A stretch of DNA of 64,000 nucleotides from Hyphochytrium catenoides (lineage: Eukaryota > Protista > Hyphochytriomycota). The first letter of the stretch is position 1. Every line of letters starts with the position of its first letter. A program made the position numbers and the translations under genes. Location: NCBI GenBank assembly GCA_900088475.1, contig FLMG01000265.1:1-64000 (forward strand). Reading direction: 5' to 3'. The notes beneath the pieces are model-generated. The model ran no database searches. It saw nothing but the letters and a program-made list of their open reading frames with translations, and was not told the DNA's origin. Shown here in pieces: positions 1-64,000 of this stretch.

Positions 1-137
1 TAGGTCTTCCTCTCTCATGTCTCACTACCACCGCTTACAGACGAATCTCTGTCCTCTTGTTGCAACGTTGCAATGCTGAAATGGTCTTCCACCGGATGCC
101 CCTGCCTGCGCATATGGATGATGCGATCTTGGGTCAG

Positions 138-377
138 CTTCCTGGAGCTGTTGCGGGAGTCTTCTCTTCTAGTAGTAGTGGTGGTGTGGTGGAGTGTGGA
201 GGTGGTAGAGACGACAGTACTCGTAGGCTATGCATAACGTCTCGTATGTAGTTACTCCGCTTATTAGTTTCTCCAACAACTAGTAAGTAAATAAAAGTAC
301 TGTCATCTCTACCACCTCCACACTCCACCACACCACCACTACTACTAGAGAAGACCTCCGGCAACAGCTCCAGGAAG
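138..377. repeat. Long inverted repeat (arms 138-221 and 296-377, 74-bp spacer)
   Basis: Arm cttcctggagctgttgc...gtggtagagacgacagtact is the reverse complement of agtactgtcatctctaccac...gcaacagctccaggaag, with a few mismatches and a 3-bp indel. Confidence 0.9.
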
Positions 378-779
378 TAGTTCTACTGTAGGTTGTGCTT
401 CCTAGAAAGGATGAGTAGGAACTCCAAGGTTGAGTGATAAACGATAGCTGGTAACGCGCATCCGTCGCTTTTCTGGCTCTACTGTACCTGAACAGTTCCA
501 GATTCAGCATAGCTTGCACATAAATTCAAAATGAGGAAGCTCCTGGCCTGAGGTGGTAACGGCTAATAGCCACAAGAACGGCTTTTATTAGGACCCAACT
601 AGGAGACATCACCACTGAGTAGTTCTAGTTCTAATAAGCGGTGGTGGGCATCATGATTTTGTGGTGTAGAACTAATGGTGGTGGTGCAGTCCGTGGCGTG
701 CTGCCGGTGGCATTATTATTGCTGACAGCAGCAAGACCGTGGGTCGATTCCCAACTTGTCGGAGAACTTTTCAGTATTC

Positions 780-859
780 TAATTTCCTAAACACAAACCA
801 CCAACGCTCAAAGTTTAAAAATAATTTCCCAAACAACACAAACCAACGCTCAAAGTTTA
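780..859. repeat. Imperfect ~42-bp direct tandem duplication
   Basis: taatttcc(t/c)aaac...accaacgctcaaagttta occurs twice in tandem. Confidence 0.75.
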
Positions 860-3074
860 TCCGTCATAACATATCTATTATTACTCTACTTCTCGACGAG
901 TAACTACGCAGCAGAGACCTACTACAAGTAGCAGTAACACTCGTAATAATAACTAATATAACAATTAGTGGTGGTGGGTCGCACAAAGAGAGCAAGAAGT
1001 AGGCTAGAGAAGAGGAGCTTGAGCCAGAACGCCCTCTTAATAGGAGGAGAAGAAGGAGTTTTCCAGCAACACCAGCCATTGTTTCCTCTTCGTCTTTGTT
1101 CCATTTCTTTTGATCATCACCGTTGGTACTTTAGCCATCCTCCTTTCATCGAGCACTACTCTTATGGTGGTATAGGCAATAATGCAGTATGTAAATAAGA
1201 AATGACGCCCTCTTCTTCAAACCTCAATTGTCTATTATTATTGTCTCGTTGTCCTCCTCCCCTCCAAGCGTACTAGTCTCCATCCAAGTTGGTCGCAGCG
1301 TGGAGGAGGAGGAGATAAGAGGAGAGTAATGATGAGGAGGGAACATAATCTCCTCATCATCATTGCTGCCTCTGTCAGGACTGCTGGCCGTATGATGATC
1401 GACGCTAATAATAAGGAGAAGAGGTTTCCACCATCCTTATCAATCATCACCACATCCTGCAGAGTGACTTGTAATAACAGCCTTATCTCGGGCATGTCTT
1501 CTTACTTTTAGAAGAATAGGGATCACCACTCTCATAGCGTTTGTTGTCTTCTCAACTATTAGGCCCTCTGCGATCTCCTTATCCTTCCATCTGAGAGTAT
1601 GATGCAAAAGTACAATAATAATAATACCACCTGTACATGCTCGCCGCCGCTGTTGTGCTCGTTGTAATAATATGTGCTAGTCGGATTGTAACACTACGCG
1701 TACTACCATCACCCGTCCTGTATGCTGTTTGTGTTGTCCGGGTCATGTTCAAATACATTTCAACAGCAGTGTGGTGGCCTCCGTCCACGACGAGAAGAAA
1801 AGAGACCTGGAGGTTTATAATTCAATAATGAAGCATTATTAGCTGAGCATGGATAAAACAGTATCACTTTGTCTCCTCGTATTACCTACAGTCCTACGTA
1901 CGGGTATTTGTTATGGGACAGCGGAGACAGAGATGAAATAATGTCATTACGTCATCACTCACAACAGGAGGACGAGGTAAACTGTTGGATGACGTATGAC
2001 AGTAGAACGATTGGGAAGCTTCCTCTCTGCTGAAGAAGAGAGGTAAAAGGTTAGAGTAAAACAGATCTTCCTTCCACCTGCTGCCCCTCCCTGTCGCTCT
2101 CACTAGGCAAGTCGAGTGATGCTAGCGCATTGAAAAGTAAACAAAGGTTGCCCACCCACTCTAATATAAAAAAGCTTTAAGGGAGGTTCTAGCGCCGGGT
2201 GGGTGAGTGACGTCACTTTCTTTCTCCTTGCTTCAGGGACTACTGGTCGTGGTAATAACGTATGCTAAAGGCTTGTAGACCCCTTTGTAAAACTAGTAAT
2301 AGATCCGAGGCAGGAAAGTGCTTTATGAGTTAGAGGGATTCTACCTTCATGGGTACCTGAATATACTGTTTGCCCACTAAACTTAAGATCTAAGCCTGAG
2401 GAGCTCTATCCCATTCCCTATGTTTGCCCCTGATTGCGGGGGTCAAGCGCTTGTGCCCAAACGACCTGACCTCAACCTTCCTATACACTCCAGGGGTAGA
2501 TCTGAGGAGCTTCCTAGGTTATTAGTTAGAGGGTTTGGGGCTTGTTTCATCTTCAAGCTGTCCTCCAAAATCTTATGAGGTTCTTCTCTTGTCCCGTCCA
2601 CTGTACCTTCCGTCCGGTCTGAAGGATTGTGGCCTCCGCCTCAGCTATCTTACCGCAGCTGCAAGACCGTGGACTCATCAGAGGCAGGGCCAGGCAGATG
2701 GCGCGAGAGATAGACCAACGCACGAGGTGGCGACAAACGTAGCGGACAGAGCCAAAACGGAAAGAGAGAAGGACAGAAAGAAGGGCAGCGAAGAGATACC
2801 AACGGTGCCATCAGAGGAGCATAAGCCATATGGTCACTACTATCGCACCAATCTCAGCGCATTCTCAACAGGCTAGGTATCGTAGCATTTAATTAAGGCA
2901 AGATAGGACAGGGTGTCGTGCGCCGGCTACTGGCCTCTGGGGAAGAAGCTCCTGTTTCTGCGCCCAACTGTGCCTTATTGGTCCCACCATCACGATAGGA
3001 GAATTTAAATAGCCTCGTTGGACGGTGAACACTGACCGCTGTGGACGTTACTACGCTTGTGCAATTCTGTGGAA

Positions 3075-6000
3075 ATGACAGCTCCAACTGATGGTAGGAA
3101 TGCAGTCCTGAGTGCGGCCCGGTGCTTCTCGGCGCCTGATGGGTTTACGTGATGTCTGCATGTGTAGTCTGCGCATGAGCTATCTAACTGCATTCACTTG
3201 GTATTTTAGGTGAGGTTAAGGGAAGAACCGTAGCGGTCATTGGCTCGGGTATATCTGGACTTTCCGTTGCCTGGCTGCTGAAGCGCAGTGGCTGGCAAGT
3301 AACTCTTTATGAGAAGGAGAAGTGTATCGGGGGTCATACCTTGACTGATGCCACCGTTGAACCGCCGGTAGATCTTGGCTTTCAGGTCAGACACGCCTGC
3401 GGCTTCAATACCAGGCTGCAGATCTGCTTTCCGAAGCTGCATAACTCGTTAACCTTAGACTCCTGTCTCGCACTTTTATAATCACCCTTGTTTTCCCACC
3501 CCCACCCCCTTTTTTCTCCCCAATTACTTGCAGGTCTACAACTTGACCACGTATCCAAACTTCGTGGGTTTCTTGGAGCAACTTGGCGTGGAAACAGAGG
3601 AGAGCGACATGTCATTTGGGATGGTCACAGCTGAGTTTGAGGTAGGTAGGCTGGTCCACACATATAACCATTCGTAAGCCCTATCTCGCCTTAAGAGGCT
3701 ACAGGAAGATCCAGACAATCTTCACCCTTGCCGTACATATTACCAATTCCATATGATGCCCTTCCTAACCCTTCCCCGCCAATGACGAAATTACCGTTCC
3801 TTCCACCAGTGGGCGAGCCACGCCATAGCTGAGGCCCTAAAAAAGCCCAAGAATTTGTTGAAGCCCGGCTTTTTGAGGATGCTGTAAGGCACCGCCATCT
3901 CTCTGCATGTTCTGGGCCTACGCCCTCCTTTTGGCTCCTTTCATTCTTTCTGTTTGTTTAATTTTTCAAAATTGGCTAAGCTCTTCTTCATTTACTCCTT
4001 CTGCCCCCAAACACTTGTGGCTGCTAAGACAGCTCTGCCTTGTCTGTCACTAACGTACTGTGTAGGGTGGATGCGACGGGGTCCTTCTCTGTCACTAACT
4101 GTGTCCTTCTCTGTCACTAACGTACTGTGTAGGGTGGATGCGGTCCGTTTCAGCTTCACGGCGGATGAAGTTCTGGTGGACGAGAAGTATGAGTCTATTT
4201 CCTTGGGCGAGTACATCAAGATGAAGGGTTACTCAAACGACTTCATACATGGCTATCTCCTGCCAATGGTGTCCGCCATATGGAGGTAAACCAGAGCTTT
4301 ATTGACCATGTAGCTAGCTTGTCTTCTCCTAACCTATATGTCTTCTCTTTCCTGGTCATCTTCATCCCACAGTGCACCAAATAAGGAGATTGAGGACTTC
4401 CCCATCCGGTCGTTGGTAACATTCTGGAGTAACCACCACCTCCTCAACATCTTTAACGAAAGACCAACCTGGAGAGTCATCAAGGATAGAAGCAAGGTCA
4501 GCATTAGAGTACTATAGGTTCTGCTTGAGGTTAAAGACAACGCCTCGGCCATGCCTTATGGCTTTTCCTGCACAGCCCATCCTATGTCAGATTCTTTGAC
4601 GCAATGGCCCGCTTTTATGCTTTACTGACAACCTTTTAAACCTGTCATTCCTTCTACCAGTCCTATGTGGAAAAGGTGTTGCAAGATCTGGATGATGTCC
4701 GCGTGTCCTGTGGTGTAAAGAGGGTCCGACGTAGTGGGTCCACAGGCCCCGTAACCGTGTTGGATGTGACGGGGCAGTCTCAAGAATACGATCACGTTAT
4801 CTTCGCTGCCCATACACCCGAAGTGCTCGCCATGCTGGCCGAGGATAGTACCAAGGAAGAGAAGGAGCTCCTTCAAAGCATCCGCTATCATAAGAGTGAT
4901 GTGTACTACCATTCTGATGCGAGTCTTTTGCCAAAGGATCAAACTGGTGAGTCTAACGACCAGGCAAACGTTTGCTGCTGGTGCTATTGCCTACTTATTT
5001 AGTCGCTCTATGTTCCTAAGCACGTCCCACCTGTTGCTATATCCTTATGCAGTGTGGGCATCTTGGAACTCCCGCCAAGCGCCGCTTTCCACTGAAGCTT
5101 CGAGTGGACCGCTGGTTGGAGACTGCGAGGTGACATACTGGCTAAACCGATTGCAGAACCTGGCACCAGAGATCCCCCATAGATTTTGCACTTTAAACCC
5201 TCACATTCCCCCCAAAAAGGAGAGCATAATCAAGAGGCTCACCCTGGAGCATCCCATTCTTGACTCCAAGGTAAGAGGGGCCGATATGCAGAGACCTGTT
5301 TTTTATTTTTACAGATGAAGTCTGAAGGAGGACTATCTCGCTCTATTTTGTTCTCATCTTTTGTTCTCCCTATCGCTCTGACTGCTTCCACCTTGTTCAT
5401 GTAGTGTTCTCCCCTCGCCCATGTTGTGCCTCCTATACTTAGCAATAGCGATCCTCTTTCTCACTTGGACGTCTACCTATTTGCAAAGGCCATCAGAGCT
5501 CAAGAGGCTCTTGATAGCATTCAAGGTCAGCGATGCACATGGTTCGTTGGCGCCTGGTGTGGCTACGGATTCCATGAGGATGGGATGAAGTCTGCGGTAA
5601 AAGTAGCAAAGCGGTTTGGTTGCGAGATTCCTTGGGACGAAGAGCTGGTACCAGTATACAACATGTCTTTTTGGCAGAAGGTAGACTTGCTCTCTCTTGT
5701 GTACAGATCATAAGAGTTTACGGTTGATGACGACCTTTACAAGCTGCTTGGCGTGTGCCAGAGCGTAACAACCTCTTCCCTCACTTCGTCAAAGACTAAT
5801 TATTCCACCTACAGCTTAGGTGGCCATCGACCCATTGTTTTTCGACGTTATCACTTGAAGCTACTCTGACTATTCCCTGTCTGATGCATTCTTCCTGTGG
5901 CAGGCCTGTCAGCGAATATTCTACTCCTTCGCATCAAGCGGGATAGTTTACGGTGTTCTGCGCCTCATCTTGCCGAACGGAAAGGAAAAAAGCTTTGGAA

Positions 6001-8642
6001 CCCCAAGGGCCGACTTCCCCTCTGTCGTCTTGAGAATTCACCATCCAGACTTTTTTGTCAGAGTGGTGGAGTATGATGATATTGGCATGGGAGAGGTATC
6101 AATGTGCTTATCAGGCCTCCTTCTACTAATCACCTTCTGCTGCCAAGGCAGAAGTGACCCTCTTTGCCTACGATCCTGTCGGATTTTGTCTATGCTACCA
6201 CTCCTTCCGAGCTGAACTATCACTAATTAACCTTCTTGCCCCATTGTCACTTTTCGTAGAGCTATTTCCTCAAGTACTTTGACTGCAGCGACCTCTACGG
6301 TCTGATGCTCTTAGTTACTAAGAACGCTCAAAACCTTATAGAAAAGCAAGGGAAGCTCTCTATCATCAATCGTCTAGGCACCCTCCTTCAACGATTCTTG
6401 CACCAGAGACGAGCCAACACGCTGAGCAACAGCAAGAAAAACATAGAAGAGCACTATGACTTAGGGAACGACATGTACAAGCTCTTCCTGGATGAGAGCA
6501 TGACTTACAGTTCGGGCTTGTACAAGACCCCTGAGGACTCACTGTACGTGGCTCAGATGAATAAGCTTGACGCCCTCATTGACGAGGTAAGAAGGTCTCA
6601 TGCCAAGCTTCCCTCAATGGCTCTCTCGTTTTCGCCGATCAATCGAGTACGCAGTTATCGCCTTCTCTTACTTCATCATCGGCGCAGGTCATCGCTGTCG
6701 CTAATGTGCTGCGTGCTGGAAAAATAATTCATAGCTACTTTGGTTTTCGCCAAATCTCATGCATATCGCATCCATCATAGGCCGGTCTTGACTCTTCTCA
6801 CAATGTCTTGGAAATCGGCTTCGGATGGGGGTCCTTAGCCTTGCGGGCAGTACAGCGGACAGGTTGCGAATGGACCGGTCTTACGCTTTCAAGCGAGCAG
6901 CTGAAGTTCGCACAAGAAAAGGCTGACAAGCTAGGCCTTAGCCACAAGATAATGTAAGGCGAGATTCTGGTGGTTTTTGTGACTCGGGAACGCCCGCTGC
7001 TTCAACCTCCTGCTTCTTTGCGACACCATAACATACATGATCGAGTTACATTTACCCTTTGTCCTATAAATTAAATCTAAACCGCCAGCTTACCCGTCGC
7101 TTGCTCGCTTACGCATTCAGCGACGTCAAAGCCTCTACTGGTAGTCCACCTGTCGCTCGCGAATAATCTACACCACGTCTTACCCATGAATTGCCCTTTG
7201 TAATCTCTTCTTATTGCGCAGGTTCAAGCTGTGTGACTACCGTACAATGAATGTAAAGGAATATTATGACAGGTGAGTGAGGAGCGGACGAGGAGCTAGA
7301 TATGTTGTGCGTTATCTTGGGATGTGCTTCTCCTGCCCTGCCGAGCACTATCTAGTCTCTGATACCTGCCCTCGAGGTTCTCTCGCTCTTCTCTGAACTG
7401 AATTCTCAAGACATATACATTCACCGGAGTAGAGTGTCGTATTTAGGTTGTGCTCTGCTACTAACTGCTAATGAGAAGACTAACGATGACCTTGTAGAGT
7501 CTTCTCCTGTGAGATGATTGAGGCTGTTGGGCACGAATACTTGGACGAGTACTTCTCCATCATTAACAGAGTGCTAAAGCAAGGAGGCAGAGCTGTTTTA
7601 CAAGGCATTATTATGCCCGACGACCGCTATGCACTCTACTGCTCTTCCTCAGACTACATTCGTAAGTACATCTTCCCAGGAGGCCACTTGCCCTGTATGA
7701 CTGCAATTGGAGAGGCCACGGAGGTACGTTACGACAGTTGGCAATACCAAAGCCGACCTAGGGACAACCTTACGTTTTGGCCTTACATCTTGCTGTTCCT
7801 TATCCTAGGGGACCAACTTGGTGCTTTCCAAGACGGTTAGCTTTGGTCTCAGCTACGCACGGACTCTCGAGGAGTGGCGGAAGAACTTCCTTCAATCCTC
7901 CCGGCAGATTCGAGCCCTAGGATACTCAGATCAGTTCATTAGAAAGTTTGAATACTATTTCGCATATTGCGAGGCTGGTTAGTCCTATAGCTCAACGGCT
8001 CTCGGCATTCTATCAGACTCTTCAGCCATACTACGTGCCTTTATGCGATGTTGACTCCGTTCATTGTCAGTGGTCTAGCGCTGCTGTTCGCCCGACAACT
8101 TTAGGGATTTCTTCCCAATCACTTTTGCATCCTCGGACCTCATACTGCCTCTCTGACCGATGTGCTATGTTGCTCGGTAGGCTTCTATTGCGGCTACATC
8201 GACGTCAAGCATCTAGTGTTCGTTAAGTCTGACTCCGCGCAGTGGCGGAATGAGCCGAACAAGCTGCCTCGCACAGTGTTCTCTGTGGGAAATATCTTCG
8301 CTCCGACCTGCCTGGCACTTCTAGGTATGGCGCTGATTCACCGCGCACAGGTAAGCGTAGATAGCTGTACAGGCTCGTAAGTCGCTGGGGAGCGCTGGTT
8401 ATTTACTAATCCTGCTTTTGCCCCATACAGGTTCGAGGTTATCTTGTGCCGCGTTTGACGGACTTTGTCGATGTGAGTATTCCTGACTACAAAAACGATG
8501 GAAGAGCTGAAGGGCCGAGTACGACTACTTATACTTAGCGTCCTAACCTTTTGTGTTGCAGGTGTTCTTGATCGGGCTCGGCTTCGTCTCCATTGCATAT
8601 TGGCTTGCTTTCAGGGGTATGCTTGCTACTGTCAAGCAGTAG
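3075..8642 (+). CDS. FAD-dependent oxidoreductase (amine-oxidase/COG2907 type) fused to cyclopropane-fatty-acyl-phospholipid synthase, with C-terminal hydrophobic anchor; ~18 exons
   Basis: Spliced translation: MTAPTDG|EVKGRTVAVIGSGISGL (GxGxxG FAD motif), GGHTLT, VDLGFQVYNLTTYPNF, QGQRCTWFVGAWCGYGFHEDG. Then the CFA/CMAS motifs NIEEHYDLGNDMYKLFLDESMTYS, LEIGFGWG (SAM binding), EMIEAVG, YIFPGG, YARTLEEW, FEYYFAYCEAGF. Ends VFLIGLGFVSIAYWLAFRGMLATVKQ*. GT-AG junctions keep phase. Confidence 0.9.
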
Positions 8643-9723
8643 AAGGGTCGCGCATGATAACTCGTTTGGAATGCGCTATTCTTGTTCTGTCTGGCGCACT
8701 GTGGCTTTGATGCCAGCTTTTGCTGAGCCTTGTTGGGGTTGTCTCATGTCACACTTGGCAGGTTACATGCGCAGCCCAACGTTGCGGCCTCTTTACGTGC
8801 CTTTAATACCATAAATCTATGTAGTTCCGAAGCCCGGCCGAGATCCCTTATGACAGTATGTTATCAACCGGGCTCTGTGGAGCGTAAATCAAGAAGAGCC
8901 ACGTTGGGCATGAGAGAAAGGGCGTTGCGCAGAAGTAGCCAGACAGTCTCAACTCTTTGTAACCCTTCGTGGGAAGTTCATGACCCCATTGGCAGCACAT
9001 CTCAGCTTTACGGCGACGGCACTCTATGTTCAAGGTCTGTACCGACCATTGATGACCGGACTGCAATTCAGTCCTGGGATGATTTCAACCATTCGAAGAC
9101 GCTGGAAGACCAAGCCGTTAGCCAGCTCTCGATATACTGAAGCAATTATAGGCTTGTGGCTTTCTGCACGTAGCTTGATCCTATCTCTCAGAGGTCTATC
9201 AAAGTCCTTACTTGCAAGCTTCAGATTACTCTTTATGCTACAGGGAACCATTCACCGTTTCGGTGGCAGATGCCTCTTGGTTGCTCTGCAATTAGATGTG
9301 AGGAGACTTTGTAGGAGACAGCTACAGTCTGGCGCTGGGTTCGATCATAAGTGAGGAGTACTTCCGCAAAATCTTGAGAAACGCCTGGGCCGCTCCGGAC
9401 TCTTGTTTATCGCTCCACGGGCTTCTCACACTGCGCGCATGATGGCGACCCTCAGATCCTCCTTGTGCGAAGCTCAATTGAAAGGCTGGTAATACCACAT
9501 CATTCCCTCCACACCTCCAGAGCCATAAGAGTGGCACGGAGTACCCCAGGTTGAGGAAAATAGCGTCACTGCCTCTCGCAAGACAGATCGTATCCTCCTT
9601 TCCTTCATCACCTCAGCTCATTACTCAAACCTGAACCCAGGTCATGATGCTCTCTCTATTCCTCCTTTTCTCTATCTAGGTCTCTGCGTGCCGATCAGTC
9701 TCTGAGAGAGTATTGTACCCAGC

Positions 9724-11972
9724 TCATGCTTCTGCGGTTTTGCCTGCAGTTTGCTCCCTCCTACTTTCGCTGGCCGTCTTCTCTCTAAGCTCCGGAAGAA
9801 GTCGCTGTTGTGCATGTAACGCATACATACCGCTCTGGAACGCCTTATAGAGCTCTCTAGAGGTGGAGAAACAACGAGATCAGGAGGAGCAAGATAAATC
9901 GGAGAAGACGTAAATAGTCGCTACTTCTAATCTTGAAAAGAGATGACAACAAAGGCTGCATTCATAACGTATGTATAGGAGCTGAAAGGGGGTCATAAGG
10001 GCATAAATATCTCACCCAAACGCTTGGCGGTAATAAGCACAGGCATTCCACCAGTCCACACTTTCGTATGGTTGACCTTCAGGATGCAAGTCCTCCACTC
10101 CCAGCTCTAGAGCTCGTTCCTGCCTCTCTAATCTACTACTTGGACAAGGAAAGGGCATGAGACGGTGGATCAGTGCTAGAGGGACGTGACATCTGAGATG
10201 TACCCGGTGGCACTCTTCCAGTCCAGTTCCGTGTGGCAATAAAAGTGCAAGCCGCCCTCCAGACAATGAGGGCTGCCAAAGACCTGAAACATACACAGTT
10301 CTTCAGCAAGTGAAGGATTACTGGCCTCCAAGGTGAAGCTGTCAAGGGAGTCGCTATATCCGGGTACTCAATATCCGGGTATTATGCCCTCACCTGGTCT
10401 TTGTCGTTGTCTTCTGCCTCTTTGTCCGCTGCCGCATATTGAATAAGACGTCCTAACGCCCGTAAGTTATTCATTAGTGGCCTCCGATCATCTCTTTTCC
10501 ATTGCATGTTAGGCGGCACTATGGCTTGTCCAGGCTCCATGTTGCCCTTAACTCAGCACAAAATGACAGCGTCGATGTTAAAAAGGGGAAAGAAAGCGTC
10601 AGAAGCCTTTAAAAGTTTCGTTCTTTCAAGTGATTCTCACCTCAAGATTTATTGTGACTTTCTTCCGCATCTTTGCAGAGTTTCACGTCTCAGTATTGGG
10701 TGACCTGTCACGCATGGATTCTGTTTCTTACCTTTTCTCTCTCCGCGACTGCCTCGACCGTTCTAAGAGTTGAAGCNNNNNNNNNNNNNNNNNNNNNNNN
10801 NNNNNNNNNNNNNNNNNNNNNNNNNNNNNCAGCGGTACCTTAAGTCCACCGGCCTGCCCTTGCTACGGGTGCGTTGGTACTCTATAAAGGCGGGGCCCGT
10901 TGACCCAGGAACTGATTTGGAGATGCCGTGAAGCCTGTCCCTTTCTTCCTCCCCGAAAAACTCCTGGCGATTTGCACGTGACAGAGGGGACGCTCTGCTT
11001 CCATCGTAGCTATTAGGCTGGTTGTTACTCTGGGCAACAGGCCACTGTCAATCTTACCAAGAAACACTGTGAAGCAAATGGAGAGAGAGACACGGTACCT
11101 GTCCCACACCACCAGCATGAACCTTAGAAGTTGACGCCGCCCGTGGGGGTGGCGATTGCCTGGTGGCGTTAACCATTTCGTCATAGTCCCGCTTCCTTCC
11201 TATTCTAGATGGAGAGCTCGGTTGCTGCCGGCCCCTCCAAATCCCATGAACCTCTGTGTCCACACTGTCACCTCTTTCTAGGGGTAGACTGGGTCCTTCT
11301 GCTTAAAGTGAAGTCGGTGAGAAGACCCATATTTCTCCAGCCATCAGGATAATAGTGGCTAATGTTCATACCTTCTGTAGAGTTAAGCTCCTGCGGTGCC
11401 ACCGACGCTTGCCTGATATCGCTAACGAGCAAGCCATAGAGGCCTGCGGCCCCATGAGCAAGCTCAGGTATAGCCCTTCCTGAAAATAAAACCAAGAAGA
11501 TATTGGCGCCTACTATTGCCACTGCGCCCTGGAGAAGAAGGAGACGTTAGAACAGGGCCTGGACTGATACTTTGCTTCCCACCCTTGTCTGCACACAAGT
11601 GAACTTGCCTTTTGCCTGCTCTCAAGATAATATATCAGGGACTCATACCCATGACGGTCATCCTCAGCGCTTTCAAGATAGAATGCGTCCTGTACCTTAG
11701 GAAACTGAGAACGCCGCATTTCAAGGTGTTACGCAATAGTTATACCTGAGCCTGAAACCCGATGCTATTGAGTTGCTCGTAGCCAAGAAGTTTGACTAGA
11801 TCCCATTCCAAAGGTCTATATAGGCATTGTAGCTACGTGAGTGAATGGCCAAGTAGTTCAAATGGAGATATATCTCGTACAGTTCAGAAAGTCCGTCCTT
11901 AGATCTGGCCAAGTCGCAGGCGCAGCGGCAGACGGTCTTCCCTCTCTTACGGACTGTGAAATGTTGGGCCAT
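9724..11972 (-). CDS. SPOC-domain protein (N-terminal SPOC, unknown C-terminal region); multi-exon, crosses an assembly gap
   Basis: Spliced N-terminus MAQHFTVRKRGKTVCRCACDLARSKDGLSEL|PLEWDLVKLLGYEQLNSIGFQAQ|VQDAFYLESAEDDRHGYESLIYYLESRQK|GAVAIVGANIFLVLFSGRAIPELAHGAAGLYGLLVS aligns by eye with the FPA-type SPOC pattern (K.GTPVCR..C, LP, F.....ED...Y..FL.YL....RAGVA, LYGVV). The terminal exon ELYKAFQSG...KTAEA* is in phase. Middle exons are uncertain. Confidence 0.65.
10777..10829. other. Assembly gap (N run)
   Basis: Run of n. Confidence 1.
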
Positions 11973-12711
11973 ATTACTGGTTCAAAGTTTTCCTCATACA
12001 TAAAGCTGAGTCCAGACCGTCAGCTCCTATTTCTCTGACCTCCTAGAGCTCTGATGCTCTTTGGCCAAACCCCAGGCTGTACAGCGCCGCGGTCATAGCT
12101 CCGCTTGCTTCTGAGTCTGGGTGATCTCAAGTGAGGACCCGATGAGGATGATGGAGCTGACGATGGCAGACCTTGATCTGACGACTTCATTCATCATCAT
12201 GAACAGAGGGGAATGCTGGCCCACGTCCAGAGCTACTCCAGGAGTGGGTTCTGACGCTTTGACTCAGAAAGAAGAAAGAACGCAGATCGGACAACAACTT
12301 TTTGTTTGATCAGGAAGACGGTTCTGGGTCATGGGAACATCGAAGGTTAGCGAGCTCCTCCATGCGTCGCGTCAGCAGCCCAAGGCACTTCTCTCACTCG
12401 ATAAGCCTGTCATTGTGCAACTACTACTTAGTCTTTAGAGCGGGACGGAGATCGGTATGAGCTGCTAGGCGTTCAACTGGCGCAAAGTTGAAGTGCCGGT
12501 GCGACTAGCTACACGTAATGCCCAATCAGAAGCAGAAGGAGCTATCCAAAGGTCAGTATTGCTGACCGAGGAAAGCCAACCGTACTTAGAGCTCATTCTT
12601 GAACCCTCCGATAATGTCTCAGCATCCATAGCGTCTCAGCAGTCACCAGAGCTGTTCTCCTGGCTGCTTCTCAACTCCGACACGATTCCAAATGGTGGAG
12701 CGGACGGCATA

Positions 12712-14303
12712 ATGGCACATAATGTCACTGTAACAAATGGTAAGCGGCTTCTCAAGTACTCGAGGTTGGGCCCATTGAGCTAACCAAGGGCAATAGCTGT
12801 CATGCCAGGAAGTCAAACGAAGAGACAGAAAGTCGCCCCATCCCCGTTAACTACCGACGCTCCCATCCTTCATGATCTTAGACTACCGCTTGCCGCTGTA
12901 ACCACCGACTACAGCGCTCTTGCTCCAGAATCACTCTTTTCCGCTCCGCTGACTCCTGGGTCTGACTTTCACCGGTCAGCTGAGTCAGAGAGTGATAATC
13001 TGAGCTATGAAGATCTAGAGAAGAAGAAGAAGAGGTACTGGGACAATGACCCGCTCTGCGACGTTGAGCATCGCACTCATCAACAATCTTGTTTAGGCTA
13101 GAGAAGAACCGACTGTCGGCCCGGGAGTGCCGACGACGCAAACGAGAGCAGGCAGAGAGTATGGAGATCCGCTGTGAGAAACTTGAGAAGGAGAATGAGG
13201 AGCTCAGATTGCAGCTGAAGGTTCGCGCTTTGGAGCACGTCCTTGCCTCCTGTTGGCTAACCTTCACTTCCCTATGCAGGAAGGTAAGCACGTTATGGAC
13301 CAGGAGGAGGAGGATAAGATGCGGATTTGTATAACGTTGGAAAAGATGGTAGGTAGCCTACTCAGAGATTGTCGTATGCTCTTCTCTTCCTCATCCGTCA
13401 TTTCGTGCCGTGTTTCTAGATCAGAGACGGTGCCAGTGAGGAGGAGATTGCCAAAACGATTGACGGGTTTGAGGCGGTAAGGTTTACAAGCTGGCATCGG
13501 ATGAGTTGAGCCCCTTTGACTAGTGGATTTTACCGCAGAAATACGCGGACTATGGGAATGACAGGCGATCGAAGCTTCGATACCATCTGCAGCAGGTTGA
13601 CCGGCTATTGACACCGACTGAGGTAAACGGTTGCCTAACCCAGGGTTGCGCCATTGCTAATGCACAGCTGCACGGTTCTACCAGGTCACAAAGATGTACA
13701 TGTGGACACTTCAACAAGACGACGACTTCTATAAGGTAAGCTGTTAGGTGGGAAGCCAATATTGCCGTTCTTTAGCTGGATAACAGCCCTATCCATGTGA
13801 TTAGGACACTGACGACACAAGCCTCTCATACATTCTCTACAAAGAGCTCAATCTATCGGATGACCAGAAAAAGCAGATAATCGCTAGGAGGAAGCAGATT
13901 CGTAACATCGGAGACAATATTAGGCGTGCACTGCAGCTTGTAAGGCAGATAACGGAGAAGGTGAGCAGCGTGCCTACGGAGAGCAGCATATTTTCCCTTG
14001 AGTAGTGCATAACCTACTGCTGAATATTACAGATCGAGACTAAAAATGAGACACTAGAGTCAGAGATGCAGAAGTTGCAGTCCATCCTCACACCCACACA
14101 GACAGCCAAGGTCTGGGAGCAGCTTTTCCCCTACTACCCTGGACTGTTATAGGCCCGTGACGACATCCTTCTTCTCTATGCAGTTTATCCTGTGGGTGAC
14201 GGACAATCCTGCATGCTTACATATGCTCAACCAGGTCTGGAATTTAGCTGGTCACGAAGAGCAAAACAAGGAGGATGATTTGCTCCTTGTGAAGTCAGAA
14301 TGA
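12712..14303 (+). CDS. bZIP transcription factor with helical C-terminal domain; multi-exon
   Basis: Basic region/zipper KKKK|RLEKNRLSARECRRRKREQAESMEIRCEKLEKENEELRLQLK. C-terminal KYADYGNDRRSKLRYHLQQVDRLLTPTE...LQSILTPTQTAK|FILWVTDNPACLHMLNQVW. Stop TGA 14301-14303. Confidence 0.88.
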
Positions 14304-15130
14304 CCGCCAGTTTTTGATTGCATCAAACCCACAGGGCTGTGGCATCTATTATTTATCAGGGTAAACGGGGATCGCACTGTGTCCTCTCTTCGCTCAGAAA
14401 TGAAGATCAGTCTTCACTAACCTTCACCACAGCGATATTGAGCTTCTTCTGGAGAGCCAAGAATTGTATTGTTGCCTCAGCCATCGACATCTGCTCTTGC
14501 GGGCATGCTAATCAGAGACAGTCACATGGCCAGGCGGCCAGGCAACCGTTGTTCAGTGTCTAAGCGTCGTTGGACCAGAGCGCGGTTGGCCTCTCAATGA
14601 AGAAAGGAAGCGAAGAGTTGCTTGTGTTTGAAGATGTTCGACACTTTTTGAGTTTATTTGATGAAGAACAAGTGAAATAAGCATAATCTTCAAATTGTAG
14701 TAAATTATGAAACCTTGAAGTGAATTATTGCAGCTAATGGAGACAACATCCAGCATTCAAGCTGTGCATAAGATGGAGATGGAACATGTGAAATATAGTA
14801 TTTTGACATAGGTTGAAGTACAGGAATCAACCCAGCTGAACTTTCCGCTGAAGATTGGGAACTTGCTCCCTCGTCTGCAAAGAACTGGAACTTGGCTTTC
14901 CACATTCATCCGATCTGCGCCTTCGAACGCCTCACCACGGTGATCTCACTCATGCTCCTCAGATCGCTCAAAGTACTTTCATACACGTCTCCAGTCGGTA
15001 GATCTCCTCCCTATTAGAGTGTGGCTCGTCAGTGATACCTTCTACGATAAACGCCAGAGACCTTGTAGACAACGAAAACACTTTTCAAGTGAGTTAAGAG
15101 TCCTTCTCTTGCTTACTCGCAAGCAATAAG

Positions 15131-15791
15131 ATGGCGAAGGAAGGAGCCATTGAGCTCACAGAGCCGCTGGTCGTGGAAGAGCCCCTTTCTCCCCCCAGTG
15201 CAGGTGCAGCTGTGCCGCCCCCAGCTCATTATGAGGTGCCACACTACAATAAGAACAGCTTTAACTATCCCCCCCAACAACCACGGCCAGAACCCGCCAG
15301 GCAGCGTCCGTCAAGGTACCGACCGATGCTAAAGTTGGCAGCCGCGACAGCTGGTGCTTTGACAATAGTCCAGGGCCTTGGGATCATGTTTGCGGGGATG
15401 ATCACCAAGTTCGTGATGGGCTCATTTGTTCTGGCTGCGGGTAAGAAAGCTAGTTGAGCGTAAGTAACGATATACTAATGACGGCTGATCCCCTTTCATA
15501 GGGCTTCTCGTGCTGGGCTATGAACTCCGCGGTATGGGGTTGAAGTCAGTTGACACCTTCGTCAAAACTTGGGTCCCAGTCCTCACGGATGACCTTGGGA
15601 AGTTTGGTCTCTTCTTGTTCCTGAGCTCTCTTTCCTACCAGTCGGCTTACAGCGTTACCTGGAACTCTGTGGTGGTGCTCGTCGACTGCGCAATTGCTGG
15701 AGCTCACGCCGCGCACTACTACTACCTCTCAAGGACACGATCGCGGTCTTATCAATATGACACGACTTCCACAAATTATACCGACATCTGA
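15131..15791 (+). CDS. COPI-associated/TVP15-like multi-pass Golgi membrane protein; 2 exons
   Basis: Pro-rich N-terminus, then hydrophobic helices with G..VL.YE....V..F......L....GKF...LFL, the pattern of the COPI_assoc family. One phase-consistent intron at ~15441-15501. Confidence 0.6.
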
Positions 15792-15965
15792 GCCCATACT
15801 TGTGGATCCCTTTACATTCTAATCTCCGTCTTTCCATTCTTCCACCCTCTCAAGTGTCTCGCTCAGGCTTACAACGTTCAAAAAGCTTTATGAATAAATA
15901 AATGGCTGATCAGGTTGTCCTGTCCCCTTTCGTCCTTGAAAGAGTGGTCCCAGGCCTACGATCTT

Positions 15966-18900
15966 CTACCATAGCGAATTCGTCCATCCTACAATGCTGT
16001 TGGTTGTCGAACTACGCTGCTTTAAGCGCCTCTGAAGGTCATGAAACTCCTCAGGACTGCAAGCAGAGGTCACAAAAGGCAAGGCAGGAGAGCGTGCGTC
16101 AGATTAACGTACTACCATGGTAGACAAACAAAGCCCTAACCTGAACTTCAAAATCTGCGAGATGACCGGGAGCAGAGCCAGGTGCTCACCCGCGTCTTGG
16201 GCCTGAACGTACTTGTATACTACATGCTTCAAATACTGACATTGTCCATGGGGATGAATGCGCGTCAGTATATCACAATGAGCGATGGGTAATAGTCATG
16301 ACGCAAAGGCTAATCTTGAGGCGCATGAAACAAAAGTAGATGAGATCTTCGACGAAGTTGCAATGACCCTACTGTAAATAGGAAGGAAGATAGACTGACC
16401 CTCCTTCGTAGGGTCGGGACGGGCGTGACCTTTTCAACTGGGCAGCGCCTTCAACCTACCTGCACATTCATGTCCGCGTCGGTACCTGATCGCAGAGACC
16501 TTTCGCGGTCAAGGTCCTGTTCCAGCCTTCTCAGTTCACTTTTCAGGAGCAGTTCCTATCCACATTCCATCAGTATCACCACCAAAACGGCGATAGGGGC
16601 TTAGGCTAGACCTGCTCTTTCTGTCTTTCCAGCTGGGTTCGCACTTCGCTCAAATCTTCCATCAACACCGCCATGCGCTGCCTTTCTTGAGCTCTAGCGC
16701 TATTCTCCTTGGCCTCGAGCTGTTCGCCACCCTTGAGGTGAGGACCCGAGAGTTTCCAGCGTGCAGATTTCAAAGCGCCTATACCTGATTTAGTAGAAAC
16801 AGCTTTGGTCCAGATCCCCCTTGGGCTCCAAGCTCTTCACTAAAGCTTCCAGACGATGGCCTCCTTTTGGACTGTAGCCCTTCCTGCCGCTCCATCTCTA
16901 AGAATAGGTTCCCTCGTGCGTCGTTGGGACCCTCCTCGGCTACATCTACAGATCGTTTACGGATCAGAAACAGTACCTATTAGGTCAGGGGGCTAGCGAG
17001 TTCAATGGCAATCTACATTGCCCATACAGCAACAGGCAAAATAGGTCTGCTTGCAGAGCTGTGCGCTTCTTAGGATCTTAGCACAAGGAACCTAGCACAA
17101 GGAATGCAACCACGTTACCTGGACTTCTCTGTTGCTCCCCAGCGGACGGATGGCCCGGCAGCGGGTTACTGTTCTGCCTCTGCTCTCTGGCTGCAGACAA
17201 AGCCATCTTGGCTCTCTCCAGCTCATGCTCCAGGTCATCTTTCTCTCTCTTGAAGGCATCTTTCTCCCTCTCCAGTCGTCTGCACTTTTCGCCGAGCTCT
17301 TCGCGCAACTTTGTCAGCTCTGCTTTCTGCGCCTCATGTAGCTCCTCTTTAGCCTTAGCATAACTTTCATGGGAACATTTCGCAAGGTCATCCGCTAACT
17401 GTTTCTTCATGCTATCAAGCTTGGCCCCAAACTCTATTTTCTGCCTTTCAAGCTCCTGTTCTGCCAGAGCTACTTGCCCTGCAAGTTGGCCCTTTGGGGA
17501 TGAAAGAAAAAGATTCAGACCGTCAGGAAAGAGGAAGTCATACAGCATTCAAGGAGAAGAGGTAGTGTCTAAACCCAATACGCCCATCCAGGAGAGTCAG
17601 AGAAGCTTGAGAATAATGTCTATGGCCCACCCGGAAAACAGCCTAATTGGAGGGAGACAGTCGATCGAAGCTGCGTATTTACCTCCATTTCTTGGACTTT
17701 ATCCTCTGCCCTTTTTAAGGCTTCTACCAGCTTTGCTTTACTAGTGGTCATGGTCTCTATCGCAGCTTTGAACTCCTGTTCCTTCTCTGTCAACAAGGTC
17801 CTCACTCGCTGTCAGGAACGCAGAATTTAGTGGGTCGTTGTTGGGCCATTCACAGGTTGATGACCCCTTCAATGCGGATGAGAAGTACAGAGCAATAGGA
17901 ACGAGGGCCAAGACCATGGGGACTGAACAGGCAGTTGAGAGTGGTAGCGAGGAACATGGATTTGAAGATATTGCGGACACACTAAGCCACGGAGCTTTAC
18001 CTCTTGAGTCAGGTTTTCCGCCTCCTCAGTGGCTCTTTTGAGGGCAGCATGTGACTTGCGCTTGTACTTCTCAAAATCTGTGTTTACCTTCTCCAGCTGC
18101 GAGATGAGTGACAGAGAGCCTTCTCTCAAGTGTTCGACCTCTGCTTTGTGCACATCCTGTACAGCCATGTAGCAAAGAGGTGGCGGAGAAGTTAAAGAGG
18201 TTAATAACAGCTCCTTCCAACCATTGACCGGAAGCAAGTCTGTGAACCAGTCGAATACCTTGACATGAGCTCTCGCCTAAATCACTCACCTGCAGAATGG
18301 GTGGCCAGTCGTGTTCATTTGCACGGCTTCGCCCTTCTCTTTGCCACAATTGGCACTGCTCAAGTGTTACCCAGTGAGGAACTTGGCGATGCTGGTTAAT
18401 GGACAAAGGCGGCTCTGCACAGTCGTCGCTCGCACGTGGTTTATCTTCCTTTGCAATGTTGGGGTTCTCTGCCTCTCTGTTGTGGTTCTCTGCACTCTTA
18501 TCAGGGTAGTCCACGTAGCACCATGTCTCCCCGTTAACGATAACTCGAAGCCGCAATAAAAACACCGAGGGTGGTGGGGGTTCTGCGGTGATGGCACTAA
18601 TCTCCGTCTCCCGCAACTTTCAGAGGACAGATTCAGATGTTCCAGATATGGTTAGAAAAAGTATTATCGCCGCGTAAGTATGCGCTAAGATGCGGGGCAG
18701 CCGATATCAAAGAGATGGAGGGGATGATGAGGGAAGATTGCGTAACGCAGAGAGACAAAGGAAGAGCGCTTACCTTAAGAAGTCTCTGTGTCTTGGCTAG
18801 CAGGATTTTGTACTTCTTCACTTTCTCCTCACCATCCTCTGCCCTTGAGCTTGTCGTTTCTAACTCGGACTTGAGTTGGTTCGAACTTTCCTCAAGAAGG

Positions 18901-21900
18901 ATGCATCTTTCTTCCTGCAACTTTGCCTTTCTGCGCCAGCTCCCCCGGGACCATACGAGGAAAGCATATTGTGTTTGGTCCTCTTTCGTTCTTCTCTTGC
19001 CCATCAAGAAGGATGACAGGAAGGAGAGCGCTGCTTTGACGCGAAGACTCTGACATGTCGCTGTAAGCGAATGAACCTACGTATAGCAGATATGGCGTGA
19101 GGTCGGTAATACGAGGAACAAAGACCTTCGAACGATTCTAGCGTTTCCCAATTCAGCGGAACCACTTCGCTGTCTCTCTCTTTCTGCCAGACACACATAC
19201 ACAGTCTCTCACCCTCCCCAGTCTCTCTTTCTCTCCTGTATTCAAACGGTTTACCAATGGGATAACTCCTCGTCCTTCAAAAACTCCTAGAGAACCTACC
19301 TGGTCCTGTAAGGTGGTCAACTGCGCTCCGGTGGTTTCAGCGTTAACTTTTAGCTGGTGTAGCTCTTTGACATGTTCCTCTCGCATCGCCTCCAGTGCGG
19401 CTAGCTGCTTCTCCTTCCCAGCAGAGATTTCAAAGTTTTTCTTCCAATTTTCCTTTTCTTCTCGTTCCCATTCCAGCATTTGTCGCATCTCTTGTACGTC
19501 ACTCTCCATGGCCACTTTCTCCGCGTTCCACCTTTCAAAGCTCCGGCGCAGCCCTTCATCTAACAAGGTTTTGATTCTGTTTATGCGCATCATGACGCTT
19601 AAGCCCATGTCCTCTGTATGACCCTGTTCCATGAATGTTGTCTCGTTTGGCCGCTTCCTTTCACTGGAAGCCTCAAAAATCTGAGCTTCAATCCTTGCGT
19701 CTCCTGCCACTGCTCAACAAAGGGTGAAGGGAACAGATGGCCAAAGGAGATAAGCATCAGCACTAGTTCTATAGCTAGCAGTGCAGCAACGTAGGTTAAG
19801 GTCCGACGCAGTCTGGAGTAGGACGAACTGAACTTTATACAATCATTGGTTGACCGGAGCAATCAAAAGCCAGGAGAATCGACGGATTTACCTTCCTTGC
19901 TTTCCTCTCTCCCCCTGAGATCTCTGAGCTCTTGCTGCATCTGTTCTGCTTGCTGTGCTAAGGCTAGAAGCAAGCTCCGTAACTTTTGAAGTCTCTCCGG
20001 TAACTGACTCTGAAGACCACGCAGTCGCTCTGCCAAGTTCTCACCTTCTGCCCCTGACGGCCGACGAGAGCCAAGACCTGACGAAGGAGGAGGAGGAGAG
20101 GGTGCACAAGAAGGAATGGCGTCTCCACCTACTAAAGGCGTAGCTCTTGCCTTTTCGCTGCCGCCGAGAAAATTGTCCACAATGACCTCGATCTCAGCAG
20201 CAGCTCTTGCAAGATTTCCAAACTGAAAAGAATTGCAAGTGAGAGATGTGTGAGCCATGAGGATGCGTTCTGAAATTAGCATGGGCGACAGAGTCTTAAT
20301 AGTCAGTGGTCGGACTCACCATGTGTCCTGCCCTACGCTGACTCTCCCGTTTTCCCTCTTCTAGTTGCCTCCTTTGTTCAGCTTCTTGCTCCTCTTTGGC
20401 CTTCTGCGACTCTTCCAACTCTTTCAGTCTCAGTTTCCAATGCGCTTCTTCCTGTCTCCTCGCTGTGTCGCTTTCCTCATCCACTTTTCTCTGAGCCCTC
20501 AGGATTTGAAGGTCGCTTAGCGCCTGAAGTAGCTGCGCCTGGGTTGCTTCTGTCTCTTGCTGAAGTTTTGAGATCGAGGTCCTGTGTTCTTGCACCATGT
20601 TCGCCCTCTGCTCCTCCAACGTCTGCAGCTTGTCTAATATCTCCCGCTGCTCTGCTTTCAAGTTCTCCTGCTGCATCTCCTGGGTCTCTAGCTTTTGCGT
20701 TAGCTCCCGCTCCCTTTGGTCACTTTCATGAAGCTCTCTCTCCAACCTCTGCACGTTGTCAGACAAAAGGTTTCGACTTCTCTCTCCTTGCTTCTTGTCT
20801 TCCTGGACTGTCTGCATATTTGCCTCTAACTCATGCCGGAGCTTTTCCTTTGTGTTGACTTCCTCCCTTAGCTGACCTAAGGTTTCTTTGAGATCCTGGA
20901 GTTCTTTTTCCCTCGACTGCTGCCTTTGCTCGCTTTCCTGCTTTAGGGCGCTGAGCTCCTTGCATTTATCTTGGAGGGCCTTGCACTTTAGCAGAATATC
21001 CTTCAGTTTGCCAGTCAACTTTTTGTTCTCTGAAGGGGTGATGGTGATCAGAGCGAAACTTGGTTTAGTCTGAATATTGAAGAAGAGCGCGGAAGATAGG
21101 ACACACTTCAAGGCAAGCAAAGACATGCTGATGGTGGTAGGAGGCGTAGTCTGCAGACTGCCAAGCAAGGGCTACAGGCCAGGGGATTCAAATAATCCTC
21201 AAAGAGAAGTAGGTATCGGAACGTGGGAGAGCTGTCTCCTCTTACCCTCTGTCACCTCCCCCAGGCGCCGAGAAGAATGCCGGAGCTCCTCCTCTACAGC
21301 TTCTTTCTGTTGGTCCCGAGATCTTAGGACACCTTGGATCTGCGCGACTAAAGAAGTAGCTACCGTCGTGTCTTCTTTCTTCTCTCCTCCATTTGGTAAT
21401 AGTGCCCCTAGAATGTCCAGCACCTCAGACTTCTCAGACTCAACAAGTTGCTTTAATTGCGCTACTTGTTGGAGCTCTAACTCTATTCTCTCTCTTTTAG
21501 TGTTCGCCACATTCACATCGTTTTCTAACTCCTTTATCCTTGCTTGAGCATCTTGTGCTCCCATGTGGGCAGCGAGAAGCTTCTTTTCTAATTCTTCCAC
21601 TAGGGTGTGGCCCTGGTCTAGTTCCACTTTATATGCGGTCTCTCGCTCTTTCCATGCTTGCTTTTCACCAGCAAGTTCCCGCGTAGTCTCCTCTTTGGAA
21701 GCATGCTCACGCTTCAGCTCTTCCTCCGCCACTTCCTTTTGCCGTTGCACCTCTTGAAAGTTTGTTCTTTGTTCCATCGTCTGCTGTTGTGCTTGCTGGA
21801 GCTCAAGTAACAATCTGTCTCTCTCATTGGTCAAATCGTTAAGCCTCTGTTCCCATGCTTCTCTTTGGCTCCGACTACTGTCGCGTGCCTCTGTTAACTC

Positions 21901-24900
21901 CTTTTGAAGTATCTCGCGACCATCTTCCGCTTGTTGCAACCTTTCCCTCATATCTACCAATTCTCTCTCTCTTTCCATCTCTTTCAGCCTCATGGTCTCT
22001 GTGTCTCTTTCCCTCTCAGCCTCTTTGGTCTTCATCTCCCTAACTTGCATTTCTCTGCCTTTCTCCTTTTCCAGCTCCTCGGCTTCTCTTGATTTGGCCA
22101 AACTTTGAAGAGTGGTGTACTTCTGATGCAACAGTTTGAGCTTCTTCTGTCCTTCTTCCAACTTTCTGGTCACGACGGCATATTCTTCTTCTCTTTCCCT
22201 CCACTTTTCCACCGCTATCTCGCCTGCTTTCACTAGCTCATTTGTTGAGCTCTCATTGGCGAGTAGAGCCGGAAGAGACGGGGAAAATGACAAAAAGACT
22301 GGCGTAAGGGTGGTTGTAAGCCTGTTAAAGGCCTCGTTCTTATTCTTCAGCACGAGTTTCTCCGAAGCTTCATCCTCTTCCATTTTCCTTTGTTGATTTT
22401 TGAGCTCTTCCAATTCCTTTTGGAGCCGAGTTATTCTTCGCTCGTACTCTGCGGAAGCTTCCTTTGCCCTGATTGCGTCTTCATCTGCTTCCTTGCAGCG
22501 GCGGATCTGTTCTCCAGTCCTAGCTTGAAGTTGTACTCGCAAACTTGAGAGATCCTGGGTAAGCTCATCTATCTTCATATCCTGTTCCTGTCTCTGTTGG
22601 GTGAGCTGCTCGATATCACACCTCCACCGCAATTCGTCCTCTTTAGCCCTCGCAAGTTGTGTCTTCATATCTTCGGCTCCCTGAGCCAGGTTTTGCATCT
22701 CTTCTACATTCCTTTGCCAAGTAGCCCGATGTCTTTGACTCGTATGCCCTTGCTCATCCTTGAGACCCTCTCTTCTTTCCCTTCTGCTACTTTCGGCATC
22801 GGCCAGTGTGAAAGCTAGTTGCTCTTTGTACTCCTGTCCCTTCTTGTGAAGAATCTTCAACTTTGAACTAAGCTCGGCAAGCTTGTTTCTCAGCCGTTGG
22901 ACCTCATCTCCATCGCTGCTAACCTTTGTTGGAAGTGCTTCCCCTTCTGAACCTTGGGAGACCTTTGATCGATCCTGTTCCTGGGCTTCATGCTCTCCTT
23001 TCTGTGCTGATAGCTCCTGATGCCCTCGCCTTTTCAGGGCAAGAATTCGGTCCAGGAGCAAGTGCTTCTTCTGTTCTAGCTCGCTCAAATAACCTGCGTT
23101 AAGCCCAGGAAAGAACGACGTGAGTCTCTCGCAGCGTGACAGAGATTGATCTGTTATCACTCGCAATAACAAGAGATCTTACCTTCATCTGAAGTGGTTT
23201 GCTCAGCGACATTACCGATTTGCTCGCCTGCAGCATTGAGCAGCGTCACAAGCGTCGACAAGAAGTACCTAAATAGTCGTTGTTCTTTGCTTCCTTGCTC
23301 CTCATGCACGAGTTGGGGTAGAGTTATCGCTACCTCCTTGTCGCCTTCAGTTTTGCCCTTCTGGGAGGTTGTTCCTTTCTTTTGCAGAAGTTCCATGTTC
23401 TTTCTCTGCAGCGCTCGAAGCTTTCCAACAAGCTCTCCTATCTTCTTCTTCAGAGCTGACTCCGTCTCCGCCGACTTCTTAGCTAGGGCCTCGTACTTTA
23501 CTTGCAGCTCTTGTTCCTGTTCTCCCGTGGCTGAGTTCGTGACTCCGTATTCTGCTTTCGGTGGCTGTTTGTCTTTTTCCTGCAATCCTGATGCCAGTTC
23601 ACTGCTGGGCTCCGCTGCTCCTTGCCTCATTCCAGGCTCTCGGTGGCTGGGTTCCTCTCCCCCGTCCGTGCCTTCTCCTTTCCGTAGTCTCAACCGCAAT
23701 GCTTGCAATTCCTGCTTACTCAAGGATAACTCAGTATCTAGCGCTTTCTTCTCCTGTTGCGCCTTCCGTAGCTCCTCCTCTCTCAGGGTCCGCATGGCAT
23801 CCAGGTCTCGACACAGAGCAACATTCATGCTCTTGACCTTCTCAAGTTCGTCTTGAAGCGCAAAGGCTGGCTCCATCTTCTCCTGTTTCCTTCCTCTACC
23901 TAACCGCGCCGTCTCTTCGCCCATTGAGTTCAGCTCTCTCTCGCTCTCCTTGCTGAGACCGTCCACAGCAGCAGCTTCTCTCGTAAGACTATTCTCTCGC
24001 TCGTTGGCTCTTTCCGCGCTCCTTTCTGCCTCAGTTGTAGCATCATCGAGTGCAGTGCTCTTCCGAAGTCCTGCGGGGGGCGTGCGGGTATCTTGAAGGG
24101 ACAACAAAGCCTCCTCAGTACCCTGTTGTAGCTTTGCCAGCTTATCTGATTGCACTTTCAGCGGCTGTTCGCGTTCCATCAGTTCCCGCCGACCTTGTTC
24201 AAGAATCTTCGCTCTTTCTTCCACCTTGTCACGGTACTGGCGAAAGGTAAGCTCCAGCTCGTCTGATCGCAGCTTCTGTCTTTCGCTTTCTTCCTGTATC
24301 AGTTCTAGCCTCTCTTCCAAAGATTGTCGGGCAAATTCCGATTGCTTCATTTGCTCTTCCAAGAGCCCCGTCCTGTGTTCTTCTCCCTCTTGCTTAGCAA
24401 TCAAGCCTTGAAGGCGCTGTCGCAGCTCGTGCTCTTCCTTCCTCCACATAGCCTCAGCTTCCCGCCATGCGCTCTCCTTCCCTTCCAGTGTAGTTAGCGC
24501 AGAAGCAGCTGATGTACGAAGTTTCTCTTCACTTATCATCCAACTTCTCTCTTTTTCTCTGACCCTACTCTCCAGCTCTTGCTCTATTCTTTGGCGCTCA
24601 ATTGCGTCTTCCATGAGCTTCTGACTTGATTCCTGTGCGTCCACCTTGAGCTTGGCGATATCTCGCTGAAGTCCATCTCTCTCCTTTTTCAGCATTTGAA
24701 GAGAAGTCTGCCAATCTTCCTTCTCTGCATTAAAAGCAGCCAATAAAGCTTCATTATCGCGTAGTAGCATTTGATTTCGCTCTTGTGCATTCAAAAGCTC
24801 CTTCTCCGTCGCGTCCCTGGCAGCAGACGAGTCTTCAAGTGAAAGCCGTAGCCTTTCCACCTCTTCCGCCTGTCGATGCCGCTCGGCGCTTTTGACCTCT

Positions 24901-27322
24901 ATCGCGACGGCTGCTATCTGTGATTTCATGGCCTCTTCCTGCCTCTGCCGTTCTGCCTCTCCTTCTTGCAGCAAACACTCCGCTTTAGCGAGAGCGGACT
25001 TCAATGCTTCCTCTCTTTTTTCCCATGCTGCCTTTTCTTCTTCTAAGGATGAACTTGCAGACAGTGCTGATTGTAATCTCTGCTCCCCAGATTCCCTATC
25101 GTCTTCTCTTGCTCGCAAATCGTGACGCACGGATTCTAAGTTTGAGAGAAGGTCCTGTTCCCTCCTTTCCCAATCTTCTTGGCCCCGCGTGAGTGTCGAG
25201 ACTGCCGTTTGCAGAGCCGTCTCTAGCTCCCCTCTCTCTCTATTCCAAGCTGCTTCCTGAACTTGAAGCAATTTGAGCGCCGTTTGGGTGGCTTCGAGGG
25301 ACGATATCAGCGATTTCTCTCTTGCCACCCACTCAGACTGCTTCTCTTCCAGCGTGGTGAGAGCCAAGGAACCCTTCAGCATTATTTCGTCTTCCTTCGC
25401 TGCCCATTCTGCATCCTTCTCACGTAGTAAAGACAGCGCAGACTGAAGCTGTCCTTGGAGGGCTTCCTCCCTCCTTTCCCAGTCTACCTTAGATTCAGTG
25501 ATAGTGGAAAGTGCATCGTTGAGGGACATTAATAACTCCTGTTCCTTCTTCTTTCCCTGCTCTTCCTTTTCAGTAAGGCTGGAGATAGCCTGCTCTAGCC
25601 GTCGCTGATAATCAAGCTCTCGCTGTTCCCACTCCTTTTGTTGCATAGCCAGACTAGACTGCTCTGAAGTTGCCGCTGCAAGTGCAGACGCCTGTTCTTG
25701 CACTTTCTCCTTAAGCTCTGCTTCTATTTCCTTCGCTGCAAAATTGCTAGCCATGAGAGCTGCTTCGAGCTCTGCTTCTCTCCTCTTCCACTCCAACTCT
25801 CTGCCGCTTAGAAGAGATAGCGCCCCACTAGCTTCTGACCGAAGTACCTCTTCTCCCTTCTTGTACTCCTCCTCCTTCACTGCCAAGGAGGAAATGGCAG
25901 CATCTAGGGCACCTTGTAAAGTTTTCTCTACAACTTTGTGCTCCTGCTCTTGTCTACCGAGAGATGAAAGGGCGTCCTCTAAAGTAAACGCGAGCCTTTC
26001 ATCCTTTTCCTTCATTTGCTCCTCAGCTCTCCTCAGTCTGATTTGTAAGCTCTCAATTTCTGCCCTAAGGCTCTGTCCTCTTCTTCCCGAATCTTCGCAT
26101 AAAGCTCTCAGTTCTCTCTCCCTTTCTTTACCAGCCTGCTCCTGCTCCGACAACTTGAATTCAGTAGAAGAGTCCTTCGCCTGGTGCTCTTCCTCAAGTC
26201 TTTTTAGTTCAACCTCCTTGTCTTTCAAGGCCGAAAGTAGCAAAGCTATCTGAGCGTTCCGCTCTCCCTCAATTCTAGTCCATTCTTCAACTCTCACATC
26301 TCTGTCTCTTGACGAAGCCTTAAGGAGCTCCAGAGACCTTTGGAGCTCTGTTTCCCTTGCTTTGTTTCCATCTGCCTGCTGTTCCAGGACAGATATCGTT
26401 ACCCGCATATGTTCGAGCGACGACCGAAGTCGCGCTGTTTCCTCCTCTAGTTCTCTGCACTTGGCTTGTGCCTCTAATAGCGTTGCCTCGCGTCGTATCA
26501 ATTCTTCTTTCGAAGCTTGGACCTCACTATGGGACTTCTCAAGTGCCGAACTGAGTCGCGCTATCTCTGTCTTGAAGTTTTGTCCTTCATCGTTCCTCTT
26601 TTTTTCCTCCTCACGCCTTCTCTCTTCTTCGTCCTTCGCCGTTTTTTCTGCTGCTTGCGAAGTTGCCTGCAGGGCTTTGGCTTGACTTTGAAGACTTAGG
26701 AACTTTCCAGCAGCGTCCTTTAACCGAACCTTTAGTTGTTGATTCTCAGATTTCACATCTAGGAGCGCCTTCATACTCTGTTCGAGTTCGGACACTAGCA
26801 TTAGACAAGAGTAATTAGTTGATTAGATCCACGGGAAGCGCATTATGAGGTTCCTATCGGACCCCATCCCGCATTTAAAAGATTCTTACGGGTGGAAACC
26901 TGAGCCAGCCGGAAGACTGATGCCAGCTCGCCTTCTTTCTGTTGGCTGACACCGCTTTCGTCTGTGGCCTTCAGTAGAGTTCCTTGACCAGCCTCTTCTG
27001 AACAAAAAAAGAAGTGAGATGACGTCAATAAAGGGAGACAAATGTTGTGTTAGTCGAAGATGTGGAACTCCTGTGGACCGGGAGAACCCTTTCATCAAGA
27101 GAAGGTAGAGTACATGCTGGCTGAACTTAAAACGCGCTAACCTTTAAGCTTCTTATACTTTTCGTTGAGTCCGCTGTACTGAGCACTGAGCTCCTTTAGC
27201 GTTTCAGTCAACTTCTGATTCTCCGATCGTAAGTCATTCTCTGCAAAGAAAGATCGCAGCCATCAGACTCTGCTTCCCTAGCTTAAGATTACTGTCTCGC
27301 TGTGGAGCTTAGCATCTCTCAA

Positions 27323-27363
<41 letters not shown>

Positions 27364-28488
27364 CTCTCTCTCTCTCACTCCCTCTCTCTCTCTCTCTTGC
27401 TTCCTACGCGTGGACTCTTGCTTCCCACGCGTGGACTCTTGCTTCCCGTTCTCTCTGTCGTAAGATAAAGACTAGAGTATATTGACTAGTAGCAATTTTT
27501 TCCTTCTCTGACCCGAAGCCAGACTTCCCATCTGCACCACAGGCAGCCAAGGTACCTGCAGCTTCTGCTTTATCAACCGAAGAAAGTCTTTGGTTCTCCT
27601 CCTTGAGAAAGGTCATCGTCGCCTGCAAGTCCGATAGCTGCCAATGGGCTCGTAAGGACACTTGGAGTGCACCTCATTAGCAGTTCGTCTTCCTTGTCCT
27701 TCAATCCTACCTTCTTAGCAAACTGGCCCTCCATAGTCACTTTTTCTGACTGTCTCTTCGCCAAAAGCTCCGACTGCTTCTTGGTCTCCGCCTTAAGGTT
27801 CTCGCAGTTATTCCTCCATATCGAAAGCTCTGTCTGCAAATTGACAAAGGCGTCGACCTTCTGCTTGAGCAACGCCTTAGTTGTCTCATTGTCCATCAGC
27901 ACTGAATTCAGGCGTTGGACAAAATCTTCAGTTAGTGCGCGTTTGTCTGCATCCTGTTGTTCTAAGCGCTTCTGAAGTTGAGCATTAGCGGCCTTCAAGG
28001 TCTCCACCTCCCTATCATGGCTCTCTAGGCGCGCTGTCAGCGTATCGAGAAAGATATATGAGAGTTGGAAGAGTGAGAACCGGAAAAACGAGTTGCATTC
28101 TTCTGTCCAACATGCTATTTGTACCTAAGCTCTCAGAACTTCCCGGGGCCGATTCGCCGCTTGTCTTGATAGCTTTCTCTTTTGTAAGGGAACAAGAACC
28201 GGTCGCACGTGTTAAAAGGTCTACTTACTGCTCTGCTCTGACTTCTTAGGTGGCAATACCTTGTCGACTCTTTATCTCTTCCAGCTCATCTTCCAGCTGC
28301 TTGATCCGTATTTTCTGCTTCTTGAGGTGGACGACTAGCTGCTCCTTAGGGATGGAGGCTAGCCTCTGCGTAAGGACAAAGTGTTAGAGTGAAGGTCATT
28401 GCATCAATGAGTGATCTCCCTCCTTCTCAGACACATTTTCAATACTTCGAACCTGAGAAGCAGCGTCTCCTCCGTCTGCGCTCGCCAT
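15966..28488 (-). CDS. Giant coiled-coil golgin with C-terminal GRIP domain (GCC185-like), roughly 3,000 aa
   Basis: N-terminus MASADGGDAASQ|RLASIPKEQLVVHLKKQ resembles the GCC185 start (L..LPKEDL....KKQ). Long E/K/Q/L heptad ORFs (1214, 657, 290 aa) join in phase at GT-AG junctions. C-terminal GRIP YLKHVVYKYVQAQDAGEHLALLPVISQILKFS|PEE...GWTNSLW*. Confidence 0.8.
27316..27397. repeat. (CT)n microsatellite in a golgin intron, followed by a 21-bp tandem duplication (~27405-27447)
   Basis: Direct inspection. Confidence 0.9.
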
Positions 28489-28942
28489 GATCCGCTCTAT
28501 CTAAGAACGCTTCCCCGACGGGCTGCAGGTCGACTCCGTCTCGTTAGCCCATGAATCCGTTTAATCCACCTGACCCAGGGACGGGGCTCTAAGAGCCTAG
28601 GATCCACTACTAAAGACGCGTGGTGTCTCCTCCTACGTGCCCTGCGGCCGGCTCTGGTGCTGTGTGACGGTTGATGCTGTTGTTGAACGCGTTCTGATGT
28701 GGAACAGAGGAGGAAACTCACATCTTCACATCGGCTCTCTCGGCAGCTTGAAGCTTTTACTGAGCGTTAGCGGTACGGGAAGCGAACTTGAAGCGGCACC
28801 GCAACCTAGAGTTGGAAGAAAATCTTGTGGAGCTTCAGCCGCTGATGATCGGTGCTCGGGGGTAGGGTTGCTTTCAGAAGCGGCATTGCCACGTAGCTGC
28901 AGTTCCTGGTATCTCCAGAAACCTGAGCCATAGTACTGCACG

Positions 28943-31672
28943 ATGAGATATCTATCTTCCAGCTCCTTCTTCGGCTTATTGTTCTGGCCCGGCCTTGCTT
29001 GGGCGGCGAATAAGTCTCAGTATGCCAATGTTCAGGAGGTTGACGTGAAAGAAAGCTTGAAGCTCCTAACTTCCGTGCCACTGAAGTCTTTTGAACTGAA
29101 GTATGGCAGTTCCGCTGGCAGGCGCCATATTGGCTTCCAGGCTGAGGATGTTCAGGACAAGATTCCCGGCGGTGTCACTGAGATTCCTAGAGCTCATCTT
29201 CAGAACCCACTGCGGCCGCATAGAGGGGAGTCTACCCCTTCGGAGGGTGCGAGTGGGCCGTCGACCATGCACGTGGTGGATAATGGCCTTGTTTTATGGC
29301 ATACCGTTGGGGCGACTCAAGCGTTGAGCCAGCAGCATGAGGACATGTAAGCAGCTCACCTCATGGATGTCATCCATGAGAGCTTCACTAATACCGACCA
29401 TTAATCAAACTGAAGGCTCAATGATACTATGCGACTCAGTGCCGCTGTTCAGAAGCACACTGGTCAGATCCAGACAATATTTGGAGACCTAGAGATTCTG
29501 ACCACCACCACTGCCAACATAACCCGTCAGCTAACAGAGCAAGGCCAGTCTGCTGAAGAGAGAAGAAGGCTTATCGCCGAGCGCAGTGGACAGGTTCGTG
29601 AACCATGCTCATTCCTAACCTCCGCTGTGCTAACTCTGCTGGACTCTATAGCTCGCCCTATTCTCGGACTCAGGGGACTTTATAGGAGACCATTCTCTCA
29701 CGTATGATAATGGGACCTTGACCGTCTCCCATCTGTCCGGACACGTTGTAGAAGGAAACATTGATTATCAGCACCACCGAATGGCAAACGTTAACATCAG
29801 CGGCGGTACCCTCAGTGGCATTTCTACCCTTCGCTCAGACACCCTGTTTCTGTCAGGAAAGAGCTTCAGTTCGGGCGGCGTACTGACACTGGCTTCAGAT
29901 CAATCGGTCGTGATGGATAAAGAGTTCACTTTCAGCAATGGGACGCTCAAAACGCCGTATATTGCCTTCTCAGAGTTACACTCCAGCGTTGATTGCAAAG
30001 ATCACGAACTGCACGATGTGCGCCTCAGACGAGGAAGTGTAAAAGGTTTCTCTTCGGTAGAAACTGAGCAGCTACTCCTTCCATTGCAGATTACGGACTC
30101 CATCCCTGTCATCACTAAAGATGGCAAGCTCGGCACCTTTTCAGACCTTCAGTATCGCAATGGCACTCTGACTACTCAGACCGCTCAACTCAACAAGCTC
30201 TTAGGTGACATTGAGAGCGGCGAAGCGACTCTGAGAGCGCCGAAGATAATAGGGGGAAGCCTAAGCGGTGTTGCTAGGGTAGACACCAAGGCTTTGACAC
30301 TCTCCGACTTCAGGGCTGGGGGGGTTCTGCTTATCGGAAAAGCTGGCGCAGTATCTACAGAATCTGAGCTTCAATTTCAGAATCGCACTCTAATTGTCCC
30401 CCAGGCGGCCATCAAGCAACTTGCAGGAGACTTGGACGCAGCAGGGCGCGTCATACTTGGACCTATTGTTCGAGGTGGATCAATAGAAGAGGCTGCAGGC
30501 GTCGCCGCCAGGAAGTTTACTCTATTAGGCGGTGAGAAAGGGGAAGGTGGGCTAATATTTTTAGGCAAGAATGGGGAAATGCAAGTGTCGCCAGACATTC
30601 AGATCAAAGAGGATGGGCTAATTAGTGCTCCGTCACTGGCACTTAAGAGACTAGAGGCGCCTCTTGACTTTAACAGTCAGCCCCTATCCAACGTGAACAT
30701 AGTGGGCGAATCTAAAGCAGAGCTTATGCTTTTGCGCGTCAACCAGCTTTCGGTAGCATCTCTCCGTGATGGAGAGGTGCTATTTGGAGTTGATGCCGGG
30801 GACGGAACCACCCAGACGGGCTCACACAAGTCGCTACGTTTCATCGATGGGATCCTTGAAGCGCCAAAGCTATCTGGACATCACGTGACCGGGCCGGTCG
30901 AGTTTGAAGGAAATTTGCTGGAGAATGCGGCCATACGAGGAGGATCAGCCGCCGGTCTCACTTCGCTGTCCACTGATGCTCTTTCGATAACTTCTTCGGC
31001 AGCTCAACCGGGACGTATCTCCTTCTTTGACGAACGGCGAGAGCTGACAGCTTCTGAGCTGCTAGTCTTTAATGACGCTACTCTAAGTGTGCCAAATTTG
31101 AAAGTCCGCGAGGTACAATCATCAGTAGACTTCAAGAACAACCGGCTGACAAATGTCAATATTGTCAATGGCAAAGTGACTGCAAGTTCGCTGACTTCCA
31201 CGGTCCTGGCGGTGGAAGATGATGTAAATATAGGAGGTTCCCTTATGGTGCGCGGCTCCGTTATGGGCTCGGGGCCGTACACTGACACCTCCGATGGCCG
31301 ATTTAAAGAGAACATTGAAGGTCTCGAATCCCCGCTGGAAAAGTTGCTTGAGCTTCGTGGCGTAAGTGCTTGAATCTATATCTACGCACTGCTATCACTC
31401 ACCGTTCCTGTCTCTCGACCTAGGTTACTTATGACTGGAAACCGTCTACAGGCCTGCTCCGTACCGCGCATGGAGCAAGGCGGCAGCTGGGGTTTGTTGC
31501 TCAAGAGGTCGAGAAGCACATTCCAGAAGTGGTTTACACGGATGAAAAGGGGCACAAGTCAATAGCTTACGCCAGAATAGTCCCAGTACTTGTTGAAGGT
31601 ATTAAGGAGCTGCAGCTGCAGATCGACGCAATGAAACGAGAACTGGATACTCTAAAGTCTTCAATGCGGTAA
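28943..31672 (+). CDS. Secreted beta-repeat fibre protein with N-terminal degenerate and C-terminal intact peptidase S74 (intramolecular chaperone autoprocessing) domains; 846 aa, 4 exons
   Basis: Exons 28943-29346, 29416-29593, 29652-31361 and 31424-31672 splice in frame. Signal-like MRYLSSSSFFGLLFWPGLAWA. N-terminal ICA-like NVQEVD...HIGFQAEDVQDKIPGGV...VVDNGLVLWHTVGATQAL. ~75-aa repeats. C-terminal TSDGRFKENI...LRG|VTYDWK...LGFVAQEVEKHIPEVV...IAYARIVPVLVEGIKEL plus coiled coil. Confidence 0.88.
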
Positions 31673-31920
31673 CTGTTAAGCACTAAAGAAGACAAATTCA
31701 GCCATACTCCCACGCGTTAATCTGAATACGACGACTGCCGGCGTAATGGCAGTTGCCTTAAGCGATCAAAGCCTATGCGAATCTAGGAGCAGGAAGTATA
31801 TGTCAGGGAGTCATCTTGAATGTGTCCAGCATTAGGGCATGGAGCTTTCCCTTCTGGCCTTAGCCATCGCAGTCCTGACAAGACCACCGATCTTCTCCTG
31901 CTTTCGCCGATGGACTGCCT

Positions 31921-32679
31921 TCAGGGCCGCCTCCCTCTTTAGAATTGATGGCTTCTTGTACACCTTGGGTGGTGCATTGTTGGTTAGTATCGGCTATTTT
32001 GTTGGCCAGAGTGTCAACTTACCTTTGGAGCTTCGTCCTGCTCGTAGTCGAGCCTTGGGCCAAGCACCCTCCGAACTTTCTTATAGTATATCTTCACCAG
32101 GGTGACAACAAGAGGATTAGACCAGTATTAGAGGATTAGACCAATATTACTTTAGCCCAATACTACCAAGCGTGTGGCAACCACAGTAAGAAGTATGGAT
32201 GATAAGAAAGAGAGAATCCAACGAAGTTCGATAGTATTGAGAGAGACTAATGGCACCGGAAGACTTATTACCTCTTCTTCAATAGGAAACAAGTCTTCGT
32301 CTAGATCATCCTCCTCCCCTTCCTCTTCATCTTCAACATCTTTCTCTCCCAAAAGGTCATCTTTCTCATCATCGAATCCAAAGTGGCCGACATCGGAGCC
32401 ACCAAAAAAGTCCTTCCATAAGGCGACTGCGGTTTCTTCATCGCAATCGAGTATGGATTGTACTCTCTCCAAGCTTGCGCCCCGACGATGGGCCTCAAGC
32501 GCTATTTCTTCCCGTGGGAGTAGTAAACTATAGGGATCTTCCAATCCGAGGTTGTGGATTCCCATTATAGTATAACTCCGGATGAGCTGGGCTCTCTGTC
32601 CTTGAGACGAACAGGCTACCTGCGCAGGATACGCAAGCGGCCTCGCCAGTCTTCTGCAAATATGCCGTGAGGCCTGCAT
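31921..32679 (-). CDS. Hypothetical protein, probable mitochondrial presequence, acidic tract; 3 exons
   Basis: MQASRHICRRLARPLA... is Arg-rich and lacks acidic residues. D/E-rich tract. Spliced end IYYKKVRRVLGPRLDYEQDEAPK|VYKKPSILRGRRP*. Confidence 0.55.
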
Positions 32680-33509
32680 GTTTACGTTTGCTAGACTTAG
32701 CAACGTGTCAGTAAGAAGGTTGCAGATGCCAATCTGGGTTTCCTTCACTGTCAGGAAGACATCTGGGAAGCTGCTTCATAAAGCTTGACAGGCTTCTTTG
32801 TCTTCCACCCTTCGATGAGACTCCTAGAACTGCAATCCATAACAAAAGTCATTTTATTGGCGCTTTTTCAGCGGCGCTATTCGCCATCAAGTTGACGCAA
32901 AGATCACAACCGAGATCAGCACCTGCTATCCCTTATGATAACTAGCCCTGGTGCTAGTATTTGCATATTGATCTTTAGGCCTTTTATTACCCTCTGAAAA
33001 CACCCATAAAGTAAGCCATAATTAATTAGTTCTAGGGAGTTTTACAGAGGAAGCTCTATCATGCGACTGTACAATTGTCACTGCCTCTCGAAGCTCGAAA
33101 AGAAATAATTCTATCAAGGGGGAAATAAAGGTGGAAGCTGTGAGGGACGATCCTACGCGCTCAACCTTGAAGGCTTACATGACTGAGGCACAACCCAAGA
33201 GACGAATACCTTCTAATAAGAGACTCAGAAAAAGCTCTCACTAGGTTGCCAGCCATCAACGGTAACCTGGCTTTTCTATGCTTGCTCTCGAAAGCCCATG
33301 TCACACATTGATCTAGGGTAAGGGAGGATGAAGAAAAAGACCTCTCTGTGAACAATACCCAATGCCGTCGTGGCCTCCCATTATCGCGGCATGTGTTGAT
33401 AGAGGGTCAGCCATCTCGCCATAACTTCAAGCGATGAACGCTGCGATGCCATGTCGTAGTAATACAAAGGGGTTGTTGGCTGTATTTCTAATTGCTTTAG
33501 CACTTGAGA

Positions 33510-34370
33510 AGCGGTGTGCTTCGAGCCAAACCCTATGGAAAGCCCAGCTCCTACCTTCTTCTACGTACCTGCCTGCCAAGGAGATAACTACCAGCTTCAA
33601 AGTTCCCGCTATTTGTTTGGAAGATCATCTTGCGCAGCGATATTTGTCTTCATCAAGGACGAAGATGTGTCACAGCGCTTTGAATCCTTTGTTCAGGAAC
33701 TGCTCCATACTTATGAAGCTAACCACGCACTGTAAGTCAGTAGAGCTATCGCTGGAACTACTACTCGATTGCAGTGTTCTTATTGCCTTGTGAGTAGGTC
33801 CTAATGTAGAGTATCAACTACCTGTACTTAGCTATGCTAGCCTCCGACAAGCTCTCTTGCACGATGCTCAGGTCAGTCAGACGCTAGATGAAGCGAGGCT
33901 GTCCACATGGCGAGTAGTTCTCCTATGGGACGAAAACGCTTACCTAAGTATCCAGGCCAAGAAGGTGGTGGAAGCAGGTAAGGTGTTGAAGCCCTTCAAG
34001 TCTAGAAGAGTCTCTGATGGAGGGTTTGGATATCGTTCTGCAGTTGCTCCAATTCTCCCTTCCATTGGGTTCAGCTCAATATTGGAAACAAGCACGACGC
34101 TCTTTTATCTCTCCGCCTACCACTTGAGTGGAGTACCGTGCATTCTTCTCTTCAGAAATGGTGCCTACGTGAACACCTACCATGCATTCGGCAGTAGATC
34201 GTTGATAGATCTTCTCGTCCGGCTGACAGGCAACAAACCTGCTTCCGTGCTATTCGACACAGAGGAAGGCACAACAAGAGGGAAAGTCCAGGAAGCATCA
34301 AAGCGAAGGGGAAACGTGCGACAGGACCAAGCAGAGAATCCTCTATTTAGTATAAGCTTTGTCATGGCTA
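33510..34370 (+). CDS. Thioredoxin-fold protein lacking CxxC (TXNDC15/APR-like); start uncertain, 3' end runs into gap
   Basis: AAIFVFIKDEDVSQRFESFVQEL...LSAYHLSGVPCILLFRNGAYVNTY...LIDLLVRLTGNKP matches the C-terminal half of a thioredoxin fold (cis-Pro loop VP, ILLF.NG). Confidence 0.5.
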
Positions 34371-34513
34371 NNNNNNNNNNNNNNNNNNNNNNNNNNNNNN
34401 NNNNNNNNNNNNNNNNNNNNNNNNNNNNNNNNNNNNNNNNNNNNNNNNNNNNNNNNNNNNNNNNNNNNNNNNNNNNNNNNNNNNNNNNNNNNNNNNNNNN
34501 NNNNNNNNNNNNN
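34371..34513. other. Assembly gap (N run)
   Basis: Run of n. Confidence 1.
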
Positions 34514-34651
34514 CCTACCATTCGTTCCTACGCTAATAAGTATAGTATAACCCTACTTCTATCTCTAATCTGCCATGGAAATGAAAGGAAGAGGCCAACC
34601 ATCTCCTAGGAACGTCTTCTCACGGAGCCCACAAGAACTAAGCAAGGAGTG

Positions 34652-35803
34652 CTAAGCAGCTTCAGAAGGCCTGCCGCCAGGCCCAGGGTCGCCTTGATCG
34701 TCTATCGAAGAGGAGGCGTCTCCAGATAACCTTCTTCTCTTAGGATGAACAGGCCATCGCGTGATGCCGTTCTTCCGACATATTTTACGCAGACCCGAGA
34801 GTGAGAGGTTATAGTACTCGGCGACCTGCTCCATGGGCTTTCCAAACTGGGACTCGAGCTCTTCTCTAGTTATCTTCTTGACTACCTGTCGGCCCTGCCA
34901 GTGCGGCCACCGCTTGATGCCGTTTTTCCTACAGATACGTTTTAATAAATACATGGGGATCCCGAACTCCTTGGCTACTTCGGGCAGCGGCTTGTGAAAG
35001 TGCTTTCGGAGATCATCATACGAGATATCTTGCACCAGCTGACCTCCTCTTTGGCCTTTCCATTGCTGGTCGGAACTGCCAGCTGCGGCGGAAGAAGTCC
35101 TATGTAAGGTATGATGACTTTCCGTCACGACGCTCTCATCGCCCTCGCTTTCTTCCAACTCCTCATCCTCATCATCTGGAATATCCACCCCCGAGGGAGA
35201 TGAAGTGCTACTTCTCTGCCGTTTTTTTAGCATGCTAGACCAGGGTTTTATAGCAAGCTCTCGAACGTCGCTAGACGGCTGAGGAAGCGCTTGGTTGGGC
35301 GAGGTTTTTTTGTCATGATGAGTCCCTCCGCGCGACTGCTCGTCTCCTCTCGCGTTGCGCGACTCATCTGGGGGCTCTGAAGATAGAAGCGCTGATATCC
35401 GCATAAGGTCAACGGACCTTCGTCCGGGCTCACTGCCTGCAACGTCAGTTTCCTCAATCTTTCCAGCAACAGCTGCATCCTCCGTCCTAGACCGAGGAGG
35501 ACATGATAATCTTGACCTTTGCCATGGAGGCTGGAGCACAATCCTCGGAAGTCCAGGGATCTTATCGGTTACCACTGCACCAAGCCTAGATGCGGCTGCC
35601 ATAGGAGACGTGGAGGTTGAAGATGCAGAGCACGTGTCTTCAGAAGGTTCATCCTCCTCCAGCTTTGAACCGCTAGAAGACTTGTATCCACCTATTGTCA
35701 CATGCTCCTGTTGCGCTGCTATCGATATGCCCATACTCCCTTCATCCCTTTTACTCATGCTGACAAGTCGCTGTGCCTCGTCATCCTTCATAGCGCGGCT
35801 CAT
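34652..35803 (-). CDS. RWP-RK transcription factor with two tandem RWP-RK domains
   Basis: ISYDDLRKHFHKPLPEVAKEFGIPMYLLKRICRKNGIKRWPHWQ and ITREELESQFGKPMEQVAEYYNLSLSGLRKICRKNGITRWPVHPKRRR lie in one uninterrupted ORF. First ATG is at 35803; an upstream exon is possible. Confidence 0.9.
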   Translation of the reverse strand: MSRAMKDDEAQRLVSMSKRDEGSMGISIAAQQEHVTIGGYKSSSGSKLEEDEPSEDTCSASSTSTSPMAAASRLGAVVTDKIPGLPRIVLQPPWQRSRLSCPPRSRTEDAAVAGKIEETDVAGSEPGRRSVDLMRISALLSSEPPDESRNARGDEQSRGGTHHDKKTSPNQALPQPSSDVRELAIKPWSSMLKKRQRSSTSSPSGVDIPDDEDEELEESEGDESVVTESHHTLHRTSSAAAGSSDQQWKGQRGGQLVQDISYDDLRKHFHKPLPEVAKEFGIPMYLLKRICRKNGIKRWPHWQGRQVVKKITREELESQFGKPMEQVAEYYNLSLSGLRKICRKNGITRWPVHPKRRRLSGDASSSIDDQGDPGPGGRPSEAA

Positions 35804-37547
35804 AATGGTCCGGCATGACAACTACGCTGTCTCGTCCTACACACGTTGGGCATTTGCGCAAGACATCTTTCTTTAGTGCAGATGCCCACTATTGGCGATA
35901 GAATAGCCGCCTCACCCGCCCAGCTGGGCCCTCCAATCGTCAGAATGACATTGAACTACTGAAGCCAAGTGAGAGAAGCTACTCCAAAGTTCGTCTTGCC
36001 GATCCTTCTCTCAATATTTCTACCGTCCATCAAAGGATCTCTTGAGGTCTGATTTTTTCTCTGTCCTTCTACTACTACGTCTTTCTCCGAGTACATTCCC
36101 GCCCGCCCAGGAGAGTATGGAGCAGCTTCTGGTGAGCTCACCCTGTCATGTACAACCACCCGCCCTTCTCGCGCAGCTTCGCAGCTTTTAGTAAGGCTGT
36201 TGGATGAAGAGTACTCTTTTTCTTGGGGTTGGCACCATGTTTTCCGCTTGTTCTGTCCGCGTCGTTCCTTCTCATAGTAACTTCCCTGTTGTCGTTCAAG
36301 TGGCCTCTTTTGCTCTCTGTCTTCGAGCTTGTTCTACTCACTTCCCCTTCTATGGTCTCTCTCCTTGGTCACTGCCCCACTAAGGTACAAAGCGACAAGA
36401 CAGCAGAAAATGTTGGGAGAGGGAAGGGTGGACAGATAGATCGTCCAAAGATATGACTGTGTGCGAGGAGGAAGGGAAGACAGGACAAAGCGAGGAGGTG
36501 GAGAGACGGACAGAGGGTAGAGAAAGGCGGGAGGAAGGGAGAAAGATGGTTTGAGAGCGAGCGCGAGAGAAACGGCTAGAGAAAGATGTCAAGCCTCCTC
36601 CATAGAGTCACAGGGCGGGAAGAAAAAGTGTAGCAAAGAGCCGTGGAAGGTTTTGATCTCTCTATCTCCCTCCTCCTCCTCCTCCCTGGTCCGTCGTCTC
36701 TCCCACATCAAGCTCCGACGTAAACTTTGTCAAGTGCAAGAAAAGAGGGGGCCAAAGGAGGAGAGTCATGGAGAAATTTTTACCTTGAACTGTGCCTTTT
36801 AGCGCTATATAAAAACCACAATATTCTTCTCTGTCTCCGTATCTCTCCCGAGATGATGGATGTAGTTAACAGTAATCTGTCTCGTACAGAGCATATCTCT
36901 ACCTCTTCCTTGGGCCTAACTTGTTTGGGTTTGCCGCTCGAAAAGGGCGCATTTGGTGTAAATTAGTTCCTTTAATTGACTTCAAATAGGTAAATGGTCC
37001 TCGTCTTCCATCATTAATCTTTCCCACGTGTAATAAGAGACTATTGCCTCTTACTGCCTAACCTCAGATATTCGTTCTTGCTGTTGACAAAGATGACCTA
37101 TAGACTCTGCTATTCTTATTACTCTTGGGCTCTATTATGGGCCTAAGACAGAGTACTGTAGAGGTTGACCTGAAGGGAACAGCATGCTGGTTCCAAGCTA
37201 CAGTACAGCTGAAGGAGATGATGAAGGACAGGGGGAGAGCGTCCAAACCTCGGTCATTGGACGCACCAGCGAAGATTGGACAAGGCCATAACTTTGCATC
37301 TTAGGGAAGTGACGCGACAAGAAACATTGCTTCAGTTGGTAACTTTACTGAAACCTTCCGTAACCGGCCCTCCAGTCTATAGCTTGAAACGTTTCGAATA
37401 ACCTATTCTTGCAGGTTTAGGGCTTGGCTAGCTGTATTACTGAACCCAAGGATGAAAGAAATTTCTACGATGGGTGGGGATGGAAGGAAGCAGAGGAGAG
37501 AAGAGCAAGCCCAGGACCAAAGAGACACCAAGAGGAATGGCTGCGGG

Positions 37548-37572
37548 TCTTTTCTCTCTCTTCTTTCTTTCT

Positions 37573-37609
<37 letters not shown>

Positions 37610-37653
37610 NNNNNNNNNNNNNNNNNNNNNNNNNNNNNNNNNNNNNNNCTCTA

Positions 37654-37692
<39 letters not shown>

Positions 37693-37740
37693 CTTTCTCT
37701 CTCTCTCCTTCTCTTTTTGTGTCTCTTTCTCTCTCTTCGA
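37548..37740. repeat. (CT)n/(CTAT) microsatellite around an N gap (37610-37648)
   Basis: Direct inspection. Confidence 0.9.
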
Positions 37741-39035
37741 TATCTACCTCGCTCTCCCTTTCGGGTCGCCTTGTCTCCCGCCCTATCCCAGACATCTTCA
37801 AGAGTTGTCTGCCCTCTCAGATCCACTCCTTGTCCTGCCTAGCAGCTTCAAAATCCCCTCTTAGGACTGCCCTTACCAGTAGCATACTACCTTTACCTTT
37901 AGATGAGGAGTTCATGGCTTCATGGCGAACAGAACCGACACATGTGTCGTCCCTCTCATCCTCCTGCCAACACAGCCTTGTCGTCTCCTTGATCTCTCTC
38001 AGAGATCTACCGGTACAGAGATAAGAAGAACAGACAGTAGAAATGTCGTCCATTGCGGCTTGAGGAACACGACAAAGATCAAGACGGCACCATCGGCTGG
38101 TACTTGTCGGCTTGTCTGTCTGCAAAAGGTATAGTATAGATACAGCAGGATCAAAGATTTTTCATGTCGCTCCACGGTTGTAAACGCGGTGCTCAATAAA
38201 GGTACTACTCTCTTCATAGTCTCGACTCTCCTGCTTCTGTCTGCTTTGCGTAGAGCATCGTCAAGCATAGGCATACCAGGAAGGAGCCTCCGTCACTATG
38301 CTCTTGGTACTGCTACCTACTCTACTCGTCCACATGCATCCATGAAGATGGAGATGCAGTGCCGCCCGTCGCTAGCGTACGCTTTGAAAGTACTATTTAT
38401 TCTGCATTGGTTATTTACTTTTGTGAAGGGACCTATCCTCAGTGTATGAGGCACGGAAAGTCGTTGATCAGTCTCCACATCCTTAGGTGAGATTGTCCTC
38501 ATCACGTCGCTTCGTTGTCTATTTCAGCTCAGGCAAGGACACTGGCTTCGTGTATACGAGGAGCCTTATTAACAAGACTGTCTTTGTGAAAATTGAAGGG
38601 CAGTCCATACTTCTAAGACAGCACGATTCACCTGACACAATTCTAGACCTTTCATGCCACGTCCGCCTTCTCCTCTCCCCAAGCTTGGGATTGCTTTCCT
38701 CTATTGCGCTAGAAATACGTCATCAATAGTAAGACGGAATGTGATCTTCTATTCTGCCCCAAGTCCAGATAAAGCAGCGGCATGGGGAAGGTGGACAAGG
38801 TGAAAGTCTGAACGCATCTGTCATCTAAACTTTTTCAAGGAAGTATACAAAAATTTGGTTTGAACTTTCTAGTGTTGACCGTTCGCGCTTAATGAATGCT
38901 TTCTATGTCATGGAGCTTCAGATGTGGGCTGCAGACTCTGCCTGATGACAACTGATACTTTGGAGGCGAAGGTTCATTATTACTGGCTGAGAGGACAATG
39001 CCCTACAAATATTGACTTTGATCACTGTCATTAAC

Positions 39036-41422
39036 CTATTCCACATTGAGGCCGAGCATAGAAATATCATCCCTCTTGGTCCGCTCCCTGTGCTTTGCTC
39101 CTTCCTCCTCCTCAACGGTGCTACTAGACTCATGATGGAGATCTTCCAGCTCTCTATCAGCCACCTGCTTGTCTTTGCCTCCTTTCCCTGGCGACTCTCC
39201 TTGCTTTTTCCTTGAAGCCCGACGACCACCACCATCACGCCATGCCTGCAGTTGTACCAAAAGTCCTTCGTCTGTCTGAAGTTGAGATCTTACTAGGGGT
39301 TGACCAGTTACTGGACAACGGTTTCCATACTTTTTAAACCACTGCTCGACGGCAGACCTCTCAAAGACCTACGCCACCAGCCCAAGAAGAAGTGATGTTA
39401 GATAGACCATATGGAGGTGCATAGACGTAGAATAGAACTTATGAATAGAACTTATGAAGTATCTTCAGCCCGATGCAGTGCTTCACTATCGTGGAATTCG
39501 TTAGAGAGACCAACAAAGATTGAAATAAAGGTTGACTGCAGGTGAGCGTACGAATCGTGTTTGTCGAAGACATCGTCGGCAATAGACCAAAACCTAAAGG
39601 ACATAAAAGCAGGACGGTGCTCACTTACGTGGCCAAAGGGGCTTCGCACTGGATCTTGGAGCAATTTTTGCGTTAGATCACACTTAAGCTCATCCGGTAC
39701 CTCGTCCTGATCCGCTCTAGTCCCACCAGTTTCTTCGTTGTTGCGCTTTGAGGCCCTACTCCGATTGGTGCTTCTCTTATTGAGGTTGCTCACTGTTGGG
39801 TCAGAGTAATGAGAACCCTTAAGTCCTGGCCTTTTCTTCTTTTGGTTCAGGTTGGGAAGATCTCCCAGTAGCTTATACTTTTCTTTGGTAGCTATGAATG
39901 CAGGCTCGGATTTCTCCTCTTCCTTCATGAGTTCAATGATCTTTGGCTCGGCTTTGTGAGCCTCTCTGTCTCTGTTGGTCTCCTCGTCCAAGGTACGGTC
40001 AGTCACACCCTCAAATTCTGCTTGGTCAACCTGAGTCCTAAAGACTGCGTTATGTAGGGTTTCCACCGTGCCATCCGCTTGTGGTTGGGGAGTCTGTGGA
40101 TCCGACCATTCTTCCGCTTGGCCGCCCATAGCTGGCAAAAGGACAGTGTACACAGCCTGGCTGCGACAGTAGTCGATGGCCTTGTAACCCTCTTTGTCCT
40201 TCTTCATAGGATCTACACCCGCTTCTAATAACATCTGAGGATGATTCATCAAGTATATCGTTAGATTATTCAATTTAGACAACCAGGACGTAGGACAGAG
40301 TGTAACTTTCCAACCTTGACAATGCCCGGGTGATTTGCCTCTACAGCTTCATGGAGGCAAGTCCAGCCCTCCTCGTTCACTGCTTGAATATCGGCTCCCA
40401 AGTCTATCAGCTTCCGAACGGTATGCTCATGTCTGAAGCGGCACTAACAGAGGAACAACATATAGTGAATGGAATGAAGAACAATGAGGTTGAATGACAA
40501 TGTGGGCATACACTCTCAGCCAGTGGCGTTTGGCCAGGATAGGGGCAAAAGTTTGAAGCGGGACAGATGTGATTAAGTTCCGCTCCCTTTTGGACGAGTG
40601 CGGCTGCGATCTCCGTGAACCCTCTGTGCGCAGCTTCATGGAGTGGAGTCCAACCAAAGGAGTTCGTAGCGTTTGGATTGGCACCAGCGTCTAGAAGTCC
40701 TAACGCTAAGGGCTGGAGCCCATACGCAACTGGAGCCAGTGATTGAGTGTCAACAGTGACGGGACATGCAGGACGAGAAGTACTAAGAAAAAGTCTTCTA
40801 CCTGCCATGTGGAGCGGCGTCCATCCTCCGGCCCATTCTCCAGGGCCCCGAATAGTTTGGTGGTCAATCTTCATATGCTGCTCCTTCATGGCTTCCAGAA
40901 TTGTTAGCCCTGCCGCGATGGTGACATCACTGTGGCAGCACGCATGCAAGGGAATCCATCCATCGATATTGGGAACATCCAGCTTGGATTTATCCAGCAT
41001 GAGTGGAGGATAGCCGTCGACATCTAAAACCAGCTGATGATCTTTGGGTATTGTCGTAGTGTTTACCGGTAACACATCTTCACTTTGCTCTGTGTCCTCT
41101 CCAGCCGCCTGTCGGTGTACCTGTGAAACACGCCGAATGATGATGCCGTGCTCCGTGGGAATCGCTTCTGTAAGCACTTGGTCGTCCTCCTTAGAGGACC
41201 GATCCTCCTCGTCTGGAGCTGCAAAATCTTTGATGGTGTAAACATCTGTGAATAGCAATATTAACAAAGTATGTCGCAACAGGAACGCCCGCGGCGTAAA
41301 CCCTTACACGGTGGTCTGAATAAAAGGGGATGAAGCTGTTGCTCCAAAGCTTGCGAAAGAAAGAAGGCACACATAAGCATTTCGCCAGCCGTAGCGGCTT
41401 GGACGGACATGCCGCCACCCAT
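39036..41422 (-). CDS. Ankyrin-repeat U-box E3 ubiquitin ligase; multi-exon
   Basis: Ankyrin motifs GWIPLHACC, GWTPLHMA, GWTPLHEAAHRG, GQTPLAE, GWTCLHEA. U-box VPDELKCDLTQKLLQDPVRSPFGH|VFERSAVEQWFKKYGNRCPVTGQPL. The start MGGGMS is tentative. Confidence 0.85.
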
Positions 41423-43887
41423 GGTCTTCACGAGGCAATCACTGCGTGGGGTTGCGAGAATCTGAGGAGCAACAAGGAGACAAGGCTGTGGTTTGTGGCT
41501 TGGTGTCTAGTGGCGAGAAATATATAGCTAAGATGCTGTAGAGCGGGTAAGAAGATATCGTAAAGGCTCGTTTCTCTAGGAAACAGCCAGCTAGCTCGCC
41601 CGAGCTGTCGCCGTCTTACAGAAGGATCCTCGTTGTTCACTACATTTAAGTACGACAAACGAGGAGCTGCGGCGCGGCACCAACGCTATCAATAATATTA
41701 CCAACAACCTTGGATCTGGAAAGCTTAGCGAAAGAGCAAGTTTGCCCATCATCAAGAGGAGAGAAGCAGGAGTAGGGGAAGCTCAGTTCTACAAGGTGGG
41801 CAAGGGATGGAAGAAAAAAGAAGCGGAAGGGAGACAATTCAAGGAGGATCATCCATCAACGTCAAAGTTTGGGCCAGTCAAGTTAACAATAAATTCAAGT
41901 CTTTCGAAGCTTTCAAGCTAGAAAAAGACAAATCCCTTCTTGTACTCAGTGGTAACCAAGGAACACCGTGAAACCTTTCCACAATCGTTTTATTTCTTTC
42001 AGATGTAACGGACAAGGCGCTTGGTTGGACAACATGCCAGTCGAAGCAGCACAGAGCTCCTCTGCCAACAGCGCTTATTAGTCTGCTGGGCCTTAGTCGC
42101 AAAGAAGAAGAGGGAAAGGAGTAATGTAGGTTGGAGGTCAGCAGGCTTATTTGGTTTATGGCAAACGGAACGAAGGATAATAGCAGCAGGTGTCTGGTTG
42201 TGGTCTGCCAGCATACTGAGAGGTTTCCGCTGTTTGAGCTATCACAGCGACGACCTGATTCGTCAAGGTAATTATGCTTCATAAACGAACCATGAGTCAC
42301 TCAAGGTTTGAGCCGAGGTGGAAGAGGTCGAGAAGACCAGAACAAGCTATCACATGCTCGATTTCAAAGATGCTGAGACACCATGTAAAGAATGGGCGGA
42401 AGCGAGGAAGAAGAGGACGAGAGAATGCGACGCAAGGCTTTGGTGTCATTGAGGGTTGTTGGACCAGCGTAGGATAGCTTCCTCAGTTTCGTGCCATACC
42501 ATCCTTCGCCCTTCCTTTGCGTTGGCCGCCTGCTGCTTCTCTTTCTCCATCAAAAACTTCCAAGAAATAGGCTATCAAAACATCTCATGACTATAATTTG
42601 AATCAGTGCATTCTGTATCCAATATCGTTTAACGGACAAAAGACTAAGGGTGAAGTGTTGGCGCCTAGCGCCCTTCAAAAGCATCACGAAAACCAATGAG
42701 CGAGACCAAGCGAGAGCGATGACGGCTGGAGGAGGATACTTTCAGATAGCCCTCACAAACTTCAGGCACAAAAAGCGGTAGACCTCTCACCTGTACAACT
42801 CCACGATTTGGGAGTATCGTGGATCCAAAGCCAAGATCATGGCCGGCGTCCTTTGAGCATTATGTTCAGGGTTACGAAGTTCATGCAGCAAGCAACGAAG
42901 GCATTCAAACTATAAACGAACAATGCCAACTCTGACACGCGCAACGAAGGGAAGCGCCGGAAAAGGAAAGAAGTTTCCCATTGCAAAAGAGTTCCACAAA
43001 GATGGGACTCAGTCGACCTAAACTTATAATGTTCACAAGAAAGTGTTAAAGTGCGATTCAACATTCCCGAGTTGGGATCTCGTCCCAACACGAAGAATGC
43101 TATGCTCTTGCGCTGGCCGTTACGAGGGAGATGCTTGCGACGGACGTGAAAAGAGCGTTGCGACGATATCTGTGTTTGGAAAAAGTAAAGCCAGCTTTCT
43201 ATAAGAAGAACCCTTATCCGAACTCCATAGGGACAAAGCTGAGAGAGGTGACAACCCCTAGAGCAAATAGGTAGTAAAAGGCGCAAAATACTGTTTATCT
43301 CTTTATATGGGCAGCTACAGCAATTAATTCGATGGATATCATTACCATCTTCCCTCTCTCTGACGTATATGTAGTATATACATATAGAAGTTGTTCTGGA
43401 ATGGCAAGGCTTTCCCTTGATATCCACGTATCCCTCGGGTGGGTGCTTCATGACGATTGGGAAGAAGGCCCAAGTGCTTGTCCTAGACTCCTTATCACCA
43501 TTACAGTTCTTTGAGTTTGTGAGCCCCGTCGCCAAGGAGTGCTGTTTCTATGAAATGAAAGGCCACTCTCTCTTGGCCCCCACCATCCTAATTACTACTA
43601 CTACTACTATCCACAGCCCATGCCTAAGGGATGGAGGAACAGCCCTGACTAAAACAGTATGACCTACTGCTTAGGTTCCGTACCGTCGAAGGTTGTGCAC
43701 CCTTCAACCCAGTCCTTGACTATCTTGAGGGTGATGAATGATGAGTGGCGCGCTTGTCACTTCTCTGTCAGCTATCAAGCGCATCTTCGCATCTTCACAG
43801 CATCCAAAGAAATTTCCTGGCTGTCAGTTTTAGGGACCACATAGATAATCACAGAAGGTGCAAGATGATAATCACTTAGGGGCCTGC

Positions 43888-43975
43888 TAGATTCGAAGGC
43901 AGGCTTATCCAGAGTATTATCTATAGAAGATCCCCCTTTAGGGAATCTACAGTATATTTACGCTCTCTGAATCTT
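43888..43975. promoter_or_regulatory. Cluster of three GAATCT cores (two full YGAATCTH matches) upstream of the PSR1-like gene
   Basis: tagattcg (rc cgaatcta) 43888-95, ggaatcta 43942-49, tgaatctt 43968-75. YGAATCTH is the motif reported for diatom PtPSR. Confidence 0.35.
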
Positions 43976-44600
43976 CAGCAAGGAGAAAAGTCCTGGAACC
44001 TTGGAAACCTTGGCGGGTATATATTTTTCACTAGTCCCTTGTTCTTCGTATGGCTTCTGCTCCGTTAAGAGAAAGAAACAAAGCTTCACTGAGTCATAAG
44101 TTTTCATATTGGTCATGAGTCACAGGATGAAAAAGACCAGAACGACCTCGTTTGATGTTGGTGGATGGTTACGCAAGAACCACCCAACATGATCTCTCCT
44201 TTCCCTTCTCATTCTTCAACATTTACCTCTTCATTCGCTTCTTCCAATAAATAGCTAGAAGCCTGGCATATCTGTCTCTCACTGGCCATATCTCTAACTA
44301 ACTCTGTCACTCTTCTGGACTTTCCCCACATGTCGCACCTAAAATAGCTGGTTTTGTCCATCATCAGACGGAAGACGATCAGATCTGGCTGAGAAATGCT
44401 CACGGTTTCTTTAAACCCTTCTTGTCCTGTCGGTCTAGGATTGGGTCATACACGTCAAACGCCAGGCACTTGATTTGGAGTGACGAATATAGAGAGAAGA
44501 GAGTAAGACATAGAGAGAGAGACTGCTACATCGAAGAGAAAGGAGAGAAGAGAGAAACCAGAACGAACCAAAGCGTGAAAAAGAGAGAGAGAGCTGCGGG

Positions 44601-44602
<2 letters not shown>

Positions 44603-44663
<61 letters not shown>
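44603..44663. repeat. (GA)n microsatellite
   Basis: About 30 perfect GA units. Confidence 0.95.
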
Positions 44664-44667
<4 letters not shown>

Positions 44668-45395
44668 CTAGTGAGGAGAGAAAGAGGCACATGACATGAC
44701 TATTTATCTGCTTTCCTTTCGCTCTTCTTGATGAAGACTGCGGCGGAAAGTTGATGATGATGACCACAAGAGTCTTGCCTTTGGCCCTCTTGTTGTTTGA
44801 GGACAGAGTGGGCTGGGGCAAGATCGACAGCGTACAACGTAAGAAATAGGAGGAGAGAGCTGGAAGAGAGTGCGGTGCCTATAAAAGGAGAGAGGAGAGA
44901 CAAAGAGAGAGGAGAGCGAGGAGGGAAACCTAGAAAGAACGCTGGTTTGGTCCTGCCCTTAGAAGGCGCAGCCAATGCCGCCAAAGGACTTGTGAGGAAG
45001 GGCTTTTTTCATGGTCTACATGCCTACTTCTTTGATCTATTGGCGCCTTTGAAGCTTTGATTGACAGCGCTGCGCGAGCGACCCCTTCAGAGCATTGAGT
45101 CTCAGCTAGCAGCTTCATAGCTCGGGGCTTGGAAGACTAGAGCTTCGTGGATGCAAAGTTTGTGCTGTCAGGTGCCCGTACAGACCAGCCAAACGTCTAC
45201 GTTGAAAATGATCGGCAGCGAGATGAATGCTCTAACTCCTCGGGTTCGAGCTAGGAAAGAGTGTTAGCCTCTTGAAGGATAGCAACCAGAGGAAAGCAGT
45301 CCGCGGGTCCTGTGGGACATCGAATCAGACTGTGTCCTACTCTTCTGCATCCTCCGTATACTTCAAGCAGGCTTGAGCTTCACAATGGCTATGGA

Positions 45396-47421
45396 ATGGG
45401 TTACAGAGCAGCAGCAGACAAAGTAGACCCGCTTCAGGGGCACATGATGCAGAAGAGCAAGATCACTGCTACCGAGGAAACTACCCCGCAAGCTAACGGG
45501 AGCGTGCCTTCTTTATCTCCGACAGGGGGATACAACGTGGCATCCACCTCCGCAAAGAAGAGAAAGGCTGAAGATCGTGGCAGCCCGAATGAAGCAGCTG
45601 GCAAGAAAGGCAAGCCAAAGAAAGGAAAGCGCTTTTTGTGGACGGAGGAGCTCCATAGAAGATTTGTTGCGGCTGTCTTTGATGGTAAGTCCTCATTCCG
45701 AGCTGGCTTTTCATGTCCTATTGCTAAGCACCCTTCCATCATATCTTCTCGCAGTCGGCCTCAAACATGCCTCGCCTAAGGCTCTGTATATGGTGAGTTG
45801 AGTCCGCGAGCGGTCTTTTAGTTTAGCAACTCCATCCTATTTGTCAATGCTCATAGCCCTCTGTCCTACCCTTTGTTATCTACCATCTTCCTTCATAGAT
45901 CCTTGGTGATGCTGCCGTCCAGAACAAGGTGACGACAGAGCACATCAAGAGTCACCTGCAGAAGTTCCGACTACATAGTCAGAAGTCCAGGGAACAGTTC
46001 TTGAAGTATCATGAGGAGGCCACGGTCCGGGCTCAGGAGATGGGCTACGGGACCACATTGACAGTCTACCCAGTGACAAGTAAGTGCCTAACCTCAGGAG
46101 GTTAAGTGAAGAATAGAGCCGTAACAAATTTCTGTCTCCTTGATCTTAGGTAAACCTCCACCAGCGTCTAAGACTGCAGTCACGGGACCTCCACAGACAA
46201 ACTCTGCCTATCAGAACTATCAGGAAGGCGACGCAGGTGCTTCCTCTAGTAGTCTCTCAATCCCTACTTTATTTTGTTTCCTGGTTTGTGTCACTGTTCT
46301 CCTTGTGACACTTCACTCTGCCGAACCGTCCGCTTGCGCAACAGCCACTGCTAAACCCGCATCTGCTTTAGGAAAATTATTTCATAACATCCAGCCCTCT
46401 GGACCTCCGCCACGGATTCCTTCTCAACCGCAGCCTGAGGAAGCTATTCATCACCACAACGCCGGAGCCGATGGCCTTCGACGACAAGTAAGATATTTGC
46501 TGGGTTCATTGGACCTGAGCAGCTTTGCATGTTTTTTTGTCTTCACATATTCCCCGCAAAGTGGCTTCATTCTCCTTTTGGTCATGGCGTCCTAAACCAG
46601 GATCTTCTCTATCGCCCTAGGTACAAATGCAGGCACGTAGTCTACAGCTTCAAGCGGAGTACCAGGAAGCCCTTCAGCACCAGCTTCTCGAGCAGCAACG
46701 CCTTCAGCAGGAGCTGCAGGAGAAGTTGGCGCTCCTACAGGCTCAAGCACAGCTGAACGGAGTTCAGATTCCAGCAGATCCACCAACCACAGTGTCATTA
46801 AGTTCCTCCGTATCTGACGGTGTCCCGATGGAAAATAAGACAAGGCTCCAGATACAATTGGCGATGCAGAGTCAAATGAATATGCATAGACAGGTAAGCG
46901 CCACCAAGCCATAAGCAGACAGTGGAATAGGTAGAGTTCTGCCATGAGAAAGAGAACATGGAGGCGGAAGGGAAGGGGAGAATAGGGTCAATCTTGCAAG
47001 GAAGACTCGGGAGGCAAGAATGAAGCAACATCGCGTGGTTCATTAATGCTCTTTGGCGTGTCTCTTCTAGATGCTGCTGCGCCAGGCAGGTCAAGTGGCC
47101 CTACATGGGGGAAGTCTTCCGAACTATAGCGTAGCTGCAGCATCATCATCATCGCCAGGCTCACTATCTAGTGAGATGGAGGCCAGAAGAGACAAGCCCC
47201 AAAATGACAAACCATCATCGTCGCCAAATAGGAACCTGCAGCCTAGCAGTGCACCCGTTGGGCCCGACAGTAACGCAGCTCCGCCTTCAGACGCAAGCAT
47301 GAACTTCACCCCAAGTGGCGACCACTTTCAGAACAATCAAAGTGCCTCTTCACACAGCAATTTGTTGGAGACTTTTGACTGGACGATGTCGGACGACGAG
47401 CTCTTCCAATTTTTGCTATAG
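45396..47421 (+). CDS. PSR1: Myb-like GARP (SHAQKYF-class) coiled-coil transcription factor, PSR1/PHR-like phosphate starvation regulator; multi-exon
   Basis: RFLWTEELHRRFVAAVFD|VGLKHASPKALYM|...TTEHIKSHLQKFRLHSQKSREQFL. Gln-rich coiled coil QIQLAMQSQMNMHRQ|MLLRQ. Acidic C-terminus DWTMSDDELFQFLL*. Orthology to PSR1 is inferred and the start codon is tentative. Confidence 0.8.
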
Positions 47422-48067
47422 AGTACCCAGGAAACCTGAGGCAAATTTTTCCAAGCAGCTCGACCAGTCTATTACATTCTTCACTGGCATCCTCAACCTT
47501 TCAGGCAGCCCGCTACGTGGAACAGACGAAGGAGTGGTTTATGCTACTTTTTCTATTGTGTCAATGTACTTCTATTTTTTGCGTTTTACGCTTATCTGCC
47601 CATTCTACCGCTGAACTCCTGGGTCGGCGGTGCAGACCTCAAAAGTCTTGCCCAGATGTGCGATACAACCCTCTACGTCAAACCTCGTCGTTCCCTCAGA
47701 CTGTTGTTCCGACCTCTTATCTCACTTAACGATGATCGTAGCTGATCTTGGTGGCGTTTCCTTCCCCTGCCGTCATATGAGTAAGACGTCCCTGCCGAGA
47801 GCACTTTCTGAGGCGAAGGTTTAGGATTAACTAGATGCATGACGTTGACTCTTCTGCCTCTACTTTTAGAAAGCTGTCACGAACGTTGAAGGGCCCTAAG
47901 CTAGAGATTTGGTGACTCCGCAATGTAAAGGTTCAGGGTGGACCGGTGGCTAGGCATGTCACTGTTGATGGCTCTTGCCTTCATTAGCAAGGGTTAGACG
48001 GTAGCACCTGGTAGCAACCATGAACCCACCACGTTAAAGCCAAAGCCGTAGAGAATTAACGATGATC

Positions 48068-49690
48068 CTATCGCAGGTAATTGTGTGAGAAGAGATATTC
48101 GGACTGCGATAGCTGCTCCACTGCACTCCTTAGCTTCCTGAGCTCGTGCTGCGTTAGAAAAGCAATGAGCTCAGCTGGCACGGCCGCCCTTCGCCTCAGG
48201 TCTTCCAAGGGTACAGTTACGAGGGCCTCTCTCTTCGTCTCCTCTGGAAACTGAATCAATGCCAAGTTCTGAAAGAGGAGATCACGGTCTGTCTCCAGGG
48301 CTATACGATATCGCGTCGGCTTCACCTCTTCCAAGCGCTTCAGCAGATTATTGATGGTCTGGAACTTCTGAATAAGCAATGCTGCAGTCTTCTTGCCAAT
48401 ACCTGGCACACCGCGAATGTTATCGGACCTGTCACCCATTAAAGCCAACAAATGTGGTAGAGCTTTAAGGGAGGGGATAAGAGACAGTGTTAGCTGGAAG
48501 CCGAACATTTACTACTTTCCCACTGAGCTAGAGACTCTAACGTTTGACCAGGGTCTGTCAAGTCCTCGATTGTCCGTGATGCTGTGCCCTCTCAACAAGC
48601 TCTGATCGTAAAGGGCAGCTGAAGTCCTTCTTTTCAGCCCTTACCTGGCGGCGGCACTCCAAATTCCTCCAGCACAGTGGATTCGTATTGATAGCAAGCC
48701 TTCTGTGGGTCATACATTGAGATTGAACCTTGGCCGCCTTGATAGCCCTTGTTTCGCACGAGTTGGAGCATATCTTTGTCGGGAGAGACCAGAACCACGC
48801 GGTGATTCTAAGCAAACAGAAGAGTCAGGAAAATCAGTCTATACACTTCAGCCGGCTTCTGTTAGAGCAGCACAACGTGCCGTGCATGAGCAAAATGATA
48901 CGCACTGCCCGCTGACAAGGCTATTCTTTCCCTTCAATCCCTTCTATCTCTGGTCTGTCCTCGTCGGCACGTCTCACAAATCCATGGACTCCGCAGGCCG
49001 TCCACTGGCTAACATGTCTGGTTCCTCTATCCTGAATCAGCTGTTCAGTTCTTCCCTTCGCCATCCCTCATCTTCTTCGTTTACTATTAGCCTGGGTTTC
49101 TCTTCAATCTTCTCTTGGCTACTCTCTCGGGCGATTACCTTCTTCCATCCATGGATAGCATAGGCTGCAATAAGGTCATCAGCTTCAAATCCAGGTCCAG
49201 GCGCAGTGGCTGTGATGCCCAATGCTTCAGCACTTTCCCGGGCAAGTGAAAGTTGGAGCTTCAGGTCTGATGGTAAGGAGGTTCTGGCCGCTTTGTAAGT
49301 GGGGAGAATCTCTTTTCTGAAGCTAGGACCACTGCGATCAAAGCAGATCGTCACATAATCAGGTGCAATGTCCTTCAACAGCTTCATCACCACCTGCATA
49401 AAGACTTGCACGGCCCCAATGGCCGTCCCGTCCGACTTCACAAGACTTGGTCCCCCGTGGTAGCACCTGTGGACGATGGGATTGCCATCGACAACAAGGG
49501 TTGTGACTGGAATGCTATCAGCATCCCCAGCTCTTTTGGCGGAGGAGGCAGACGTAGATCTAGCAGCCACTTTGGATGACCTCGAAGAGAAAGCTCTGAA
49601 AAGATATTGGTAATCATTGATCTGCAGAGCCCTACAGGGCGCCTTCTGCGCAGCCAAAGTGTGGACAAATCTTAACGCCCGCGCCATCAT
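48068..49690 (-). CDS. Stand-alone 5'-3' exonuclease/flap endonuclease (Pol I 5'-nuclease family), organelle-targeted; 3 exons
   Basis: VVDGN, CFD...SFRKEILPTYKAAR, FEADDLIA, SPDKDMLQL, LMGDRSDNIRGVPGIGKKTA (H3TH). No polymerase domain. Basic Ser/Ala-rich N-terminal presequence. Confidence 0.9.
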
Positions 49691-50051
49691 TTACCGCTGA
49701 GGATGAGACAGAGTGCGTGCCCGCCAATCCCGTGGGATCCTCTTCTTTGTCCAACACACAGATCTAGCGAGCGATAGTTAGAAACGGACTGCGACAGGCG
49801 TGAAGAGAGCAAGAGACGCTGATGGAGCGGGAGAAGGGCGAGGGCGAGAGACCAGGCTCCCTACGTAGATGATATGATGATGGGGACCCCGCCGTCCTGG
49901 GAGCGCCAAAGCAAGCGAGCGGCTGACGAGGAGAAGAGACAGTGAGACAGAGAATCAGATGTTCCCTGAGCTCACCAGCCGGTAACTGAAAGTTGATGTT
50001 GGTTTTGTTGGGGGTTACAGAGTGGGAAAACAGAGTCCTGTCCCTAAGTCC

Positions 50052-50122
50052 NNNNNNNNNNNNNNNNNNNNNNNNNNNNNNNNNNNNNNNNNNNNNNNNN
50101 NNNNNNNNNNNNNNNNNNNNNN
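50052..50122. other. Assembly gap (N run)
   Basis: Run of n. Confidence 1.
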
Positions 50123-50784
50123 CTCTCTCACTTCCCCTGCCTCCGAGCTCTGTGCGTTCCTCTTTCTTTCGTCTCTGCTATCCCACTCATCACACCTTTC
50201 AACCTACTCCCGCTTGGCTCGTCTTCCCCCTTGCTTTCTCTACCAGTCATCGGTTCAACGCCCTTCTTTCCTGCTCCTTTACGTCGTCCAGCTCTCTCCT
50301 CCTCCTCAGCTTCCCGCCCCCTCCGTCACTTTCACTCGTGTTTGTCAACCACTTCCTGGTCCTGTCCTGTTCCAGGGCATCGGCTCTCTGCTTAGCCTCT
50401 CTGACTTCGGGCTGCCCTCACTCAGCTGCTTTACGAGCCTCGCCTGACCTGAGTCATCCCCCTCCGCCTGAGCTACCAACAGAGTTATCTGAAACACGAA
50501 CTGCCTCCTTCCTCGCTCTATCTTGGGCCGCACCAATTACGTCCTCCTCCTCTCTCTCTCTCAGCTCTCTTTTCTCCAATCATGCCAAGGCGTTGCGCGA
50601 AGCTTCTCTAACCTCACCTTATGCCTTCCCAGCACCCGCGCCTACCGATTCTCCCGTCATTTCCTTTAGCCACGCCAGGGGCCGCACTGGCCCCACACTG
50701 CCTCTAGTCAGGCCGTGAGCCTAACGTCCTGGGGCGACCTCCCTTACCAACAGTCAAAAGCGAGTTGATACGCAAGAGTTCAAG

Positions 50785-52954
50785 ATGTTAGGGTCTACAA
50801 GGGTGGCTATTCTTTTTACTATCTGGGCCTGTTATATAACTGAATCACTGCCTATGGCTTCCCTGCCGGTCCCCTTTTGCCAGAAATACTGCGCTGCAGT
50901 CAGGACAAGCCCCCCCAGCGCTATTTGCGCCGTCTTTTCGGAAAGAGTTCAGCTTCGCTTCTGCTATCAGGGCGCGGAGACGGGTAAATTGGTTGGCTGC
51001 GCTCACTGCTGCAGCTCCACCGTCTTCGATTGGCAGCTAGAGTCCGCCTTACTACTTCGATCCCGACTCGCTTCATGCCGTAACTCTAACTCTAAGTACC
51101 AACAAGCTTGTGATACCGGATTCAACTCCGTCGTAGCAGAGATTATCAAGGCACTGGAGGTCGAGTTTAGGCGACACATCGCAGGAGAAGGAGGCACAGC
51201 CCCTAAGGCACAGTTGCCAACGGCAGCCACAGCTGACACCCTCGAAGCAGCACAACGGGCCGTTGGATCACATAAGCAAGGTCAGCAGGAGCCTATCCAG
51301 AAAGATGAGGGTGGAACACAATCAGTTGGTCTTATGGCTATCCACACCGCGTCCAATCAGATAGAGTTACAACCGGACGACGCTCGGCACATGCTCATTT
51401 CTGAAAGCTTGATAAAACAGACCGTCATCACCGCCCATGCTGAAGAAATTTCAGAAAGCAGTGCTACCATTATGGTCAATGAGAATGCCCAACCCGCCAT
51501 TCAGTCTTCAATACCCTCCATGAACACGTCAAGCCCTGGCAGCAATTCTCTACTAGGGAAGAACTCTCTTGGCTCGGCCCCTTCGCCAATTATTGTCTCT
51601 GAAAGTCAAACTCCAGATGCAGCAACCACCGACAAGACAGGCAGTGAGATGGCCCAAACAGTGTATCCCGGGAATGCCACTCGAAAAGCGCAATACAGCG
51701 AGGACCATGCTGCTGCCCGTCGTCTCCTTTTGACGGTTACGAGCAAGACAAAAAAGACCTTGTTCGACGCCGCCACTGAGTTGGACGATCGAGTGAGTTC
51801 CTTGACACGAGATACCAGTGTACAGCGTGGAGGAGGATCAAATATGGGCGACCGATCAGAGAAAAGTCCATTAGAGAGAGTCAAGGGACCAGCCAGTGCG
51901 AACGACAATAAAGTTAGAAGGGGGCTGGCCGATATTCCTAGCGCTGCTTCAAATCTCGTCATGCAATCCAAGCCGGTACTAACAGGTAAGCTTAACACTT
52001 GAGGATGCCTCACCACTGCCTTGGAGACTTCACCTCACTTTCCCTGGTGCTTAATAACATACCTACGCGCTGTTGATCTCTTAAAGGAGGGCGGTCAGAG
52101 CATAGAGTCGGGAGCGACGTAGCGGTATCGAGTGACCAATTGCTGGTTCCCAGTCCGGGAACTCGGAGTCAAGGTAGAGGACATACTCCTCATGTGCCGT
52201 GGCTCATAAAGCACTAATAGATGCCACTTTACACCCAGCTGACGACAACGGAAGCCTGTCCACCCTTCCGAACGACAGAAATGCTAAGGGGTCGTCCGTT
52301 GGAGGTTAGAGCACCCTCAGCTTCAGCAACAAACCCCCAGGGCCATGAACTAACTATGCACTGGTGATTGCAGAGAATAACCTCGCAGCAAGCCCGAAGG
52401 ATCAAGAAGTTAACGTGAACACCGCTAAGAGTTTGACGGCAACAGGAGACAATTTTCAGGGTCCTGATAAACAAGGGAGGAGTGGGCTTGTTCCTCCAAG
52501 GAGAGGGAAGAAAAGAGTTATCCTTATATCTCTTCACTCCCCCGCAGGGCTTGATGTTCAATATTCCTACCATGACGGAGAATTGGTGGAAGATTTCGCG
52601 ACAACAGTATGCGCCGCACAGGGATTCTCGGAGGTGCATGAAGAGTGTCTCAATCTTGTCAAGATAAGAGTGGAAGGCGCCATCACTGGTGGCTACTGGG
52701 AAATTGCCTCTACCGAGAAGAGCGGTCCGACCATATTCCTTCCACTCACAGTCGAGGGGCGACGGTTCACTCTCGTCAGTCAGGCAGGGGATGCTGTACG
52801 GGGGACCATTGAAAGGTTCTGCTCTCATCTATATGTGGACAGCATGGTGGACCAGGGAACTTGCCTCCGGCTTCAATATCATCAGACTCTACCCTTGCTG
52901 GAGAATCACTTTGGAGCATTAGAAGGCGGCAGGATAATGGATCACAGCTCATAG
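50785..52954 (+). CDS. Hypothetical secreted protein: signal peptide, Cys-rich N-terminus, long S/T-rich linker, C-terminal Cys-containing domain
   Basis: MLGSTRVAILFTIWACYITES is signal-like. The 405-aa and 196-aa ORFs are linked through GT-AG introns at ~51986-52240. Confidence 0.55.
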
Positions 52955-53151
52955 TCGAAGTACGACGCCTCAAGTGTACTCTTACCCTATAAATAGATAC
53001 CGATTGTACAATAAAGGATAAAAGAGTCAGAGATTAGAAAGCGAAAAGGACTGGAAAGAGAGCCGTAAGGAGGCAGGAAGGAGATGAAAAAGGAATCATC
53101 GCACAGCTCATCCAAAGATGTAGCAGGAGTGTAACTCCTCCCTGGGAGGAC

Positions 53152-54493
53152 CTAAAGGTGAAATTTCCGTCTGGAGGTGTCCATCTCCTTGCGCTTATGA
53201 ATCCACTCGTACTCCCCATACTTTGTATCGAAAACTCCTTCCTGCAGCCAACGAAGCTTCATCGTGAAGCGAGGACCCAATTCCTGAAGTCTAGCTTTCT
53301 GCAGAAATAGCAGCCCAGTGAGAATTGACCTGAGAAAGGTGTTTAAGCTAGTTTACCTTTGCGGTGTCAAAGACATAGCGGTGATGTCGTACAAAAATGT
53401 AGTCGCGCTGGTTATGGAAGGTTGCAACTTGTCGTCCCTTGAATTCTGGTCGCTGAAGCAGCCCGTCAGACTCGGGCTTGTGATCCCACAAAACCTATGG
53501 ACATCACTATCCCTCTCTTTACGTCATAATACACTCTCCCGTCTACGTAGTCTTGCCCTCTCAGGTAAGTCAGAGTCCTAGCATAGCAGAACTCACATGT
53601 GGAAAGAGAGAGCCAACTAGGCGCCCCACTCTGTGGCCCAAGCGCGTGGTGAAGTTGTTCAAGATCAGCTCTGGGATGTGCTCTGTAACTTGGCCATGGC
53701 CCTTTATGTCCCCACCAACAACCACGTTTGAGATTTTAAAGAAGGCTGTTGGCCCAGCCGGGAGATGTGAGATGATGGCACTGCAACCATAGAAGACAAG
53801 TCAAGTTCAACGGGCTGTGTCATCAGAGAGTAACCGTACATGACCCTCACCCGTTGCAGACCTTTTCCTTCTCGCTGAGCACAATAAGATGCGTGAATTT
53901 CTTGCCGGCTGCATACTTGCAGATCTCCTTGATATCGTAGGTCTTACGGGGATAATAATATGCATGCGGGATCAGCAGCATCAACTCTTGGATGAACCGG
54001 AACAACTCTTTGGAGGGGCGAGGACGAGTGGTAATCATAATCTTTGGGTCCTAGAGTTGCATGGGAGCCCGAACGCCTTGGTAAGAGAAGAGCTGAGAGT
54101 CTAAGACATTGCGCAAGTCTTCGTTACCTGCTCTGCGGAAAAGTATTTGGCAAACTCGTCAGTAGCTTCATCGTTGAGCACCTCTTCATCGTTAGGGAGG
54201 ACAGTGGTGATCTCGAGCTCTCGAGTATTATCAAGAGTTCTTGGTTTCTAGATTTCGAAAGTAGAGAATGAGTCTGGGTATGTCAAGGAGCATGACTTAA
54301 TATGGTGAATGACCTGCTTCGGCTGCACTTCCTCGCCTAGTTCCTCAGTTTCAAGCTTTCTCTTCTTCTTCTTGTCTTGCTTCTGCTTCTTTTTCTCTTC
54401 TTTGAGCTTCGCATAGACCTGGGTGCGTTTTTGTTTGTTCTTAATCTGTGAGGGATTCCAAGACGCGCTTTTCTTGCTTGTGGGAGGAGCCAT
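53152..54493 (-). CDS. RPF1: Ribosome production factor 1 (Brix domain)
   Basis: IKNKQKR...PRTLDNTRE...[85 protein letters not shown]. Confidence 0.95.
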
Positions 54494-55477
54494 CGCTGCG
54501 GTTCCTGCCACTTCGGACCACGCACACACCACCACGGAGCCCTTCGCAAGAAATCTGGCTCCCAGTTGGAGTTTTCTCTGTCAAATCGACTCCTCGTGAA
54601 GATGTACTACTGACTGTCAACTAAGGCTACGCTCAGTAGTCGTCCCCTGGACCACGGCACACTCTATCCTGTCCCCTTGAAGAAGAGACTCTCATAATAG
54701 ACACCTCTCATTGCCAAGAGTCTTCATCACATGCAGCTGCGAATCTCTGTGGCGCGTGTCGCGTGTGTTACGTCCTGTGCCGTACTCTATAAGCACCAGC
54801 CATCACTTCTTCACATCATCTTCTTCTAAGAACCGTTCCTGAGAGATTATCAAGGTAGGAGAGTCGTAGTAATCATATGAGGATTATCAGTTTAGGGTGA
54901 AAAGCGCCTTTCCTGCCTCCCTCTTTCCGACCAAGAAAGAGTGTTCTGAGATCGTGCAAGTGCGAGTGTCGGAGATGAAGCGTGATGAGCGGAGTGGCCT
55001 TCGATGCTTGCTCTACAGGCGCACCGTAACTCGTATGTGCCTGTCTCTTTGGCCTGACCAAGCGGAGCACATACATCAGCTCTGTACCTTTGAGGTCGCT
55101 TGCTAGGCCAACCAGCAGCCATTTGTCCTCGCTTTCTAACAACCACTACCCCCCAGTGAGTTGATTGGGCCCATTGCCTGCCCGATGGGCATTTTAGCGG
55201 AGCAGCCCCACACTTACCGGCGGCTTCACTGAAGCTGTTAACCTACTTAGAGCTTACCAGCATACAGCATACCGAGGAAGGGAACCTGCTCGGTGCATGA
55301 TGCTCAGAGTACGGACCCGTCGCTGCTGACAGTTAGCCTATTGATTACCGCTACCGCTGATAGTATCGTCACTGAGAGCCGTGCATCAGGAATCCTGGCC
55401 TTAGATGTGTCCGCTTGGTGGTTACGCCCAGCGTCGAGAGGGAGTTTCCTGAGGTTACGTCTACATTTTGGACCACT

Positions 55478-56759
55478 ATGAAGTTTGGGAAATCGCTGCT
55501 GCAGGTCATTGACTCCTCCAGCCCGAGCTGGTCTGAGTACTGGATCAACTATAAAGGCCTGAAGAAGAGTGTGAAGGAGCTGACAAAGCATGATGCTGGG
55601 AACACTGGAGATAAGCAGGCTGGGAAAAACGGTGACAGCGCCCCAAAACCAGTCACCGATCCCAACAGCATTGGTGAGATCCTGATGTCCTATATCATTC
55701 TGGTGCAGTACTAACTGTCGCACCCACAGCAATGTCGCCCCAGGAAGTTGTGTTCTTCAAGGCTTTAAGGGCTGAACTTCTGAAAGTCTCTAATTTTTTC
55801 TCGAGAGAAGAGGCAATACTTGCACAGCAAGTTGAAGACTTCCTTAGTGAATATGAGACTAAGGTAAGCGTAGACTATTAAAGGACCCGAAACCTAGTCG
55901 GTTAAGAGTGACCTTCGCCATGCAGGCAGAAGGCGACGAGCCCGATGACGCAAGACAAACGCGGCTCATGGCAAAATGCGTTGATCACTACAAGCAGTTA
56001 CTACTATTAGAAAATTATGCAGTTATGAACTATTGCGGCTTCTCAAAGGTTTAACCCGTCTGTCCACGGTTCTTTCTTAACCGCACTGACCCTTGTTTGT
56101 GTCTGCTAGATTTTGAAGAAACACGACCGGTGGACCGGTTATGGCACACGAGAGAAGTATATGACTCGGATGGTCAATCATCAGAGTTTCACAGTCTATC
56201 CGCGCCTTAGAGCTCTGATACAGAAGATTGAGACCGTCTTTGAGCAGTCCTCCTCCTCCTCGTCGAGCAAGGATATGCGAAGCTCATCCGCGACTGTTAG
56301 AGACCCCTCAGAGCAGACGAGAGCAAGGTCAGTCGCCTACAGCCATTCTCAAAACGAACGTGCCTCATGCTCACCTATGAATGAGGACAGCCCCAGCGAG
56401 CCCCGACAGCTGACTCTTGACGCCCTGCAAAGGCTTCACGACAACTCTAAGAGGTGAGAAACTCAATACATGACTCTCGGGTTGACCAGTTCTAACGACG
56501 CTTGCCTTTAAGTATTCAAAAGGATGAGATCGACATTACTAGCAAGAGACCACCCCTCGCAGAAGACGGAAGCATTCCGCCAGGTCAGCCAACAAGCCCT
56601 AACGACAACGGGGGCGGCGGGACACAGGCGCCGCGGCTCAACTTGAAGAGGAAACGGGATGATAATGAGAGCGATGTGTACCCATCTAGCCCTGTATCTT
56701 ATAGCAACTCTCCAAAGCCTCGGAGTCCTAGAATCAGTCTTAGATCCATTTTAAATTAG
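55478..56759 (+). CDS. SPX-domain-only protein with disordered tail; 5 exons
   Basis: MKFGKSL...WINYKGLKK (phosphate-binding cluster), FFKALRAELLKVSNFF, LLLLENYAVMNYCGFSK|ILKKHDR (lysine surface cluster). Tail ...LKRKR...RISLRSILN*. Confidence 0.92.
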
Positions 56760-57011
56760 AGGCAAGCGACTTTCTGCTGAGGCTTAGGAGCAGTCATGTT
56801 CTATATCATTTCATATTCCGTCCATTTGCAGCACTGAATGAAGCTAGCTGATAAATCATAACTGGCATTGAAAATTCAGCAACGGATGGTTATGAGGATG
56901 AACGGTGCTAAGTGAGGGGAGCTGGAGTTATCTGCTGTCGCTAAACTCGACCGTCCTCTGACAGATTGACACTTCTATTAGAGTTGTCACGTAAAGGTTT
57001 AGTAGGTGGCA

Positions 57012-59343
57012 CTACTTGTCACATTTGCGTTTTTTCATGAGGCTTGGCACGGGATAGCCGTCACGAATTGATTGTCGCATCGTTTTCTTATCTCCGTCCC
57101 AATGATTGTGAAACCTGAAGGAGCATGTAAGATGGTCATTCCATCTGACGGTGCGGCACAGCCCGACGTCACATGCTTTGCACTGGTACTTTGTTCTAAC
57201 CTCCGTCTTGGGCATCAGTGCAGAGCAGACGACGCAGTTCCTCTGACGAGTATGGCCATGAGCATTCTGTTCGTTCTCCGATAGCTGGTGCTTCATCCGA
57301 TGGCTCTCACAGGACTCCTGAGTTGGAATGGTGGACCCATCCGACACGGAACTGCGCCTTGTCCTCAGATGACGATAATTCTCGGCCTTGGTAAGCAATG
57401 CTTCGGCTAGGGTACTGACAAACAGCTCTCGGGTCATGTAGTTCATGTGTCCCTTCGGATATCTCATTTTCCATAGAATGTAGCAGTTAGCGATTACAAG
57501 GTCAAGAAGGCCCAGGAACACCTGAATATACCTACAGCGGGTCAGGTCAGACGGAAGGGTTAACTTACAACTAAGTACCGCGGTTAGCACAAAGCCATAC
57601 CACTTGTGGAAGGCAAAGATGCCTTGCAAAGAAAAGCTCCCCGCTTTCATCTCTTCAAGTCGGTCTGCCGCCCTCATGCCTTGCTTGTACACCTTCAGAT
57701 TGTGAGTTACGGGCAAACTAGACTTCTGAGCGCTTTTGCCCTCTCCGCTTACAATAACTCTGTTGGATAGCCCTGTGTCAAGGAAGTTACTAAGCTAGCT
57801 TTCCTTGACATAGCGCCTCACAATTACCTGTTGAAAGTAGGTAGGCGGATGGCTTTTCTTCCGTCCACGCGACTGCAGACATCGAGGGGATATCAGTGCA
57901 TCGAGCAGTTTCCAGTGTAGTTCCCTGTAGATCTGTGTTGTCCCTGTATCGCAAGATCCTCTCTTTAGGGAATCCTAAGCGCGAAGTCATGATGCTTCCC
58001 ACAGCATAGAAGCCGATTTTTAGGAGGTGAATGAAGAGGAGGACAGAGGAGCAGAATCTATCCATGATGATGACGCGCTTCATTCCCTTGCTAGTGGCTC
58101 TCAGGTACTTGACGTTTCTCAAGACCGCAGCGGCACCAGCAATCTCCGGACCATCGGGCTGCCATCTTGTTGGGTGTTTGCCCAAATATATCTCAAAGCG
58201 ATGGCAAAATGATGTTTCGGCACAACACACCTAGAGACGAATAGAGCTAGGCTCAGAAGAGTCTTCATTGCGCTATTTCAATCAGCACAAAGGGTTACCA
58301 TGAACATGGTTGCTCCCCATCTATCTGGTTTCCTGGCGGTGTACAGCCACTTTGGATTGTAGAGGGAGTGATGGGGAAGGGAACCCTCAGTGAAACAAAC
58401 CCGGCCTCCCATCAAATAGGCACGATTAAAGCTTGTATTCAGCGTGTCCACCACCGGTCGTAACTTCCACAGATGGTCACTATGGCTTCGCGCGTCCTCA
58501 TTATCGACGAAATGGAGGTATCGGCAAATGTCCAGGAACCTAAACATCATATGAGGCCACAGCACTCACGTTTCGTTTGCATCAACACCGAACCTACCTC
58601 TTCTCCGGCATATACCTGCCGAACCATCCATCAGGAAGAAGAGAGTGCGAGGACTTCTGCCAGTGGTGCCGAAGCCCTGTCCTCATGGGCTGCAAAGCGC
58701 GACTGATGCAGAGCCCTAAAAAGACGAGCAGCTCTTCGACTGTGACGTCCCTAAACGGTTCTCGAACCTTTCGTCTTGCGTATCTGTTTGTCTCTGCGGC
58801 GACATTCTCCCAGAACGTAATCGGCAGGAAAAATAGGAACAGTGTCAACGGATATACCATTGAGTTCGCTGCGGCTTCTGTGAATGAGGGTTCTTCGCTA
58901 AAAAGATCTGGGCCGTCCTCTATGGTGTCTCCATCAGGGGAGACGGAGTCGGCCCATTTGAGGTTCCTCAATTTCTCTGGAGTATTATGCTCCACCAGCA
59001 GGGATAACCCGTCAACCTCACGCTGAAGAAGCTCGAAGGTCTGATCATTCTCAGGGAGAGCCTCTGAAATACTCGGACCGCAGTCCCTGTCCCATCGATT
59101 CACTGAACAGCTATACAGGGTTGTTCGGAATATGGACCTATCCTCTAAGTTGCTACCATCGTCAGCCATTCCGACACCAAATTCCTCATCCTCTTCTTCA
59201 TCCGAGCTAACGCAGAGAACATCCAGTGTATCTTCCTCTTCACAGCTCGGGGGTTCGGGACGGTTGAGTTGCCATTCTCGGTATCTAGCCACCCACTTAC
59301 TATTCATGGGTCCAGCTTCTTCATCAGAAACTCCGGGAGCCAT
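57012..59343 (-). CDS. piggyBac transposase-derived gene (DDE_Tnp_1_7 plus C-terminal Cys-rich domain) with four spliceosomal introns; probably domesticated
   Basis: LFLFFLP...VAAETNRYA, ELLVFLGL, RFLDICRYLHFVDN, LWKLRPVVD, KPDRWG, MDRFCSS, YKQGMRAADRL, KW|YIQVFLGLLD...NCYILW, CVVC...CKAC...LC...C..H. Introns near 58541-58598, 58231-58297, 57773-57826 and 57532-57599 keep phase. Confidence 0.85.
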
Positions 59344-60060
59344 GCTTGTTGCGATGACTCCTGCCAGGCAGTGATGTGCAGAGAGTGACTTGAGTATTGC
59401 TTGGCCGAAGGAGAGTAAGATAAGGCTTCCCTTTCTGAAGTCACCAATGCTGCGACTCCATCAACCACCGTACTCCTCCTCTACCAGCAGAATCCTCCTG
59501 CTTAGGCCGACTTCGCCCTGCTATCTAAAGAGCAATAGGAAGCCCAGTCCTTCAGATAGCAGATAGCAGTCGCAGCGCGCGCATCGTCATTAGCGAAGTA
59601 GCTACAAAGGCAGCCGCCTCCACGTGTTAGAACTAGATGCTGCTGACGGGACTGACGCTGTTGGAGTTCAAAACCCATTCTTTCACCACGAAAAGTGGTC
59701 GGAGGATGAACGAGCGCTACTGTTCTGTACCTTGTTACAAGTAGCGCACTTGAGCGCACTCTACTTGCGCACATCTGGAGTGCTGCACTATTCAAGGAAG
59801 ACACATCATCATAATCATCATTCCGCCTCTGTCAACTCCCGCGGCTTGTCTTCAGACCTTCAGTCATCATCGTACAGAAACGATGATACGGTGGACAGGC
59901 AAAGGACAATAGTAGTGTATGTCAGACCGAAGGCTGTCGGTCAGAAAGGTCTGAGCAATTGGGGAGCCACTGTGTTCCTGACATGGTCTTCCTTCGTGGG
60001 AGGGGACACTAATACGCCAAGAGTGCCACTCTAAGGATTGAGAGCCATACGTAGAGTAGT

Positions 60061-60766
60061 ATGGACATGGCACTGTCGAAGACAAAGATCAAGAACAAGG
60101 TACTCTTTGTAACGGTGGGCACAACCAAGTTCGATGAGCTCATTGCGGCACTGGACAGGGCCACGGTCTATCATAATCTAGTTACAATGGGAGTGAGGAC
60201 CATACAACTCCAGATTGGTCGTGGCAGAGCGTTACCTCACCTGCACTATAGAATCTCTAAGCTAATGGAAGATGACTGTTTTGACGGCGGCTGTCCAGAG
60301 TTGCCGTCAAAGGAGTCTTGTGGCAATCCCGATAGCCAGATAGAGGTCAAGTACTATCGCTACAGAGACCGCTATGTTGAAGACTTCCATAATGCGGATC
60401 TTGTCATGAGCCATGCAGGTACTGACAAGGGCCAGCTCCCTTCCATTCTATCTCGTTGGGCGTTTCACTAGACTAAGGTGCCACAACTTTGTGCTTGCGT
60501 CGCAACATGCAGGTGCGGGTTCTATTATTGAAGCCCTTAACGCAAAGAAGCCCTTGATAGTGGTTGCTAATTCAAGCCTTATGGATAATCATCAGCTAGA
60601 GCTCTCAGACGAGATGTCCCGACTTGGATACTTAGCTGCCACCAGCTGCGGCAGGCTAGAAGAAGCACTTCATCTTAACAGACTAGAAAAACTGACAAGC
60701 CCTCCCGATAGAGACTATGGGGCCTTTCCGAAGATGGTGGACGACTTGATGGCCTCAGAAAGTTAA
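60061..60766 (+). CDS. ALG13: UDP-N-acetylglucosamine transferase subunit (GT28 C-terminal domain); 2 exons
   Basis: LFVTVGTTKFDELI, QIGRG, ADLVMSHA|GAGSIIEAL, IVVANSSLMDNHQLELS. Confidence 0.93.
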
Positions 60767-60951
60767 GATAAGCCGTAAGGATCTTCCATCTATTGAAAAT
60801 GGCTGCTAATTACCTGTGGACCTTTTACATTCGCAGATGAAGTAGTGTCGCGACGTGTATCGTTGAGAAGCACGCATATGAAGTGCAAAACGAGAATGGG
60901 CCTGCTTTCCTGTCCTTGTGCATGTGCAAACTCCATTTTGCACCAGCTCTA

Positions 60952-61446
60952 TCACTCATCACTCTCACTAGAGCTGCTATAGTCATCGCCTTCAGAAGAG
61001 GAAGAAGAGCTGGAGCTCGTTTCTATCTTGACTTCCATCTGCGCTCGAAATGCCGCCGGCTTCTTGCCTGCAGCTGGTCTGGGGGAGAGGTGATCGCCTT
61101 CCTCTGACTGGCTATCACTTGGTGCTGGCGGTTCTATGTATCGACCAGCTTCGGGCGGCTCCTCTACGATGCGCTTCTTTCTCGGGGGGTTGAAAACGTG
61201 CTTTGTTGTGGGCTGAATGGCGGTGCCCATATCGAATAGTTCGTCCACCAAAAACTCATTCTCTTGTCGGATCCTCTTGATTGTTTTCTTGGCGTCGATA
61301 AGTTCTCTTATAAGGTTCTGGTTTTCCTTCAGCAGTTCCTGGGCTTGCCGTTTTAACTCGCAGTATTTTGACTCGGTATCCTCGTCAAGGCCTATCTGTG
61401 CGGCATTCTCAAGAACTTTCGATGGGGAAGAAAGCTTCTTCAACAT
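60952..61446 (-). CDS. Small nuclear coiled-coil protein, INO80 subunit E/TFPT-like
   Basis: KYCELKRQAQELLKENQNLIRELIDAKKTIKRIRQENEFLVDEL matches the INO80E-type pattern. NLS PRKKR and acidic Ser tail. Confidence 0.6.
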   Translation of the reverse strand: MLKKLSSPSKVLENAAQIGLDEDTESKYCELKRQAQELLKENQNLIRELIDAKKTIKRIRQENEFLVDELFDMGTAIQPTTKHVFNPPRKKRIVEEPPEAGRYIEPPAPSDSQSEEGDHLSPRPAAGKKPAAFRAQMEVKIETSSSSSSSSEGDDYSSSSESDE

Positions 61447-61619
61447 CCTCTCCGTTGCCCGGGTCTGTTCTTACTTGCGCTAAGTATATGAGTTACCCCA
61501 ACACTGAGTTCTCTTGGTGGCCGCAGGGAGCTATGAGTTAGCTTGGCATCAGCCGCCGGTAGGCAAGGCCTATCCCCTGAGTCCTCTGCAAGGGCTCTTG
61601 TCGGTTGAATCACTAGTCA

Positions 61620-63910
61620 TGGGTAGACCTCTTCTGCTTATCGCACTCCGTCAGTGGCCTTGAGGGACGCCACTGACGTAAAGCCAGAGGGATGACTGCG
61701 GTCGTAAGGTTCTGTACGTCTGAGCGCCGCAATAGTTTGAGGTAGAGCGAGACTGTGGCGTAATGTCCTGAGTATCAGTATGTCTGGGCGCCCCGCCACC
61801 TTACCTGTCTTACGTCTTGGTTCCACTCCACTTACAAAGCGTCTGCACTCCTGTCTGATGACTTTGATGGCAGGAGGATGTATCTTGAGGAGGCGACAAC
61901 ACGGTGATGTTCCTTCCTGCGGCACAGCCCCAACTAACCAACTGATTATTTACCAGCAAATATAGAGTGCTGGACATAGTAGGAAACCAAGCTGACGGTG
62001 ACCAGTAACGGCTCTCTGCCCGTCAAGGTGCCATCGCTTGAAGTCTCCAAACTTCATGTGATGAAGTGTTCTTCCGTCCAGGCTCCAAGGTGGCTGGAAG
62101 ATTGGATTGCGTCTCTAATAAAAGAAAGGAGACATATCCTGGAAAGTCGGTCACTGTGCGTGCCTCATTGGCTGCGCTGTCCTTATCGAGGAAAGGAGTA
62201 GTATCGGTAGCCACGACATCAACTACCCTTACTTCAGGGGAAGGCTCTACAGATTGGAAGCTCTATCTCCAAGGTGGAGACTGCCTGCGATACAGCCAGG
62301 TGCCATGCCCGGTGCGACAAAGTATTGGCTATACCTGATTACTCGTCCTGCACAACAGCCGCTTCCTGTTAGTAGTGTGCTCTCGGATAGCTAGGGCTTC
62401 CCTTTTCCTTCTTGTAGCATGGTGGTAGCTGATTCATTCCCTGCTCTTTTTTCTTTCCCATTTGCTTTGTTTACTAGCTTCGGCAGTCATTGCTGTCTAG
62501 ATGGGTGCTTCATGGCGGGAATGGCAATCCCATGTCGTCAACGGACTTGTAGGTGTAAACTCCACCTGCGTCTTCTCAGGTATATGAGAGATGCCAATGG
62601 TGAGGTCGTACAACCGCTTCATCAGCAACTCGTCTTTCCTGCTGAAGCAGTTCAGTCGTAAGTTATTGAATTCCTTTGGCTACCGTTCGATGTCCCTTCT
62701 GCAAGGCTGCATCAACGAGAGCTGTCGCCTAGACGGCTCTTCAAGGAGGTGGCACTCGAGTTACTTCAGCAGGTAGCGCGCTTACTTCGCATCACTGATG
62801 CTCGGCTCCTTTGTTCGCTCGGAATGGAAGCCACGCACTGGCTCAGCTTTGTCCTTACGGTAGCTCGAGGCGACCGTACTTCTAGTGACCCCATCCAGAT
62901 CGCCTTGAAAAAAGAGAAACTTATCCATAGCCCTTACCCATTGAATAGTGAATCAACGTCGTCAAATTCTAGAGTGCCGAGGCAGGCCTAATCCGTTGCG
63001 GAGCAATTGTCATCTCTGCCCCCTTCTGATTCCGAAGCGTCACTCTGGCAGCCCCCGTCGTCCGGATTGACAATTCCATGCGGTTTGGCAAGTGATCTCA
63101 TTTCACGAACTGTGTGGGGCAGCAAGCGGTGGGCGATCAGCATCATACTGAAAACCCTGCTGCTTCCGAGCTGCAGCTGGTGTGAAAAAATCCACCCAAC
63201 GTGCCTTAGTGGTTAGATTCTTGTTTCGTCATCTTCCATACCCTTCTTCTCGGTGGGCTTTCAACAAGACCAGCAGGGTCTTTGTAGTGGTCGGACCGGT
63301 GAAGATGCTGCCGCCATCTCTCTGAGTTTATCCGCGACAATAAGAGACTTGGGATCCTCAAGTTCGGCAGCATTCGCCTGAAGTTGATCCTGACGACCGC
63401 TCAGGATCCTAGTGAGTGTCTTACTCTGGCTTTCCAATTGTGCAGTCTGGTGGCCCAGAGCCGTCATTCGGGCAGCTCTGACCGGTGACTGTGTGTAAAG
63501 CAGGCGGCAGCGCGGATTAGAGCTGGGATGGGTTCGATTGATCAAGTCGGCACTATAGTAGAGACCGAGGACTAATAGTTATCGGCCCGACAAGCTTGCA
63601 ACAACAACGACGTCAAGGGACCCCAGAAAGGTGGTTTCACAATGGAAGCCAACAACAGGAGGACCCTTGAAGAGATCGCCAGGCTTCAGTATAGACAAGC
63701 ACCACGCACAAGCGCGGCAGAGAAAGACTTTGCGGAAGGAGCGCGCACAGCAAGTGGCAATATAACTTCCATCTTGACAGAGGAGGTTATTGAACATAAG
63801 AGTTGAGGAAAGAGTCCCCCTTGCGCGAGAGAGTGTCTACCTGGGAATGCAAAGAAGGAAATTGAAACATGCAGGAAAAATTGAAGGATCAAGCAAGAGG
63901 CTATCCTAAG
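61620..63910 (+). CDS. Probable unresolved multi-exon gene with short exons
   Basis: A series of + strand donor/acceptor pairs flanks open segments such as LHQRELSPRRLFKEVALELLQQ and RCCRHLSEFIRDNKRLGILKFGSIRLKLILT. No full model could be built. Confidence 0.3.
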
Positions 63911-64000
63911 ATCATGATGTACTGAGGAAGAAGAGAGCAGCAGAAGAAATAAAGAAGGGTAAGGAAAGAGGAACATCGTTCATCAGAGCCATTCGTTCAC

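Follow-up and report, generated by a model that had tools for sequence, protein, structure and literature searches.

A single gene of the protist Hyphochytrium catenoides, located in a 64,000-nt stretch of contig FLMG01000265.1 (hereafter, the window), encodes a predicted protein in which a beta-rich repeat stalk is bracketed by two domains of the Peptidase_S74/ICA fold, of which the C-terminal one carries the Ser-Lys dyad of the self-cleaving type and the N-terminal one lacks it (Table 1). We propose, with moderate confidence, that this is a nuclear gene for a secreted homotrimeric fibre, whose C-terminal ICA domain (C-ICA) would cleave itself off and whose N-terminal ICA domain (N-ICA) would remain in place as a permanent clamp.

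Table 1. Coordinates of the fibre gene and of its predicted features within the window.
Feature	Position	Strand	Remarks
Whole gene, start to stop codon	28943..31672	+	4 exons, 846 aa
Exons	28943-29346, 29416-29593, 29652-31361, 31424-31672	+	
Signal-peptide-like leader, aa 1-21	28943..29005	+	Predicted cleavage AWA↓A, rule-based reading
N-terminal non-catalytic ICA (Peptidase_S74-like), aa 22-134	29006..29346	+	Pfam, hhalign and structure matches
Pro/Ser/Gly-rich loop in N-ICA, aa 94-105	29222..29257	+	pLDDT <50, model residues 73-84
Intron 1	29347..29415	+	69 nt, GTAAGC..AG, phase 2
Exon 2, helical neck, aa 135-194	29416..29593	+	Predicted helix
Intron 2	29594..29651	+	58 nt, GTTCGT..AG, phase 0, two CTAAC branch-like motifs
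Seven ~75-aa beta-rich repeats, aa 196-726	29655..31247	+	In-register alignment
Repeat starts	29655, 29883, 30105, 30327, 30561, 30792, 31020		
C-terminal Peptidase_S74/ICA, first part, end of exon 3	31290..31361	+	Pfam profile positions 1-25
Ser741 codon	31290..31292	+	Pfam profile position 1; invariant Ser in alignment A4
Lys746 codon	31305..31307	+	Predicted general base of Ser-Lys dyad
Intron 3	31362..31423	+	62 nt, GTAAGT..AG, phase 0, interrupts S74 domain
C-terminal ICA, second part, aa 765-846	31424..31669	+	Pfam E 7.8e-8

Two ICA domains in one protein

Both ends of the protein match the Pfam profile Peptidase_S74 (PF13884; curated cut-off, 22 bits), a check that the earlier note, made from the letters alone, had called for: aa 29-75 of the N-ICA correspond to profile positions 8-54 (E 1.1e-5, 26 bits), and exon 4 alone corresponds to positions 26-58 (32.9 bits). 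The C-terminal domain was scored per exon half, with the end of exon 3 yielding 14.7 bits, and intron 3 falls exactly between profile positions 25 and 26, such that the two half-matches are contiguous. The domain is thus complete (profile positions 1-58) and opens, as had been read at the outset, with S-D-G-R-F-K and the Ser codon at 31290. Ser741 and Lys746 of this motif correspond to S1 and K6, both invariant in alignment A4, and S-D-x-R-x-K is invariant across the viral and eukaryotic relatives of the C-ICA. Ser741 is the predicted nucleophile and would become the new N-terminus of the released chaperone, the predicted scissile bond being Thr740-Ser741; by analogy with phage tail fibres and MYRF, the C-ICA should cut itself off. 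The protein ends in a helix (aa ~815-846, from 31574) with a perfect heptad pattern (score 8/8), and exon 4 has matches at the very C-terminal end of many PHROG tail-fibre families, down to E 5.8e-20.

The N-terminal domain is a true ICA fold and no peptidase. Comparison of the N-ICA family with canonical C-ICAs by hhalign gave a probability of 95% (E 2.3e-8), and the Pfam profile MYRF_ICA matched weakly at aa 111-130. The best PDB matches of the AF2 model of the domain (pLDDT 73) are all ICA structures (7dc3, 3gud, 3gw6 and 4uw8), headed in Foldseek by the MyRF ICA (7dc3; E 1e-3, probability 1.00), and VIA gave Z of 4.2-5.1 to the same four structures over model residues 5-113; these structural matches are modest (TM ~0.43, Z ~5). 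The alignment to 3gw6 begins at residue 912, right behind the cleavage Ser911. The last helix of the domain extends into exon 2, and its Pro/Ser/Gly-rich loop is the longest insert at that position in alignment A1. The ICA-like domain previously suspected at this end is therefore borne out by the Pfam, hhalign and PDB matches, whereas its reading as a second self-cleaving chaperone is contradicted by the absence of the dyad: the Pfam match begins at profile position 8, the dyad-equivalent positions read A22-N23-K24...A28, and the Ser-Lys pair is missing from all 13 N-ICA sequences in the alignment. Direct BLASTP aligned nothing between the N- and C-terminal domains, which rules out a recent internal duplication, and no other ICA domain was found in the window.

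Helical neck and repeat stalk

The helix that follows the N-ICA gave a weak heptad signal in a crude test, such that of the two coiled coils initially suggested, the C-terminal one was recovered and this one is only a predicted helix. Compared with an ATAD3-type linker profile, exon 2 lines up with the coiled coil that lies behind the ICA in ATAD3-like proteins, the match being non-significant (E 0.021, probability 2%). The region downstream is beta-rich, with an abundance of Gly, Ser and Leu, and the approximately seven repeats foreseen there proved to be seven units that align in register, with identities of 12-32% and the consensus L.F.NGTL..P.L....L.G..DF....L.NV.I.GGS.

Neither exon 3 nor the repeat profile gave a meaningful sequence match in the PDB, and the Pfam scan of the individual repeats was equally blank. 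Exon 3 matched none of the viral contigs searched, and neither exon 3 nor its junction region (490-570) retrieved anything in the word-index protein search; the protein-search blanks constitute weak evidence because the index missed even L002, the related metagenomic contig described below. The single-sequence, single-chain AF2 model of the stalk was unusable (pLDDT 34), and we assume a fibre fold or trimeric beta-helix from the context.

Leader and probable secretion

Judging from its sequence, the 846-aa product is probably secreted. The signal peptide claimed in the earlier note was recovered by rule-based reading: the leader, MRYLSSSSFFGLLFWPGLAWA followed by A, comprises a positive n-region, a short hydrophobic core of ~13 residues and an A-x-A site. 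The strongest hydrophobic window of the protein coincides with this N-terminus, its mean hydrophobicity of 1.14 over 19 residues being lower than usual TM values, and the hydrophobicity scan of all 846 aa detected no later hydrophobic or TM-like segment. The protein contains eight N-x-S/T sequons, half of which (4/8) lie within the conserved NGT/NRT motif of the repeats. As for other destinations, plastid targeting is unlikely, Ala and no aromatic residue following the predicted cleavage site (our own reading of the sequence), and so is a GPI anchor, the C-terminus being an amphipathic helix with no hydrophobic tail.

The presence of only one cysteine in the entire protein is unusual for a secreted eukaryotic protein and counts against secretion. 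Together with the nature of the nearest N-ICA relatives, which cap ATAD3-like proteins, it would suit a protein in which the N-terminal hydrophobic stretch is a membrane or organelle anchor, a part that it may also play in the ATAD3-like relatives, and the fibre serves as an intracellular tether. Canonical ATAD3 is a mitochondrial membrane protein and, for this reason, the leader in the N-ICA family might not signify secretion in every member. Against an anchor speak the shortness of the core and the cleavage site behind it, the hydrophobicity below that of usual TM segments, the sequons, including those repeated along the stalk, and the fact that, to our knowledge, all characterised S74 fibres function outside the cytosol. 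We regard an intracellular tether as unlikely, although it survives best among the alternatives to a secreted fibre.

Relatives of the two domains and genomic setting

A single-sequence query of 1.84 billion proteins retrieved 12 relatives of the N-ICA, in every one of which the domain is located near the N-terminus, behind a hydrophobic leader. The only relatives detectable among proteins are the caps that adjoin the leader in stramenopile ATAD3-like AAA proteins (P0012; P0013 from Chrysoparadoxa australica; L006), which are 27-38% identical to exon 1. Like the fibre protein, these combine a leader, a dyad-less ICA and a helical segment, but beyond this point they carry an ATAD3_N coiled coil, a TM segment and an AAA ATPase, where the fibre protein has its repeat stalk and cleaving-type S74; no exon of the fibre gene matches an ATAD3_N or AAA domain in Pfam. 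Similarly, the word-index search with region 25-135 of P0012 recovered two ATAD3-like proteins only, and metagenome contigs searched with the six-sequence N-ICA alignment yielded just two short ATAD3-type loci. The N-ICA tree is star-shaped and groups the fibre-type caps neither together nor apart.

The relatives of the C-ICA include viral ones. Exon 4 shares 53% identity with the terminal part of a fibre ORF of 1386 aa from a giant-virus MAG (L008), and the fibres of giant viruses and polinton-like viruses resemble the product of this gene in being large and modular and in carrying a C-terminal S74 domain. S74 fibres occur commonly among the polinton-like viruses and giant viruses that infect protists (PMC12220804, PMC13659346), and giant-virus insertions occur in pseudofungal genomes (PMC5795050), all of which would be compatible with a structural gene that belongs to an integrated giant virus or polinton-like virus and whose fibre decorates virions rather than the cell. 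However, the gene is not set among the structural genes of a virus or provirus; its neighbours are cellular (a long coiled-coil protein, an RWP-RK factor, and ankyrin and U-box ORFs), its GC content of 51% is close to that of the window (49%), and it contains three spliceosomal introns and a signal-peptide-like leader. Moreover, the N-ICA alignment found no relative in 2.9 million viral contigs, the viral fibres that we fetched have a C-terminal ICA alone, with no N-terminal ICA and with a different stalk, and the stalk of the fibre gene has no viral match. We consider an integrated viral gene of this kind quite unlikely. The initial description of the product as a domesticated virus-type fibre is supported by the C-ICA, which is like the fibre ends of giant viruses and phages, but not by the stalk, which lacks viral, Pfam and PDB matches alike; as to the taxonomic distribution, for which a comparison with phages and giant viruses had been suggested, the C-ICA has phage and giant-virus relatives, and those found for the N-ICA are cellular.

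Conservation of the architecture and integrity of the gene model

At the level of predicted genes, the succession of leader, N-ICA, stalk and C-terminal S74 is conserved in a second eukaryote. The metagenomic eukaryotic contig L002 (JGI 3300045138; 71% GC) carries, adjoining a UGGT gene, an unannotated gene with the order leader, N-ICA, linker, intron, NGTL unit, stalk and C-terminal S74, as in the fibre gene. Its N-ICA, 32% identical to that of the fibre protein, lies directly upstream of the fibre part, on the same strand and in frame across a 126-nt GT-AG intron; its single NGTL unit matches the first fibre repeat (E 9e-9), and the junction G-P-Y-T-D-x-S-D-x-R-x-K is shared at 47% identity (E 2e-9). 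The two proteins differ in the stalk: whereas the fibre gene has seven NGTL-type repeats, the one NGTL unit of L002 gives way to a bactofilin-like beta-helix of ~600 aa that is interrupted by low-complexity stretches of acidic and basic character. L002 also differs in the spacer of ~30 aa between leader and N-ICA and in the number of cysteines (15 versus one). The literature search found no paper on a double-ICA protein and, to that extent, the statement in the earlier note that no characterised protein is known to have this architecture stands; in the sequence data it is not unique, given that L002 shares the order.

The three spliceosomal introns perceived in the initial reading are GT-AG introns, and their removal gives a predicted CDS of 2541 nt with no internal stop codon. 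If intron 1 is left unspliced, the frame hits a stop at 29348-29350, and exon 2, if intron 2 is not spliced, runs on to a stop at 29707. Combined with the residence of the other N-ICA relatives in a different protein family, these stops could be taken to indicate two genes, one for a small secreted ICA protein (exons 1-2) and a separate one for the fibre (exons 3-4). On the other hand, the introns, all of them short and canonical, are compatible in phase, the frame of exon 3 starts precisely at the acceptor of intron 2, the TAG of which is its upstream stop, and the first in-frame Met of exon 3 is aa 238, with no leader there. Furthermore, in the independent L002 the N-ICA is joined in frame to an NGTL/stalk/S74 fibre; because the order of parts is the same, the architecture is conserved, and it is very likely that exons 1-2 are part of the fibre gene, so that a division into two genes is very unlikely. 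Least probable of all is a silent or decaying gene, intact-looking yet functionless, for which the lack of close relatives in word-index protein searches might be adduced, but which agrees poorly with 846 codons spread over four exons without stop or frameshift, with the retention of the catalytic dyad and conserved ICA positions, and with the architecture shared with L002.

A proposed model of fibre assembly

We infer that the product of this gene enters the secretory pathway and most likely forms a homotrimer, with ICA folds holding both ends. The C-ICA would nucleate the trimeric folding of the stalk, as in phage tail fibres and MYRF, and would then cut the Thr740-Ser741 bond, upon which a fragment of ~12 kDa would depart. 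The N-ICA would stay attached to the fibre after folding because it lacks the dyad. It begins 0-3 residues past the predicted signal-peptidase site, a spacing that is not conserved, with spacers of 15-30 residues in L002 and the ATAD3-like proteins; in the fibre protein, the predicted cut would place the N-terminus of the domain 0-3 residues from the usual start of a released ICA. The mature protein would thus begin with a free-looking ICA trimer, the terminal helix of which would lead into the helical neck and on to the seven-repeat stalk. Such a cap might act as a permanent trimerisation and registration clamp, preventing the out-of-register pairing of seven similar repeats.

That the dyad-less N-ICA is a portable docking module, rather than a clamp alone, strikes us as improbable. 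Given that the domain caps both an anchorless fibre and, in the same lineage, membrane-bound ATAD3-like proteins, mixed or stacked ICA trimers could tether secreted fibres to a membrane protein, an arrangement that would be the cellular equivalent of the N-terminal adaptor by which phage fibres are held in the baseplate. Alternatively, the N-ICA could serve to attach the fibre to some larger secreted assembly, for example the hairs of the tinsel flagellum, the defining feature of the stramenopiles. If, as we favour, the N-ICA is a clamp on a secreted fibre, eukaryotes would have converted the form in which a viral chaperone is released into a lasting module for oligomerisation and transferred it from gene to gene.

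Comparison with known systems

In phage tail fibres and tailspikes, such as endosialidase K1F/endoNF (3gw6), the GA-1 neck appendage (3gud) and the T5 L-shaped tail fibre pb1 (4uw8), a C-terminal S74 domain with S-D-x-R-x-K follows a beta-rich stalk and is succeeded by a terminal helix, and the same arrangement is seen in the fibre gene. Unlike its phage counterparts, however, the fibre gene is nuclear and intron-containing, has a signal-peptide-like leader and lacks a virion context; no phage fibre matches its stalk in sequence, and where phage fibres have an N-terminal particle-binding adaptor, it has the non-catalytic ICA. Stramenopile mastigoneme proteins of the Ocm/Sig/Mas type contain cysteine-rich EGF-like repeats, from which the fibre protein departs with its lone Cys and no Pfam EGF match.

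A cellular parallel in mechanism would be MYRF, a eukaryotic protein in which a phage-type ICA brings about trimerisation and self-cleavage in the ER (PMC8326128, PMC3742443). The fibre protein does not belong to this family: it has neither the Ndt80-type DNA-binding domain nor the TM segment of MYRF, and Pfam finds S74/ICA only. Furthermore, the ICA of MYRF (7dc3) is internal and single, whereas the fibre protein has one terminal ICA of the cleaving type and one N-terminal, non-cleaving ICA. ICA domains have been known to assist folding transiently and then to remove themselves, from the rear end in viral fibres and from an internal position in MYRF; the new element here is the occurrence of the fold twice in one cellular protein and in two states, one copy being of the canonical self-cleaving type and the other dyad-less, located at the predicted mature N-terminus and common to an unrelated family of AAA ATPases. 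The combination of a cleaving and a non-cleaving ICA in one chain would, if the inference holds, amount to a natural experiment on how this fold sets trimer register.

Gene structure and domain layout

The fibre gene (window 28943-31672, forward strand) reads as a single four-exon gene, as the earlier note had proposed. Its three GT-AG introns contain CTAAC/CTAAT-like branch motifs and have compatible phases (2, 0, 0), and splicing yields an open 2541-nt coding sequence of 846 codons with no internal stops. The frame of exon 3 begins precisely at its acceptor, the TAG of which is the upstream stop; the GC content of the gene (51%) agrees with that of the window (49%). Intron 3 is validated by the Pfam Peptidase_S74 profile, because positions 1-25 lie at the end of exon 3 and positions 26-58 at the start of exon 4, contiguous across the splice.

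Coordinates of the fibre gene, its neighbours and related loci
Feature	Location	Strand	Details
Exon 1	window 28943-29346	+	
Exon 2	window 29416-29593	+	
Exon 3	window 29652-31361	+	
Exon 4	window 31424-31672	+	
Introns 1, 2, 3		+	69, 58, 62 nt; all GT-AG; donors GTAAGC, GTTCGT, GTAAGT
Coiled-coil ORF chain	window 20296-28007	-	290, 657, 1214, 144 aa; Glu/Lys/Leu-rich; no Pfam match; upstream of fibre gene
RWP-RK ORF	window 34652-35818	-	E 5e-32; directly downstream, convergent with fibre gene
Adjacent ankyrin and partial U-box ORFs	window 39452-41279	-	ankyrin E about 4e-12
Double-ICA fibre gene	L002 4035-7697	+	contig ends within S74 domain
Intron of the L002 gene	L002 4706-4831	+	126 nt; GT-AG
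N-ICA fragment P0003	L005 490-948	+	AT-rich; 1-kb contig
Complete ATAD3-like protein	L006 28-2085	+	685 aa
Fibre ORF, giant-virus MAG	L008 32-4192	+	1386 aa; Gly-rich ORF next

The signal peptide recognized earlier is borne out as a signal-peptide-like leader (aa 1-21, MRYLSSSSFFGLLFWPGLAWA), in which an n/h/c layout and an A-W-A/A site can be read, and a hydrophobicity scan of the 846-aa protein found no further hydrophobic segment beyond it. Exon 2 encodes a predicted helical neck (aa 135-194). The two coiled coils that had been claimed fared differently: the helix at the end of the C-terminal S74 domain has a perfect heptad pattern, whereas a crude heptad test did not support a strong coiled coil in the neck. 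The stalk (aa 196-726) does consist of seven repeats of ~75 aa, which align in register at 12%-32% pairwise identity, with the consensus L.F.NGTL..P.L....L.G..DF....L.NV.I.GGS and enrichment in Leu, Gly, Ser and Val. Of the eight N-x-S/T sequons, four fall on the conserved NGT/NRT site of the repeat, a site that the metagenome contig L002 keeps too (FANGTL), and Cys309 is the lone cysteine of this predicted secreted protein. No stalk relatives were detected among the viral contigs, in PDB or Pfam, or by a word-index protein search, a blank that carries little weight; language-model features grouped the stalk only loosely with S74-ended viral fibres.

The motif SDGRFK (Ser codon 31290, Lys codon 31305) opens a complete S74 domain from aa 741, again as claimed. 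The product of exon 4 matches 31 PHROG families, almost all tail-fibre families, at their extreme C-termini (best E 5.8e-20), and shares 53% identity with the last ~60 residues of a fibre ORF on L008, a contig of a giant-virus MAG. Identity to three other viral contigs is 30%-43%.

An N-terminal chaperone domain without the dyad

The assignment of an intramolecular chaperone (ICA)-like domain to the N-terminus (N-ICA, aa 22-134) is corroborated at the levels of sequence, profile and structure. The domain scores 26 bits against Pfam Peptidase_S74 (E 1.1e-5; curated cut-off, 22 bits), although the match begins no earlier than profile position 8. On the helix that follows lies a weak MYRF_ICA match, and the C-terminal end of a PHROG tail-fibre family matches the same span as the domain. 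In hhalign, a profile of 13 N-domain relatives pairs its columns 21-112 with columns 13-95 of the canonical C-terminal ICA profile (95% probability, E 2.3e-8). Canonical positions 1-12, which hold S-D-x-R-x-K, have no conserved equivalent in the N-domain family, and the Ser/Lys dyad is present in none of the 13 aligned sequences. The best PDB matches of an AF2 model built from this alignment (pLDDT 73) are exclusively ICA structures, headed by that of MyRF (7dc3; Foldseek E 1e-3, probability 1.00) and followed by 3gud, 3gw6 and 4uw8. VIA-align gave Z 4.2-5.1 for these four over model residues 5-113, with endosialidase 3gw6 aligned from residue 912, right behind its cleavage Ser911; such modest scores are the expectation for a single chain of an intertwined trimer. 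A recent duplication of one domain into the other is rejected, as BLASTP between the N and C domains finds no alignment.

Pfam, hhalign and VIA independently place the equivalent of the catalytic Ser at aa 22-25, 0-3 residues past the predicted signal-peptidase site, so that the mature N-terminus would coincide with the start of a released ICA. Because the cap relatives have spacers of 15-30 residues, this coincidence is not conserved and is given no weight.

Relatives of the cap and a second double-ICA fibre

Since the claim of a unique architecture depends on a lack of relatives, exon 1 was used as a single-sequence query in an exhaustive HMMER search of 1.84 billion representative proteins. 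Twelve matched (E 1e-8 to 1e-3), most with the cap near the N-terminus after a hydrophobic leader; given that the query was not a profile, the family probably has more members. The majority of the matches are ATAD3-like AAA proteins, in which a leader and ICA precede an ATAD3_N coiled coil, TM segment and AAA domain, including the complete example on L006, another on L007 and P0013 from the ochrophyte Chrysoparadoxa australica. P0012 and contig L004 likewise combine an N-terminal hydrophobic leader and a dyad-less ICA with an ATAD3-like AAA protein. Exon 2 is collinear with the beginning of the coiled coil in ATAD3-type proteins, albeit not significantly, and the tree of cap domains is unresolved. 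P0003, an N-ICA fragment on a contig that ends after 1 kb, shares RH[IV]GF..EDV and [FY]ELK with the window protein, neither variant being found in ATAD3-type caps, and may be a fibre-type orthologue.

The exception among the mostly ATAD3-like matches is P0006, on L002 (7.7 kb, 71% GC), which adjoins a eukaryotic UGGT gene. Downstream of the P0006 ORF (leader, N-ICA and linker) and in frame with it lies an ORF of 980 codons, and a phase-compatible intron takes out the intervening stop, leaving at least 1179 aa open. The downstream part opens with a single NGTL unit (E 9e-9 against the first repeat of the window protein), continues as a long bactofilin-like beta-helix and terminates in G-P-Y-T-D-S-S-D-R-R-L-K plus S74 (Pfam E 1.9e-15), with 47% identity between the two proteins at the stalk/S74 junction. 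Poly-Glu/Gly and Lys-rich low-complexity inserts interrupt the beta-helix, and the same metagenome holds another N-ICA, P0007. The order of parts is thus identical in two unrelated genomes, in each of which one canonical splice joins cap to fibre. This agreement is the main argument for assigning exons 1-2 to the fibre gene and for regarding the double-ICA layout as a conserved, though rare, architecture.

Host gene or virus

Among polinton-like viruses infecting protists, S74-ended fibres are reported to be widespread (PMC12220804); a giant virus infecting a stramenopile alga has them as well (PMC13659346). The N-terminal ICA is absent from the viral fibre proteins compared (L008 and the three other contigs), and the cap alignment has no match in the viral contigs. 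The minus-strand coiled-coil ORFs upstream, probably a single giant gene, produce the strong strand skew seen between 20 and 28 kb, where AT skew reaches -0.35; the ankyrin and U-box ORFs are possibly exons of one gene, Myb-CC and SPX genes are also among the neighbours, and the 64-kb window holds no second ICA-bearing locus. Judged from sequence, the neighbourhood is cellular and the fibre gene belongs to the host; its C-terminal chaperone is part of a pool common to the host and eukaryotic viruses.

Proposed maturation and comparison with known systems

ICA trimerization, stalk templating, self-cleavage and release are described by Schwarzer (2007) and Schulz (2010), as cited in PMC12220804 and PMC8326128, and the MYRF ICA in PMC3742443. 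By analogy, the C-terminal ICA would trimerize three chains, template stalk folding, cut the Thr740-Ser741 bond by its Ser-Lys dyad and dissociate. The N-terminal ICA, unable to cut, would remain attached as a trimeric cap whose terminal helix leads into the neck. Entering the ER first, the cap could lock the three chains in register ahead of synthesis of the C-terminal chaperone, a role proposed because the stalk consists of seven similar repeats. The predicted product is a trimer of about 3 x 720 aa that has no anchor and is N-glycosylated (eight sequons, four in the repeat motif); wall fibre, adhesin, flagellar-hair part and virus decoy are candidate roles.

A full-text literature search turned up no paper dealing with S74 fibres as cellular proteins of stramenopiles, with an ICA at the N-terminus or lacking the dyad, or with ATAD3-ICA fusions. 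The component parts are already known, and the protein is therefore of a known kind; what is undescribed is the double-ICA layout and a dead ICA cap common to a fibre and an AAA ATPase.
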